A DNA stretch of 64,000 nt, taken from positions 1-64,000 of the forward strand of contig CDMY01000201.1 of the NCBI GenBank assembly GCA_001179505.1, in the 5' to 3' direction. Both the position numbers and the translations under genes were made by a program. The notes under the pieces are model-generated. The model was not told the origin of the DNA and ran no database searches. It worked only from the letters and a program-made list of their open reading frames with translations. Every line of letters starts with the position of its first letter. Position 1 is the stretch's first letter. Source of the DNA: Vitrella brassicaformis CCMP3155 (Eukaryota; Protista; Chromerida). Below are positions 1 through 64,000 of the stretch, one piece after another.

Positions 1-291
1 CCCGGATAAAGGATTAAGTCAATGCAACGTAAGGTCTGTGGATTTTGTGGAGAGTCCACGTAGGACATGTAGTATGCGTCAGTCCATCCTGTCTGACGTC
101 CTGTCCGCCATGGCCTGTCTCATGGAACGGACAAAGACTCAACAGCCGTCCTGTCTCACAGATCAGTGGACCGTCGGTCTATGAACCCTAGACCCTAAAC
201 CCTGGACCGACTTGCACTTCTGACATTCTTCTCGTGACTTTTCAGCGTTCTCTCTTCATCTGCATCGTCTTCGACACATCTTGCATCATAT

Positions 292-2618
292 ATGGTCGAC
301 AAACTGATGAGCATGTCTTTGGATTGTCTCAGAGCCCGTCCCCCACGAGCCAGATTCCCGCTTCTTGCGCTGCCGCTCGTTGCCCTTCTCGTCACCGAAG
401 CAGCTACTGAGTCGGCATCACGGTCAGGCCGCCTGGAGCCCCCCCGCCCTGCAATGCTGCACCTCCATCACAGGGGCTCGTACCTTGACGCAGAGGCCAC
501 AGAGGACGGCAGCGGTTACTCGTCCGCAGAGGTCGGGGGCCGACAACACGCCGACAGCGACCGTTCCTCTGTGGACGAGGCGATGCCTGCGCTGCTGCTC
601 GAGTCGTTTCTGCGCGACGTGCCTGACGCCGCCTACATCCATGCGACTGCAGGGAGGGGTGCGGCGGGCATGATCGCCTTGGTGACGGTGCACTGGTATG
701 ACGGGGCCGAGGCGGACGACTGGGACAGGAGCGTTGAGAACCTCATGAGCTACGCAAAGGTATGCATACCTACAGTGAGTGCATCCATCAATCAATCCAC
801 TTATTCAATTCAGGCATTGATTGCATTCGTTGTCCATCTCTGTCTGTCTGCCTGTCTGTCTGTCTGTCTGTCGTCTATCATCCCCTCCCTCCCTCTGCTG
901 CATGGCATGCAGCGTCACGGCTATACCGTGATTATCGACAGAAAGGAGCCTCAAGCGGCGGACTCCCAGGACTCTGGCGGCTGGTTCTGGTGGTCATGGA
1001 CCGCCCCCAACACCACCAGCAGCAGCAGCAGCAGCCCCCTCGCCCCGCGCAAGTCCGGTCGCGTCGGGCAGCGCAAGATGGAGCTCATGAGCTATGCCCT
1101 GCGGAAGGGGTACCACACGGCGGTGTGGAAAGACGCCGACGTGCTCTTCATGGACTGCGACCAGCCGATCGAGTCCATCCTCGCCCGCTGCCCCCACAAG
1201 AGCGGCATCTTCTTCTCGGACGTCTCCCGAACAGCCATCTGCAGCGGCACGTTCATTCTCAGGAACACGCCCTACTCGCTCAAACTGCTCAACGAGAGCC
1301 ACCAGGTGGAGCCCACGGCCCCCAAGCCGCTGCAAGGCGACCAGACCGCCATTGTGTTTGTGCTACTGGGCAAGCCTGACAAGTATCGCCACAACCTGGG
1401 CCCCTGCATCGACAGCCTGTGTGTGGGGGCGGCGTGCTTCGAGTTCTTTCCGAAGGAGACGGAAGACAACATCTGCATCTTGGAGCACAACGACTTTGGC
1501 ACCATCTCGTGTGGACAGTACACAGGTGAGTGAGGCCTTTTGTCTCCTGCGAAGACACGATGCGATGCGTGTGTGCCTGGATGCGGTGCGGTGCAGAGGG
1601 GGAGTTCGCGCTGCACTTCGCCGGGACAGGCGGCAAGAAGCACGAAGAGATCAGGGACTTCTCGGCACTCAGCACATGCGCCGAGCCATACACCCTGGGA
1701 AAGCCCCTCCACATCTACTCGGCAGCGCTCAATGCCACCATGGCCCGTGCCTTCTCACTGCAAAAACACCAAGCCAACGACACTCTGAGCACCGGGGAGC
1801 TCTTCTGCAGCAGCACCGGCGTGACACACACGAGCCGCTTCCCCTTGGGCATCCCCATCTCCCTGCTGCCCGTTGCGAGCGAGTTGGAGGCACTGAGGGC
1901 ACTGCAGAGCGAGATAGAAAGGACCGAAGCCGACAAGGACGACGTCTTCATGCTGACGGGGCCGACAGTGTGGTTCCAGAAAGACGCCGCGGACATTCTC
2001 AACACTTACCGCACCGAGTTCCCCACTCGTCCGATGGTGCTGCCGAGATGGAACGTCACGGCCAACACCCCATCGGACTGTGTCCTGGCGAGGTGGCTCT
2101 TTCCCCTTTTCGTGACGGCAAGGGAGATGGTGGTTATCTGGCTGCTCATCGCAGCTATCACCCAGCTGCAGCAAGCCGCCAAGCTGTGTGACGGCGACAG
2201 CTTCCGTCGGGCTGTCGACAGCTTGGGCGTGCGGTTCGACGATGACCAGAGGCTGTCTTGCCTCCTGCAACGGCCCACAACCCAGGTCACCGCGACTCTG
2301 AAAGACGCTAACGGATCTTCATATGAGCCGGCTGTCGTCGTGCTGGACCACAGCACTCGGTCGCTCCCCCTCCCGCACCCCCAAACAGCTGAGTGGAGCC
2401 GGGACAAGCTGACCAGGTTTCTGAATGTCCCAAGTGCCACCCCGCCCCATCCCCCCTTGCAGTGGGAGAGAGTGCGCTATGCGTCTCTATGTGACGTGGA
2501 AGGCAAGTATAAGAAAAGAAAGTGTGTGGGTGAGTTGGGCGACCATCCAGGTCCGACGAGGACCCTGCCCCCGACACCGACTCAACCGGCAACAACCACA
2601 CAGCCACCACAGAGATAG
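292..2618 (+). CDS. Type II membrane glycosyltransferase, GT34 (MNN10/GMA12-like) domain followed by a second degenerate GT-A-like domain; at least 3 exons (introns 760-912, 1526-1596)
   Basis: N-terminal hydrophobic anchor FPLLALPLVALLV; KMELMSYAL...VWKDADVLFMD (DxD), ICSGTFILRNTPYSLKLLNE, GDQTA and FALHFAG match GT34 motifs. The GT-AG introns join the frames exactly. Start codon and 3' end are uncertain. Confidence 0.75.
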
Positions 2619-2951
2619 TGAGTGAGAGGGGCGGGCGGTGACTGACAGTGGGGCTTCGGGTGGGGTGCATGTGTCTGTCTATGCGACTGTTACTGACGGT
2701 GGGTGCGTGGGTGTAGTCGAGCAGGTGTGTGCAGGGTGAGTGGGTCGGTGATGCAAGCATTCACTGACGAGCTGCATGCACGTGTGTGTGTCTGTATCCA
2801 TCCATCGGCCGACCAATAAAACGCACAAACATCATCATCCCCGATGTCACATCCATCACACGGCACTCTACCTACCTACCTACCTCCCTACCTGGGTGGC
2901 TGTCTTCCATTCACTCACTCACTCACTCACGAAATCACCGGTAAGTGCACG

Positions 2952-3884
2952 TCAACTTGTCCGCTCTACAGTGCGTTTCTGAGCACCACCACTATTCGCC
3001 ATCATCGTTCCATTCTTGACAATCCTGCCCGTGACATACGTCTCCACGCTGCCGGTTGCCGTCCGCAGCCGCAGCGACCCGTCGGCATTGAGCCCCTCCA
3101 GCACCCCCTCACGCACATCACCATCCATGTCGATAGCTATCGGCTGCCCACGGTAGGCCAGGCGGGCATTCAGCATCGGCAGGAAGGGCGCGAACCCCTC
3201 GGCCATGAGCTGCGTGATGGCCCCGCACACCCGGTGCTGCAGCTGCTGCACGATGTCCTCGGCCGTCACGGGCGGCTGGCCGCTGCTGGCGCGGTACCGG
3301 TTGACCGACGTCACACGCTGGTCCCTCACGTGTGTGGCGTAGTCGCTGTCCGCATCCCCCCTGTCGTTGACATTGATGCCGATCCCCACAAGAAGAGAAG
3401 AATAAGTCTCCCCCGCGTCTTGGATTGTCAGTCCCGGTGCGTTGCAGAGCACGCCGCAGACCTTGTGGCCGTCCAGCAGCACGTCATTGACCCACTTGAC
3501 CTGGCTGGGGATGCCGAATGTGTCCAGTGTGTGCGCCACGGCGAGAGTGGTCACCTGCGGCACGTGGAAGAGCAGATGCCGCTTCTCAGAAGGCCATGCA
3601 GCCACGAAGGTCGCGTGCACGTTGCCGCCGGGCGAGTACCACCGCCTGTTGTCCCGCAGTCGGATGTCGTATGTGCCGATGCCGTCGGTCTGGTTGGCGG
3701 CGCTCACCAGCACCCACTGCGATGGACTCAGTCCTTCTTCCAGCAGCCTGTCGAAGCGCTCCTGCGCCCACCGTTGTGTCGACGGCAGGCTTTCGAAGTG
3801 CAGCCGCTTCAGAGATGACGGCCCGCCGGACCCGGTGTGAGAGTGGCGGAGAGGGACGGTCTCGATGCACGGGAGCGACTGCAT
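2952..3884 (-). CDS. birA: Biotin--protein ligase (BirA/holocarboxylase synthetase catalytic domain), apparently intronless
   Basis: VSAANQTDGIG...RWYSPGGNVHATF, VKWVNDVLLDGHKVCGVL, LLVGIGINVN and a C-terminal GVLEGLNADGSLRL SH3-like cap. Start placed at the first ATG after low-complexity sequence. Confidence 0.92.
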   Translation of the reverse strand: MQSLPCIETVPLRHSHTGSGGPSSLKRLHFESLPSTQRWAQERFDRLLEEGLSPSQWVLVSAANQTDGIGTYDIRLRDNRRWYSPGGNVHATFVAAWPSEKRHLLFHVPQVTTLAVAHTLDTFGIPSQVKWVNDVLLDGHKVCGVLCNAPGLTIQDAGETYSSLLVGIGINVNDRGDADSDYATHVRDQRVTSVNRYRASSGQPPVTAEDIVQQLQHRVCGAITQLMAEGFAPFLPMLNARLAYRGQPIAIDMDGDVREGVLEGLNADGSLRLRTATGSVETYVTGRIVKNGTMMANSGGAQKRTVERTS

Positions 3885-4484
3885 TGCGATGGATCTTGAG
3901 TGCAGGGGGAAGGGGGGGTGATGGGATGAATCAGCGGTCGATGGGGATGCGATGATGGATGGAAGGAAGCTGATGAGGCAGCTGTAGCGGTAGGCCAACG
4001 TCACGAGGCTGGCACGATGATAGAAAGCAGCAAAATGGACAGAAGATAATATGCTCGAGGACGAGCCGAGCGTCAGCATCAGCATCAGCTTGAGATGGGG
4101 TCACACACACACGCGCAAGTTCGTGAAACCGCTGCGGGCGGAACCTTGGGTCCACAGTGAGAAGAACCTTGCTGTCCAATCAAGAAATACGTCCATCATG
4201 GAAGCACATACGCATGTCTGGGAGGAATGGTAGACAAATACCCATCGGCCCCGCCTTCCCCGTCCCCTGGCACACAGCACACAGCAGAGATGCTTCACTC
4301 GGATGATGCGAGTGGTCGTCTTCCGGGATCGGTGGTGCGGTCTAAGTGACTCTCTTTTCGACTTGATGACGAAAGAGAGCCAGTAGACCCACAACAAGGA
4401 TCCACGAAGACAGCCACTCATTGCATTGCACAGGTCATACATACGTGCTCACAGACACAGACACATTCCCCCAGCCAGCCACCC

Positions 4485-5175
4485 TCATCTCCCGAACCCC
4501 ACGGGCAGGCCCATGGCATGCATCATCTTCTCTTCTTCTGTCATCTGCGGCCCACGACGCTGCTGATTGTCGCTCTCTATCTGCGCCTTGCTCGCGCCAC
4601 TCGACTCCACCTCACACACTGCCGACACATCCACATCTCGTTTGGACTTCTTGGACTTCGGGCGACCACCCTGGTAGTCGAAAGCGTCCGGGACATTCTC
4701 GCGTCTGGCACTCTCTGCCGGCTCCGTCACGGTGTCGGCGGCGGTGGGTGCCTCGGCTTCTTGATCTGCTGCGGCAGTTGTGTCTTCGTCTGGTCGGTCG
4801 CTGTCATCTCTCGGACGTTTTCGGTCCCGCGAGGGCTCTTTGTGTTCGTCTTTGTGTTCGTCGCGCTTCTTCCACAAACCAGAAGAGTCCCTCTCCATCT
4901 TATGCGGCCTCCTGCAGCAGAAGCATCGAGCAGCACACGCTGTCAGATGGTGTCTGAGTCTGTTCTCGCGTTTGCGTTTCAGTGGTCACCTCAGCTACCT
5001 GTCTGGGATGGCATCGCCCCTTGTGTCCTTGGCCGCCCTATCAGGAAGCTCATCTTGCTCCTGCTCTGACCGTGGGACCTCTACAACCGCATGGACACCG
5101 TTCGTGAATGTCGGATGTGAGTGCACACGATGCGTCGAGCCTACCTGGATCCCTTGCTCTCTCGAACCTCGGCAT
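4485..5175 (-). CDS. Hypothetical highly charged protein ending MTEEEKMMHAMGLPVGFGR; 3 exons
   Basis: GT-AG junctions join MPRFERARDP|EVPRSEQ...AIPDR|RPHKMERD in frame. The C-terminal MMxxMGLPxxFG motif resembles segments of SNRNP27/TGS1. Confidence 0.6.
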
Positions 5176-5447
5176 TTCCCTCAGTGCTTTTCTCCTCTCT
5201 GCGTGCGAGCCTTTTCCCGATCCCTATTTGCGAGCTTCCTTGAGGTTTCTTCCAGCTCCCCGCAATTGCCCTGATGTCACTTTGAGGGCTCCAACGCCAC
5301 TGACGCAGTCGTTCCGCTGGCGAATAAGCGAAGGTCGGCATCTCCAGTACGTCTGCCTGCTCGACGCCTCCTCAAGGGCGTGGGGCGGGCTATCCACTTG
5401 CAGGGCGACAGAGGGAGGCCATACACCTCCCTCCCACCCTCCGCTCT

Positions 5448-8400
5448 ATGCTGCGTCTGTCGGCAGTGGACGAATACCCCTACCAAGTGGGCGGCCACAC
5501 GCAACTGGTTAAGCCGAGGGGCAGTGCACTCGTCTACAAGCCACTCAATGCAAACGAACACCGTTTCTACGGTACACGTGACAGCGACACGCGACACACA
5601 GGAAGGCTGACTGACCGACTGGGCGCATGTACTGTAGCTGTCTGTGTTGGGTGTGTGTGCATTGCAGAGAAGCTGCGTGCGTTGGGTGGGACTTGTGTGG
5701 TTGAGGCTCATTCGGCGCTGCAGCTGATCCGGAAGTTCACGCCGCGTTACTTCGGCAGCAAGGAGGTGGTGCTGGGGTCGGGTCACATGATGCAGGTCAT
5801 CATGCTGGAGGACTTGGTCGACGGCTTCCGCCGCCCGTGTGTGCTGGACCTCAAGATGGGCCGCCGGCAGCGGAAGCTCAACGCATCGCCCGAGAAGGAG
5901 AGGCGGCAGGAGATCAAGAGCCTCACAACCACATCACATAGCCTGGGATTCAGAATGTACATAAGAAACGATGCGGTCACACAGACACTCAGACACTTGT
6001 AGACTCTTACATGAATGAGACCATTCTGTCTGTCTGCCTGTCTGTGTGTGGGTCCCTCCCTGTGTGTTTGTCGTGCAGTTGTGGGTGTCAGTTGTACGAT
6101 CGCCAGGCTGATAGGTATCACCTGAGGTCCAAACTCTGGGGCCGAAGGCTCGACGAAGGTAGGTCAGCAGGGCAACGGCAGGCACAACACAATGAGCACA
6201 CACTGGTGGCGCGTGCAGACACTGACTGCATTTTGTGTCTTGTCTGGTCTTGTCTTGTCTTGTGTTGTGTGCAGGTATGGTTGAGAGGACGTTGGAGTTG
6301 TTTTTGTACGATGGCCATCGTGTGGAGGCCAACCTCATCCTGCCGCTGCTTGAGAAACTTCAGACCCTCGCCAAAGGTACACACCACAAGGCAGCAGCGG
6401 CCCCATCCCTCTACACACCCACGTCACTCGCGTGTCTGTCTGTGTGTGTGTGTGTGTGTATGTATGTGTGTGTGAAGGTATCGGCGAGGCGCGGCACTAT
6501 CGCTTCTGGTCCTCGTCGCTGCTCGTCGTCTACGACGGGGGGCTCCCCACGCCGCACGAGCGATGCAAGGTAGGGTAGGCATGTGATGTGCACACGCATG
6601 GAGACACACAACACACCACACCCACACACGCTGCCTCTGTGTGGGTCCCTGTGTGTGTGTCCATCCAGTCGGTGGACATTCGTCTGATAGATTTCGCCAA
6701 CACGATCTACCTGGCCGACAACCCAACGGCCGACTGCGAGTACCTCTTCGGGCTCAAGAACCTTAGCGACGTCCTGCAGCGCATCGCCACACGACACACA
6801 CCTTCAGCCCTCGCGCCACCCCCTCTCCCACGCGCACACTCGTCGCCACACCACCCTCACCCTCACCCGGCAGCCCAGCAGCAGCATAAGCTGGAAGACC
6901 TGCTGGCCGACATCGACAGCCACGTGTGTGTCGGGGAGGACACCGATGACGCTGCCGCCGGCCGGCTCGGGAGCTGCCGTCCGCAGAGGCGTGAGCCCTC
7001 AGTGGTGTGTGTGGTCAAGCGGCGAGGCAGCGACTGGACCGACCGGCGAACCATCGCACGGCCCCGCACGTCGACGGAAGAGGGCCGGGGGGAGGGTGAG
7101 GGCACGCCAGCAATCGGCACGGACGCGTCTGTGCGGGCAAGGAGGGAGAGCAAAGTGCTCGACAACATGGCTCCACCCGCACAGACGCAACCTGATACGG
7201 TCTGGCGGGGTCAGGTGTCCAGTGATGATAGCTCCAAGTCGACGTCTCTAGTGGGCGGGGAGTCGCTGTGGGTGCAGTTGGCTTCGACAGAGACCCTCCA
7301 GGCGCCGAGCGAGACGGCCGAGGGGGAGACGCCGGCGGCTGGGAGTCTGAGTAAGCATTGAGAAGAGGCAGGGATGAACAAGCAAGGTGACAAACACCGG
7401 CATCTGTCCATCCTCCGTGTGTTTGGTGTCTGTCAGTGAATCCTCGTGAGCTGGGTTGGTTCGGTAGTGGTGTCATGTCGCTGGCTCCGGCGGCCGACAC
7501 GGACATCGAGAGAGACACTGTTGGTGGTGTTGCTGAGCAGGGTGAGGAGGGGCCGAGTGGTGGTGCTGGCGTAGCGGGGGCGGTGGTGATGGGTGTGGAG
7601 GACGACCCATGCGACACGTGGGATATGCCGATGGATGCCGGCCGTGCTGGGCGGTGGGATGGCATTGGTGGCTGTGATGACGATAGAGCGTCCGAGATGG
7701 CAGATACCGACCAATACTACTGCCTCAGGCAGGCAACACACACGCACCATACCATCACAGACACAACCAACCGAGGCTCATATATCTATGTCTTTTGTGG
7801 TGGCCTGGCCTGCCTCTCGTCATGCAATCAACGCAGGCGCTGTCTCTCTGCCCCGCGCATAGGCGGCAGCAGCGCATCCCACCACCACCTCCTGGCGTTG
7901 ATCGATGACCTACCTGAGGACCAGACGACCTACGCTGTCGTCCACATGAGCGACGACAAGGAGCCCTACCTCTGGCTGCCCTTCCCATCACACCCATCCC
8001 GGCCGCCCCCCTGCTACCTCTACTCATCCTACACACAAGACCAGCAGCACCCCCACCACCATCAGCAGGCGCCATTCGGCCGCTCCCCCTGTCCGTCATT
8101 CCTCGACCCCACCCCACCCAACTCGGCCAGGAGCACACCCGCCACAGGGCCGCTTATCGATGGTGAGCAGGACGGCACGGCGGGAAATGGTGTGTTGTCA
8201 TCGCTTCTGCCGGCGCCGCTGTTTCCGCCCGATACGCCCTGGGCCCACCCGCCTAATTGCAACACCCAGGCGTCCTTCCCCGCCCCCGCCCCCAGCCCTC
8301 CCTTGCAGGAACAGTCGTCCCATGGCAGCTGTGACGTCAGCCCCAACCACAGTGCTTTTGGGAACATCGCCTCAGCGCCGCCGCTCAGCCACCTGGCAGC

Positions 8401-9229
8401 ATCACGTGCCAACACCAAGGTCACCATCCCGCCGCCGCCCGTCCCCTCTGACTCGCCCGACTCTCCCGTGCGTCTCCATTCGCGAGGGCTGCGACGATGC
8501 ACCACGTCTGAGCAGCACACAGGGGCGTGCAGCCCGATGAGACCGTTGGGACTGCTGACACCTGCGAGTCGGTCGTTTTATCGGGGCGGTGAAGGGGGCG
8601 GTGGTGCGCCGGTGTTTCTGAACCGGCTGGCCTCCTTCCCTGCGGGCGTGCGTGGTGGTGGTGGGGATAAAGAGCCGACAACGCCCATATCCTTCTCTGT
8701 CCTCAAGCGGCGCAGCAAGCCCAAGGCCTCCCGCCCGAACTCCCTGCCCCCGAGGTCACGGATGCGTCCTCGCCCCCTGCTTATCCCCTACCATCGTCAG
8801 CTCAGCGCAGCGCAGAAGAGGTCTCCCGACCAGCAGCCTGCGAGTTCGAAGGTGGTCGAGAGCGGGGCCAGTGGTGGTGGTGGGCTGCCGTCTCCCACCT
8901 CGGTGTGTGAGCGGGGGTCGTGCTCGTCCGAAGACTCCACTGCGGCCCGCACGGGCTGCATCTCAGCGTCGGCCTCGCCGCTGGCGTCACCCACTGACGC
9001 CCAGACGGAGGCCACACCCGTGCTGCAGACGGCGGACAGAGCGGGAGAGAATGCCACGCCGACGTTCCCTCTGCTGCCGACTTCCCATGAGTCGAACGCG
9101 TCGTTCCCCGGTGCGGATGGTGCCACCATCACACTGGTGCACTGCGGTGGTGGTGCTGTTTGGAGGGAGAGGGCGAGCAGCCTGGTGGGTCGGTGCATCG
9201 AGAGCATGAGGGGGGAGAGGAAGGAGTGA
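5448..9229 (+). CDS. Inositol polyphosphate kinase (IPK family, IPMK/IP6K-like) with a very long low-complexity C-terminal extension; multi-exon
   Basis: YQVGGH, MLEDLVDGFRRPCVLDLKMG (PxxxDxKxG), TTTSHSLGFR, SSLL, IRLIDFAN, YLFGLKNL. Intron 7351-7436 (GTAAGC...CAG) links ORF 6588-7361 to ORF 7436-9229 in phase 1. Confidence 0.9.
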
Positions 9230-9439
9230 GGTGGTGCACTGCAAGTGATGGATGGGCTGATATGATGGGCTGGTGATTGATTGGTGATATCGATCTATCG
9301 TTTTGTAGAAGGGAGGGAGTGAGGGTATGTATGGCGCACCCACCGCACAGAAGTGTTTTCTCTGAAAGGTGGGTGGCATCCATGGCACTTTTTCGTTGGT
9401 TGGTGGGTTGGCTTGGTCTGTGGGCACAGTGAGGCCCCC

Positions 9440-11800
9440 TCCCCTCCCGCAGCAAGCAAGAGTGATGGATGATAGGCGGGAGGGAGGGAGGGAGGGGCCT
9501 CACAATGTGCCCACACAAAGGGGAGGGAGGCAGGGAGGGAGACAAGGAAAGCTGCAGGGAGCGACAGAGAGAGAGCTGCCCGCCTGTCTGCCGTGTATGT
9601 CTGTGTCTAATTTGAGTAGTGTCGTCTATGGCTGGCTGGCAGGCAGGCAGGCAGGCTGCAGCTGATGAGAGAGCGATGATATCCTGCAATTAACAGTGGG
9701 TGCATTTGTATGTCGTGTGTGTGTGTGTGTGTGTGTATGTGGGCACCAACTGCACAGACACACGCGAGCGCAGAGCAGAGCAGGCGGCATCTGACTCACT
9801 GGGTGAGTAGGGGAGGGAGGGAGTCTGTCTGTCTGTGTGTCTGTCATCAATCTAACCATGGGTATGTTTGTACGTATGCGACAGACGGACAGGTGCAATC
9901 GCCGTCCGTCAAAAGTCTTGCTTGGCTGGCTCTGTAACCACACCACACCTACACCCCCTAGGGCGCCTTTCTGGCCTCATTTGTATGCCCACACACGTCC
10001 TGCTGCAGACTGCGGGACGGCGAACGAACGAGTGCATTGTGCATGCCTATGTGTATTCCTGCCTTCTACCGACTGACTGACAGTCAATGGCTTTTCCTGC
10101 TGTCGTGCCGTGCCGTGCTGTGTCGTGAAATGTGCTCGTGCTTACGCTTTCTCTCTCTCTTGACCACACACACACACACACACACCCTCACGCACACCAA
10201 CTCACTCACTCACCTTCTGCCCATTTGCTTGTACAGGTAAAGTAATCCGCTATCTCTCGTCCTCCCACAATTTTGACGAAAAGGCCCCCACTCAGCCGCA
10301 CGGGCTGGCTGGGGGCGTGTTTCTTCGTCACCATGCGTGTGTGTGTGCGCGTGTGTGCGTGTGTATGTGTGTGTGTGCGACTCTCATGTGTATGCCGTGC
10401 TATCGGCTCTGTCTGTATGGATGTATGGCTGTGTCGGTCGGTGTGTCGGGCATTGATGTGTGTGTATTCATTCATCAATCTGTCGCTCGCTGGCAGAGGT
10501 ACGTGTGCCTGGCTATCCCTCCCCCGTTGCTTCGCTTCACACTGGCCGGCCGGCCCTTCCATTCCTCTCTCGTCTCGCGCTCTGCACACCTGCATGGATG
10601 GATGGATCCCATGTCATGATGGATGCCATCCATCCATGTATGTGTGCTGTTCAAGTGCTCGCATCTCCCTCTCTCTCTATGTGGGTGCCTTCCTGTCTGC
10701 CCTGCCTGCAGTGGGTGAGGGAGTGGTCAGATGGATCTTCTCCTGAGTGTGATTATTGTGTCCCTCCGTGTGTGTGTGAGTGTGTGCGTGACAATTTTGA
10801 CTTGCACGCTGGATGGTTGACTGACTGGATGCCGTGTGGTGTGCGGACGGGTGGTGGAAGAGCCACCGCGCGCAGTGTACGATACAAAGATAAGCAGGCA
10901 GACAGGGAGGAGGAGGGAAGCGATGTGTATGCGATGGAGTCTGTCTGGAACGACGCTGTTTTTTTGCTTTTCTAGTCTTTGGACGGCCCGGTGACCTACG
11001 CGTGTATGTGTGTGAGCGAGCCGTGCCCTGCCCCCATTTTCCCGCCTTGACCGTCGCGAGCGGAGGGCGCATTGGGGTTTTTTGGCCAATCGATCGAGGC
11101 AGCCAGGCTAGCGATGCAGGCAGGCAGGCAGGTTATATGGACAGATATGGACGGAAACAGGAGGACCTCGTGTGAGTGGAAATGACTGGTGCATTGAGGT
11201 GCCGGAGGATGGCGGTTAGCGAGACGACCTGACACACACACGCATACGCACACCAACCACACACGCAGAGAGAGAGGGGGGGGGCCAACTTGAGGGGCAG
11301 AGAGGAGAGACACATCGGATGGAGGTCTGTCTTCTTCAGTCAGAATGTATTCTAACCGGCTGTGTGCCGCGTGCTGCTGCGGCACTGTGTGGGATGAGTG
11401 GTAGGAGGGAGTTACTTACTTGTGCGTGGGTGCGTGGGACTAACCCGCCCACTGCCCACGCCCCCGCGCACCGAGGTCATCGAGTTTTTGTTTGTGTCAC
11501 TTTTGGCGGGAGGGATCGGATCCTCTGGACGGAGTCTTTGTCAACTGGCTGGCTTGGTGGATGCATACGTGCATGCAGGGGCAGGTATACGTCATGAATG
11601 TGTGGTTTGTGTGTGTGTGTGTGTGTTTTGACCCCCAACAAACCCACCCACCCCCCCACCATGTACCAACCATGTTTTGTGAGTGGATTTGTCGCGTGTT
11701 GTGCGCTGTGCCTGCTGCGGGTGCGTGTGTGGCAGTACCTCCCTCCCTCCCCTGTCTCTGCATATCGTCATATGCTGTGTGTCTGTGTGTGTATGTGTGT
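9440..11800. repeat. Microsatellite-rich region without a supportable CDS, between convergent genes: (GT)n, (CA)n, (GGCA)n, (GGAG)n, (GGAT)n
   Basis: The ORFs here translate to VCVC/THTH repeats. The same repeat types fill most introns in the window. Confidence 0.7.
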
Positions 11801-11959
11801 GCGCCCGGCCCGTGCTGTGTCGATAGCTGGCTGACTTGCCTTGCCTTCACTCACTGGATGAACGATGCAAATGACTGCAGTAGTGACCTCATCTCACCTC
11901 ACATCACCTGTGATATACCTGACCGATCGTCATATGCTGTCGGTGTACATGTTTGTTCC

Positions 11960-12063
11960 CTCGGCTGATGTCTATCGTCCTTCACCCACACACCTCAGTG
12001 CAGCTGTGCGTCGGCAGCTTCACTGATGGGGGTCGGGTGCTGTGCAGATAGACATCAGCCGAG
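11960..12063. other. Long fold-back inverted repeat (17-bp perfect outer stem plus inner stem)
   Basis: CTCGGCTGATGTCTATC (11960-11976) is the exact reverse complement of GATAGACATCAGCCGAG (12047-12063); inner pairs TCAGTG/CACTGA and AGCTG/CAGCT. Confidence 0.85.
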
Positions 12064-12607
12064 AAGACCTTTAGCGCTAGAGTGCAGCCATGCTGTGCCG
12101 TGTGTGTCGCTGACTGCTGGATAAGTGGATCGATGGATGGATGGACCGGTGGATGCAGTGGCTGATCACGGACGTGTGTGACGTGTGACGTGGTGGTGCA
12201 TTTTTTCCGTGACGTGAGCTGGCTTTCCCGTTACTGCAGGTGTGTTGCCTTCATGTGACATTCGTGTCTCATGTCTGTCGACGTGGACGTGTTAGTTCTT
12301 TCCGGCCGGCCAAACAAAAGGGAAAATCTGGGCCGGCCAAAACGAAACATCTGGGGAAATGAAATGTCTGTGGGTGCCATGCATGGTGGATAAAGAATCG
12401 CTTGGGTGCAATGCCACGCAAACCATAGGCATCAACGAAAACGGGCAGGCGGGGTGGCCGATTCAACCCCGGTGGACCCCCTTTCTCACACAGACAAGCC
12501 AAAAGAAATGAACAGAACATGCCAACAGAACACTTGTCTCCCCTCCTCTCCCTCTCCCTCTGTGTGTGTGGGGGCTGGTGGTAGTGTGGTGCGAAGTCAG
12601 GGCAGGG

Positions 12608-13379
12608 CTAGAGTCCGCCCTCAGCCTCCTCGAGTTCCTCGAGGGTCATGGCCTTCTTGCCGTCTTCGCAGGGCTCGGTGACGAACTTGCCTTCGCCCCC
12701 TGCAGGATTCGGCACCATGCAGCCGTACTCCTGCACACACACACACACACACGCACGCACGCACGCAATATGGTGGCGGGCGGGGGGACTTGTGTGTGTG
12801 TGTGTCTGATCTGACCATGTCGAGGTCGCTGGCTACTCCGCCGATGGCGTAGATGGGCTCGGCCTTCTCGTCAGTGTCCTTCAAGAAAGCCTTGCACGTC
12901 TGTAGAAATGACATGTCATGTGGAGGGAAAAGGGGAGCAAAACAACTACATAGGTATCTATCGTGTGTTTGAATTCGTTAACCCACCTTGACGTCGCTCG
13001 AGCTCGTCGTCATCTGCAGGCCAGCGCATCCATCCATCCATCCATCAGTACCTCGACAGATCTGTCCATATACCCATCTTACCTCGCACTGCTTGCACTT
13101 GAGGATCTTGCAGTTGGATTTGACCGTTGAAGCCGAGGGCTTGCCGCGGCGGCCCTTGACGACCGTGAAGCCCTCCTCGACCTTCGGTTCCTCCTTTCAG
13201 GCGGCCAGCTGCAGATGGCGGTCGGTTTCGGTGCGCAGGAAGCAGACCGCCTCGCCGTCGAGCATGCTGCACTTCCCGCCCTCCTGGGTGAAGACGTGGG
13301 CGGTGGTGGTGGTGGTGGCGAAGAGGAGGATGGTCATGAGGGCGAGGGAGAGGACCATGGTGGTGCTGAGGCTCGACAT
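12608..13379 (-). CDS. Secreted Cys-rich protein of 176 codons with an in-frame UGA at codon 61 (13197-13199); exons 13379-13083, 13013-12987, 12899-12816, 12730-12608
   Basis: Signal peptide MSSLSTTMVLSLALMTILLFATTTTTA. After TGA the same frame continues KEEPKVEEGFTVVKGRRGK...CKILKCKQCE and splices in phase 0 through three more GT-AG exons to TAG at 12608-12610. Confidence 0.75.
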
Positions 13380-13530
13380 TCTCAAATGTACGGGAGGGAA
13401 TACGAGAGGGAACGCAACGATGACTGAAGAAACGACTAAGATGGTGATGGGGGTTTCTGATGGACTGATGATGGGGGCGTTTTTGTTTTGGCCAGGAATT
13501 CTCGCCAGAAGCGCGCACTAGTAGTGAAGG

Positions 13531-15956
13531 ATGGAGGAGCACGTCCCGTCATCCGGAGGACCGCCCCCTTTCGCGGTGCCCGCCGGTGGGCAGAAGAAGA
13601 AGCAGATCTCCACTCAATCTGCGTCCATTCGATTCGTGTTGTTCCATCTCTTTCTCTCTGTGTGCTCCTTCCGTGTGCGGACGTCAGGCGGGCATCATCA
13701 CCTGGCGGCCTACACCGTGTCATCCCCGCAGCCACAGCAAGCACCAGCCTCTCAGCCCGTGACACCTTCAAGGGTGAGCGATGCCATTCACCACAAGCGG
13801 CCTAGGCACATCCCATGAGTGAGTGCCCGCATCTGAGTTCGTTCCTCTGATTTGGTTTGGTTTGGTGTGATGCGATGCGGTGCGATGCAGGTGCCTGTGC
13901 ACCTGGACCCCCTGCAGTCGTCATCGCCCATCAGCGCCGCGCCGGAGCGGCCCTCGTTGTCGCGAGTGCGGCGTGAGGTGCACCAGAGGAGGTACAAGAC
14001 TGCCATACAGATGTGCGAACAGGCCCTACAGGTGAGGGAGGGAGGGAGTGAGTCGGGGCAGGGCGGGGTAAGGTTGATTGATGCGTTTATTGCTGCTGCT
14101 GCATTGTGTTGTTGTATGTGTGTGGTCGATGGGTGGGTGGGTGCAGTCGGGTGGTGCGGGCAGTCAGTTGGCGCCGACTGAGGTGATAGCGTGGCACACC
14201 GTACGCATCTACTGCCTGCTCAAGCGACAGGTGCGCCATGCCTGCCTGAGGACACTGGCTGCATACTCTAACTTACATGACAGGTGGGGTGGATGGTGCA
14301 TGCCTGTCTGTCTGCCTGGCTGTCTGGCTGTTTGTTCGTTTGGCCTGCAGGAGTACCAACAGGCGGATGAAGCACTGGCACGCCTCGGGTGAGCTAGGAG
14401 AGAATTCATTCTTCCTCTGAGGAATGAGGGACGTCACTCACTCTTCTATCTATCTATATCTCTGCGGGCGGGCGGGCGACAGGTCGTTTGAGGCCCCGAA
14501 ATGGCGATACGAGCAGCACCCAGACCTATACCCGTACGCACGAACGAACGACATACTCACACCCACCTTCCCACCCACCATGGTCTTTTCATCCGTGCAG
14601 TGGCCAATCAGGCTCGTTCGTGCCCTTCGTTCTCCGTCAGCTGTCAGCTGTGGCGCCGTATTTGGCCAACCGGCCGCAGGTGACCCTCGACCGCCTGACT
14701 GAGCTGCAGACGCTGTGCGTGCAGCACCACACCGACCACACCGACAGTGAAAAGGCCAGGCAGCTGTGGCTGGACCGGGAGATCGCCGTCATCTGCCTTA
14801 TCGCCGAGGTGCACTGCCATCCCGCCCTGCAGAACTTCCCGGTACATCTGACAAAGAGAGAGAGGTGTGTGTGTGTGTGTGTGTGTGAGGGGGGTACACA
14901 TGCGAGTGTCCGTCTGCTCGTGTGTGACCAGGAGGCCATCAGGGTTCTGCAGCGGGCCCTTGAGCTAAGGCCCCGTGACCGAGGCACATTGTCAATGCTG
15001 GGCAGAGTCTCCCTGCAGGTTAGCAACCGCATCAGAAGCTAGACTCTCTCCACATGTCGCTGGTTGTTCACACACACAGTTGGGTGCGGTTGAGTCAGCG
15101 GAGGATTACTTCGGTCTCGACGAGTGCCTCGCAGAGAAGGACTCAGCCCTCGTCCGCGCAAACAAGTGAGCCCCCCATGAACTCCCACCCGCCCCTCCCA
15201 CCTGCCCTGCACAAACACCCACACATCACACTAGAATGAATGAATCGCTTTGCCATCCATGTGTGCAGCGGCCACCATGCTTTAGCGAGCCAGGACTATG
15301 CCACCGGCGTCAAGGAGTTCGAGGAGAGCAAACAGCTGGCGGAGGCGACACTGCAGCAGCACATCAATGCCGCAAGGGCCGTCCTCCCGGGCGGACCCGA
15401 ACCTGCTGACCAGGCCAAGATCGCACGCGCGTCGCAGGCGTGTGCGACGGCTGCCAATAACCTGGCTGTGGCGCACTTGTAAGCAGACGGCGAGAGATGG
15501 GAGGGTGCACATGACATGAAGGGCATTCTCTGGTTCGTTGATTCATTCAGTTACGACAAAAACTTGCCGAGGGCGAAGGAGGTGCTGGAGAACTCACTGT
15601 GGGCCCAGCCGGTAAGTGAGAGAGGCATCCCATCCGTCCGTCAAATCACCACGCCACCACACACCCAAGTGGCCGCTGTGTGTCTGCAGGACGTGATGGG
15701 CCTGACCAACAATGGCGTCATAGCGCCCGCCGTCAAGAACCTGCTGTCCTTCTGGGAGTTCGACCGCGACAAGAGTCACACCACTTCCGCCCTGCAGGAG
15801 CTGATATCGTCAACGTGCAACGAGGACGTGCAGGTGTGGGAGTCGCTCAAGACACAGCAGGGCCAGGGCGGGCAGCCCGGTGCTGCGGGGAGGGTGGCCA
15901 TGGGCAGCCCGCCTAGACAGGCCGTAGGCATACCCGTCGTCGGACAGGCCCTCTGA
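13531..15956 (+). CDS. TRAPPC12: TRAPP complex subunit 12 (TTC15/TRAMM)-like TPR protein; multi-exon
   Basis: VPFVLRQLSAVAPYLANRPQVTLDRL, TLSMLGRVSLQLGAVESAEDYF, ANNLAVAH and NLLSFWEF correspond to the TRAPPC12 TPR-region motifs (VPFSMR, GIGRISLQIGD, NNAAVC, NLTTMYEL). Confidence 0.8.
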
Positions 15957-17193
15957 CTTGATCGATGGGCCGGGTGCCATATGTGGGTGTGGTGTGTGCA
16001 TATGAATCCCCGATGAGCATTTCATTCGATAAATGAGAAGAAAGGCGTGAATAAACGACATACGACATAGATAGGGGGTCTGTCCGTCCTTGGTTTGGTT
16101 TGGTGGTGGTCACCACTCCACTTAATCACCTACCCAATCACCCGCTCCCCCCGCCGCACTCAGCCAGCCAGCCGGCCAGCCGGCCGGCATCATCATCATC
16201 CAACAAACGAGGGCGCAACAAATATATAGAATACGACTTTACGCATCAACAGACAGACAGACAGACAGACAGACAGATGGCCATGGCCATATGGCGTACA
16301 CACAGCCAGCCTTACACACACTACACAAAATGGCGAGAGAGTTCCCCAATGGCGTCATGCTGCGGCGATGCTGGTAGTCCTCACTGGTTTGCGGAGGTGA
16401 GGTGTCGGTGAATTGGGGAGGGATTCGATGAAGTCCCTCATCTGATCCCTAGCCAACTCACAGCAGATCTCACACCCACCACCAGTAAGTAATACAGCGA
16501 AAGCATGACACAGCCACACACCGACCCATTCACTCATTCACTCACTGACTGACTCAGAAAACAGCAGCGCACCACCTTTCGCTGTGTCATGGGATGCTGT
16601 GCTGTGTTGCGTGCCGCAGTCATGGCCTCTCCTTGCCCCTTCATAGATAGCTATGGTGTGGGTAGAGACACACTCGGCTCGTTGCACTGCACACCCACCC
16701 AAGAAGCGACAGGACGAAGCAATGACGGCACACGCACTCAATACAATACACGTACTTCAGCCAGAAAGAACAAAGACCGTGCAATGCACGATCTGATCTC
16801 CCTTCCTACGCAAACAAAGGCCAATCGAGTACTCAAAACACGCGACTCACCCCCACCCCCCTCCGTCTGCTTACACATTCGCGGCGAGCTTAAACAGGCA
16901 GACATCCGTCCATAAACGCACTTTTTTAAACACCATCATATATATGCACACTCATCCAAAGGGGCTGGCTGGCTGGCTGGCTATCGTGGCTATCGTGGCC
17001 ATCGACCGCTACAAGGTCGAGGAGACCCCGGGGTGAGGTGATGCGATGCACGCAGCGCAGCCAAGGGAAGAAAACTCCTGACAAGGTGCACTGCACAGCA
17101 TACACACAGACAGCGAGTCTATCCGCCTTCCTTCCCCTGCGCACCGCACTCTCTCATTATTTCCCGCACCCACCTTCTTCGTGGAGAAATCAT

Positions 17194-20100
17194 TCACTCC
17201 TGGTCATACTTGGCGATAATGTCGTTATATCCCTCCAGCAGCGGCACCCCTGTCAGCCGGGCGATCTCATTCCGACACGCAATCGCCTCCCGCAGCCCCT
17301 CCCCCCTCCCCCACGACCCTCGCACATAGAACAACACACCCTCCGGGCCGTTGCCTCCAAGCGTCACACCAAACGCACACCGACTCGATGAGAAACGAAT
17401 GCCGAGGGCCGGGGGTTTCGCCTCGGCCGTGGGTGGGGGCTCCGACAGCAGCAGGAGGGCGGAGAACTGCGGCAGGAGCCTCTTGAGCTGGGGCAGCACC
17501 TCGTTGGCCGTCACGGCGATCTGCCGACGGTGTGGCTGCGGGGGCAGTGGAGGGGGCTGGTCCAAGAACTCGGCATAGCCCGTCACGTGTGGGGCCTTGT
17601 CGCCGGTGAAGAGGTTGCGCCTCGCGATAGCCGCCTTGAGCGACCCCTGCACCGCCCCCAGGCACCCACCGATCGCCCCCTCACCCAGCGGGATGCTCAT
17701 GCTCTCCGTCAGCAGCTGAATGCCATTGGTCGGGTCGAGGAGGAAAGGTGCCGCACGGTCGGTGTCCCACGAGAGAGACAGGGGAGGCCCCGCACGACCC
17801 ATGGCCACCAGCTGGGCGCCGTACAGGCTGTTCAGGCCCTCTATGTAGGCGTTGGCAATCGCGGCCGCATACCTCTTCCTCTGGTAAGGGAGTGGCGCAT
17901 CCGCCCGTGGGGTCAGCCGTGGCTGCTTGCGTTGCGATGACGGCTCGGGCAGGAGGCGTGAGCTCACGAGGCTGGCCGGTGGCGCCACGGCCTTTCTCTT
18001 GCGATTGTCTCTGTCTGGCGTCGCCTTCCTCCCCATCTGTATTCTCGGAGGAGTGGCCGGTGGCGGCGGCATGGGGCTCTCTCGCTGGACCATCGAATCG
18101 GGCACGGCAGGGTCGGACGGGTCGCGGAGGCGCTTCCCTCTGCCGGGCCGCATCTGTCGGGCTCTTGCGGCCTTGGTCGGCCCTGCAGACGACGAGAGTA
18201 GGCGGCTGTCTCGTGACATGGCCACATAGTCGCACGCAGGGTCATACTCGCCATAGACGTTGATGCGCCGGTCGTCGAGGAGCTCCTCGTGGCCCTCGAC
18301 GGGCGGCATGCACTTGGGCGCCCCCATGTCGTTGCGAATGGCCACCGCCTCGATCAGCGACCGCTTGATGGCGGCGGGGTCGTGGTACTCCTCCGGCTTG
18401 ACCTTGAGCCCCGCAAGCATCACTGGCTTGACGTGCTCCGGCCACGCAGTCGACAGCATGGTAGTCGGACACGCGCTTTGCCGGTCCCAGGACATGGCCA
18501 GCATCCCCGGACGGCCGTAGTGCTCCCGCAGGGCCGCGATGTATGCCGCCGCCACCAGGGCGGCGTAGGCCTTCCGCTGCTCCCACTCGGCCGCGTCGTC
18601 GGCTCCAGGCAGCGGGGGCGTGTTTCGCTTGACGGGCATGGTTTTGTCGGAGCACTGCGAGTCAGAGAGGGGGGCGTTGTGCTCAGGCGGGCACAGCGGC
18701 ATGCACTCCGGGGTGAGGTCGTTGTCTGCAGGGTCGCCGTAGCCCAACACACCCGCATAGTCGACCGCCGGGATGCCTGCCTTCTCGGCGGCACGGTTGC
18801 GGTACTGAACGGCCACATGCAGCATCATCGTGGCCACGTCAATGGGGAGGGAGGAGCCGCGGACCGATGCCAGCCTGGAGAGTGTCGGGGGCAGCCGCAC
18901 ACGGACCTTGCGCAGGCTTACTTGGGGCACGCACTTGGTCACGTTCCAGGTGATGCCCAGGGGAGCTGATGCCTCGTCCACCTGCCCACCCAGCTGCTCC
19001 AAGTACGCCTGGTGCAGCGCGGCGATGAGCCCCTCGGCGGCCTCGGCACACTCGGCCTTGAAGGTGGTCTTGGGCCCCGGTGTGATCCTGGCATGACGCA
19101 GTGGGCTGCCGGTCTGCTGGCTGCCGGTCTGCTGGGCGGCCTCGAGCTTCTTCCTGTCCCTCTCTCGGTTGAAAATGGTCCTGTAGCAGACGGTGGAATC
19201 GTAGCCATAGCTCTCCTCCCACTCGTTGAGCACCGACTCGGCGCCGACGACCGTCGGCCACCCCTGTGTTGGGGCCAGCTCGTTTCGCCTCTCGATTGCC
19301 CATTTGAGCTGCTTGAAGAAGCTGGGCTGCCCCACCTCAGGCTCGCCCCCCGTGTACACGAGCACAGAGCCAGACGTCAGGTCCGGGGGTGCACCCCGGG
19401 TGTTGGCGCTCGTCTTGACGACGAATCGGCCGAACCTGCTCCTGTACTCGATGGCCAGATTGCGGCTCTCGGGGGGCACGTGGGAAAGGCATCTCTCGAC
19501 CAGTTTGTCGAAGTAGGTCTCGGCGAGTATTTGAAGGTAGGCGCGATGGCGGTCCGAGTGCAGTTCTGGACACAGGTGCGTGACGGGGTCGAGATGGTCG
19601 CCCTGTGGTGGGAAGGTCGACCGCGCTATCACGCCCTCAAGCTGGGACGCTGCCGGCGCCCTCTTCGCCAAGGGTGGCGAGGGCGGCTTGGCCAGCGGCT
19701 GCTGCTGCTGCGAGGGCGGCGGCAGCATCGACAGCCGGGGAGTCTGCCCCCTCGGCGATGGGTCTGGGGTGTTAGAGTGATGCTCTGGCGTGCCGCTGCC
19801 AGATATCGCGCGCTTCTTGGCCGCCCTCTCCTGCACGCCGCCACTGCTGTCGTCCCCCTCCTCCCCCTCCCCCCCTCTGCCCGCGACTGACCGTGCCCTC
19901 TTGCTGCCCAGAGAGAGATCGAACTCCTTGATGATTTCTTCATAGCCCACCAGGGGCGGCAGCATGTCGCTCATGACACTGTTCCGGTGGGCGATGGCGC
20001 GTTGCAGCGCACCCGCGGCGCCACACGTGTGGACGGAGAAGGACGCCAGCGCCGGCGAGCCCTCGAACTGCACGTGGAAGGTGGCCGTCAATGGGTCGTA

Positions 20101-21427
20101 GATGATGCCGAGAGGGTCGCATATGTCAGCCAGGCGCTTGAGCAGGGCGGGGGCGACCTTGTTGATGGACTTCTTCTCCTCCCGTCGCTGCCTGACCTCC
20201 TCCGGGTACAGGCGGGTGTAGAGGGCTACGTAGTCGAAGTGGGGGTCGAACTCGGGTGAGGGAAGGCCGGCCGACTCGATGACACCGTCGTCGTCGGCGA
20301 ACGTGGCCTCGAAATCCGTGAAAATGCATGAGGACCCGGGCGCGGCCTGGGAGATCAGGCTGTTCCGGTCGTCGATGGCAACTCTGAGCATACAAAACGG
20401 CACAACGCACAAAGCGATCGGTCGGTCCATCGCTTCCGCTGCTCTGCCTCTGTGTGTCGTCCCTTACCTGAGTGCGCTTCTGACGGCGTCGATGCCTCCT
20501 CCGTCTTGCGCGAGGGCCTCGACGGGCTCCGACTGCCTCACACGCTGACCCACCTTCCACCGCAGTCTTGACAGCTCGTTGTGCCACCACACCGTCAGAG
20601 GCTCGTCCTCTTGCTGCCCCCCGCCCTCGCCGCCCTTCCTTTGGGCCTCATAGAGGTCACGCAGCTTCTGCAGGTAGGCCCTCACCAGGATATTCAAGTA
20701 TAGCTTCCGCTGGTACGCCTCTGACACACGCCGGGGGGGCTCAGGCTCTGGTCTCTTCTCGATAGGCTGTGGCGTGCCGTCTCTTGATTCAGGCCTGGTG
20801 ACCTCAGGAATGCCCATGGCCTTGCCCCTTTGGTTGCGGCAGCTGACGGCCTGATAGAGGGCCGCTAGCAGGCCACCCGCCTCGTCCACAGGGAAGTGTG
20901 CGGGCCCCTCGTGGCCGACCGTGACGACGAATCTGTGCTTCTTGTCGTCGAAGACGATGCCGAGTGGGGTGGGGGGCGGCAGCTTCTGTTGCAGCTTAGA
21001 GAGAATGCATCCTGCGATCGATGCCTCGCTCCTGCCCGCATCGCCGCCGCCATCTCCATCGGCAGCTGAGACCGGTGGCTTGGGCTGGGGCTTGGGCTTG
21101 GGTTTGGGCTGGGGCTGTAGCTGTGGCTGTTGTTGTGGCTGTGGCAGCTCTTTCCGCCGGTATTTGGTCACATCAAGCTGATGCGGGAGAGCCGGCGGGC
21201 TCTGTTGCTGCTTGAGGTGCCTTCGCTGCTCCATGATGGGGCGGAGCATGGCCACGTAGTCGAGGGCGAGCTCGCGTGCGGCGAGGAAGCCGTGCTTGGT
21301 CGCTGAGAAGGCCTTGCAGGGCTGCAGGGGCTCCCCTGTCGCCTCGTCGATGGGAACACTGCTCACGTCCTCACCTGACACACCCAGCAAGAAAAGCACG
21401 CTGCATGTGTCGAAAGCACCCACTACG

Positions 21428-21465
<38 letters not shown>

Positions 21466-24400
21466 TGTGTTCTGCCTGTCGGCTCACCGAAGAGCTCATC
21501 CCATTCGGCCTCGTCGACATACCCCTTCCACGAGCGCAGCCTGCCGCCCCACTTGATGCCCTTGTCGTGAATCCGATGTGGCACCCTGGCAGCTTTGGTC
21601 CACAGGTCCGGGTGCAGGTCCACCCCCGCACCCTCCTCCAGCACCGGACGGCCGGCTGCCTCTCTCTCACTTTCGCCGGCCTCTTCCTTGTCAGACTCGT
21701 CACGCTGCGCGCTGCCCTTGACCTCCTCGTATGGCAGGTCGACAACGCGAAGGTAGGAGTCCAGCTCGAGAGGGTGGGCGCCGAGTCGCTGGCTCTCTTG
21801 GGCCACCTCGTTGCGCAGTTGCAGGGCCTCACGCAGGCCCTCCTTGACGCACTCGACCGCACTCTTGGTCTCGGAGGGCCGGAGGCGCTGCCCAGCTTTG
21901 GCGATCCTCTCGTAATTCGCCCCCATGACGGCGCGGAACTTGGTTGTGGCGGCCTCGTACCGGATGGCGAAGTTGGGGACCTCCTTGCGCTTCTTGCCCT
22001 TGTGAAGCTGCTGGTGGTGGTCCATGAGCTTGCGCAAATAGTCGCGGACGATGGCCTCGAGCTCGTCCCTCTGCTCCTGCGACAGGGGCGCCGGCTCGGG
22101 CGTGTTGCTCCTTCCACTGTGGCCCTTCTCTGTCGTGGGGGCGGGGGCGGGGGAGGCAGGGGAGTTGCGATCGTCATCTGCTGGTGGTGTGGGATCGACG
22201 CCGAAGTCCATCAGCACCTGGTCGTAGCTGGACAGGGGGGGCTGGCCTCGCGCCTGGGCCCGCTGATTGCGACGGACGATAGCCTGCCGTGCCGCGATGC
22301 GACGCCATGCAACACAAGGCAAGGCAAGAAGGAGAATGCAATCAATGCACTCGTGTTGTGTGTTGTGTGTTTGTGTGTCGCCTGCATGCTCTACTGTCCC
22401 TACCTGTTTGAGAGCTTGATCGCACCCGAGTGCGGCCACGTCGAAGTACTCGAACTTCCCTCCCAGGCTCTCACCGCCCACGCCAAACCGATGCTGCGCC
22501 AGGTTGAATGTGATGCTGAGCATGGGGCGGTCGGCGCAGAGCCTCTTCTCGAAGGGCAGGCCGGCCACCAGGTGGCGCTTCAGCGCAGGCAGGACGGCGG
22601 CGGCGATCCGCTGAAACTTGGCGATCTCGGCGTCACGGCCGGGATCTCTGTTCTTGCGTCTTCGCGCAGCGCCCTTCTCTCGATGGCCGAGACGGTTGGC
22701 CAGCGCCTTCTGGACGACGACCTCATGACCCTTCAGCAATGGGACCCCCTGCGCCTCCGCCTGCGTGTTGCGGTCAAGGACGACTTGGCTGAGGGCGTCG
22801 ACAAAGCCGTCGAATGACGCGATCGAGTGCGGCTTGCCCTCCTCAGCCCCCGAAACCCTCGCACGCAGCTCGCGCCGCTCCTCGTCCAGCACGATGCCCA
22901 GTTCGGTGCCGTCGCTCCTGATCTGCTCCTGCAGCATGGCCAGGAACTTGCGGGCAAGCAGCGTCAGCTCGTCCGGTGTCCCTTCCTTCCCCTTGAGTGA
23001 GGGTCTCGACGGGTGCGGCCCGTTGAGATGGTCCAACCCATCGATGGTCTCGACGCTGTCGCCCTCCCACTCGTCCTCACGACCGTCGATCAGGTGGCCG
23101 TATGACGTCCACAGGTGCGCCCCCAGATGGGCAGCACGCCGGTTGCGGGCTATCAGGGCCTTTCGCAGCGCCGCCACCACGCCGTGTTTGGCCACGCTGA
23201 ACGTCTCCACAGGCTGTTTGTGGTGCTCCACCACGAAGTGGCCGTCTTTGTACTGGAGCGTCATCGTGGTGCGGCTGCCTTGCTGGTACTTCTGGTGGAT
23301 TTCGCGCATCAGACACTGGGCCAGGCGGTCGGAGGTTGACGAGCCAGCGCTGCTGTGGCTGCCAGTGCCGTGTGGGATGTCGCCTGGTCGATTGGTTGCA
23401 GAACGGGGTAAGGAGCGGCCTGGCTCGGTGACGGGGATGCCCAGGACTTCCTCGTAGCCCACGATGGGCGGGGAGATGAGTCGATTGCGCTCCTCTACCA
23501 CTCTGACAAACGCACAATCACCAGGCAGCCACAGTCGATCAACGTTGTCCCCTCACCCCCTCCATTTGTCCTTCCTCCTCACCATACCGTTTAAGGGCCT
23601 CGCTCACTCCCAGCTCCCGGGTGACTGACACAGGTTTGCCAAACACCAGCTCCCCATCCGACTTCCTCTTGTGCCGCGTCCGGAACCGCAGCCTCACGGC
23701 CTTTGACGACCCCAGCATCTCCACGCCCAGCTCCTTGCGCGCTGGCAGCAGCTTCCTGAAGCCGTCCAGCAGCCCCTCGGCGTCTTTGATGGCCTGCTGC
23801 ATGAATGCTTGGTCGAGGGACTCGTCGCTCTCGGCGGTGGCGCTCCGCTCGCTCGGCTGGGGGGACGCATGGGCTGCATTGGGGGAGGAAGACTGCTGCT
23901 GATGCACTTGCTGTGGTGGTGGTGATGGTGGTGATGGTGGTGGTGAGGTGGTGTCGGGGGGAGGCTGAGGCGGCTGCGTGTCGGCCGCCGACGGTTGTTG
24001 GTGCGGCTGCGGGTGTCGCTTGTTCGGCTGCTGTGCTTTTTGTTGCCTCTTGATGGTGACGTCGAAGATGTGCAGCAGCTCGTACACGGCCGACTCGTCT
24101 TGCTCCTCAATGGCGGCCTTCAGACACACGATGGGACCCTATCGGATCGACCAAGCCAAGCAACACCAGACACACATGATACAGACAGACAGGGATGGGA
24201 AGACAGGATGCATTGCACGTAATGCGAGTGAGTGGTTTGCATTTGTACAGACGTACGTACGTCTTCCGTTTCGTGAAGGTCCATCCCCTTGGCCCTCTCG
24301 TAGATGGCCGTCTTGGCCATGTCAAAACCCTTCCCGCCGTCCACAAACGCCCTGCATGCACCGCACCCGCGAGACAAACAGTGTCTGCCTTTGTGTCTGT

Positions 24401-24525
24401 CACTCTCTCTGCACACACAATCATCCACGACCGGGCGCGGCGCACCTGCTGGCTTGCTCCGGTCCGAACCATCTCTCGGTCAGCGCATTAAGGGCGGCTT
24501 TCGAGTACTCCTCCTCGTCCGCCAT
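17194..24525 (-). CDS. Giant multi-AP2-domain (ApiAP2-like) protein, 2230 aa, 7 exons: 24525-24446, 24351-24261, 24117-23588, 23502-22404, 22283-21488, 21374-20468, 20383-17194
   Basis: All six GT-AG introns are phase-compatible (6693 nt CDS). Recurrent (L/M)GIx(F/W/Y)D...F...G...AL..AI..RN units plus one canonical KAFSATKHGFLAARELA AP2 motif. Confidence 0.85.
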
Positions 24526-24895
24526 TCACTGCACGCCCCTCTGCCTCACACACGGAAACCGCCCCGCAGGCCAGATGGAGGGCGGAGTGCGCCTGCCCCG
24601 TCACCGCCACTGCACGGCAGAAGTCCTCAGAGCCCACGGGCCGTCAAGGGTGGACGAATGCCGCAGATCTCCTCAACCGCATGCTAGAGAGGGCCGGGTA
24701 AGAGGCAAGATATCTGTGGCTTCCTGTCTGTCTGGTCGAGCTAAGGGGATGACGCCGCGCCCGTAGAGAGGTGGAAAGGCCGTCGAACGCTCCTTTTTTC
24801 CCCTCCCTTGGATGCTTCAAGCTCGCAGCGAGAGAGTTTTCCAGCCGTCGAGTTTTGCCTTCCCACTCTCTCCTCGGTGGCAACAGAGCCGGCGA

Positions 24896-27305
24896 ATGGG
24901 TAGGATGGACATCCCGCTGATGGAGGATCTCCCCCCCGGCGCCCACAACACGCTGGTGATAGCGCTGATAGTGTTTGTGGTGCTATGGATCACCAAGATC
25001 ACCATCCAGACGCTGCGGCTGTTCGAGCTGCACCAGAAGATCCTCACGCAGGAGGCCCTCTACCTTGACGGCATGAGCAGCTACGCCAAGGACTTCCAGC
25101 GGCTCGTCCGTGCGCACTTCAACCAGATCCTCCGCATGCGCCGCACCGTCCCCCCCACAACCGTCCCGCGTGTCTCGGTCTTCGTCGCCGTCGATGCCGC
25201 CTCACTGCGGGTCGTCTCGGACACTTCACCAGGCCACGGGGCGAGAGTCGGCGTGCAGTTCCGCTTTGATGCCTCGGTGCCCTGCTCCATCACCCTCTAC
25301 TGGGGAGCATCGCTGCATCTCCTGCATCGGCTCCTCAAGGTGGTCGAGGAGCCGCCCGAGAGCGCCTCTGAGCGGGAGCGGGCAGCCAGCCGCACGGCGC
25401 TTCGCAACCTGCTGTACCTGAGCTCGATTCGCGTCGACCAGCCAACCACACCCCCGCCCACCCAGGGTCCCATGGCCGCGCTGGGCACCGGCGTGACCAA
25501 CGGCCTTCGGTTGCTCGGCCAGCGCGGCCGCCCTGCACAGGCGGCCGACTCAACACGGTCGCTTTTGGAGATGGAGGAGATCGACGCCTCCAACAACGGC
25601 GGCAATGCGAGTGCCAGCTCGGCCAGTTCCCAGGCCGAGAGGGACCAGCCCACGTGGTTTGCCAACGGCAAGTACGTCGACAAGTCGCGCGAGGCCTTCT
25701 TCCAGTCGGGGGCGGGGCAGCTCTACGAGACACCGCCGGCAGAGATGATCGACTACAGCACCCTCAGGGCCATGGACACATTCGCGGTGGCCGCCCCGTC
25801 AGGCGGTGCTGGCGCCAGCAGCGCCGCGGCAGCCGAGGCGACCACCCCGTCAGACACCACGAATCAGGACCTGCAGGTGCCGCTGGTCATCATTGCGACG
25901 GGGCAGCGGTCGAGAGCCACATCGGCGTCTCTGGGGTCCATCGGCGGCGTGCCGATAGCGGAGGGTTACTGCCAGGTGACCGTGGTGCGTTTCAAGCCCG
26001 GCGAAGACCCCAATGTGCCCGCGGCCGAGGTGGTGCGTCAGGTGGTGCTGTGCAGCCGGGTGGGCAACGGTGCGATGGGCGGTGACGGGGGGCCGCTGGG
26101 GCCGCTGGGGCCGCAGGAGGCGAAGGACATCTATGGGTTGGAGGACGAGCATGACAGGGACTGCCTGATCTGCATGGCCAACCCCAAGGACGCCATGCTG
26201 CTGCCATGTCGACACTGCACGCTCTGCTACTGCTGCCTGCGATCACTCCGACAGGTAGGTATACAGACAGACAAACAGCCAGACACACCAACAGATGGAG
26301 GAATCAATATCATGCAGCACACTCGTTTCTTGTATGTATCTGTCTGTGTGCCCCCAGGAGCGTTGTCCCCTCTGTCGCGTCAACTTCTCGAGTTTCATCA
26401 CCTTCCCGATCCGCAAGGACCCCACACCCCGCCGCGGCGGCTCCGGCTCGTCCAACAATTCGCCATCCAACAGACCAGACAGAGGCAACCCGCCCCAGCC
26501 ACCGGGTGGCAACAACGGCGGAGGGGGTGATGACCGCTCCTGCGGGCCCCCCGGTCCTCCCGGAGGATCGCCTGGTCGACGGCCTGATGGGGGCGGAGGA
26601 GGCGGCGGGTCAGGAGGAGACAGAAGGCAACGCGACTCGACAAACCGGTCTGGCGGCGGGCTGATGGGGCGGCTGAGGGCACTGACGGGCCAGCGACACG
26701 ATGATGAGGCGTCAGTGAGCGGTGGAGGGTTCCTTGGCGTCAATCTGGGTCTCTTCCACTCCCTGCCGGGCATCAGCGGGTCCTGGGGCGGCGGGGCCAC
26801 CGGCAACTCGAGCGATGTGACGCCCCTCCTGAACCACGGCGCCCCCTCTGCGCCTATGAGCTCCCCTGCGGTGGCGGACCGCTCAACCGCAGATATCCTC
26901 GCGGCCAGACCACCACACGCGCCCACCATCAATGTGGAGCTGGGAGGGCTTCTGTCGTCTTCCCGTCCGGACAGCAAGAAGGCACACGAGGGAGGGGGGC
27001 TGGGGATGGCCACCGGTGCGTCTGGGGCGGCGATGAATGGCGGCGTGTACACACAGGCGACGGCGAGTGGCAGCGGGAGTGGGGGTGCGAGTGATGAGGA
27101 GCTGTATGAGGACGCCGAAGAGGCGGATGACGTGGAGGAGGGCATGGGGGTGCGGCTGCTGAGCCACGCTGCTGCTGCAGCACCAGCACCGGCACCGGCC
27201 ACAGGCACAGCCACGGCAGGTGATGGGAGGCGGAAGGTGGTCAAGGAGGAGGCGTGTGGCGGTGGGGGCCGCGCCATCTTAATGAGTGGGAGAGATGTCG
27301 TCTGA
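24896..27305 (+). CDS. Membrane-anchored RING-HC E3 ubiquitin ligase (CGRRF1/MGRN1/LOG2-like); intron 26255-26357
   Basis: TM segment LVIALIVFVVLWIT; FDASVPCSITLYWG; RING CLICMANPKDAMLLPCRHCTLCYCCLRSLRQ|ERCPLCR, completed by the splice. Confidence 0.88.
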
Positions 27306-28270
27306 CTGATCGATCGACGTGGGATGGGACAGACAGACAGACAGACAGATTGGCGACGTCGCGCGTTTTTCCTTTTGCGTGTGGATGCAGTTGCATTGTG
27401 CCCACATTTGTCATCTGCGCGTTCTTTCATTTCTCTCACGTCGCGTGCCTCTGTCTGTCCATTCAGGCCAGCAGCCGCGAAGGGGCACACACAGCTGCAC
27501 GTTCGCGTGAGGGGGTAGAAAGGGACAGAGCAGATGACGAACAGGCAGACAGCTGAATGTGTGTATGTGTGTGTATTGGCGTGGGTGGCTGGGCTGGGTA
27601 GACACGGACGCCCACCTCGTTGGTTGCCGAGTCAGTCGAGGCCATCTCTTTTTCTGATGGATAGCGACCATCCCATCCACAGACAGATTTCATGCATCAA
27701 GCACTGACTGAGACTGACTGCATGTGATGGATGTGTTGATTGATGTCAACCTTCTGACACTGACGAACGAGCAGCAGAGTCGAGTCCCCCCGCACCACAT
27801 CCCTATCATTCGTAAGTATGCAACTATGCATCAAGACCTGCACAACCAGGTAGGCACACACACACACAGTACATAATTCCTAGCCACACACGCAAGTGAC
27901 ATGCATGACAAAATTCCCCTTCAGTCAGTTAGTCAGACGCTGCCACTATGAATGAAGGTCTGTCTCCTCTCTCAGCTGCCTTAGACAGGCATTTATGCAG
28001 ACAGATATTGGGGGCACGCAGGCACGCAGGCAGCCAGGCAGGCAGCCTCTTTTGGACCTGCTCTCAACGCAACGCAACTAGTCCGTCAGTACCACAAACC
28101 TTAATTATTTCCCCACGAACCCATTCGCTCATAGTATCAGCCCACTGGCTGACCTGACATACAGATTCGCATACACTCCTGTGGGGTCGACTTAGAATGA
28201 ATGGCGAAAAAACCGTCGGTCAGTGCGATCATCCACTGTCATCTCCTCCCATGCCTCGTCTCAGCCTCAG

Positions 28271-29171
28271 TCAGTGTGCCATCTTCCCCCCCTCAGCTTT
28301 CAACGGTAGTGTGTTCAGCAGCTCGCTGCTGCTGATAATCCTGTAGTAGCACGGTCCCTCATCCGAGTAAAAGACGTCGCTCACCACACACTCCCGATCC
28401 AGACCCACACTGCGGGCCAGCTGCACCTCCCCCGTGCTGCTCACATAGTGGTACACCTCGGTCCTCTCGGCACGAAAGCCATACACCGACCGCAGAAACC
28501 CTCCAAAAGGCAGGCCCTCACACTGCGGCGATGGCTGTGCGTCTGACGCCGGCTGTGCGGGCAGACAGGCCATGGCCGCGCGGCAGGTCGGGGCGATGGT
28601 TGACCTGAACAGGTATACGGGCTCGATGGCCCCTGCTGCTGCCGGTGGTGATGCAGCGGTCGGTGCGAGGAATGTGGGTGGTGCGGGTGAGAGGGGCAGG
28701 ATGCCGAGAGTCGTCGAGCACGATGGCGAGTCAGAGAAGACCATATACCGATACTCTGTGGCCGTGCGGTGATGGAACGAGGGCGTCCTCGAGGCGAGCT
28801 CTGCACACACATACCAGTCACCAGCCAGCAATGACCCCCACTTCATCATCGCTTTTCCACTATCGTCCTCACTCACTTCTGTGCCACCCCTTGGCAGCGG
28901 CCCTTTTCCCCTGATGCTGCCCAAACCAGGCATACTCGACAATGACAGTGAGGCAAATGGCCATGATGGTGACGGGAATGAGCATTGGGAAGCAGGCCCT
29001 GAGGAGCATGGCCCCGTGCAGCTTGGGCAGCGGCGGTGGCGGCCGCCGCTTGCGGTGGGCGGGCCACACCGTGGGGCTCATGGGAGGGTGCCGCCCGTCG
29101 AAGGGAGAGGTGATGGTGTAGGCCGCGATTTGCAGGAGCTGCTTGGCTGTCAGACGACGACGCATCACCAT
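28271..29171 (-). CDS. Hypothetical single-pass membrane protein; intron 28876-28801
   Basis: TM LIPVTIMAICLTVIVEYAWF. The GTGAGT...TGCAG intron joins ORFs 28869-29255 and 28271-28942 in phase 1. Start codon uncertain. Confidence 0.65.
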
Positions 29172-29294
29172 CAAACATCGAGGAACTGAATCAAAGCGGC
29201 AGGAACGACATAGAACAACAGCGCATCTTGCACACTGTAGAGAAAGCTCGCGCACAACGGCTGACGCGCCTCCACCGCCGACCTCATCGCTGCC

Positions 29295-29764
29295 ATGTAT
29301 TCATCATACCAGTCCAGCGGTGTTTATCCGATGGGGTACCCGACGGGTAACTACCCGTCCCAGGCCGGCTTCACCACCACCCAGCACCAGAGATACCAAG
29401 CACTCTCACAAAACATGATGCACCTACAGCAACAACAGCAGCAACCGTACCTCCAGATGCCCCAACAACAACAGCAACAGCAGCAGAAGCCACAAGCACA
29501 GCCCCATGCAGCACAAACACAGCTACAAGCACAGGAACTGACCAGGACCAGTGCGGCCCATCGGGCGGAGCGAGCGAGTATGGGGGCGCCTTCCCGCGTG
29601 GGCATGGGTATCGGTAGGGCTGGGGCTGCAGCTGAGGGTTACGCGCGTGGGGCGGAGGGGACAGCACAGGGGCAGAGGGAGTACCGCAGCGCGGCTATAA
29701 CGGCAAAACAGACATCAGACATGTGAGGGAAATGATGAATGAAATGGTGGTGTTGTCTCCCGCA

Positions 29765-29803
<39 letters not shown>

Positions 29804-31358
29804 TGACTCAGACACGCCGGCAAGCAACTGAAGACCTTGGTGACCAAGCCAGCTCCAGGGGTGAGCAAGGACAAGCCAGACTAATACGCGAGATACACTG
29901 ACGCGTCGCTGTACATGCCGATTGCAGGGTGGTGGTGTGCCACAGCGTCCAATTGGGGCCGGAGGCCAGACGGCTACCCCAGACGATTTGTTGGGATCGC
30001 AGCAGTCATGGGTCGGTTCACCGAAAGGAACAAGACAGACATGTCTCTTACGTCACACGCAGCTGCGTGTGTGTGTGCTGCATGCGATGCGTTGCAGGTC
30101 GACAGTTCGTTGATGCACCTGAAGATGCTCGTGGATGCCAGGCTGGCGGCGACGGAGGTCGGGCAGGTGAAGAGGAGCTACACAGCCTTCTTGAACGCTC
30201 TCAAGTCTCACATAGAAGAGGCGCAGACATGGCAACACCAGACACCACGGGTGGGTGACTTGACTGACCACCCGGTCAGCCGCGCCGCGTATATGCAGCG
30301 GGGTTTCCCTGCTGTGTGTGAGACAGATTGTGGACAGGCTATCGGTCGTCAGGGCGTCGCTCAAGCCCATGGTCACTGCGGATTTGCGCGATCAGTTCCC
30401 CACTATCTACATTTTGACGGTGCGGGCCCTCAACTGCATCGCCGCCAAGGCTGCCGAATGCGCCAGACCAGCCAGGCCAGACGGTGGCGACAAGGCCGCG
30501 ACTCAGGCAAGCATTAGGAGAATGCTCGATGGGCAATGGCGGTGGGCGCGGCGCAAGAATGTGGCTCGTGTGCGTTGGTTGCATTGCATCATCAGGGCGC
30601 CGAGGGTGCGGAGGAGCCTCCTGCCGAGGACGCAACGAACGTGGATAAGCAGAAGTACTTCTACTCGACGCTGATGAAGCTCAAGCTGGACCTGATAGAC
30701 ACCGAGAGGACCCGGCGGGACACCATGAGCGACATCTGGCAGCATGTGCTGGTGAGCGAGGTTGGCCAAAGCGACACCACTGGCTCGTTTCCATGTGTGG
30801 GCATCTTGTTGGTCTCCCTCCCTGGTGCTGCCTGCCATGTGTGCTGTGCAGGCAAGGGGTCTGCCTGTGTCTGACTACGAAAAATGGTGCGTCGCGCAGC
30901 TCGGCGGGGCTTCAGCGTTCAAACCCAACTCGTGGGTTGCCAAGAAATACGGTCGACCCATCACTTCAAAAGGTCAGCGAAAGACAGACACATTGATGAT
31001 GCACCAACACATACCTCCTGTGCGTGCAGCAGTTGAGGGGTATCCGCCGCCGCCGCAGCAGCAGCAACAGCAACAGCAACAGCAGCCGCCATACGTCGCC
31101 CCCCCTCAGCGGCCCGTGACAACGAGCACGACAGCAGGTGGTCAGCTCTCGCACACCTTCGCCCCTGGGTCGTTCGCGGCTGCCCGTGCTGCATGGGCTG
31201 GGGGTGACTATGGGCAGCAGCCACAGCCGTCTTATCATCATCCTGCGGCAGCAGCAGCAGCAGCAGCAGCAGCAGTTGAGTATCCGTCATCGCACCATCA
31301 TCAGGCGGCCATGGGTGTGGGTGGGTATCGGGGGCAGGTGTATGGTGCTAGGAGATAG
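29295..31358 (+). CDS. Hypothetical Gln/Ala-rich protein with a central helical domain; multi-exon, includes a GC-AG intron
   Basis: Coding-type exons (VDSSLMHLKMLVDARL..., QKYFYSTLMKLKLDLIDTERTRRD) separated by GT-AG introns; polyQ/polyA tracts. Confidence 0.7.
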
Positions 31359-31941
31359 AGTGGATGGGTGGATGTGTGTTGCTTTCTTCTCTCTGTGCCT
31401 ATCTATGGTTTGGCGACTGATTTGTGGGTATGCATTCGGTTCGGTGCGGTTGGTTGTTCTTACTTGCGTGGGACGGAGAGATATATGCGATGGTGATGCT
31501 GACTGACCAGCATTTGTGTCGTCTCTTGGTGTGCACCCCTGGAAGCACAAGCACAGAGGCACTCTTGGCACACGAAATCGATGGATGAGCCAGGTCCGTC
31601 ACTGTCAGCCACCGATAGTGCACGCCACGCCACGCAACCAGGAGGCAGGCAGGCAGGCAGGCAGGCGGGCGGGCAGACACATCGATGCGATCCGTCAATC
31701 CTAATCAACCAGGGCGCAAAACACACCGGCAACAGATGACATGGATGGGTGTGAGATAGACTGTGAGAGAGAGGGGAAGGGGAGGAAGGGAGAGCCAAAA
31801 CTGTCTGTCGTCAGCGCTGACACTCCCGCCCCCCGTCCACACACCTGCCTGCCCAATTCATGGAATGTACCACCACACCAACATGCGATCCACGACTGAC
31901 TTTCTGCACATACATACGCACACGTCCGCCCGTCGCTTCCT

Positions 31942-34900
31942 TCACGCTCCCCTTGTGTGTGGTGTGGTGTGTTTGATGCGTGTGCTTCGTGTGCGCAGGA
32001 TGGGCAGCTCTTTCTCGGTCTCGTCGCACGGTGTGTGGTCGGTGTGTGTGGGGGGCTCGGGGTGCTTGCGCTTGCGATCGATACGGATGATGGCGGGGGT
32101 CGCCAGGGGGGCCGTGGATGGGGCGGGGGATGGGTCAGGGGCGAGGGCGAAGGTGAGGTGGTCGTGCTGGTCCCCTCCTTGTGCCTCGTTAGTGCGAAAC
32201 GACTGACACAAACACGAGGGGGAAAGGAAGCAGGGAGACATGCATGTGTATGTATGTATGTGTATGTCTAGTGTGTGTGCCGTGCATCGCTGACATCAGC
32301 TTGCGAGAATGAAGGCGTGGACACATCCTGAGACTGACGGACGAGCAAAGGGGGGGGACATTTCATGTGTTGTGTGGACGTGTGCCCACGCACCTCATCA
32401 TTGCGTATGGGATCTGTGGGCGTGTCCTCGTCGCTGCCTTCGAGCACCATGGGGCTCACGCGCAGCTCGTGGTGGTGGTGGTGGTGGTGGGATGCCGCAG
32501 CTGCAGCCGCTGCTGCTGCCGCCTTGAGCATGCCATGGATCTCATAAAACACCACCTCACCACTGTTGCACCAATCCAGCTCCTGTGCACACACACACAG
32601 AGAGAGAGAGGGAGAGAGAGAGAGAGACGTATAACGTAGCTGGCAGGTGTGCATTGTCTGGTGTGTCGTGTTGGTGCAGCTCACGATGAACAGGTCGACA
32701 AGGAGAAGTTCGACCCAGTACGAACGCACACCGACAGAGGCATACAACACCCTCAGATCCTGCAGAGAGATCATGCACTCATCGTCAGGGTATGCCTCGC
32801 GATAACGCTTCTCGGCATCATCAGCCACCGAAGCTGCACACACAAGAGCACCACTCTTCCCACCCCTTGTGTGCTGTGTGTGTCTTGTCTGCCTTCTCAC
32901 GGGTCAGGTATTGTGCGGCGTCTTGGCTCCCGAACATGCGGATGTTGGCCTGTCCCGTCAGGTGGCCGCCCAGCCGGGGCAGCCGCCAGCCAGTCGCGGG
33001 CGAGGGCTCGCCGAAGACGTGACGCAGAAACCATGGATGATCCATCGCCTGATCACAAAGACAGCTGGTTGCTGGCTGTGGGTGTCTGTCTACTGGTCGC
33101 GTGGATGCGTGTGTGCATGGTGATGCGATGCGTGCCTGTGTGGCGGTGGGTCTGTTGTTTTCTTGCACGGTCAGGCACCTGCAGATCAGGTCCTTGAGCT
33201 CGTCGGACACACCGTTCCACACCTGCACACACACATACACACACAGGGTGGGGTGTAGGTAGTGGCGGATGCTGTCTGTCTGTGCTCACCTTGCCCTCGA
33301 ACCACCCTTTGCTGAAGCTGAAGTGTCCGTGCTGGATCTGCTCGCGACACAGCTCCTGCTGGCCCTTGTCGCACGGCCACGGATGACACCCACACCCGGC
33401 GAAACTCTCCTGAACAAACCGACACACACACACACACACCGCTACACGTGAGGTTTGTGTGTGTGTGTGTGGTTGGCCGCGTACGTAGAGAGTGACGCCG
33501 AATGACCAGATGTCACATTTGGTGCCGTATGAGTAGCGGCCGTCGCGAGCAAAGAGCTGGGGGGCGGCGTAGGCACGGGAACCTGACAACACACAAACAC
33601 AAACACACACACACACACGGGCGAATCAGTGCATTGTGTGCGTGTGTGTGTGTGTCTGTGTGGGGGGGGATGTGGGTCGTACCAGGGTTGTCTGTGGGTG
33701 ACCGGCCGCATGCGAAATCGAACGACAGACCAAAGTCGATGAGCTCCACATGCTGTTCGTCACACACGACGCGACGCACACAAATGCACGTCAACGCCTT
33801 CCCTTGTCTTCTTGTTTGGGGGGGGGGGNNNNNNNNNNNNNNNNNNNNNNNNNNNNNNNNNNNNNNNNNNNNNNNNNNNNNNNNNNNNNNNNNNNNNNNN
33901 NNNNNNNNNNNNNNNNNNNNNNNNNNNNNNNNNNNNNNNNNNNNNNNNNNNNNNNNNNNNNNNNNNNNNNNNNNNNNNNNNNNNNNNNNNNNNNNNNNNN
34001 NNNNNNNNNNNNNNNNNNNNNNNNNNNNNNNNNNNNNNNNNNNNNNNNNNNNNNNNNNNNNNNNNNNNNNNNNNNNNNNNNNNNNNNNNNNNNNNNNNNN
34101 NNNNNNNNNNNNNNNNNNNNNNNNNNNNTACCCGGCGGCTCTCGTCAGTGAATAGGATGTTTTGCGGCTTGATGTCTCTGTGGATCACGCCCATCGCATG
34201 ACAGTACTCGAGCGCCTGATGTGGCAAAAGAAACGACAATAGTGCGTCTTCGTCTGTGTGACATCCATCTGTGTGTGCGTCAGGTCACCTTGAGGACTTT
34301 ATATGCTCTGCGTGCGATTTTGCCCTCGTTGGGGAGGGCGGTGGGCTTGTCGCAGTCCGGTGTGGGGGGCGGCGCCATGACTTCTTCAAATGTGCCGCCA
34401 GACAGATACTCAGACAACATCACCCACTCCTGCATACACGGCCACACACACACACACACACACACACAAAACACAACACGCGCAAACAGACAGTGAGCGT
34501 TACTTCACTCCCGCTTCCCTCCCCATTCCTCCCTTCCCCTGCCTCTTCTCACTTGTGCTTTTCTGTCATAGTAGAATCCGTGCATCTTGAGCACATACGG
34601 GTGGTCCAGCTCCATCAGGATCTTGGCCTCCGTCACCGCAGCGTTGCTCGGGTCGTCCGTGCGGCTCCTCTTGACCGCAATCTGCACACAAACACAGCCA
34701 TTGACAGACACCACACACGTGCACCACCACCACCACCACACATGCGTTTCTCTTGCTGCTTCTCTCCCCGCCCCCCTCAGACCTCGTCGCCCGTCGTTTT
34801 GTGGATGTAGTGGAAGACTCGTCCATAGGAGCCCTTGGCGATCTCACCGCGGCACTCCCACCCATCATCGAGATCAAAATCGTCGCCATTGGTCCCAAAA

Positions 34901-35025
34901 TAGTCACAGAACTCAGGCGAGAAGCAGGAGAAGCGGGGGAATTCGAATGGGCATTGATCGTCGTCGCCCGACGGCCTTGGTTGCTTGGGGCACAGCTGAC
35001 TCATCGCCGCAGCTGGTGCAGACAT
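31942..35025 (-). CDS. CAMK-group Ser/Thr protein kinase with a degenerate EF-hand-like C-terminus (CDPK-related); multi-exon, spans an assembly gap
   Basis: [61 protein letters not shown]...RPTA...HPW. Start and end are approximate. Confidence 0.88.
33829..34128. other. Assembly gap (300 N) inside a kinase intron
   Basis: N run flanked by poly-G; the flanking exons join as ESRR|HVELIDFG with GT and AG ends. Confidence 0.95.
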
Positions 35026-35667
35026 CTGAGTGCGGAGGGAGCCTTGTGTGCTTGAGGAAAAGCGAGAGAAGGCTGATAAGGAGGTAAATTCGACGGCAAC
35101 TTTACAGCGAGTCAATGGCGATCCCGTGTCCCCGTTCGTTCACACGTCGCGTTTGAAATGCACTTTAAGCTACAGGCCATATACGTCTGTATACGCATCC
35201 CAAGTGGTCTTGCCCTTCTCGCCACCTGCATCAGGCCGACACCAAGACAGCCAGCAGGAAGGAACGTATGTCACGGTATATCATTCAGCAGAGGTAAGCA
35301 AGGCTGAGAGCCCTTGTTTCATGTGCGTCAGCGTATGGGTCCATGCAGCCAACCTCCCGCCTGCCCTTCGAGCCGAGAAACATGGATGTGTCGAGCGCTC
35401 GATGGCGTCACGAGCCTTCAAAATCGCTGCGTGGTGCATGGGGTGCGGCAGGGTCAATCAACTGCACTGATACAGTCAGGCACAGCACACAGAGAAACTA
35501 TGCAATAGCAACCAACACGTCATGGATGCACGCCAGCACGGCCGGGAGGCAGAGGGAGTGAAGTGTCTCGCGTCTACGGGTCCATCGATGGGATGCACTC
35601 ACTACTTGCCTGCGTGTGGTCACTGAGCAGCGGTTGCTCTGCAACACGTAAGACAACAGCAGCAGAG

Positions 35668-35967
35668 NNNNNNNNNNNNNNNNNNNNNNNNNNNNNNNNN
35701 NNNNNNNNNNNNNNNNNNNNNNNNNNNNNNNNNNNNNNNNNNNNNNNNNNNNNNNNNNNNNNNNNNNNNNNNNNNNNNNNNNNNNNNNNNNNNNNNNNNN
35801 NNNNNNNNNNNNNNNNNNNNNNNNNNNNNNNNNNNNNNNNNNNNNNNNNNNNNNNNNNNNNNNNNNNNNNNNNNNNNNNNNNNNNNNNNNNNNNNNNNNN
35901 NNNNNNNNNNNNNNNNNNNNNNNNNNNNNNNNNNNNNNNNNNNNNNNNNNNNNNNNNNNNNNNNNNN
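35668..35967. other. Assembly gap (300 N), intergenic
   Basis: N run flanked by a G-run, between the kinase 5' region and the U2AF65 3' end. Confidence 0.95.
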
Positions 35968-36144
35968 GGGGGGAGCACAGCCACGCATCAATTCTCATCG
36001 TCTTGTCCAATTAAATCACCCCCAACGCCCGCAAGAACACCTGAGAGATACGTGCATATAGAACCCACGGACGGCCAATGTGAGCCGACTCGTATGCCTA
36101 TTCATGTCGTCGTGTGCCAACCAGCAGCGTACGTGTGTTGGGTG

Positions 36145-39100
36145 CTACTTCTGCTCCTCGGCGTGTCCGTTGGGCTGCAGGGGGGCCTTCTCTTCCTCCT
36201 TCTCCTCCTTCACCGCAGCCATACCCTCATCCTTCGCAGCACCGTTCTGAACACACACATACCACACGTACACACACGTGCAGACGTATACGTCAGTTGA
36301 CGTCGTGTCATGCATGTCGTGTGCACCCCTCACCTCCGTCTTGGTGGCCTCAGCTGTCTCCTCTACTTTCTCCGCCTGCTCAGTCTTGTCCTCGCCCTCG
36401 CCCTCGCCCTCCCCAGCCCCCTCGCCAGCTGCTTCCCCCTCCTGTTTGGCCTCATCGGCGTGGGCCCCATCACCGTTCTGCTCGGGTGCCGCACCGTCCA
36501 TGAGCGCCTCGAGCTGCGGGGGCGGCTTGGAAGGCGCTGTGTTGGCCTGCGGATTTTCAAACTCCTTGTCGTAGTACTTGGACTCGTTGAAGTATCGCGC
36601 CTCGACCACCTTGTCGCCGAATTTGCGTCCGCCGATGCCCTTCTTGGCCTTGCTGGCGCCCTCCACCTTGGAGAACTCGACAAACGCCTTGCCGATGGCC
36701 GTCATGTCCTGCTCGTGGAAGGGGATGCCCCTGATGGGCTGGGGCATCTCCATCGACAGCACCTCCCCATAGGTGCCGCACTCCTCCTTGATGTCCGTGA
36801 AGATCTCCTGGTACTCCTTCTGGTCGAGCAGCTCGTCCGCCGTGCACAGGTTGGTCAGCATCACCACGCGCGACGGCCGCTCGTACATGGCCATCGCACC
36901 CATGGCCGACGCGTTGGCCTTGACGATGGCGATGACCTCATCGTCGTTGAGGAAGCAGTCCTCCGCGTTCTTGACGATGAGGTTCTCGCCGCCCAGCTGC
37001 AGCCCGTCCAGCGCCTGCTGGGCCGCCACCGTCTTCTCCACACTGTCGTACTCGACCAGACAGATGCCCTTGTGCACACCGGTGGCCTCATCCTTGGCCA
37101 GGAAGAAGTAATTCATCGACCCGAACGAGCTCATGAACTCACGGAGGTCCTCTTCCTCCATGCTCAGAGGCAGCTTCTTGACACACAGACGCTCAGGCCG
37201 CCCGGCAGCAGCGGCGCCCATCATGGGGATGCCAGGGATAGCCATGCCCGCACCAACGATGGCAGGGGGCGACATGCCGTCGGTGCCGGGGAGGGGTGGG
37301 ATGACCATGTCAGATGCTACGCCAGCTGCACCGAGGCCGGGGAGTGCGGCTAGGCCGCCAGCTGAGATGGCACCGGCCGTTCCTGCGCTTGGCAAGCCCG
37401 CTGGAGGGGCCGGGATCTGATCGACAGCACAACACACACAGAGAGAGCGCAGCCAGGCTGTGAGTGAATATGGGGCCCTCTGTGAGGCATGGATGGCATG
37501 TGTGGAGGGAGGTATTCATTCCCACGTGACGTACGTGCATGAGCAGTGTTGACGGGAGTGAGGGGGGCGCCGGCTGGCTCAGCGTGCCGTACACGGCGGT
37601 CCAACCCAACTGCCCGGCGTTGAAGAGCGCCTGTGCCGCATCAGCGTACGTCTTGGGCCGCCCAACCTTGAGTGCGTTGCCGAGCAGCACAATCCCGTTG
37701 AGGTGCAGGCCGTTGGTAGCCTCCTCCACCGAGCGGGCCTCCACGAACGAGTAGTGGCGCTGCGTCTGCCCGTCGGTGGCCACCCACGCGTTGACGAAGG
37801 GGTTGCCGGGGGCCGTGTTGCCCTTGATGGCCAGCAGCGCCTGGTTCATGAACTCCAGCAGCTGGGGCACCGTGATGCCCGGCGGCAGGTTGCCCACATA
37901 CAGCTCGCGGGCTGGTTTGGTCGTCTGCGCCGTCACGCCCCCTCCCGACGTCTGGTTGATCTGCTGAGCCGCCGCCTGGGCCACCATCAGCGGATCCATG
38001 GCTGCTGCTGCCATGTTGCCGTACATGCCGGGGATGCCGGGCAGAGCAGGGGCGGCCATGGCGAGGCCGCCAGCAGACGGGGGATCCGGCACGTTGGTGG
38101 TGCTCGTGGCCGCGACCGCATCCTTTGGGGGGCTGTCAAACCGGAAGCCCCGCTCACGAGAGCCCCTCATGCGGTCGTGCTCATCGGCCTGTGCGGCCCG
38201 GTCTCGCTCGGCTTTGTCCCTCCACCAGTCCCGGATGCGATCACGCTCTCTGTCGCGCCACTCGCGATCCTTCCACCTCTCCTGAAGACACACAGCGATC
38301 AACAACAGGCGCTTCAGGGTTTCCCCCCTCTGCTCGTCTCGTTGGGTGTGCATGTGTGCGTTACGTCGTGGTGCTCCCAGGGCGGCCGGTCGGTGCGCTC
38401 GGTGCGGTCATCGTGGCCGGAACGGGACGACCTGTGCTCCCTGCCCACACAGCACACCACACCAGCACACGGAGCAGATGAATGTTGGTCGATGTGTTGG
38501 ATGTGGGTGACACTTTGCCTACCGCTTGTCTCTGTCGTTGTCCCTGTCCTTGTCCCTGTCCTTGTCCCGTCGCCTTTCCTTATCTCGATCCCTATCCCTG
38601 TCCCGACTGCGGCTGCGCTTCCGCCGGTCACGGCTCCTCCTACACACACGCACACACACACACACACACACAAGATCACACGGAACAGGTGGCAAGCGTG
38701 CATGTGGTGCTGTGTGGGTCTCACTTGCGCCTATCTCTGTCCCGATCTCTGTCCCTGTCGTCCTCATACTCATGTGAACGGTCTCGGTCCTGATCACGAC
38801 TCCTGCAGAAAGCAGAAAGAACACAAACATACACACAGTTGCTGGTGATCCAACCACCGGGAGTGGTGTGCAGCTGGGGTCAGCTCACTTGCGCTTGTCC
38901 CTGTGTCGGTCCTCCCGGTCCCTGTGTCGGTCCTCCCGGTCTCTGTCATCGTCGCGCTCACGACCACGGCCACGCTCACGCCTCCGCTCCTCCCTGAGTC
39001 CATCAGAGTGTAGAGATCGGCCATCAGACAAGACTCATCGCGGGTGTGTGTATCATCATGCTGTATGTGTGTGCATGGCTTGGCTTGCTTACCTATCCCT

Positions 39101-39166
39101 GTCACGGTCTTTGTCTCGGTCCCTATCCTTGTCCTTGTGACGGCGCCGCTCCTCTCTCTCCGTCAT
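36145..39166 (-). CDS. U2AF2: U2 snRNP auxiliary factor large subunit (U2AF65); multi-exon
   Basis: RS/RD-rich N-terminus; RRM1 ARELYVGNLPPGIT...YSFVEARSVEEATNGLHLNGI; RRM2 RLCVKKLP...HKGICLVEY; UHM SRVVMLTNL...EIFTDIKEECGTYG...GKAFVEF...GGRKFGDKVV. Confidence 0.95.
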
Positions 39167-39480
39167 GACGATCACACAATTGAGCTGATCTGCCAACCAC
39201 ACTCGCTAGATCTTACGATGCCAACAGCAGCTAGATTGCGATATTTCGTCCCTTCCATTCAGCGAGCTTGGATCTGGCGCTGCGAGCTTAGAGTTTCGAC
39301 GCATTTTATGCTCTTAATCTTACCCTTAACCACCACCAATTTTGATGCTCACTCCAGTAACTTTTGTAGTGAATTTTGCCGTTCCTGATTCATTCGGCTC
39401 CTTTTTGGCTCTCATCTGAGACAAAGTCTCACCCCCACCGGCCCGTCTCTTCCGGCGCTCTTCAGCTGACTGGAGGTGTG

Positions 39481-42400
39481 ATGTGGGCGTTCACGTTTAT
39501 GCAGCTGCCCACCGAAGGGCCCCTTCGCGTGCCAAGCCTACAGTAAGTAACCCAACATCACAAACACAAACACAAACACAAGACAGGCACTCATTGACCC
39601 TTCTTGACCGGTACGTGTGGCGCATGTGTTGTGTGTTTGCAGGACTCACCTGAAGGCCAACAATCCGTTTCTCCGTTTTTGGTTCCACGAGTACTACCTG
39701 CCCGAGGACCAGCGCATGCCGCAATTCGCGCGGCTGGTCAGGCTGCTCGTCCATCTGTCCATCTATCTCGCCGTGCTCGCCAGCCTGGTTGGTGTGTGTG
39801 AGGCATTCATTACACATATATCTGACTGAATCGATTAATCGAAGAGGCGTGCGACAGACATACCATGGATGCCACTGCATGTCATGTTTGTCCTTTTGTG
39901 TGATGCATGTATTCATCACTCTCATTGCCTTGCAGGTTCGTCAGTACGACTTGAACTTCTCCAATCGGTGTGAGCGCCGGGAGGCCTGCAAGTACCGCTG
40001 CATCCTCGACCACTTCCCCACACTCACTTGCGGGCAGCTTTCTCTCTCATCGCCGCTCACATACGGTCTGCAGGAAGAGAAGAAGAAGAAGAAGAAGAAG
40101 ACAACCACTCACTCCCGCATATGTCTGTCTGTATGTGTGTGTGTGGCACCGCCCCTCCATCAGGTGGAAACAAGTACACGAAGCTGTTCGAGTACCCCTA
40201 CCCCCTTCAGGGCCCAAAGGCAGGGGTACGCGGAGTGGTGAGTGAGTTGATACACTTGTGCATCCGACCGACCGGGAGAAGGGGTTCAAGTGAGTGGGTG
40301 ACTATTGAGTGTCTCTGTCTCTCTACAGCACACCAGGGCAGAAGTGGACGGCGACGACTGGCTCGAGTGCGCCGAGTGGGTCGACGACAACGAGGAGGGC
40401 GTGGCGGCCGACAAAGTCTTCGACGGACGCCTGCCAAGGGTACAAGGTTGCTTCCCAGGTAGGTATGTCACTCACACCACACACATGTCCACCAAGGATG
40501 CATCGATCCAGGTTGCATTCCGCCTGAGCGTCTGCCGTCCGACCCCCCCTACAGCATTGCGCTGCCCGATGGCCGGTCAATCAGCTACGAGGACGACACA
40601 CAATTCGGATCGCCTGACCCACGGCCAGACGTAAGACGGGATTCTCTCTGTACAGGCTGATGATGGATGGACCGATGCAATAACGACATGTGTCTGTGGG
40701 GTCGGGGCTGCAGTGTCAGGGGGGTACGGAGGAGTATTCCCTGTGGTGTGTGGACCCTGGAGACGAGTGCGAGAAGACGCAGTTTCGGGATGAGTTCTGC
40801 TTCGACTTGCCTGGTGGGTGCGAAACACAAACAGACATCGACAGAGACACAAGAGAAGACGCAAGCGCCTCTTTCTTCTTTTCACCAACAGCCGGCGAGA
40901 CGTGCTTCAGCCCCAGTGCAGTCATTCTCGCACAATTTATCAGGTCGACGATATATGATGCAGATCGGCCCGGTGGATGGATCGATCGCGTTGTGTCCGT
41001 TGTCTATCTATCTGTGTTTTGGATTGATTCAGCATCCCAATCAACTTTCTCCTGAATATGCTGATGATTTTGGCTGTGAGCATCAAGATGGAGAAGTACC
41101 TGGACACAGATGAGCATGACAAACAGGAGGGGGGCGGGGGGGACAAGCCTGTCGAGGCGGACAAGGAGGAGGGCCGTCGACGAGACGGGGAGCCCAACAT
41201 CGACTGCATGCGGTCATCCCAGAAGTGCGGCCTTCAGTGGCTGGTCGTCTTCGTCTCGGGCGGGGCACTTTTCACCATGGTCGTGCAAATGATGTGGTGA
41301 GTGACTGGATAGACGCACACGCCCACATGCGTTTAGTGTGCACAGGCATGTGGCATCCATCCATCCATCAGGGTGTATTGGATCGGTCGTCCAGGGATGA
41401 TCTGGTTCAACTTCATCATGGTGGTCTTGTTCGACCTCGTCCGCAACCTCTTGTTCCAGATAGCCGCGTGGTACGTGCTGCTGCGGCGGTGCGGCAAGGT
41501 GCAGGTCATCGACGACGACACATACCTCGAGGACGAAGAGGAGGAGACAGAGAGCTTTGTGAAGGTCTTCGTCGCCATCGTGAAAAACATCATCGAGTCC
41601 AAGGCATTCGATCTCACTGTATACGCGCTTGTGGGGCTGTTTGCTCTCCTGCTTATGGTCACATTCGCCTTTGAAGAGGAGATCGAAGGCAACAAAGTGG
41701 TAGGCAGGGAGGGAGGGAGGGAGAGAGAGGAAAGGGCGAATTCTCTCTTTCTTTCAAATGTGTCTCTTGGTCTGTTTGTGGTGCGCACACTTGGTCTGTT
41801 AGGTAAAGGACGTGTTCTACTACACCGATTTGACGCTGCTGATTTGCTTCGTGATCGAGATATGTCTCCGTCTGATCGGTCATGGCCTTTGGTACCTGCA
41901 AGACCCCTGGAACCTCTTCGACGCTGCGGTTGTCATCACCTCATTCGCACTCCTATTCGTCGACATCGAAGGCAAAGGCAAACAGGTCAAGTAGACACCC
42001 AATGGCAGCCACCCACGCCCACGCCCATACATACAGCTGTGGGTTGCTGCATTCCATTTGCAGGGCATCCTTGTCCTCCGTCTGATGCGGCTGATGCGTC
42101 TTGTGCTGGTGCTGCGTCGGGCGTCGCGCGACAAGCAGCGGCCGAAGCCTCCCGGTGTGGGCATCCAGTTCACATCGCCGGTTGAGCGGGTGCTGGACAT
42201 ATTCAAAGAGATCCTCGAGGCAAAGGGTGGGTGAGTCAGTCACCCGAAGGGACGGACGGACACCTACAGTCCTTCCATGGACGCATGGAGGGATGGATGG
42301 ATGGATGTGCACAGGATTGACCAACAAGGACAAGGACAATGTCGAGTGGACAATGGACGTGATATCGTCCAACAAGCTCTACTCCATAAGTGTCGAGACC

Positions 42401-44708
42401 GACAAGACCAAGGCGGGATCGCAGATGGACCTCGAGGTCCAAGCGTGGATCAAAATCGCATCCGACTCGGTCAGTCTGCCACCCATCCGACAACATGGCC
42501 GCCCGTGTCTCACCATCCACTTTTGTGTGCTCTTGTCTTATGTATCTGATATCAGATCGGTGAGTCGAATTGGAAGGACAACGACCTGGAGAATCTGCTG
42601 CTCAGCAACGCCAAGAGAAAAGCACGGGTGGGTGAATAGGGAGAATATACTGCTGTGTCACTCGGATGGATGGGTGTCGTGTTGGTCATCCATCCATCCA
42701 TCCACCAGGCCGATGAGGGTCGGGTGGAGACAATGGAGGTGTCGACACTTGAGTTCTTCCAGCTCCCGGACGTGCCGCCGACTGCCCACCATCCAGCGAG
42801 CGCAGCACCCGGGCCAGCGCCATCCATCGGCCCTGAACTCCAAGACGTGAGACAGAAGGCGCCATCGACACATGGATACACATTCCTGACTGACTTGTGT
42901 ATGATCTCTCAGCGTGTGTTGGACTACCTGAATGCCCACCTCATGAAGTGGGACTTCGACGTGTTCCAGGTGGTCGAGGTCAGTCTCAGCACGCCTGTCT
43001 GTCTCGCCGCCAGCAGCCATCCCATCTGTGTGTCGTTCATGCCTCTCTTGTCTGTCAGATGATAGGTGACTTGACGCTGCCGCTGCTGCTGGTGCAGATC
43101 TTCAAGTTGCAGGACTGGAACTCCACTTTCGACATCAACCTTGGCGCACTCAAAAGATACTTCATTACCATCGAACGAGTGGGTCGCAAACAAGATGACA
43201 CACCACACCAGACACAACCAACACACACATCAAATCTTCACATGTGTGTTAATGCAGGGTTACGTCAAGACGAATCCCTACCACAGCTCGGCCCACGTGG
43301 CCGACGTGGCGCAAGCGACCCACCTGCTGCTGTCGTGGGCGAGCAACAGACACCCCCAGGCCCTGACGGCGCAGGAAGTCATGTCGGGTGTGTTTGCCGC
43401 GGCCATCCACGACTACCAGCATCCGGGCTTCAACAACCAGTTCCTCATTGCCGTCGAACACCCCGTCGCACTCAGGTGGATAAACTGGATGCGAATTGGT
43501 GTGATTAATCCGCCAGGGAGGCTGTTTGCCTGCTGTGTAGGTATAATGATCGCAATGTGTTGGAGAATCATCACGTGGCGGCGGCCTTTAACGCCATGCT
43601 CGACGGCACACAAGAGGACCCATTCAAAGTACGTCGGGCACACACATACACAGCCACGGAGCGGAATACATGCCGACCTGCTGCCCATTCCCCACTCAGC
43701 ATCTGAGCGAGGACCAGTTTACGTCTCTCCGTCGGATGGTCATTAAGATGGTTCTCGCCACAGACAACCAAAACCACTCAGCGCAGCTGTCCCTCCTCAA
43801 GACCAAAATGACGCGCAAGGACTTCCCGTCCACCAAAGGGGACGACAAACAGGTAAGGACAAGAATGAGGGAGCACCTTATAAGTCGGTCGTGTCTCTCT
43901 GAATGTTGCTTGGGTGTGATTGCAGTTGTTGCTGAACATCATCCTGCATGCTGCTGACATCAGCAATCCCACCAGACCGCTCGAGTGCTACCTCAAATGG
44001 GTCCCACGCGTCATGGAGGAATTCTTCAGGTCACCCCCACCCCCACCCTCACGCACAGAGAGAGACAGGGCTTTCTGTGTGTGTGTGTGTGTGTGTGGGC
44101 GTGGGTGTGTGCAGGCAGGGAGATTTGGAGAAGCAGAAGCATTTGCCTGTGAGCCCCTTCTTCGACCGAGACACCACTGCCGTGTCCAAGTGCCAGCTGG
44201 GCTTCATCGACGTCCTCGTACACCCGCTCTACCTCGTCAGTCGGCCAGCACGCAGACAGGCATACATATTCGATACGCTTTAGCTTCATGTGTTGCGTGC
44301 GCACTGTACTGGCGACAGGCCCTCGGGCAGTGTGTGCCAGAGGTCAACACAGAGTGCCTCCCACAGATCACCAGAAACAGGTCCACGTGCCTGGGTGGCG
44401 GGTGGCATCAGCACAGGCATCGTTCGTTTGTATGCTGTCTGTCTGTCTCCAGGGCACATTATGAGGGTCGGCGGACCGTCACCCGCCGCATGAGCAACGA
44501 CAAGGGCGCGACAGAGGGCAGGCGCAACTCCCCCTTCTCCCCGTTCACCTCCCCATTCACCGAGGCCGCCAAGCTCTTCACCCCAACCACCGCCGGGCTG
44601 CGCAAGAGAATGACTAGCATATTCGGCTTCAGGAGGACATCAGCGACCACCGAGGGCACGGAAGACAAAAGCCCCAAAGACACGAGCCCCAAGGAAGCGG
44701 CACCGTGA
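39481..44708 (+). CDS. Multi-pass membrane class I cyclic-nucleotide phosphodiesterase with an S1-S4 voltage-sensor domain N-terminal to the catalytic domain; many exons
   Basis: PDE motifs intact: NPYHSSAHVAD, IHDYQHPGFNN, LENHH, LATD, HAADISNP, EEFFRQGDLEK, CQLGFI. VSD: S2 CFVIEICLR, S3 WNLFDAAVVITSF, S4 LRLMRLMRL. Splice phases checked across the VSD exons. Confidence 0.92.
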
Positions 44709-45737
44709 CTGCCCGGAAGGGCGCTATGGCGTTGCGGCTTCAATTGTGGGGTGAGAGGGATTCTACCTAGCTGCGCCCACTGTGGTGGGGCGGGGGTTGT
44801 TTGATGTTCTGTGAGGGAGTTCGTTGCTGCTCTGATGGGGCCGTCCCTCTCTTGACTCACTTAGGTCGTGTAGCCCTCCACTTATGGGCGTAGACAGAGA
44901 GGCCTCTTGCTCATCATGTCACCATTTTCGTGTGTGTGTTTGTGTGTATGTGCGCCTGTGGACGCACAAACTGCCGTCATGCACATCGATTCGTTTATCT
45001 GTCAACTTCTGTTGTGTCATTGTGTGGAAGGAAGGCCAGCACGGCTGCAAATGTTTCTTGATGAGATGAATGCAGCACATTCACGTCGGTCCACAGCTAG
45101 GCGCATGGAAGCAGACAAGACCGAGAAACTTGTTCCATCAGCGGCTAGTCACCGGTGCCACGCTTATAAGCCAGGTCACTCGCAGCCCCTGCATCCGTCA
45201 TCTCGCTCGCCGTGCTATCGGAAGGCGAGACCGCAGATGCAGGCCCGAAGCAAACCGGACGAACAAGAAGTGGCATGCACGGGATGAAGAGAGAGTAAGT
45301 CCACTCACGTACAGACCATTCCGTGTGGGAGGTGCATCAGACAGACGTCCCCCTTGCCCCGTTGGTCGACTGTCAGCAGGCCCACGCACTACCTCACCCG
45401 CTGGTTTACAGAAGTGAGGAGAGCGTGAGCTGACGGAAACCCAACCACCAAGGCAAGAGTGGATGCCTTGACGCAAGGCTAGACCATCAGTATCATCGAC
45501 AAGACGGACAAACAGACAGACAGACAGCCGCATCACGACCACGCGCCTCTTTCCGCACAGCGACAACTGTACACCCACACCGTTCCACGCCACACACAAA
45601 CGCAAAATCCAGGCATCCCTTAGCAGCTGCCTATGCATAGTTATGAAGACAGGGAGGGACGCCACGTGCACGCAATAATGATCCAGCCAGAGCAAAATCG
45701 AGTTCAAAGACAGACACGGTCGTCACGTGGTTGTGCT

Positions 45738-46340
45738 TCAGATGGCGCCCGCGTCCGTCAGCATCTTCTGCAAAGAGCCGTTCGAAATCGCCGTCATCTA
45801 CACACACACACACACACACATGCACACACACCGATGGCAATGGTGTTCTGCACACAGTCGGTGCTGCTGTTCCATCGATAATGGCCATACCGTTTCGTCA
45901 CATCCGCCGACGAATTTGCCGCCCACAAACACGCGGGGCACGCTGCGGCCACCGGTGAGGCTACTGAGGTAATCCTGGATCTCATTCATGTTGGGCTCGT
46001 TCTCGATCTGCTTGACCTCCTGCACACACAGACACACATCGCACAGCACACACAGACACGTACACGCAGCAGCAGCAGATCTCTGCATGTGTGATGTGTG
46101 GTCACCAGTGCTTTGATGCCCAGGTTCTGGAGGGCACTGATGGCGCGCTGGCAGAACGGGCAATAGCTAAGACACACCAGCAAAGCACACCACACCACAT
46201 TACACATGCAGCAGCAGCAAGCCTGTCTCGTCACGCGCACGACGTGTGTGCATGTGGCAGTGAGCAGCTTACGACTTTGAGAAGACCATGACTTTGTTGT
46301 TGGCGATGCTGCTGTCGACCATCTCCTTCACTGACCCCAT
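45738..46340 (-). CDS. Dithiol glutaredoxin (CPFC); multi-exon, possible longer N-terminus from ATG 46457
   Basis: KVMVFSK|SYCPFCQRA, TGGRSVPRVFVGGKFVGGCD, and last exon MTAISNGSLQKMLTDAGAI*. Confidence 0.93.
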
Positions 46341-46563
46341 GATCTCTCCTCTGGCTGCAGAGGGCTTGCCGCCCATAGACGAGGGGAGAGAAAAGTACGA
46401 CCGAGCGGACGGAAAGAAGCTGCGGTAGATGCTCACCGAACAACGGCCCAGGAGCATACAAACTCGAACGAAATATATTCTGGACTTCCTTCCCGTTTGC
46501 GAGCTTGGCTTGCAGACCTCCCGACCTCCTCTCCCCTTTATCGTCATCGCCTGGTCCATAGCT

Positions 46564-47652
46564 ATGGAGCCTACAAACGGCACGGGCACGAGCACAGGCA
46601 GCGGCGGCGGCAGCAGCAGCGGCCCAACCCGGCGCACAGGCGAGCGGCAGTCGGTCACAGTGCGTGTGCCGGCCACCAGTGCCAACGTGGGCAGCGGCTT
46701 TGACTGCATCGGGCTGGCATTGGACATCTGGAATGACCTCACCGTCGAGCGCAGCGACGTCTTCGAGATAGCCATCGACGGCGAGGGCGCCGAGAGGCTG
46801 CCGCGGGACGAGAGCAACCTGGTGGTGACGGGCATGAGGGCGGCCTTCAAGACGGCGGGGAAGCCGGTGCCCACACTCAAGTACACTTGCGTCAACCGCA
46901 TCCCCTTCGCCAGGGGGCTGGGCAGCAGCTCCGCCGCCATCGTGTCTGGCCTTGTGGCGGGCCTGGTGCTGACGGGCCACGAGCTGCCGGTGGAGGGCGA
47001 GGAGGCGTTGCTACAGCTGGCGTGTGGCATCGAGGGCCACCCGGACAACGTGGCGCCGGCCATCTACGGCGGCCTGCAGATCGGCGTGCACACTGGCGAC
47101 AGGTGGTACACCAGCCGCATTCAGATGGGCCCCGGCCTGCAGGCGGTCCTCTTCCTCCCCGACCACATTCTCGAGACCTCGGCTGCCCGCGCCGTGCTCC
47201 CAGACAAGGTGCCTCGAAAGGACGCGATTTTTAACGTCAGTCGAGCGGCTTTGCTGGCCAACGCATTCGCGACGGGCAACATGAAGGAGCTCCAGATGGC
47301 CATGGAGGACAGCCTGCACCAGCCCTACCGGGCCGCACAGAACCCCCACCTCTACCCCCTGGTTGCGGCCGCCATCAAGGCCGGCTCTCACGGCGCTTGT
47401 CTGTCCGGTGCGGGGCCGGCGATCTTCGCCTTGACGAGCGGTGCCAAGGGTGACATCTACAGTCAGAGGAAGGGCGAGAGGGCGGAGCAGATCGTGGCCG
47501 ACTGCATGCTCAAGGCCGCGGAGGAGACCAACGCCAAGGGCAGGATATTCATCACCAGCCCCACAGAGAGGGGGGCGCATGTGGTCAGTGCCGACCCGCC
47601 TTTCAGCGACTTGAGGGTGCTGCACTTCAGCACGGCGGGCACACCGCTGTGA
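46564..47652 (+). CDS. thrB: Homoserine kinase (GHMP family), intronless
   Basis: VPATSANVGSGFDCIGLAL, IPFARGLGSSSAA, EGHPDNVAPA, EDSLHQPYR, LSGAGP. Confidence 0.96.
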   Translation: MEPTNGTGTSTGSGGGSSSGPTRRTGERQSVTVRVPATSANVGSGFDCIGLALDIWNDLTVERSDVFEIAIDGEGAERLPRDESNLVVTGMRAAFKTAGKPVPTLKYTCVNRIPFARGLGSSSAAIVSGLVAGLVLTGHELPVEGEEALLQLACGIEGHPDNVAPAIYGGLQIGVHTGDRWYTSRIQMGPGLQAVLFLPDHILETSAARAVLPDKVPRKDAIFNVSRAALLANAFATGNMKELQMAMEDSLHQPYRAAQNPHLYPLVAAAIKAGSHGACLSGAGPAIFALTSGAKGDIYSQRKGERAEQIVADCMLKAAEETNAKGRIFITSPTERGAHVVSADPPFSDLRVLHFSTAGTPL

Positions 47653-48751
47653 GAACGATGAATGTCATCAGAGAGGGGAGGGGGAGGGAGGGGGAAAGGG
47701 GCACTTCGCTATCTATCCTAGAGCGTGTGTTCCCACCCGAGATGTGTGGGTGGGTCGGCGGGTGTGTTTTTTCGTGCTGATGCGGCCCGCTGTCTGTCTG
47801 TCTCTCCAAACGGAGGCATTGCATGCGGTGGTGCGCTGTGATGGTGTGCGTGATGAGACTGACTGGTGAACGACGTGATTCGCATTAATCGCGGGTGTAA
47901 AGACCCTCTGTGGTTAACAAACGCATACGTTGCTTGCTAACCAAACCACCATGCCATCAATCCTGCCGACGCGCTGACAAACATGCATTCGCGTCACTTT
48001 CAGTCCCCCGCTCAATCAACACGGGTGTTCACAAGCTTAAGTGGTCGTGAGAGCTTCTCCTGTCCCGACGGGGACGGTTTCTCTGACACACAGGCTGTGT
48101 GGGGCAGAGAAGCCATCACCCTCAGCACCGGAAGAGCCCCGCACGTCGCACAGGATGAACCCACAAGTAATGCCCGCCAGGTGCGGCAGAGACTCTCACG
48201 TACCACAGGCAGAGATGGGTACATGTATGTGTGTAAAAGCTCGCTTCGGTGCCCTCTCCGTCACCCACCCACAGTGCACTGCCGTGTTCGTCTTATCCAC
48301 ACACATCCCATCGGCGCTGTCCGAGGGGGGTGTGCGTCGTTTGTTAGAGACAGCAAAGGATGATGCCGGTAGGGAAATAAGTATGGATCTGCCTGTCTGT
48401 CTGCGAAAATCTTGCCTCGTCTCAAGGAAGATTGTTGACCCTCTGCTTGGTGTGGTGTTCGTGAGGACACGATTCACCCGCGTCCTCATGAAGGAAGGCT
48501 CGGCAGAAAGTCGTCAATCTTCATTGGAGACGCAGCTTTCCTTGTCTGCACGCACCCCTCCCTCCCTCCCTCATCTGATGTAAGTGAACCAAAAAGGTGA
48601 TCAGTCGGTCCGTTATGTATCCTAGATAGATAGATAGACAGATACATTCATGTGTGTACCCACATCCCTACCATGCAGCTCCACACACACAGTGCCGTGC
48701 AAGGAAAGGGGCGAGCGGGTGGTCAGCTTCGGCCGTCGGCCGGCCGGTCAA

Positions 48752-50325
48752 TCAGAGGTCATCCATGTCTTTGTCGAAGTCCATGCCCATGCCACCCATG
48801 CCACCCAAGCCGCCCATTCCGCCCATGCCGCCAAGGCTCGAAGGGTCCAGCCCCGCCGTCTTCTTCTCCTGGGTCTCCGTCTGTGCACAGACACAGACAC
48901 ACAGAGCACAAACAGAACACGACTGTGTTGGCCTGGCTGTGCTGGGAGTGGTGGGTGGGTGGGTGGGTGATTGACTTACTGACCCAGCACTTGGCGATCA
49001 TGCGCTTCATGTCGTCATCACCCTGAACAACATGGATGGATGGATGTCAGCACACGTCCATGCAGGCGTGTCTGTGGGTGTGGTGTGTCCACGCACCTCC
49101 TGGTAGAGGTCTTTCATGAGGTTCATGATGCTGGCGTTGGGGTCGGCACCCATGTCCTTGTTCTTGGACATGCTCGACAACTGCACCACAACACACAACA
49201 CCACACCACACACACAGAAAGGGACACAGGACGCCATGTCATGGGAGGTGAGGTGCCCTGCTGTTCTGTGTATGTGTGTATGCGTGTGTGGGTACCTACC
49301 TTGTTCTCCTTCCAGTGGATCTGCTCCCACCAGCCGCTCTCCCTCTGAGCCACACACACATCACACGACACGCAGATCATCGGTTGTGCAGACAGACGGC
49401 ACGTGCACATGTGTGCATGTGTGTGTCCGTGTAGTCACCTTCTTGAGTGTGATGTGCACGGCGTTCTTCTTGACCTTGTAGGTGCATTTGCTGACGTTGA
49501 TGGGCTTGCTCAGACGACGGACGGTCAGCCGGTGGTTCTTGCCCTTCAGGCCCACGACCTGACACACGACGCACGACGCACGACGCCAAATGGGTGTGGT
49601 GCTTGTCGGGGGGTTCGGTGTGCGCATGAACGCTTTCCGCGTCACCTCTACCTGTAGGTCGATGGACTCCTCGTGGAATGCCATCCGGACGTTCTCGGAG
49701 GGGATCTCGTGAACGCCTGGGAGATCTATGTACAACCTGCACACACACACACACCGGAAACCAGCGTGTTTCGCCTGTCGGGTGCATGTGCGCCTCTCTG
49801 TGTGTCTGTGTCTGTGTGTGTGTCTGTGTGTCTCACTTGACGTCACTGCCGTCCTGGTCCCAGCCATACGTCTGGATGCTGCTGAAACGAACCTGACCCT
49901 CCACCTGACACACAGACAGCATGCCGAACCACACACAGAGACGTGATGAACACAAGATCACTCTCGCAGCATTTGTGTGTAGTTGTGCACCTACCTTTGG
50001 TGTGTCAGCTGTCGCGTGTGATGTCTTGCTGTCCGTCGGCACCGGCTGCGGCATCCGCGACTCGGCCAACCGCTGCATACACACCAAACACGTCATCCAG
50101 CGTCCTTGGCAGATAGATCATCATGCCTGCCCACCAGCATGCGCACCGTACCTTGATCTGTTCTCCCAGCGACGCTATTCGCTTGTCGAGGAGGTCCTGC
50201 ACCGCAGGCCGTGTGGCTGCCTTGCGCAGCTCCCGCAGCTCATCCAGGTCCAGGCGAAGGGTATCCTCGGCGGTCTCGTGCTGCTTATCACTGTGAACAC
50301 CATTCGTCGCAACCGATGACTCCAT
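48752..50325 (-). CDS. CACYBP: Calcyclin-binding protein/SIP (helical N-terminus, CS domain, SGS domain) with a GGM-repeat tail; multi-exon
   Basis: DLDELRELRKAATRPAVQDLL, YGWDQDGSDVK|LYIDLPGV, KVKKNAVHITLKK, DPNASIMNLMKDLYQE|GDDDMKRMIAKCW. Confidence 0.9.
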
Positions 50326-50360
50326 GGCTGAGGAGGTAGCGGGAGATCTGCCTGGGTTGT

Positions 50361-50398
50361 GGGTTGTGGAAACCCTACAGGGTTGTGGAAACCCTACA
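50361..50398. repeat. 19-bp tandem duplication GGGTTGTGGAAACCCTACA x2 containing AAACCCTA, just upstream of the CACYBP start codon
   Basis: Direct read of 50361-50379 and 50380-50398. Confidence 0.85.
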
Positions 50399-50949
50399 CT
50401 AAACAAGTGGCCGGGTTGATGAACGATCGTGACGCCTCGCTCCATCCGTCCTCAAGAGTATATGAGTATGAGAGCGTCAAGAGTATGAGTGCAGAGAAGG
50501 TGGGCACACGTTGCAACAGAAGCACCTCGGTCTTGGCCGCATACACACATGCCGGCCGTCGGCGTGTCTGTCTGTCTGTCTGTCCAGATGTTCGCTCCGC
50601 CATCTCATCTCCCACACGGCATCCTTTCCCATTAGGGCCGTGCCGTGCTAGTGGTATCGCAAGAAAGTGGACACACAGACCGACAGCATCTCTGAGTCTC
50701 CCATGCAGTCTCTCCCTCCCACACAAACACAAAAACCCACCCTTGCAGCCTGCCGACCGACCGACAGACACAAGGTCAGCTCATGACGACAGACACAGAC
50801 GGGTCAGGTGAGGCAGAGAGGATGGATATGGATGCCCTCACTGACTGACGTGGATAAAGCAGCCTGCCCTGCCCTGTATGCACTGCACTCCATGCCATGC
50901 ATCCATCGATCGCATCAACCCAACCACCAACGTCATTCATTCGTCTCAG

Positions 50950-52205
50950 TCAGGAGGCTTTGCAGACCCGTTTGTGGAACTTCCAGTCCTTCACCTGTTT
51001 GTTACACACACATGAGATGAGGACGACACACACACACACACACACGCGCGTGGATCAGATCACGTTCATCTATCTCATTTCCCACCCACCAGCCACCAGC
51101 CACCCACCTGGCAGTCTTTAGAGCAGTAGACGACCCGCTTGCACCTGGCACACTGCTGCAGCCTCACCCTGTTGACCGAATCACCACCATCGCCCCTGTC
51201 AGCGCCTCTCTCCCCCTCTCCCGCCACCTCCCCGTCCCCGGCAGCCCTTTTACCGCAGTTGTGGCACTTCTTCTCGGCCGGTGCTTGTGTAGTGTCAGGT
51301 TGCGGGGCGGCGGCGGCGTGCAGCTGCTGCAGTGCGTTGCTGATGTTCCACCGCCCCCTGGACTCTGGAGGGTTCTCGAGCATGCGCTCGTAGTCGCGCT
51401 TGTCGAAGCTCTCGCGGCGGAAGTCCATCTCGTCGTCGAAGGTGCTGCTGATGAAACAGTCGCCCCTGGACACATCACAAATGCAGCACACATGACGTGA
51501 CGTGAGCAGAGAGAGAATGGTGCCTGCCTGCCTGCCTGCCTGTCTCTGTGTGAGTTGGGGGGGAGGGGGGAACGCACCCACCCACCTGATGTCCTCCGAC
51601 GTGATGCGCGACGCCCGTGCGTTGACGGGGAGGTCCTTGATGCGGCCGATGTCGTCGATGTACGCGTTGATGCCGATGTACCCATTGGCCTTCATCGGCA
51701 GGGTCAGAGGGATGATCTGGTAGTTGCTGGTTGCCTCCACCAGCCGATCCATCATCTCAGAGTCAGCCAAACCTCGCGACGATGAGCCGGTGGCCTTGTC
51801 CTTCTCAGGAGCAGCTGCTGAAGCCGCGGTCGTCTCGTCGTCGGTCACGTCGGTGATCTTGCTCTCGCCTTCCCCTCCCCCTCCCTCTCCCTCCCCCTGG
51901 CTGGGCTTGTGACGCCTCATCTGCTCGTCGATTTGGTCCTGGATGCTCTGCTTGAGTTTGGGTCTGTCGCTGTCTTTGAGTGCGTTGCGCTGGAAGTGCT
52001 CCCGCATGCAGTTCTTGAAGTCGCCCTCCCTGCCCGAGAAGGCACGCACTTCCGCCTGGCTGTCGATGTCCGCCGGCACAAAGACGTAGGTGAACCGGGA
52101 GTGGAAGATGCTGTCCATGTCGTCCGCGGAGATCATCGTGAGATGAGCTGCGAGATCTTCCACAAGCTTGCCGGGGTTCAGGGTTTCACCAAACCCTCCA
52201 TCCAT
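50950..52205 (-). CDS. MYND zinc-finger protein with an N-terminal DUF3846-like domain; 3 exons
   Basis: CHNCGK...LQQCARCKRVVYCSKDCQ|VKDWKFHKRVC is the MYND pattern; AYIDDIGRIKDLPVNARAS...|GDCFI upstream. Confidence 0.85.
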
Positions 52206-52990
52206 CGCGTGACAGTGGTTGAAAGGCAGACTCTTGGGTTGTGCACAAGAAGGAATGACTTGATCTGGTGCTTCCCGTGTCAGTGATAGCCACTGATACG
52301 ATAAACGGTTCTTGATCTCACGCAAAATGGCACCACGATCCAAAACAAAGACAGCGCCCCCAGCTGCTGCGCAGCAAAACGATCAAAGTGCCCCTCTGCC
52401 TCTCTCTCTCGGCGGCTCACGTAGTGTACATGCACCGAGAAGACGCGCATCGACACAGAAACCTACACACTCAGACGCACACACACACGCGCGCACCCAA
52501 CGCAGACAGGGGGAGAGAGAGAGCGGATGACCCATCCATCCATCCATCCGTCCGTCCGTCCGTCCATCCATCCGTGTGTGTGTCGACATGGCAGGTACGG
52601 CGGTGACTGCAGAGAAAACACGGTGACTGCCATGACGGCCATGTGCACATATCGCCCTGCCCTTCTCATCAAAAACGAACGAGTCTCTGAGTGTGTCAGT
52701 GTTAGTGTGTGTGTGTGTGTGTGTGTGTCTGACCGGCAAGCCAGAGACCACATCGACGGATGCAAAGGAGCACGACGCGTCACTCGTCATTGGAAAAAAC
52801 GTGCATTGAAAAAGTGCACCTGTGTCAGTCCGGCTAGAACCTTGTCGGGATGGTGGCGAAGCGGCCCGCTTGGATGGCTCCGTCAGGCGTGAGCCACTCC
52901 ATGGGCTTCCTGCACACACATTTGGCCAACAGAGACAGGCCGACCGGCCGATGTGTATTCCGCCTGCCGGAAAATACAGCCGTGCACTGC

Positions 52991-54255
52991 TCACTTGGTG
53001 AAGTAGCTGTCGACCACCTGAATGATCCGCTCACCAGCCGCTTCCAGCGGCATGTTGTAAATGGCCCCGTAGTCGCCGCCGAATATCTCGTAGATGTGGG
53101 CGCTCATCGGCGAGACCTGCCGCAGCCGCTCCATGACCTGCGCTTTCTCCTCGTCAGAAGGAACGGTGTTACCGTCCTGCATGACCGCACACACGCACAC
53201 ACACACATTCAGACACACGTCCGTCGATGCCTGTCTGCATCTGTCAGTGTTCGCCGACGTACCTGGGGCGGGCGGTTGTTGATGGGAAACTGGATCGTCG
53301 TGCGCTCGACATCAGTCAGGCCTCTGGTGTGGCTGCTGACCGTGTCAGCAGCTGCAGCAATGCACAACAAGACATGGATGCAGACTCATATGCAGTGAAT
53401 CACTGTCTGCCGCGGCCCTCACCGTAGTTGTCGAGGCGGTGCAGCCTCTTCTTGTGCATGAAGTAGTAGTGGTATCCTCCGTCCGGCCGCAAGGGGCTGC
53501 AGTACGGGAACTCAAACATAGGATTCAGCTCTGCGATGCCTATGTCCTCCTTCTGCTGGGTCATCTCGCCGTCTTCGGTCTGGATGAAGCCGCGCGACAG
53601 CCAGCGGAGATAGCGCTTCGCAGCGCTGGCCCCCACAGGCGAGAAGAAGGGCCCGCCCACGACGGCTCCTTGAAGCTTGGCCATGAAGAAGCGGTTGTCG
53701 TAGCCACCGCTCATGTTGAACGAACTCGAATGGGCCGCGTGGTCGTGCACGAACTCGGGCTTGAGTTTCCCTGCATGACACACACACACACACATTCAAT
53801 CAGGGTACACACGCGCCTATGTTGCCATCAAGGGCGCACACATAGGCACGCTGCCCACACCAATCGCCTGCCTGTCTGTCTGCCTGACCTTCGAGCGCCA
53901 GATTGATGCGGTACTGGTGGTTGAACTCCTTCTGGCCCTTGATCACCACTCGCCAGAACCCGACGGGATGGTGGTCGATGACGATCTGACACCCTCGGGT
54001 GCTCTCCGCGGCCGCCATGAGACGCAGCACGAGCGTCGTGTACACAGCAGCGACAACCGTGAGGGTGTGGGCGGTCTCCCCCTCCGTCTGGAGGTAGTGA
54101 TGGCACAGGGCGCCCAGCTTGTCGATGGGATTCTCCCCCAGTTGCAGGACAGGTGGGCCCATCCATTGAGGGGGCTTCAACTTGGGCACGTAGCCTGCCA
54201 GAGCCCGCTCGAGCGGCAGGAGGGCGGAGGCGGAGGGCGGGACGTAAGACGACAT
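52991..54255 (-). CDS. Hypothetical protein; about 4 exons
   Basis: Coding-type segments in ORFs 53800-54300, 53400-53795 and 52991-53218 separated by microsatellite introns; no recognisable family. Confidence 0.65.
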
Positions 54256-55934
54256 GACCACCGGTTGCGTGATGTGGGACAGAAAAGGAAGGAGCTGCAA
54301 GAGGAGGAGCTGGAAGACTGCTTCCGGCTCGCTGCATGATGAGTGGTTGCTGTTCGGCTTCCCTTCCGATTGAAAGTCAATCGGAAGGAGCTTTTTGAGT
54401 TAGAGCAGAAATGCGTCCTTCTTGTCACGACAACCCAGGACCTGCTGTCCTTTCCGGACTCACATCCATGGGACGCCAACGCGCGCTGAAGGGCACTTCG
54501 TTTCTTTCTGGGAAGCGGATTTCACCTTTATCACGGTGCCGTTCCTTCCAATCTCTGTGGTTGTGCGGCTTGAGGCAATGATTGGAGGGCGTAAGTGGAG
54601 CGAAACACGTGCATATACAGTACGCGTTTACGTGGGTGGTGTGTCATGTGTGACCCTTACTCTGTGCCGATGTGGGGTGACGGCGCAGAGTGAGGATGTG
54701 TGTTGTGTGTGGGGTGATATCTGAGAGTGTCGGCGGTCGGTGCATGCACACGCTCGTTTTTGCATTGCCGGCCATCTGTTCTGTCGAATGAATGGGGTGA
54801 ACTGACTGTGGGTGGGCAATTATTCCACTGTGGGCATCCGGTACCGTGTGATGCTTTCAAGACACTCACTTGCGTAACACACAGCGCTTCACGGCTGCCC
54901 AGGAGCTACACACCCGGCAGCTGACGTCTTCGGTTACCCACAGCCCCACCCAGCGAGACTACGCTGTCGAGGGCCTTCGGTTGGCGGAAAAGGACAGCCT
55001 CGACAACAAGGAGGGGGAGGAGGAGGGGGAGGAGAACGGTGAGACGGGCAGCAAGGAAGAGGGTCGCACGACGGATAGTTGGGTTGTGCAGTTGGCCGAG
55101 TTCATGTCATAAGAGACTACATACCTGCCTGAGCTTTGGACGCGTATGTGTTTTGTGATGGTTGTGGGTGGGTGACGTGACCCACTGCCATGGCACCCAC
55201 ACATTCAATGAGCTCAGATGTGTAAGAGTCACACTCACAAATACACGGCCATCAAAGTCGCTCCACGCATTCAGCCGCCGAGCTTTCCCTCTCCACCTCT
55301 TCTTTCTATCTACAGCTACAGCTACAGCCGTTAGGAAGTAGCCTGGCCGCCATCCGCGCTGGATGGCGCCTTCCTTCACCACTCCATGAAGTATGAGTCA
55401 CCTGCGACGTGACACGCAGACCGAACAAGAGACAAAGAGACTCGGCAAGAGACGAGACACCCACTCACAGACGCATCCACACACAGACACACAGACACGA
55501 AGACTCACCCACAGACGAGCACCAACCGATGCGATGCTCAATCTCGCATTGAGCAATGCAACTAGACAAAAGACAGAGAGGCCAAGACATTCGCCACCTA
55601 AAGGCACACACGGGCTTTCACGTCCCACATCCCGCAGGTGTCGCCATTCGCACACCCACAGGCAGACCCACCCACACACACGTTTTCCACTGCCTGTTCT
55701 TTCTCTTCTGGCTGCCTGTTCTGCGCCCGTGCCAATGAGAGACGCACGTGTCGACACACAGCACTTGACGGTCACACATTCGCTGAAACACGCTGCGACA
55801 GACCACATCGCACCAATGACGCGGACACAACGAACACAGAGGGCCGAGACCAGAGAGGCCGCCTCACAGCTGAATAAAGGCAATACGCATATAGCACAGC
55901 CATCAGAGACCCCTCAATTGATCTGACCTCACAC

Positions 55935-58900
55935 TCACACCACGGTGAGCACCTCCACTTCGTCAGCCATGAAAAACTCACTGCCCCCAAACCGGGCAAT
56001 GCCATATTCACCTTCCCTCACCCCCACATAGCCATCACGCACATAACGGCTGGGGAGCCAATGACGGCAGCTGCGCATATCAGCAGGAGCGCCATCCTCA
56101 CAGCCCAAATCCAGGCTACAACCGATCCCACCGATGCACAGCTTCGCCCTATGCACTGGCAGCCTCCCCTCCCGCCCGGCCACATGCACTGGCAGCCAGC
56201 CATCACCCATTTTGGTAGGTCCCTTGATGAAGTGGCCGGCTAGCGAGAAATGCCACACATCACAGATGTAGGTGTTGTTGCCTCTTGGGTCATTGGGCAG
56301 CCGGATGCCGGCACGGATGAAGGCGCCGAAGACGTACTTGTCCTTGCCGATGACGAACACGAGGCCACTCGCATCGTTCACACACCGCAGCAGATCGCCA
56401 TACGACGGCCCGTCACGTGATGCCCTGAATGAAGAACACACACGCACACACGCACGCAGACACGCACAGATAGGCACACGGAGTCAAACGATGGACGATG
56501 CCAATGACAAGAGCAGGGTACCTGTAGATGAGTTTCAGTCTGCCCGCAATTGTCGGTCCGAGAAACCGATCGAGTGCCGCCGACTGGAGCGCATCAAAGT
56601 TTGCACCCTCAATCACCTGCAATCAAAAAACACAAGGCAGGATGATCAGCACATCTATACTTCTCTCTCGCTGACGTGTGTGTGACCTTGAGTGAGAGCA
56701 GCGACAGGCTCTCAACACGAATGACCTCCACTTCGTCTGCCATGAAGGACTTACTGCCCCCAAACAGAGCACTGCCATACTCATCGGATTCCCTCACCCC
56801 CACATAGCCATCAGGCACATCATCGATGTGGATCCACTGACCGCAGCTGCACATGGAACCAGCAGCAGCGCCACCCTTACCTAACCACAGGCACCTACTG
56901 AGCCCACCGATCCCCAGCCTCGCCCCATACACTGGCAGCCCCCCCCGCCGCCCGGCCACTCTCACTGTCTGCCTGTCTCCCCACGCCGTGGTTGGTTCGG
57001 CGAAGTGGCCGGCTAGAGAAAAATGCCACCCATTACAGATGTAGGTGTTGTTGCCTCCTGGGTGGTCGGGCAGCCGGATGCCGGCACTCATAGAGACGCC
57101 AAAAACGTACCTGTCCTTGCGGATGAGGAACACCAGGCCCTTCGTGTCGCCCACACAGCGCAGCAAGTCGCCGTACTCTGCGCCGTCACGCGAAGCCCTG
57201 AGAACATCAGGGACAACAGAGAACGACACATGATTGATTGCAGTGTCTGTGATGTGGTTTGTGTGTCGCACCTGTACAGCAGGGTGAATTCACATTCGTC
57301 CCACATGCCGAGCGCCAAGACGGAGTGGAGGGCCGCACATTCAGTGGAACTCAGACTGCTGCCAACGACCACCTGCATACATAAAGAGGGAGGTGAGGGC
57401 AATTGTGACACTGCAATCACCCCATGGGGACTCTCACCTGTGGGTCGGGCGGTTGGTCGTCCCCGTCTGTCGTGCTGCGACTTGAGAGAGCCGTGATGCC
57501 ATCCGGCACACCGTCAGACACACTGACGACATCACCATCGTCCTGATAAGAGTACAAGAGACATGTACGACAAGTGAGTTGCTGTCGGGTTTGTCTGCGT
57601 CAGTCTGACCTCTCGTATGTCACTGAGGCGATCGTCGGCAGTGACAGTTAACACAGACTTGACCGATGAACGGGACAGCACCTGCACACACAAACTCACA
57701 ATGCCTCCCCGTCTGTGTGGGTGTCCATTTCATTGCGTTTCACTCACCACAGACGGCGGGCCCTCTCGGTGGCTGCGTGTGGGGGTCTTTTGGATCTTGT
57801 TTAGCTGCCTTTCGTCGGTCTGTCGGCTCTCTGACGGTGGCATCTGAACGACAACAGAGACAATCAAATATGCTGCTTTGTTGAAAAGATGAGTGAGCCC
57901 TCTTGTCCTGCTTACCTTCATGGTGTTTGATGGCTCTGACGTCTGCGACTGTGTGTCGAGCGGCCGATCGCCACCAGCAGCATCGTCGTCTGGTGGACAG
58001 GTGGTGGCCTGCAGCCAGCCAAGTTAAGACAGACAAAAGGCCTCAGTTGTCGCCGTCGTGTCTGCCCTGTTACCTGTCGGCTGAGGCCGGTGATTGGTTC
58101 GGTAAACCCATCCGCCATTCGCACCGCAGCTGACTCGTCCACCACTTGGCCCTGCAAGGCAGCACAGGAGAAACATACACGGCTGGGTGGATCGTCTGAC
58201 GTCCTACCTGCTGATCGCTGGGTCTGTCGCTTGGCAGCGCTGTCGCAGACTCGGTACGCCGGGCATGTGGCTGTATGGTGGGCACCTGCTGGTTGGGTGT
58301 GGTGGGCTGCTTGGGAGGCACAGATCGAGTCCGCTTGAAGCACGGATGCTCAGTTTTCCCAAAGCTGTTGTAGAAAACTTCGCAGATGAGACAGTAGCTG
58401 CGCCTCTTCACTAAGTCCCATTTGTCTTGGTAGTCGTAGGTGAAGCTGAAGCTTGCCCAGTCCTTCAATTTGATGCGCGCTGACGGAAGCAGGCGGCCAG
58501 AGTGCGCTGATGCCGGCTGCTGTGACGTCTGCGGGTCCTTGGGCGGGTAGCCACGGTACTCGATGAAGAAGCTCCCGCCTGCTGGTGCTGCTGGTGCTAC
58601 TGCACTGGCACTATGCTCCTTCTGAAGAGCCTTCGGTGGCTCGTGTTGCTGCAGCTCGGAAGCGGCCGGTGCAGAGGCAAAGGCAGCAGAAGCGCCAGCG
58701 CCCTCAGCCACCTGGCCGGCCTCGTGTGCATCTGGAGTGGAGGAGGGGAGGGGGTGGGAACGGAGGTTGAAGGACGGAGCTGCTTGGTGTTTGTTTATTA
58801 ACTCTGCGAGAAGAGTGAGAGAGGTACAGCATGTCACGAAGAAAATGCTGTACCTCTTACCGAAGTTTTCAGTCGTCATGTGGCTTCGCTCTGGGAATCC

Positions 58901-59251
58901 AAGAGATGCGCTCTCCACTTCCAGGTTGAGCGGAGGGGGCAGCTGCTTGTTCAGCTCATCGACGAACTCCTGCCGAAGTGCAACATCGATGGCACAGGCG
59001 AGTTGGCGCCCTTTCAGGTCCCTCAGCCGTCTGCAGTGCCCCAGCCTGAAGGACTCTGGTCGCTTGTCGGAGGCTACCCTTCCCCTCGGCCAGTTGAACG
59101 GACCAAGGGGAAGCCTCTGGCTGCTTAAGGGGCGGTCTTTGTCGTATGTGCGCCAGTTGCCATGAAGAAGTTGCAGAAACTCCTGCTTGACGCGCTGCTG
59201 TGCCCACTGCGGTGGGGGGGACTGGGGGGCGGTACTCGGGCTCGCACTCAT
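55935..59251 (-). CDS. 894-aa protein: uncharacterised N-terminal domain, linker and two tandem TLDc domains; 10 exons (59251-58208, 58151-58074, 58008-57916, 57843-57748, 57681-57610, 57542-57438, 57372-57272, 57197-56687, 56616-56522, 56424-55935)
   Basis: All nine GT-AG introns are phase-compatible (2685 nt). Two copies of LxYR|ASRDG..YGDLLRCV....GLVF.I.KD.YVFG...WHFSLAGHF...FGGS..FMADEVEV. Confidence 0.8.
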
Positions 59252-59431
59252 CCTCCGCAGAGAGACCTGGAGGTAGAGATCTGTCGTCGGAAGGAGGAAT
59301 CAGCGCTCCCGATCGGCGCGAGCTCACGGGCGATCGGCACGGCAGAGGCGATTCCGACGCTTAGCATCATCCACATAGACTGTAGCTATCGAGATCTGTG
59401 CCAGATCTGTGCATTGAACCGCCTGCCGACG

Positions 59432-61065
59432 ATGCTGGGCAAGAGGCTGGGTGATCTGTACAGCTATGTGTTCACGGCCCTGCTGGACCTCATTGAGAGG
59501 GGATGGGTGCCCGAAGTCATCGTCAGAAGAGGTAATTGCACGAAAACAGTCACTTTGCACCAAGCACACGTGGCGCCTGCATGAGCACTCTGCGTGTGTG
59601 GCGCCATGCAGGCATCCGGCTTCTGCTGAGTCAGCGCCACGCTGAGCTGGTCAACGGCGGCGAGGTCGAGAAGGCAAGGGTCGTCGATAAGCTGCGTCGA
59701 GGCCGCATCGCTGAGGACACCGACAAGGCCAACGAGCAACACTATGAGCTGCCGACCATATTCTTCCAAAAGACGCTCGGTAAGCAAGACAACGGGGATG
59801 CTGCAGGTGGGTCGGACAGACGAGCATGCCAGTGGGTGTGGTGTGTGAGTGTGTGTCAGGTCCGTATATGAAGTACAGCTGTTGTCTGTTTGAGAGTCCG
59901 TCGGCGTCGCTGGCCGAGGCAGAGGAGGCCATGCTCGACCTCTACGTCAAGAGGGCAGACATACACGACGGTAGGCACGACACACAAACACCCATGCTCA
60001 CACGCACACCCACGGTATGGGCTGTGGTTGTGCTTGGTGCCTGCAGGGATGCGTGTGTTAGATCTGGGCTGTGGGTGGGGCAGCCTCACTCTCTACCTCC
60101 TCAAGCGCTTCCCCAGCCTCACTGTCATCTCGGTGTCCAACTCCCAGCCACAGCGGCTGTTCATCGAGAGCAAGGCCGCAGCCATGGGCCTCAAAGACCG
60201 CACCAACGTCATCACGTGCGACGCCAATGAGCTGTCCTTCCCGACGGAGGGCGGCATTGCCGGCGGGTTTGACCGCATCATGGCGATCGAGTCGTTTGAG
60301 CACATGCGCAACTGGCATGAGCTGCTCAGCCGGTGCGGTGGGTGGCTGAGGCAGGACGGCGAGGGGCGGATGTTTCTGCACTTCTTCTGCCACAAGACGT
60401 TCCCTTATCTGTTCGAAGTCCGCGACGCCACGGGTGAGCGCAGACTGGTCTGTCTGGTCAATGCATCCATCCCATGCCCTTCTCATTATGTGTGGTGTGT
60501 GTCTGTGTGGCAACCAGACTGGATGACGCAGTATTTCTTCACAGGCGGCATCATGCCTTCCCTCGACCTGGTGGAGCAGCTGCACCGAGGGGACAGTGAC
60601 AGTGATGGTGGGTCGGTGCTGCCTCTGACTGAGGAGCAGCGGTGGTACGTTGACGGCACCCACTATCAGCTGACATCGGAGACGTGGCTCAAGACGCTCG
60701 ACAAACACAGACAGGTGCGTATGGATGGATGGATGGATGGATGGATGGATGGGCGCATATTCTGTGTAAGTGTGAGTGTGTGTGTGTGTGTTGGTGTTGT
60801 GTGTGCAGGACAGCGAGTTGATGGGTGCGTTTGAGGACACCTATGGCGCACAGGCAGCCAACAGATGGTTCAACAGGTGCGCAGACACTGCACACGTATG
60901 TACCATTCCCCGACACACCCATGCCATGCCTTCTCGCTGTGTGCGCATGTGGTCAGGTGGCGGATGTTCTACCTGGCCGTGGCCGAGTGTTTTGGCTACC
61001 AGGGGGGCGGTGTGTGGGGGGTGGCTCACGTGTTGCTCAAACACAGCAGGCCGACACAGCAGTGA
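59432..61065 (+). CDS. Class I SAM-dependent methyltransferase, coclaurine N-methyltransferase-like/CMAS family; multi-exon
   Basis: ANEQHYELP, MKYSCC, VLDLGCGWGS, FDRIMAIESFEHMRN, WMTQYFFTGGIMPS, HYQLTSETWL, WRMFYLAVAECFGY. Confidence 0.92.
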
Positions 61066-62483
61066 TGAATGCACTGTGTGAGATAGATGAGGTGCGTGTC
61101 GCCGTTTTGTGGCTCTCTAGGAGGTGGTGGCGGCCTTTGTTGCCTTAATGTATGTGCCGTCCGTGTACGATTGCATCAGACGATCGAGGGATGTCTCGAT
61201 AGACAGACGTGAGGCAGAATGAATGAGTGTCTCTCTTAAGAATGGCACACAGCACAGACGGCAAGGATAGACGAACGGACGGCAGCCTCGCGGCAGTTTT
61301 TGAATCCAATGAATACGCGAGGGAGATGATGTGCTCAGTCATGTCGGATTCCTCGCACTTCTACTTGCAGCCTGAGCTACGCTGTGTGTACATCAGTGCC
61401 GCGTGTGGCTGCTGGGAAGGGACCCAAGGCAAAGAACACGTCATTCTCCGGTCAAACTCACACAGGTTATCGAGGTCACGGATACTTGCTGGCCTAGTCC
61501 CCTGTGTAAGTCCCCTTTGATACTGGTGGGTGTGTGTGCTATTGTACTGGTTGAATGAGCACGTGACACGAATGGGGTCACATAGAACGCATGTCTAGGC
61601 ACAAAGGATAGTGTCTGTCTGTCTGTCTGTCCGCCAGCCTGTCTGTCTGTCTGTACACACAGTAGGCAGCCGTCAGTCAGCCATATCCATCCATCCATCT
61701 GTCTGTCTGAGAGCCTTCCCCGAGTCAGCCCTCTAATCAGCCAGTCAACCAACCAAGCAAGCAAAGCAACTAGAGCACCCAGCACCACCCATCGCAAGCA
61801 GCAAAGCACAGAGCAGACACGGACACGCCCACGAAACCAGCCAGCGACAAATAAATCAAGGGCGAGTCATAGATAGATTAGATTGAGGCAGCCAAAGAGG
61901 AACGATAGATGGTATGCATACGCACATACACACATAGGTTTGAGGCCCCTGTAAGGGTTCAAGGGGCGGCAAGGGAGGGACACACAGCGAGGCGCGAGAG
62001 GGAAAACAGACACTAGACATACATACATTGCCTTGATGATGTTCATGGCACGATAAGCACGCAGAGGAAGGGACACAGACAGGCAGGCAGACAGACGGGC
62101 TGAAAAACGAGTTGGGTTGTAGAAGCTCTCCTCTCTCTCTCTCTCTCTCTCTCCTCTCCCTCTCCCCAGCGGCTTTCAGCAGCTAGTCCAGTCAGTGTAT
62201 CTCCCGATCGCTCTCGTATAAACGACCCATACATAAGCCATAGATCGAGACATACATACATACACGATGAAACGATAGATAGAAGGATACACACATGATG
62301 ATAATGATAATGATAATGGTAACGGCAATGATATAAACGTACGAAGCGCATACCGACTTACATGCAGACATACACACACACACACACACACATACACAGA
62401 GCTAGACAGATATCCCCTGTTTGTTTGGTCTACGCCGACCCCAAACTCACCCCCCTCCTTTTGCTAATGAGTGAGTCCGTCAG

Positions 62484-64000
62484 TCACCCAATGACCCACT
62501 CGCCAGATGCGGGGCTTTCCCTCCTCTCCTGACCCTCAGACGACACCACATCACACACACCCAAACCAGACCCGGTCCCCTCAACCACTCCCTGCCCCTC
62601 AGGCTGCTGCTGCTGCTGCAGCTCAGGCGCAGCACTGTCGACACTACTGTGGGCCGGGGTGCTGTCAGTGTGGGAGTTGGGTTGGGGTGGCTTCGATGTG
62701 CGTCGCTTCTTCTTGCCGGCCACCAGGGAGTGGTAGGGCACAAATGCCTTGGTGGCCGGATCGTAGAAACCCTTACCTACACGGCAAGGCATACAGACCA
62801 ATTGTTGGGGTGGGCTGGGTGTGTGGTGGGTGGGTGGCTCACAACTTACTGTCTCTGAGTCTGAAGGACTTCTTGCGTTCGTTCGTCTGCTGTCCGTTGG
62901 AGGCCTCCTTGGCCTCGACCAGCGAATCTAGCTCCTCATGCCACTTCCAACGCAACGGCGGCTCGTCCTCAGCTACCTCAACCTGACGTCACGTTCACAC
63001 ACACACACACACACACGGGCCGAAGAGTTCTTCACTCTGCTGGTGTGGTGTGGTGTGGTGTGGTGTGTTGCAGTGCTATGACTGACCGTATCGAATCCCA
63101 CCGGTCGGTACCGCTTAGGGCCGAGCGGGCCAGCCGCAGGCAGCTGCACACACGGAGGGCTGACACATACAACAAACAACACAACACACACATGCAGAAG
63201 GCCCCCCTCCTTGCCTCCCTCCCTCCCTCCCTCCCTCCCTCTCTCCCTGTCTCCCTGTCTGCGTACGGTGAGGGGTTGAGGCCGGCCATGGATCCCGCCT
63301 TCCCGCTGACCGACAGCGGTGCGGCCTCGAGTATGAAGATGTTGAGGGCCAGCTTGGTGCCCTGGGTCACCACCTCACCGGCATGCTCGGCACGCTGGTC
63401 GATGAGCCCCTCGTCAGTCACGTTGGGCCACAGCACCGCACGCCCCTCCTGGGCCGCCACCCGGACGCCCATGTCGTAGCTGCTGGGCGCCTTGACGCGC
63501 GTGAAGAAGGTCGACCCGCCCGCCATCGGACCCTTCAGATACACCAACATCGCTGCGCACATACAGACACGGAAGAAACGAACTTCCATACGTACTCTCT
63601 GTTTCCTTTCCCGTTGTCTGTCTGCCTTACTTGCGAGTCGCTTGAGTTGCAGTGCCTTCCGGCCGCAGCCCTCGAAGAAGAACTGCCCCCGCTCCTCACA
63701 CCAGGCCCCGGAGTCGTGATGCGGCCCGAAATGGTGGCCCTTGTGGTACAGGAACGGTCGGGACACCTCCAGCTGCTCCATGGGCACCCCCAGGCCGTCA
63801 GCTATGCGCGTCACCAGTGGGTCCAGCAGCTCACGGGGCGGCAGACCTCGGCAGATGAACGAAGTGCGGATGGGGTCGGCCTCCATTTTGCCGTCGCGGG
63901 CGACGGCCGCCCGCATGCTGTTGGCCTTGTTCTTGAGGTGCCCGAAGCACCACTTCTTGATGGCCTTGACCCACTCGGACGGCATGAACTCGTCCACCAC
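62484..64000 (-). CDS. Prolyl-4-hydroxylase-like 2OG-Fe(II) oxygenase, 5' end beyond the window
   Basis: HFGPHHD (HxD), LVYLKG...GGST.F, GRAVLWPN, EHAGEVVTQGTK (distal His and 2OG-binding Lys). 3' end approximate. Confidence 0.82.

What the first reader, a model, noticed from the sequence alone, without database searches (positions are those of the whole stretch)
12608..13379. Secreted Cys-rich protein with an in-frame UGA: candidate new selenoprotein or readthrough product
Seen in sequence: ATG 13379 opens a signal peptide, and codon 61 is TGA (13197-13199, context GCC GCC TGA AAG GAG). The same frame stays open with the same strong G/C third-position bias for 38 more codons to a perfect GTAAG donor, then continues through three phase-0 exons to TAG. 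The product is 176 aa with 8 Cys (including CKQC) and a dibasic KGRRGK site. The ORF track stops at this UGA and misses the gene. Other genes here end in TGA, so UGA is not generally reassigned. Established knowledge: apicomplexans encode lineage-specific selenoproteins, and some use non-canonical SECIS cores (GGGA in Toxoplasma). I recognise no known selenoprotein family here and found no canonical SECIS by eye in 12607-9230. Alternatives are programmed readthrough, a recent nonsense mutation or sequencing error, or a weak 54-nt in-frame intron (GCG|GTCTGC...TGAAAG|) that would remove the UGA.
Basis: partly seen in the sequence, partly recalled or inferred. Interest (0 to 1): 0.85.

Follow-up and report, generated by a model that had tools for sequence, protein, structure and literature searches.

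The report
Expressed orphan gene with in-frame UGA
A small secreted-protein gene of the alga Vitrella brassicaformis really has a UGA stop codon in the middle of its reading frame, and the mature mRNA keeps it. No selenocysteine signal or relative was found, so it is most likely a recently broken gene that the public annotation papers over with an unsupported intron.

Summary
The window is Vitrella brassicaformis CCMP3155, scaffold CDMY01000201.1. On the minus strand a four-exon gene runs from ATG 13379 to TAG 12608, with TGA as codon 61 (13199-13197).

- **UGA is real and retained.** Spliced transcript contigs from at least two independent RNA studies, and a DNA contig, carry the TGA without any difference.
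- **Exon structure is correct.**
- **Downstream sequence looks coding.** The 38 codons after the UGA have GC3 of 0.895, against 0.51 and 0.43 in the other two frames.
- **Public model is unsupported.** CEL93988.1 (154 aa) removes the UGA with a 66-nt "intron" (13247-13182). No transcript contig uses it, and the segment looks like coding sequence.

The selenoprotein reading is not supported. Rfam finds no SECIS anywhere on the transcript. My own scans give only one loose GUGA/CC hairpin, of a quality that chance produces about once per kb. The protein has no homologue in any search, so no Cys/Sec alignment is possible. The UGA lies in no redox motif, its context is not leaky, and no structure follows it.

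My best reading is a young nonsense allele in an orphan secretory gene (about 0.45). Low-level readthrough, minor splicing of the 66-nt segment, or selenocysteine with an unrecognisable SECIS remain possible. The scan has already found SECIS-bearing selenoproteins elsewhere in this genome.

The parts
13380..13510 (-). 5'UTR. Transcript contigs start at 13486 (L001, X1) or 13510 (L002). It contains no upstream ATG.
13083..13379 (-). Exon 1 coding part: signal peptide, 33 further residues, UGA codon 61, then 38 more in-frame codons up to the GTAAG donor.
   Evidence: continuous in RNA contigs
13197..13199 (-). In-frame TGA (codon 61). It is present in DNA and in mature spliced mRNA.
13182..13247 (-). 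66-nt segment that the public model CEL93988.1 annotates as an intron (GTCTGC...CCGAAG). All transcript contigs retain it. GC by codon position is 0.68/0.41/0.82, which looks like coding sequence. It ends in AAG, whereas six RNA-confirmed introns nearby all end in CAG.
13014..13082 (-). Intron 1, 69 nt, phase 0.
12987..13013 (-). Exon 2 (27 nt). Its ATG opens the 77-aa ORF P0001 that gene callers report on the transcripts.
12900..12986 (-). Intron 2, 87 nt, phase 0. The joint is seen in three RNA runs.
   Evidence: (joint 12899/12987)
12816..12899 (-). Exon 3 (84 nt).
12731..12815 (-). Intron 3, 85 nt, phase 0. It carries a (CA)n/(GT)n microsatellite.
12608..12730 (-). Exon 4 coding part, ending in TAG at 12610-12608.
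11663..12607 (-). 3'UTR of at least 945 nt, colinear and unspliced. Assemblies break at a microsatellite at 11594-11662. One contig (L001) runs on to 9547.
12432..12489 (-). The only SECIS-like candidate: GUGA core, 10-position helix with 3 unpaired bases, CC in place of AA, and a 3' GA. It is of chance quality and gets no Rfam SECIS score.
11960..12063 (-). Very stable single-copy hairpin in the 3'UTR (-63.3 kcal/mol, z = -7.19). It has no UGA/GA kink-turn core, so it is not a SECIS. Its role is unknown.

Best explanation
This is a lineage-specific (orphan) gene of Vitrella brassicaformis for a small acidic, Cys-containing secretory protein. It carries a premature UGA stop at codon 61.

**Shown.**
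- The gene is transcribed head-to-head with a TPR-protein gene.
- It is spliced at three phase-0 introns.
- The mature mRNA keeps the UGA.

**Inferred.**
- Ribosomes start at AUG 13379 and make the signal peptide.
- With no SECIS on the message and no leaky context, they mostly terminate at the UGA. That gives a 60-aa precursor, or a peptide of about 31-33 aa with two Cys after signal-peptide cleavage.
- The 115 downstream codons still look like coding sequence because the nonsense change is young. Any full-length product would come only from trace readthrough.

The public 154-aa model hides the stop behind a 66-nt intron that the assembled RNA does not use.
For: - **TGA is real.** It is present without variation in DNA-type and RNA-type contigs of three studies and in three assembled transcripts.
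- **No bypass by splicing seen.** No junction for the 66-nt or 54-nt intron occurs in any transcript contig. The 154-aa protein occurs only on the genome scaffold, while the 77-aa ORF of the UGA-retaining mRNA occurs on three transcript contigs.
- **The 66-nt segment is not intron-like.** It has codon periodicity and an AAG end, unlike six confirmed introns nearby.
- **No SECIS.** Rfam at E <= 10 finds none on 8500-14000, on the 1-kb UTR alone, or on the best candidate alone. The strict scans found no candidate in the confirmed 3'UTR, and their two hits further downstream (CUGA and GUGA cores, no apical AA) matched the plus-strand control count. The loose scan gives one hit in the 3'UTR, where 0.98 per kb is expected from shuffles and 1.2-1.3 per kb is seen across the window.
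- **UGA is a normal stop here.** The annotated neighbours (IPK gene at 9229, 2237-aa gene at 17194) end in TGA.
- **No readthrough marks.** The context CC-UGA-A has no significant downstream structure.
- **The gene class fits.** It is an orphan with no homologue in 1.84 billion representatives, in the word-indexed searches or in metagenome contigs. It also has low-confidence folds. Fast-evolving, dispensable genes of this kind are the ones expected to carry loss-of-function alleles (inference).
- **A weak hint of decay.** GC3 is slightly lower after the UGA than before it (0.861 vs 0.967, Fisher P = 0.035). This is weakly compatible with relaxed constraint.
Against: - Apart from the UGA the gene is flawless: all splice sites are used, there is no frameshift, and the coding signature is strong right after the stop. 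A nonsense change would therefore have to be very recent.
- The mRNA is well represented in the assemblies even though three exon junctions lie downstream of the stop. In many eukaryotes that arrangement would trigger nonsense-mediated decay.
- All data sets are identical, so no allele with a sense codon has been seen.
- The organism does make selenoproteins, according to earlier notes of this scan that I did not verify.
- My SECIS negatives could not be calibrated on Vitrella's own SECIS elements.
Confidence: 0.45

Rival explanations
1. Minor-isoform rescue (exitron). The 66-nt segment 13247-13182 is spliced out of a minority of transcripts. That would give the public 154-aa secreted protein, while the dominant retained isoform is unproductive.
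For: - The segment is GT..AG, a multiple of 3, and 66 nt long, close to the confirmed 69-nt intron 1. Its donor GTCTG keeps the G at position +5 seen in all six confirmed donors.
- The public annotation chose this intron.
- Contigs drop rare variants, and 46 joints in the read layout were not displayed.
Against: - No transcript contig in three assemblies or three RNA-type runs shows the junction.
- The 154-aa product is recorded only from the genome scaffold.
- The acceptor is AAG in a purine-rich tract, whereas all six confirmed introns end in CAG. The segment has coding-like periodicity and 64% GC.
Confidence: 0.15
2. Translational readthrough. UGA-61 is decoded at a useful rate by a near-cognate tRNA (Trp, Cys or Arg), giving a 176-aa secreted protein together with the 60-aa product.
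For: - The coding signature continues in the same frame immediately after the UGA (GC3 0.895, P = 9e-6).
- The mRNA is abundant despite downstream exon junctions.
Against: - None of the known stimulators is present. The base after the stop is A rather than C or CUAG, and CC precedes the stop.
- The 120 nt after the stop fold no better than shuffles (z = -0.06).
- There are no homologues to show conservation of a readthrough extension.
Confidence: 0.12
3. A new lineage-specific selenoprotein. UGA-61 encodes selenocysteine, directed by a SECIS that departs from known forms, for example the GUGA/CC hairpin at 12489-12432, which starts 118 nt after the TAG.
For: - An in-frame UGA is retained in mRNA with coding sequence on both sides.
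- Earlier notes of this scan report many SECIS-bearing selenoprotein genes in this genome, several with GUGA cores and one read with CC in place of AA. I did not verify these.
- The candidate hairpin has a GUGA...GA core with a possible U.U pair, a 10-position helix 2, CC at the expected distance, a 6-bp upper helix and a typical position in the 3'UTR.
Against: - Rfam's SECIS models give no hit at all, even when only the 111-nt candidate is searched at E <= 10.
- Hairpins of equal loose quality occur 0.98 per kb in shuffles and 1.2-1.3 per kb across the window.
- The candidate region folds no better than shuffles (z = +0.6), and its 3' GA is Watson-Crick paired in the minimum-energy fold. Its helix 1 is poor.
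- The UGA is in no CxxU/UxxC-type motif, and there is no Cys homologue or any homologue.
- The models of the 77-aa C-terminal ORF (P0001) and of the public 154-aa protein are low-confidence. Neither contains the UGA position.
Confidence: 0.08
4. Two separate products. The 60-codon ORF acts as a long upstream ORF, and the functional protein is the 77-aa ORF from the exon-2 AUG (P0001), made by reinitiation or leaky scanning.
For: Gene callers report the 77-aa ORF on three transcript contigs. The frame is open from exon 2 to the TAG.
Against: - The 38 codons between the UGA and that AUG carry the same strong third-position bias in the same frame. A non-translated spacer would not.
- The 77-aa product would lack the signal peptide.
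- Reinitiation after a 60-codon ORF is inefficient in eukaryotes (established knowledge).
Confidence: 0.05

Closest known systems
Lineage-specific apicomplexan selenoproteins (Plasmodium Sel1-Sel4, Toxoplasma-type with non-canonical SECIS cores)
   Same: A small orphan protein of an alveolate with one in-frame UGA and no homologues outside the lineage. The organism appears to have selenocysteine machinery, according to earlier notes of this scan.
   Different: Those proteins were defined by a SECIS element in the 3'UTR, and here none is detectable. The comparison with those families rests on my own knowledge, not on a test here.
Premature-termination alleles or young unitary pseudogenes hidden by gene predictors with spurious short introns
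   Same: A single in-frame stop in an otherwise intact, expressed gene. The public model (CEL93988.1) inserts a 66-nt in-frame GT..AG 'intron' exactly over the stop, and it is unsupported by RNA.
   Different: No sense-codon allele or orthologue is available to prove that the stop is derived. There are no further disabling lesions.
Exitrons (alternatively spliced, coding-like internal parts of exons)
   Same: The 66-nt segment lies inside a coding exon, is a multiple of three and has coding features.
   Different: No spliced form has been observed in any assembled transcript.
Programmed stop-codon readthrough genes (UGA-CUAG type, or with a 3' stem-loop)
   Same: An in-frame UGA followed by a long open, coding-like extension.
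   Different: The context is UGA-A with no structure downstream, and no conservation can be tested.

Membership tests
Eukaryotic selenoprotein gene | In-frame UGA present in the mature mRNA, with coding sequence on both sides | tested here: met
Eukaryotic selenoprotein gene | SECIS element (kink-turn core A/G-UGA...GA, helix 2, apical AA/CC) in the 3'UTR | tested here: not met
   There is no Rfam SECIS hit at E <= 10 on the whole transcript, on the UTR, or on the best candidate. My own scans give only a chance-level hairpin. I could not calibrate on Vitrella's own SECIS elements.
Eukaryotic selenoprotein gene | Homologues with Cys or Sec aligned to the UGA | tested here: inconclusive
   No homologue of any kind was found. 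The only hits are spurious matches to bacterial SprB/PKD repeats.
Eukaryotic selenoprotein gene | Sec lies in a redox-type motif or fold | tested here: not met
   The context is LQLAA-U-KEEPK with no Cys within 14 residues. The models of the 77-aa C-terminal ORF (P0001) and of the public 154-aa protein are low-confidence; neither contains the UGA position.
Eukaryotic selenoprotein gene | Selenium incorporation into the product | not testable with these tools
   Needs 75Se labelling or mass spectrometry.
Programmed stop-codon readthrough | Leaky stop context and/or a stimulatory 3' structure | tested here: not met
   The context is CC-UGA-A. The downstream 120 nt have z = -0.06.
Programmed stop-codon readthrough | Extension conserved as coding sequence in relatives | tested here: inconclusive
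   The coding signature is present, but there are no relatives to compare.
Intron / exitron over the stop (public model CEL93988.1) | Spliced junction present in RNA | tested here: not met
   The junction is absent from L001-L003 and from the RNA-type contigs. The 154-aa product occurs only on the genome scaffold. Rare isoforms cannot be excluded from contigs.
Intron / exitron over the stop (public model CEL93988.1) | Splice signals like the local confirmed introns | tested here: not met
   The acceptor is AAG in a purine tract, against CAG in 6 of 6 confirmed introns. The donor GTCTG is acceptable.
Nonsense allele / young pseudogene | Stop present in genomic DNA and in transcripts of independent data sets | tested here: met
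Nonsense allele / young pseudogene | A sense codon at this position in an allele or orthologue | not testable with these tools
   All runs are identical and no orthologue was found.

The most novel reading that the evidence does not exclude
UGA-61 is decoded as selenocysteine in a Vitrella-specific secreted protein through a 3'UTR element that no current SECIS model recognises. Candidates are the degenerate GUGA/CC hairpin at 12489-12432 or, more remotely, the exceptionally stable hairpin at 12063-11960. This would be a new selenoprotein family with a new SECIS form in a free-living relative of apicomplexans.
Probability: 0.08. Interest if true: 0.75.

Novelty: new member of a known kind. Interest (0 to 1): 0.3.

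Why it matters
As it stands, the finding mainly corrects an annotation. The public Vitrella protein A0A0G4EDB8 / CEL93988.1 rests on an intron that assembled RNA does not use, and the expressed mRNA carries a stop at codon 61.

It also shows how gene predictors can hide in-frame UGAs behind short in-frame introns. That is relevant for anyone mining chromerid genomes for selenoproteins or recoding.

If translation past the UGA were shown, the locus would become a test case for SECIS-independent or non-canonical recoding in an alveolate that does use selenocysteine. On present evidence that is unlikely.

Tried and rejected
- **Sequencing or assembly error: rejected.** The TGA is identical in four runs of three studies and in three transcript assemblies.
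- **The 54-nt intron (reader) and 66-nt intron (public model) as the main form: rejected.** RNA contigs are continuous across the segment and neither junction is found.
- **Canonical or non-canonical SECIS: not found.** I ran four Rfam searches, an ungapped scan (11), constrained folding (12, 19, 36), and a loose scan with controls (41, 43).
- **The stable 3'UTR hairpin 12063-11960 as a SECIS: rejected.** It has no UGA/GA tandem in its internal loop on either strand.
- **Homologues: none.** Searches used the N-terminal 60 aa, exon 4 (self only), exhaustive phmmer with the 77-aa P0001, the 154-aa P0004, Pfam, the ESM Atlas, metagenome contigs and paralogues in the window. The phmmer search returned only SprB/PKD repeat proteins that share an NPxGGxG-like motif without the Cys, which I judged spurious.
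- **Structure prediction: uninformative.** P0001 gave pLDDT 46.5, so I made no fold search.
- **Literature: nothing.** I found no paper on chromerid selenoproteins.
- **Frameshift bypass: rejected.** The codon bias stays in frame 0.
- **Not done.** I had no positive control of the SECIS searches on Vitrella's own SECIS elements, because there was no route to those loci with the tools and caps. I had no raw-read view, because all runs were served as contigs. I made no search with the full 176-residue read-through sequence, because it has no reference and I did not type it.

Full report
**Where and what.** The window belongs to Vitrella brassicaformis CCMP3155 (assembly GCA_001179505.1, scaffold CDMY01000201.1).
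- ATG is at 13379, and a hydrophobic signal-peptide-like start follows.
- TGA is codon 61, at 13199-13197.
- Another 38 in-frame codons run to a GAG|GTAAG donor at 13083.
- Exons 13013-12987, 12899-12816 and 12730-12608 then end in TAG.
- The introns are 69, 87 and 85 nt, all phase 0.
- The conceptual product has 176 positions and 8 Cys.

**Is the UGA real, and is it in the mRNA?** Yes. I laid contigs of four public runs on 9000-14500.
- Two runs of one study (X1, X2) and one of another study (X7) behave as RNA: they carry splice joints in this gene and in the neighbouring plus-strand gene.
- X1 record 4 (1600 nt) and X2 record 12 (1550 nt) lie on 13486/13454-13083 without a single difference or gap. 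They skip to the small exons and then continue on 12723-11663.
- X7 record 23 covers 13488-13083 in the same way.
- The unspliced, DNA-like X4 record 16 covers 12773-14500, again without differences.

They were fetched through the 77-aa downstream ORF: L001 and L002 from two JGI samples, and L003 from Logan run ERR558152.

**Is the part after the UGA coding?**
- Third-position GC is 0.967 before the UGA and 0.895 in the 38 codons just after it. It is 0.861 over all 115 downstream codons.
- The other two frames give 0.43-0.58 and the 3'UTR 0.54-0.57.
- The binomial probability of the post-UGA value is 9e-6 for the 38 codons and 4e-12 for all 115.

So the UGA sits inside sequence that is translated in this frame, or was until recently. 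This also argues against the idea that only the 77-aa ORF from the exon-2 AUG matters.

**The public annotation.** The cluster of the 77-aa ORF also holds CEL93988.1 / UniProt A0A0G4EDB8, 154 aa. It reads ...DGEAV|EEGF..., which means it removes 13247-13182 (66 nt, GTCTGC...CCGAAG) as an intron, and the UGA with it.
- That protein is recorded only from the genome scaffold, never from a transcript contig.
- Six RNA-confirmed introns in this gene and its neighbour all end in CAG. The 66-nt segment ends in AAG within a purine tract, is 64% GC and shows codon periodicity of 0.68/0.41/0.82.

I conclude that the intron is most likely a predictor's device to avoid the stop. Contigs cannot exclude a rare spliced isoform.

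**Selenocysteine?** Earlier notes of this scan report many selenoprotein genes with recognisable SECIS hairpins in this genome, often with GUGA cores. I did not verify them. If they hold, the machinery is there, and a true selenoprotein mRNA should carry a SECIS.

I found none.
- Rfam (all 4227 families, E <= 10, permissive filters) gave no SECIS hit on 8500-14000 on either strand, none on the 1-kb 3'UTR alone, and none at gathering threshold in the whole window.
- An ungapped core-and-helix scan and two constrained-folding scans over 12620-9400 gave nothing SECIS-like.
- A deliberately loose scan used A/G-UGA or GGGA cores, at least 8 pairs with up to 4 irregularities, and AA or CC at 9-14 nt. 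Its best hit is a GUGA...CC...GA hairpin at 12489-12432.

That hairpin does not stand up.
- Equally good hits occur 0.98 times per kb in shuffles of the UTR, and 1.2-1.3 per kb on both strands of the window.
- Its region folds no better than shuffles (z = +0.6), with the 3' GA Watson-Crick paired in the minimum-energy fold.
- Rfam gives it no SECIS score even when it is searched alone.

The UGA is also in no redox-type motif: the context is LQLAA-U-KEEPK, and the nearest Cys is 15 residues away.

**Readthrough?** The stop context is CC-UGA-A, and the following 120 nt fold no better than shuffles (z = -0.06). Neither of the usual stimulators is present.

**Relatives.** There are none.
- The N-terminal 60 aa found no candidate.
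- Exon 4 found only the 77-aa ORF itself.
- An exhaustive phmmer of that ORF against 1.84 billion representatives gave only two bacterial SprB/PKD repeat proteins. They share a Gly-rich motif but not the Cys, so I judge them spurious.
- The 154-aa public protein found nothing either.
- Pfam, the ESM Atlas, metagenome contigs and the window itself also gave nothing.
- The predicted structures are low-confidence: pLDDT 46.5 for the 77 aa, and 0.35 for the Atlas model of the 154 aa.

The classical Cys/Sec alignment test therefore cannot be done, and the protein's function remains inferred only from its signal peptide and Cys content.

**UGA as an ordinary stop.** Both annotated neighbours end in TGA: the convergent IPK-domain gene at 9229 and the 2237-aa gene at 17194.

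**Verdict.** The defining feature of a eukaryotic selenoprotein gene was tested and not met, and the features of programmed readthrough were not met either.

The most economical explanation is a young nonsense allele in a dispensable orphan secretory gene, which yields a truncated 60-aa precursor. I put this at about 0.45. It is not higher for three reasons:
- The gene is otherwise immaculate.
- The mRNA is abundant despite three downstream exon junctions.
- No sense-codon allele exists to prove that the stop is derived.

Minor splicing of the 66-nt segment (0.15), readthrough (0.12), selenocysteine with an unrecognised SECIS (0.08) and a separate downstream product (0.05) remain open.

**Limits.**
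- All runs were served as contigs, so rare isoforms, transcript ends and expression levels cannot be read.
- The SECIS negatives were not calibrated on Vitrella's own elements.
- The 3' end of the transcript is uncertain: assemblies break at the microsatellite 11594-11662, and one contig continues to 9547.

Noticed in passing
window 11960-12063 (minus strand, 3'UTR of the gene): A single-copy, exceptionally stable hairpin with a perfect 17-19-bp basal stem (arms 11960-11976 / 12047-12063). The 114-nt fold is -63.3 kcal/mol with z = -7.19, and 0 of 200 shuffles fold as well. It has no kink-turn core, no Rfam hit and no other copy in the window. Its function is unknown.
   Followed up: partly
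window 13182-13247: The public gene model CEL93988.1 / A0A0G4EDB8 (154 aa) annotates a 66-nt intron here that removes the in-frame TGA. No assembled transcript uses it. This is probably a general failure mode of the annotation at in-frame UGAs.
   Followed up: yes
window 13380-13531: Head-to-head arrangement. The annotated start of the divergent TPR-repeat gene (468 aa, plus strand) is at 13531, and transcript contig L002 of the minus-strand gene starts at 13510. The two genes therefore share a very short bidirectional promoter region.
   Followed up: no
window 9547-12607: One transcript contig (L001, 3691 nt) and X7 record 22 run colinear from exon 4 down to 9547/9853. That reaches into the 3.4-kb space shared with the convergent IPK-domain gene, whose stop is at 9229. 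This is either a roughly 3-kb 3'UTR or overlapping convergent transcripts merged by unstranded assembly.
   Followed up: partly
window 9419-9515 and 10584-10647: Two further inverted-repeat hairpins in the same intergenic space. Both give weak, sub-threshold miRNA-family hits in Rfam (32.5 and 33.2 bits, far below gathering). They are probably composition or repeat effects.
   Followed up: no
window 9638-9656, 12126-12146, 14297-14335, 11594-11662, 12734-12808: Short (GGAT)n/(CCAT)n and (CA)n microsatellites at which hundreds of unrelated contigs join and assemblies break. They explain the depth spikes and the false 'joints' in the read layout.
   Followed up: partly
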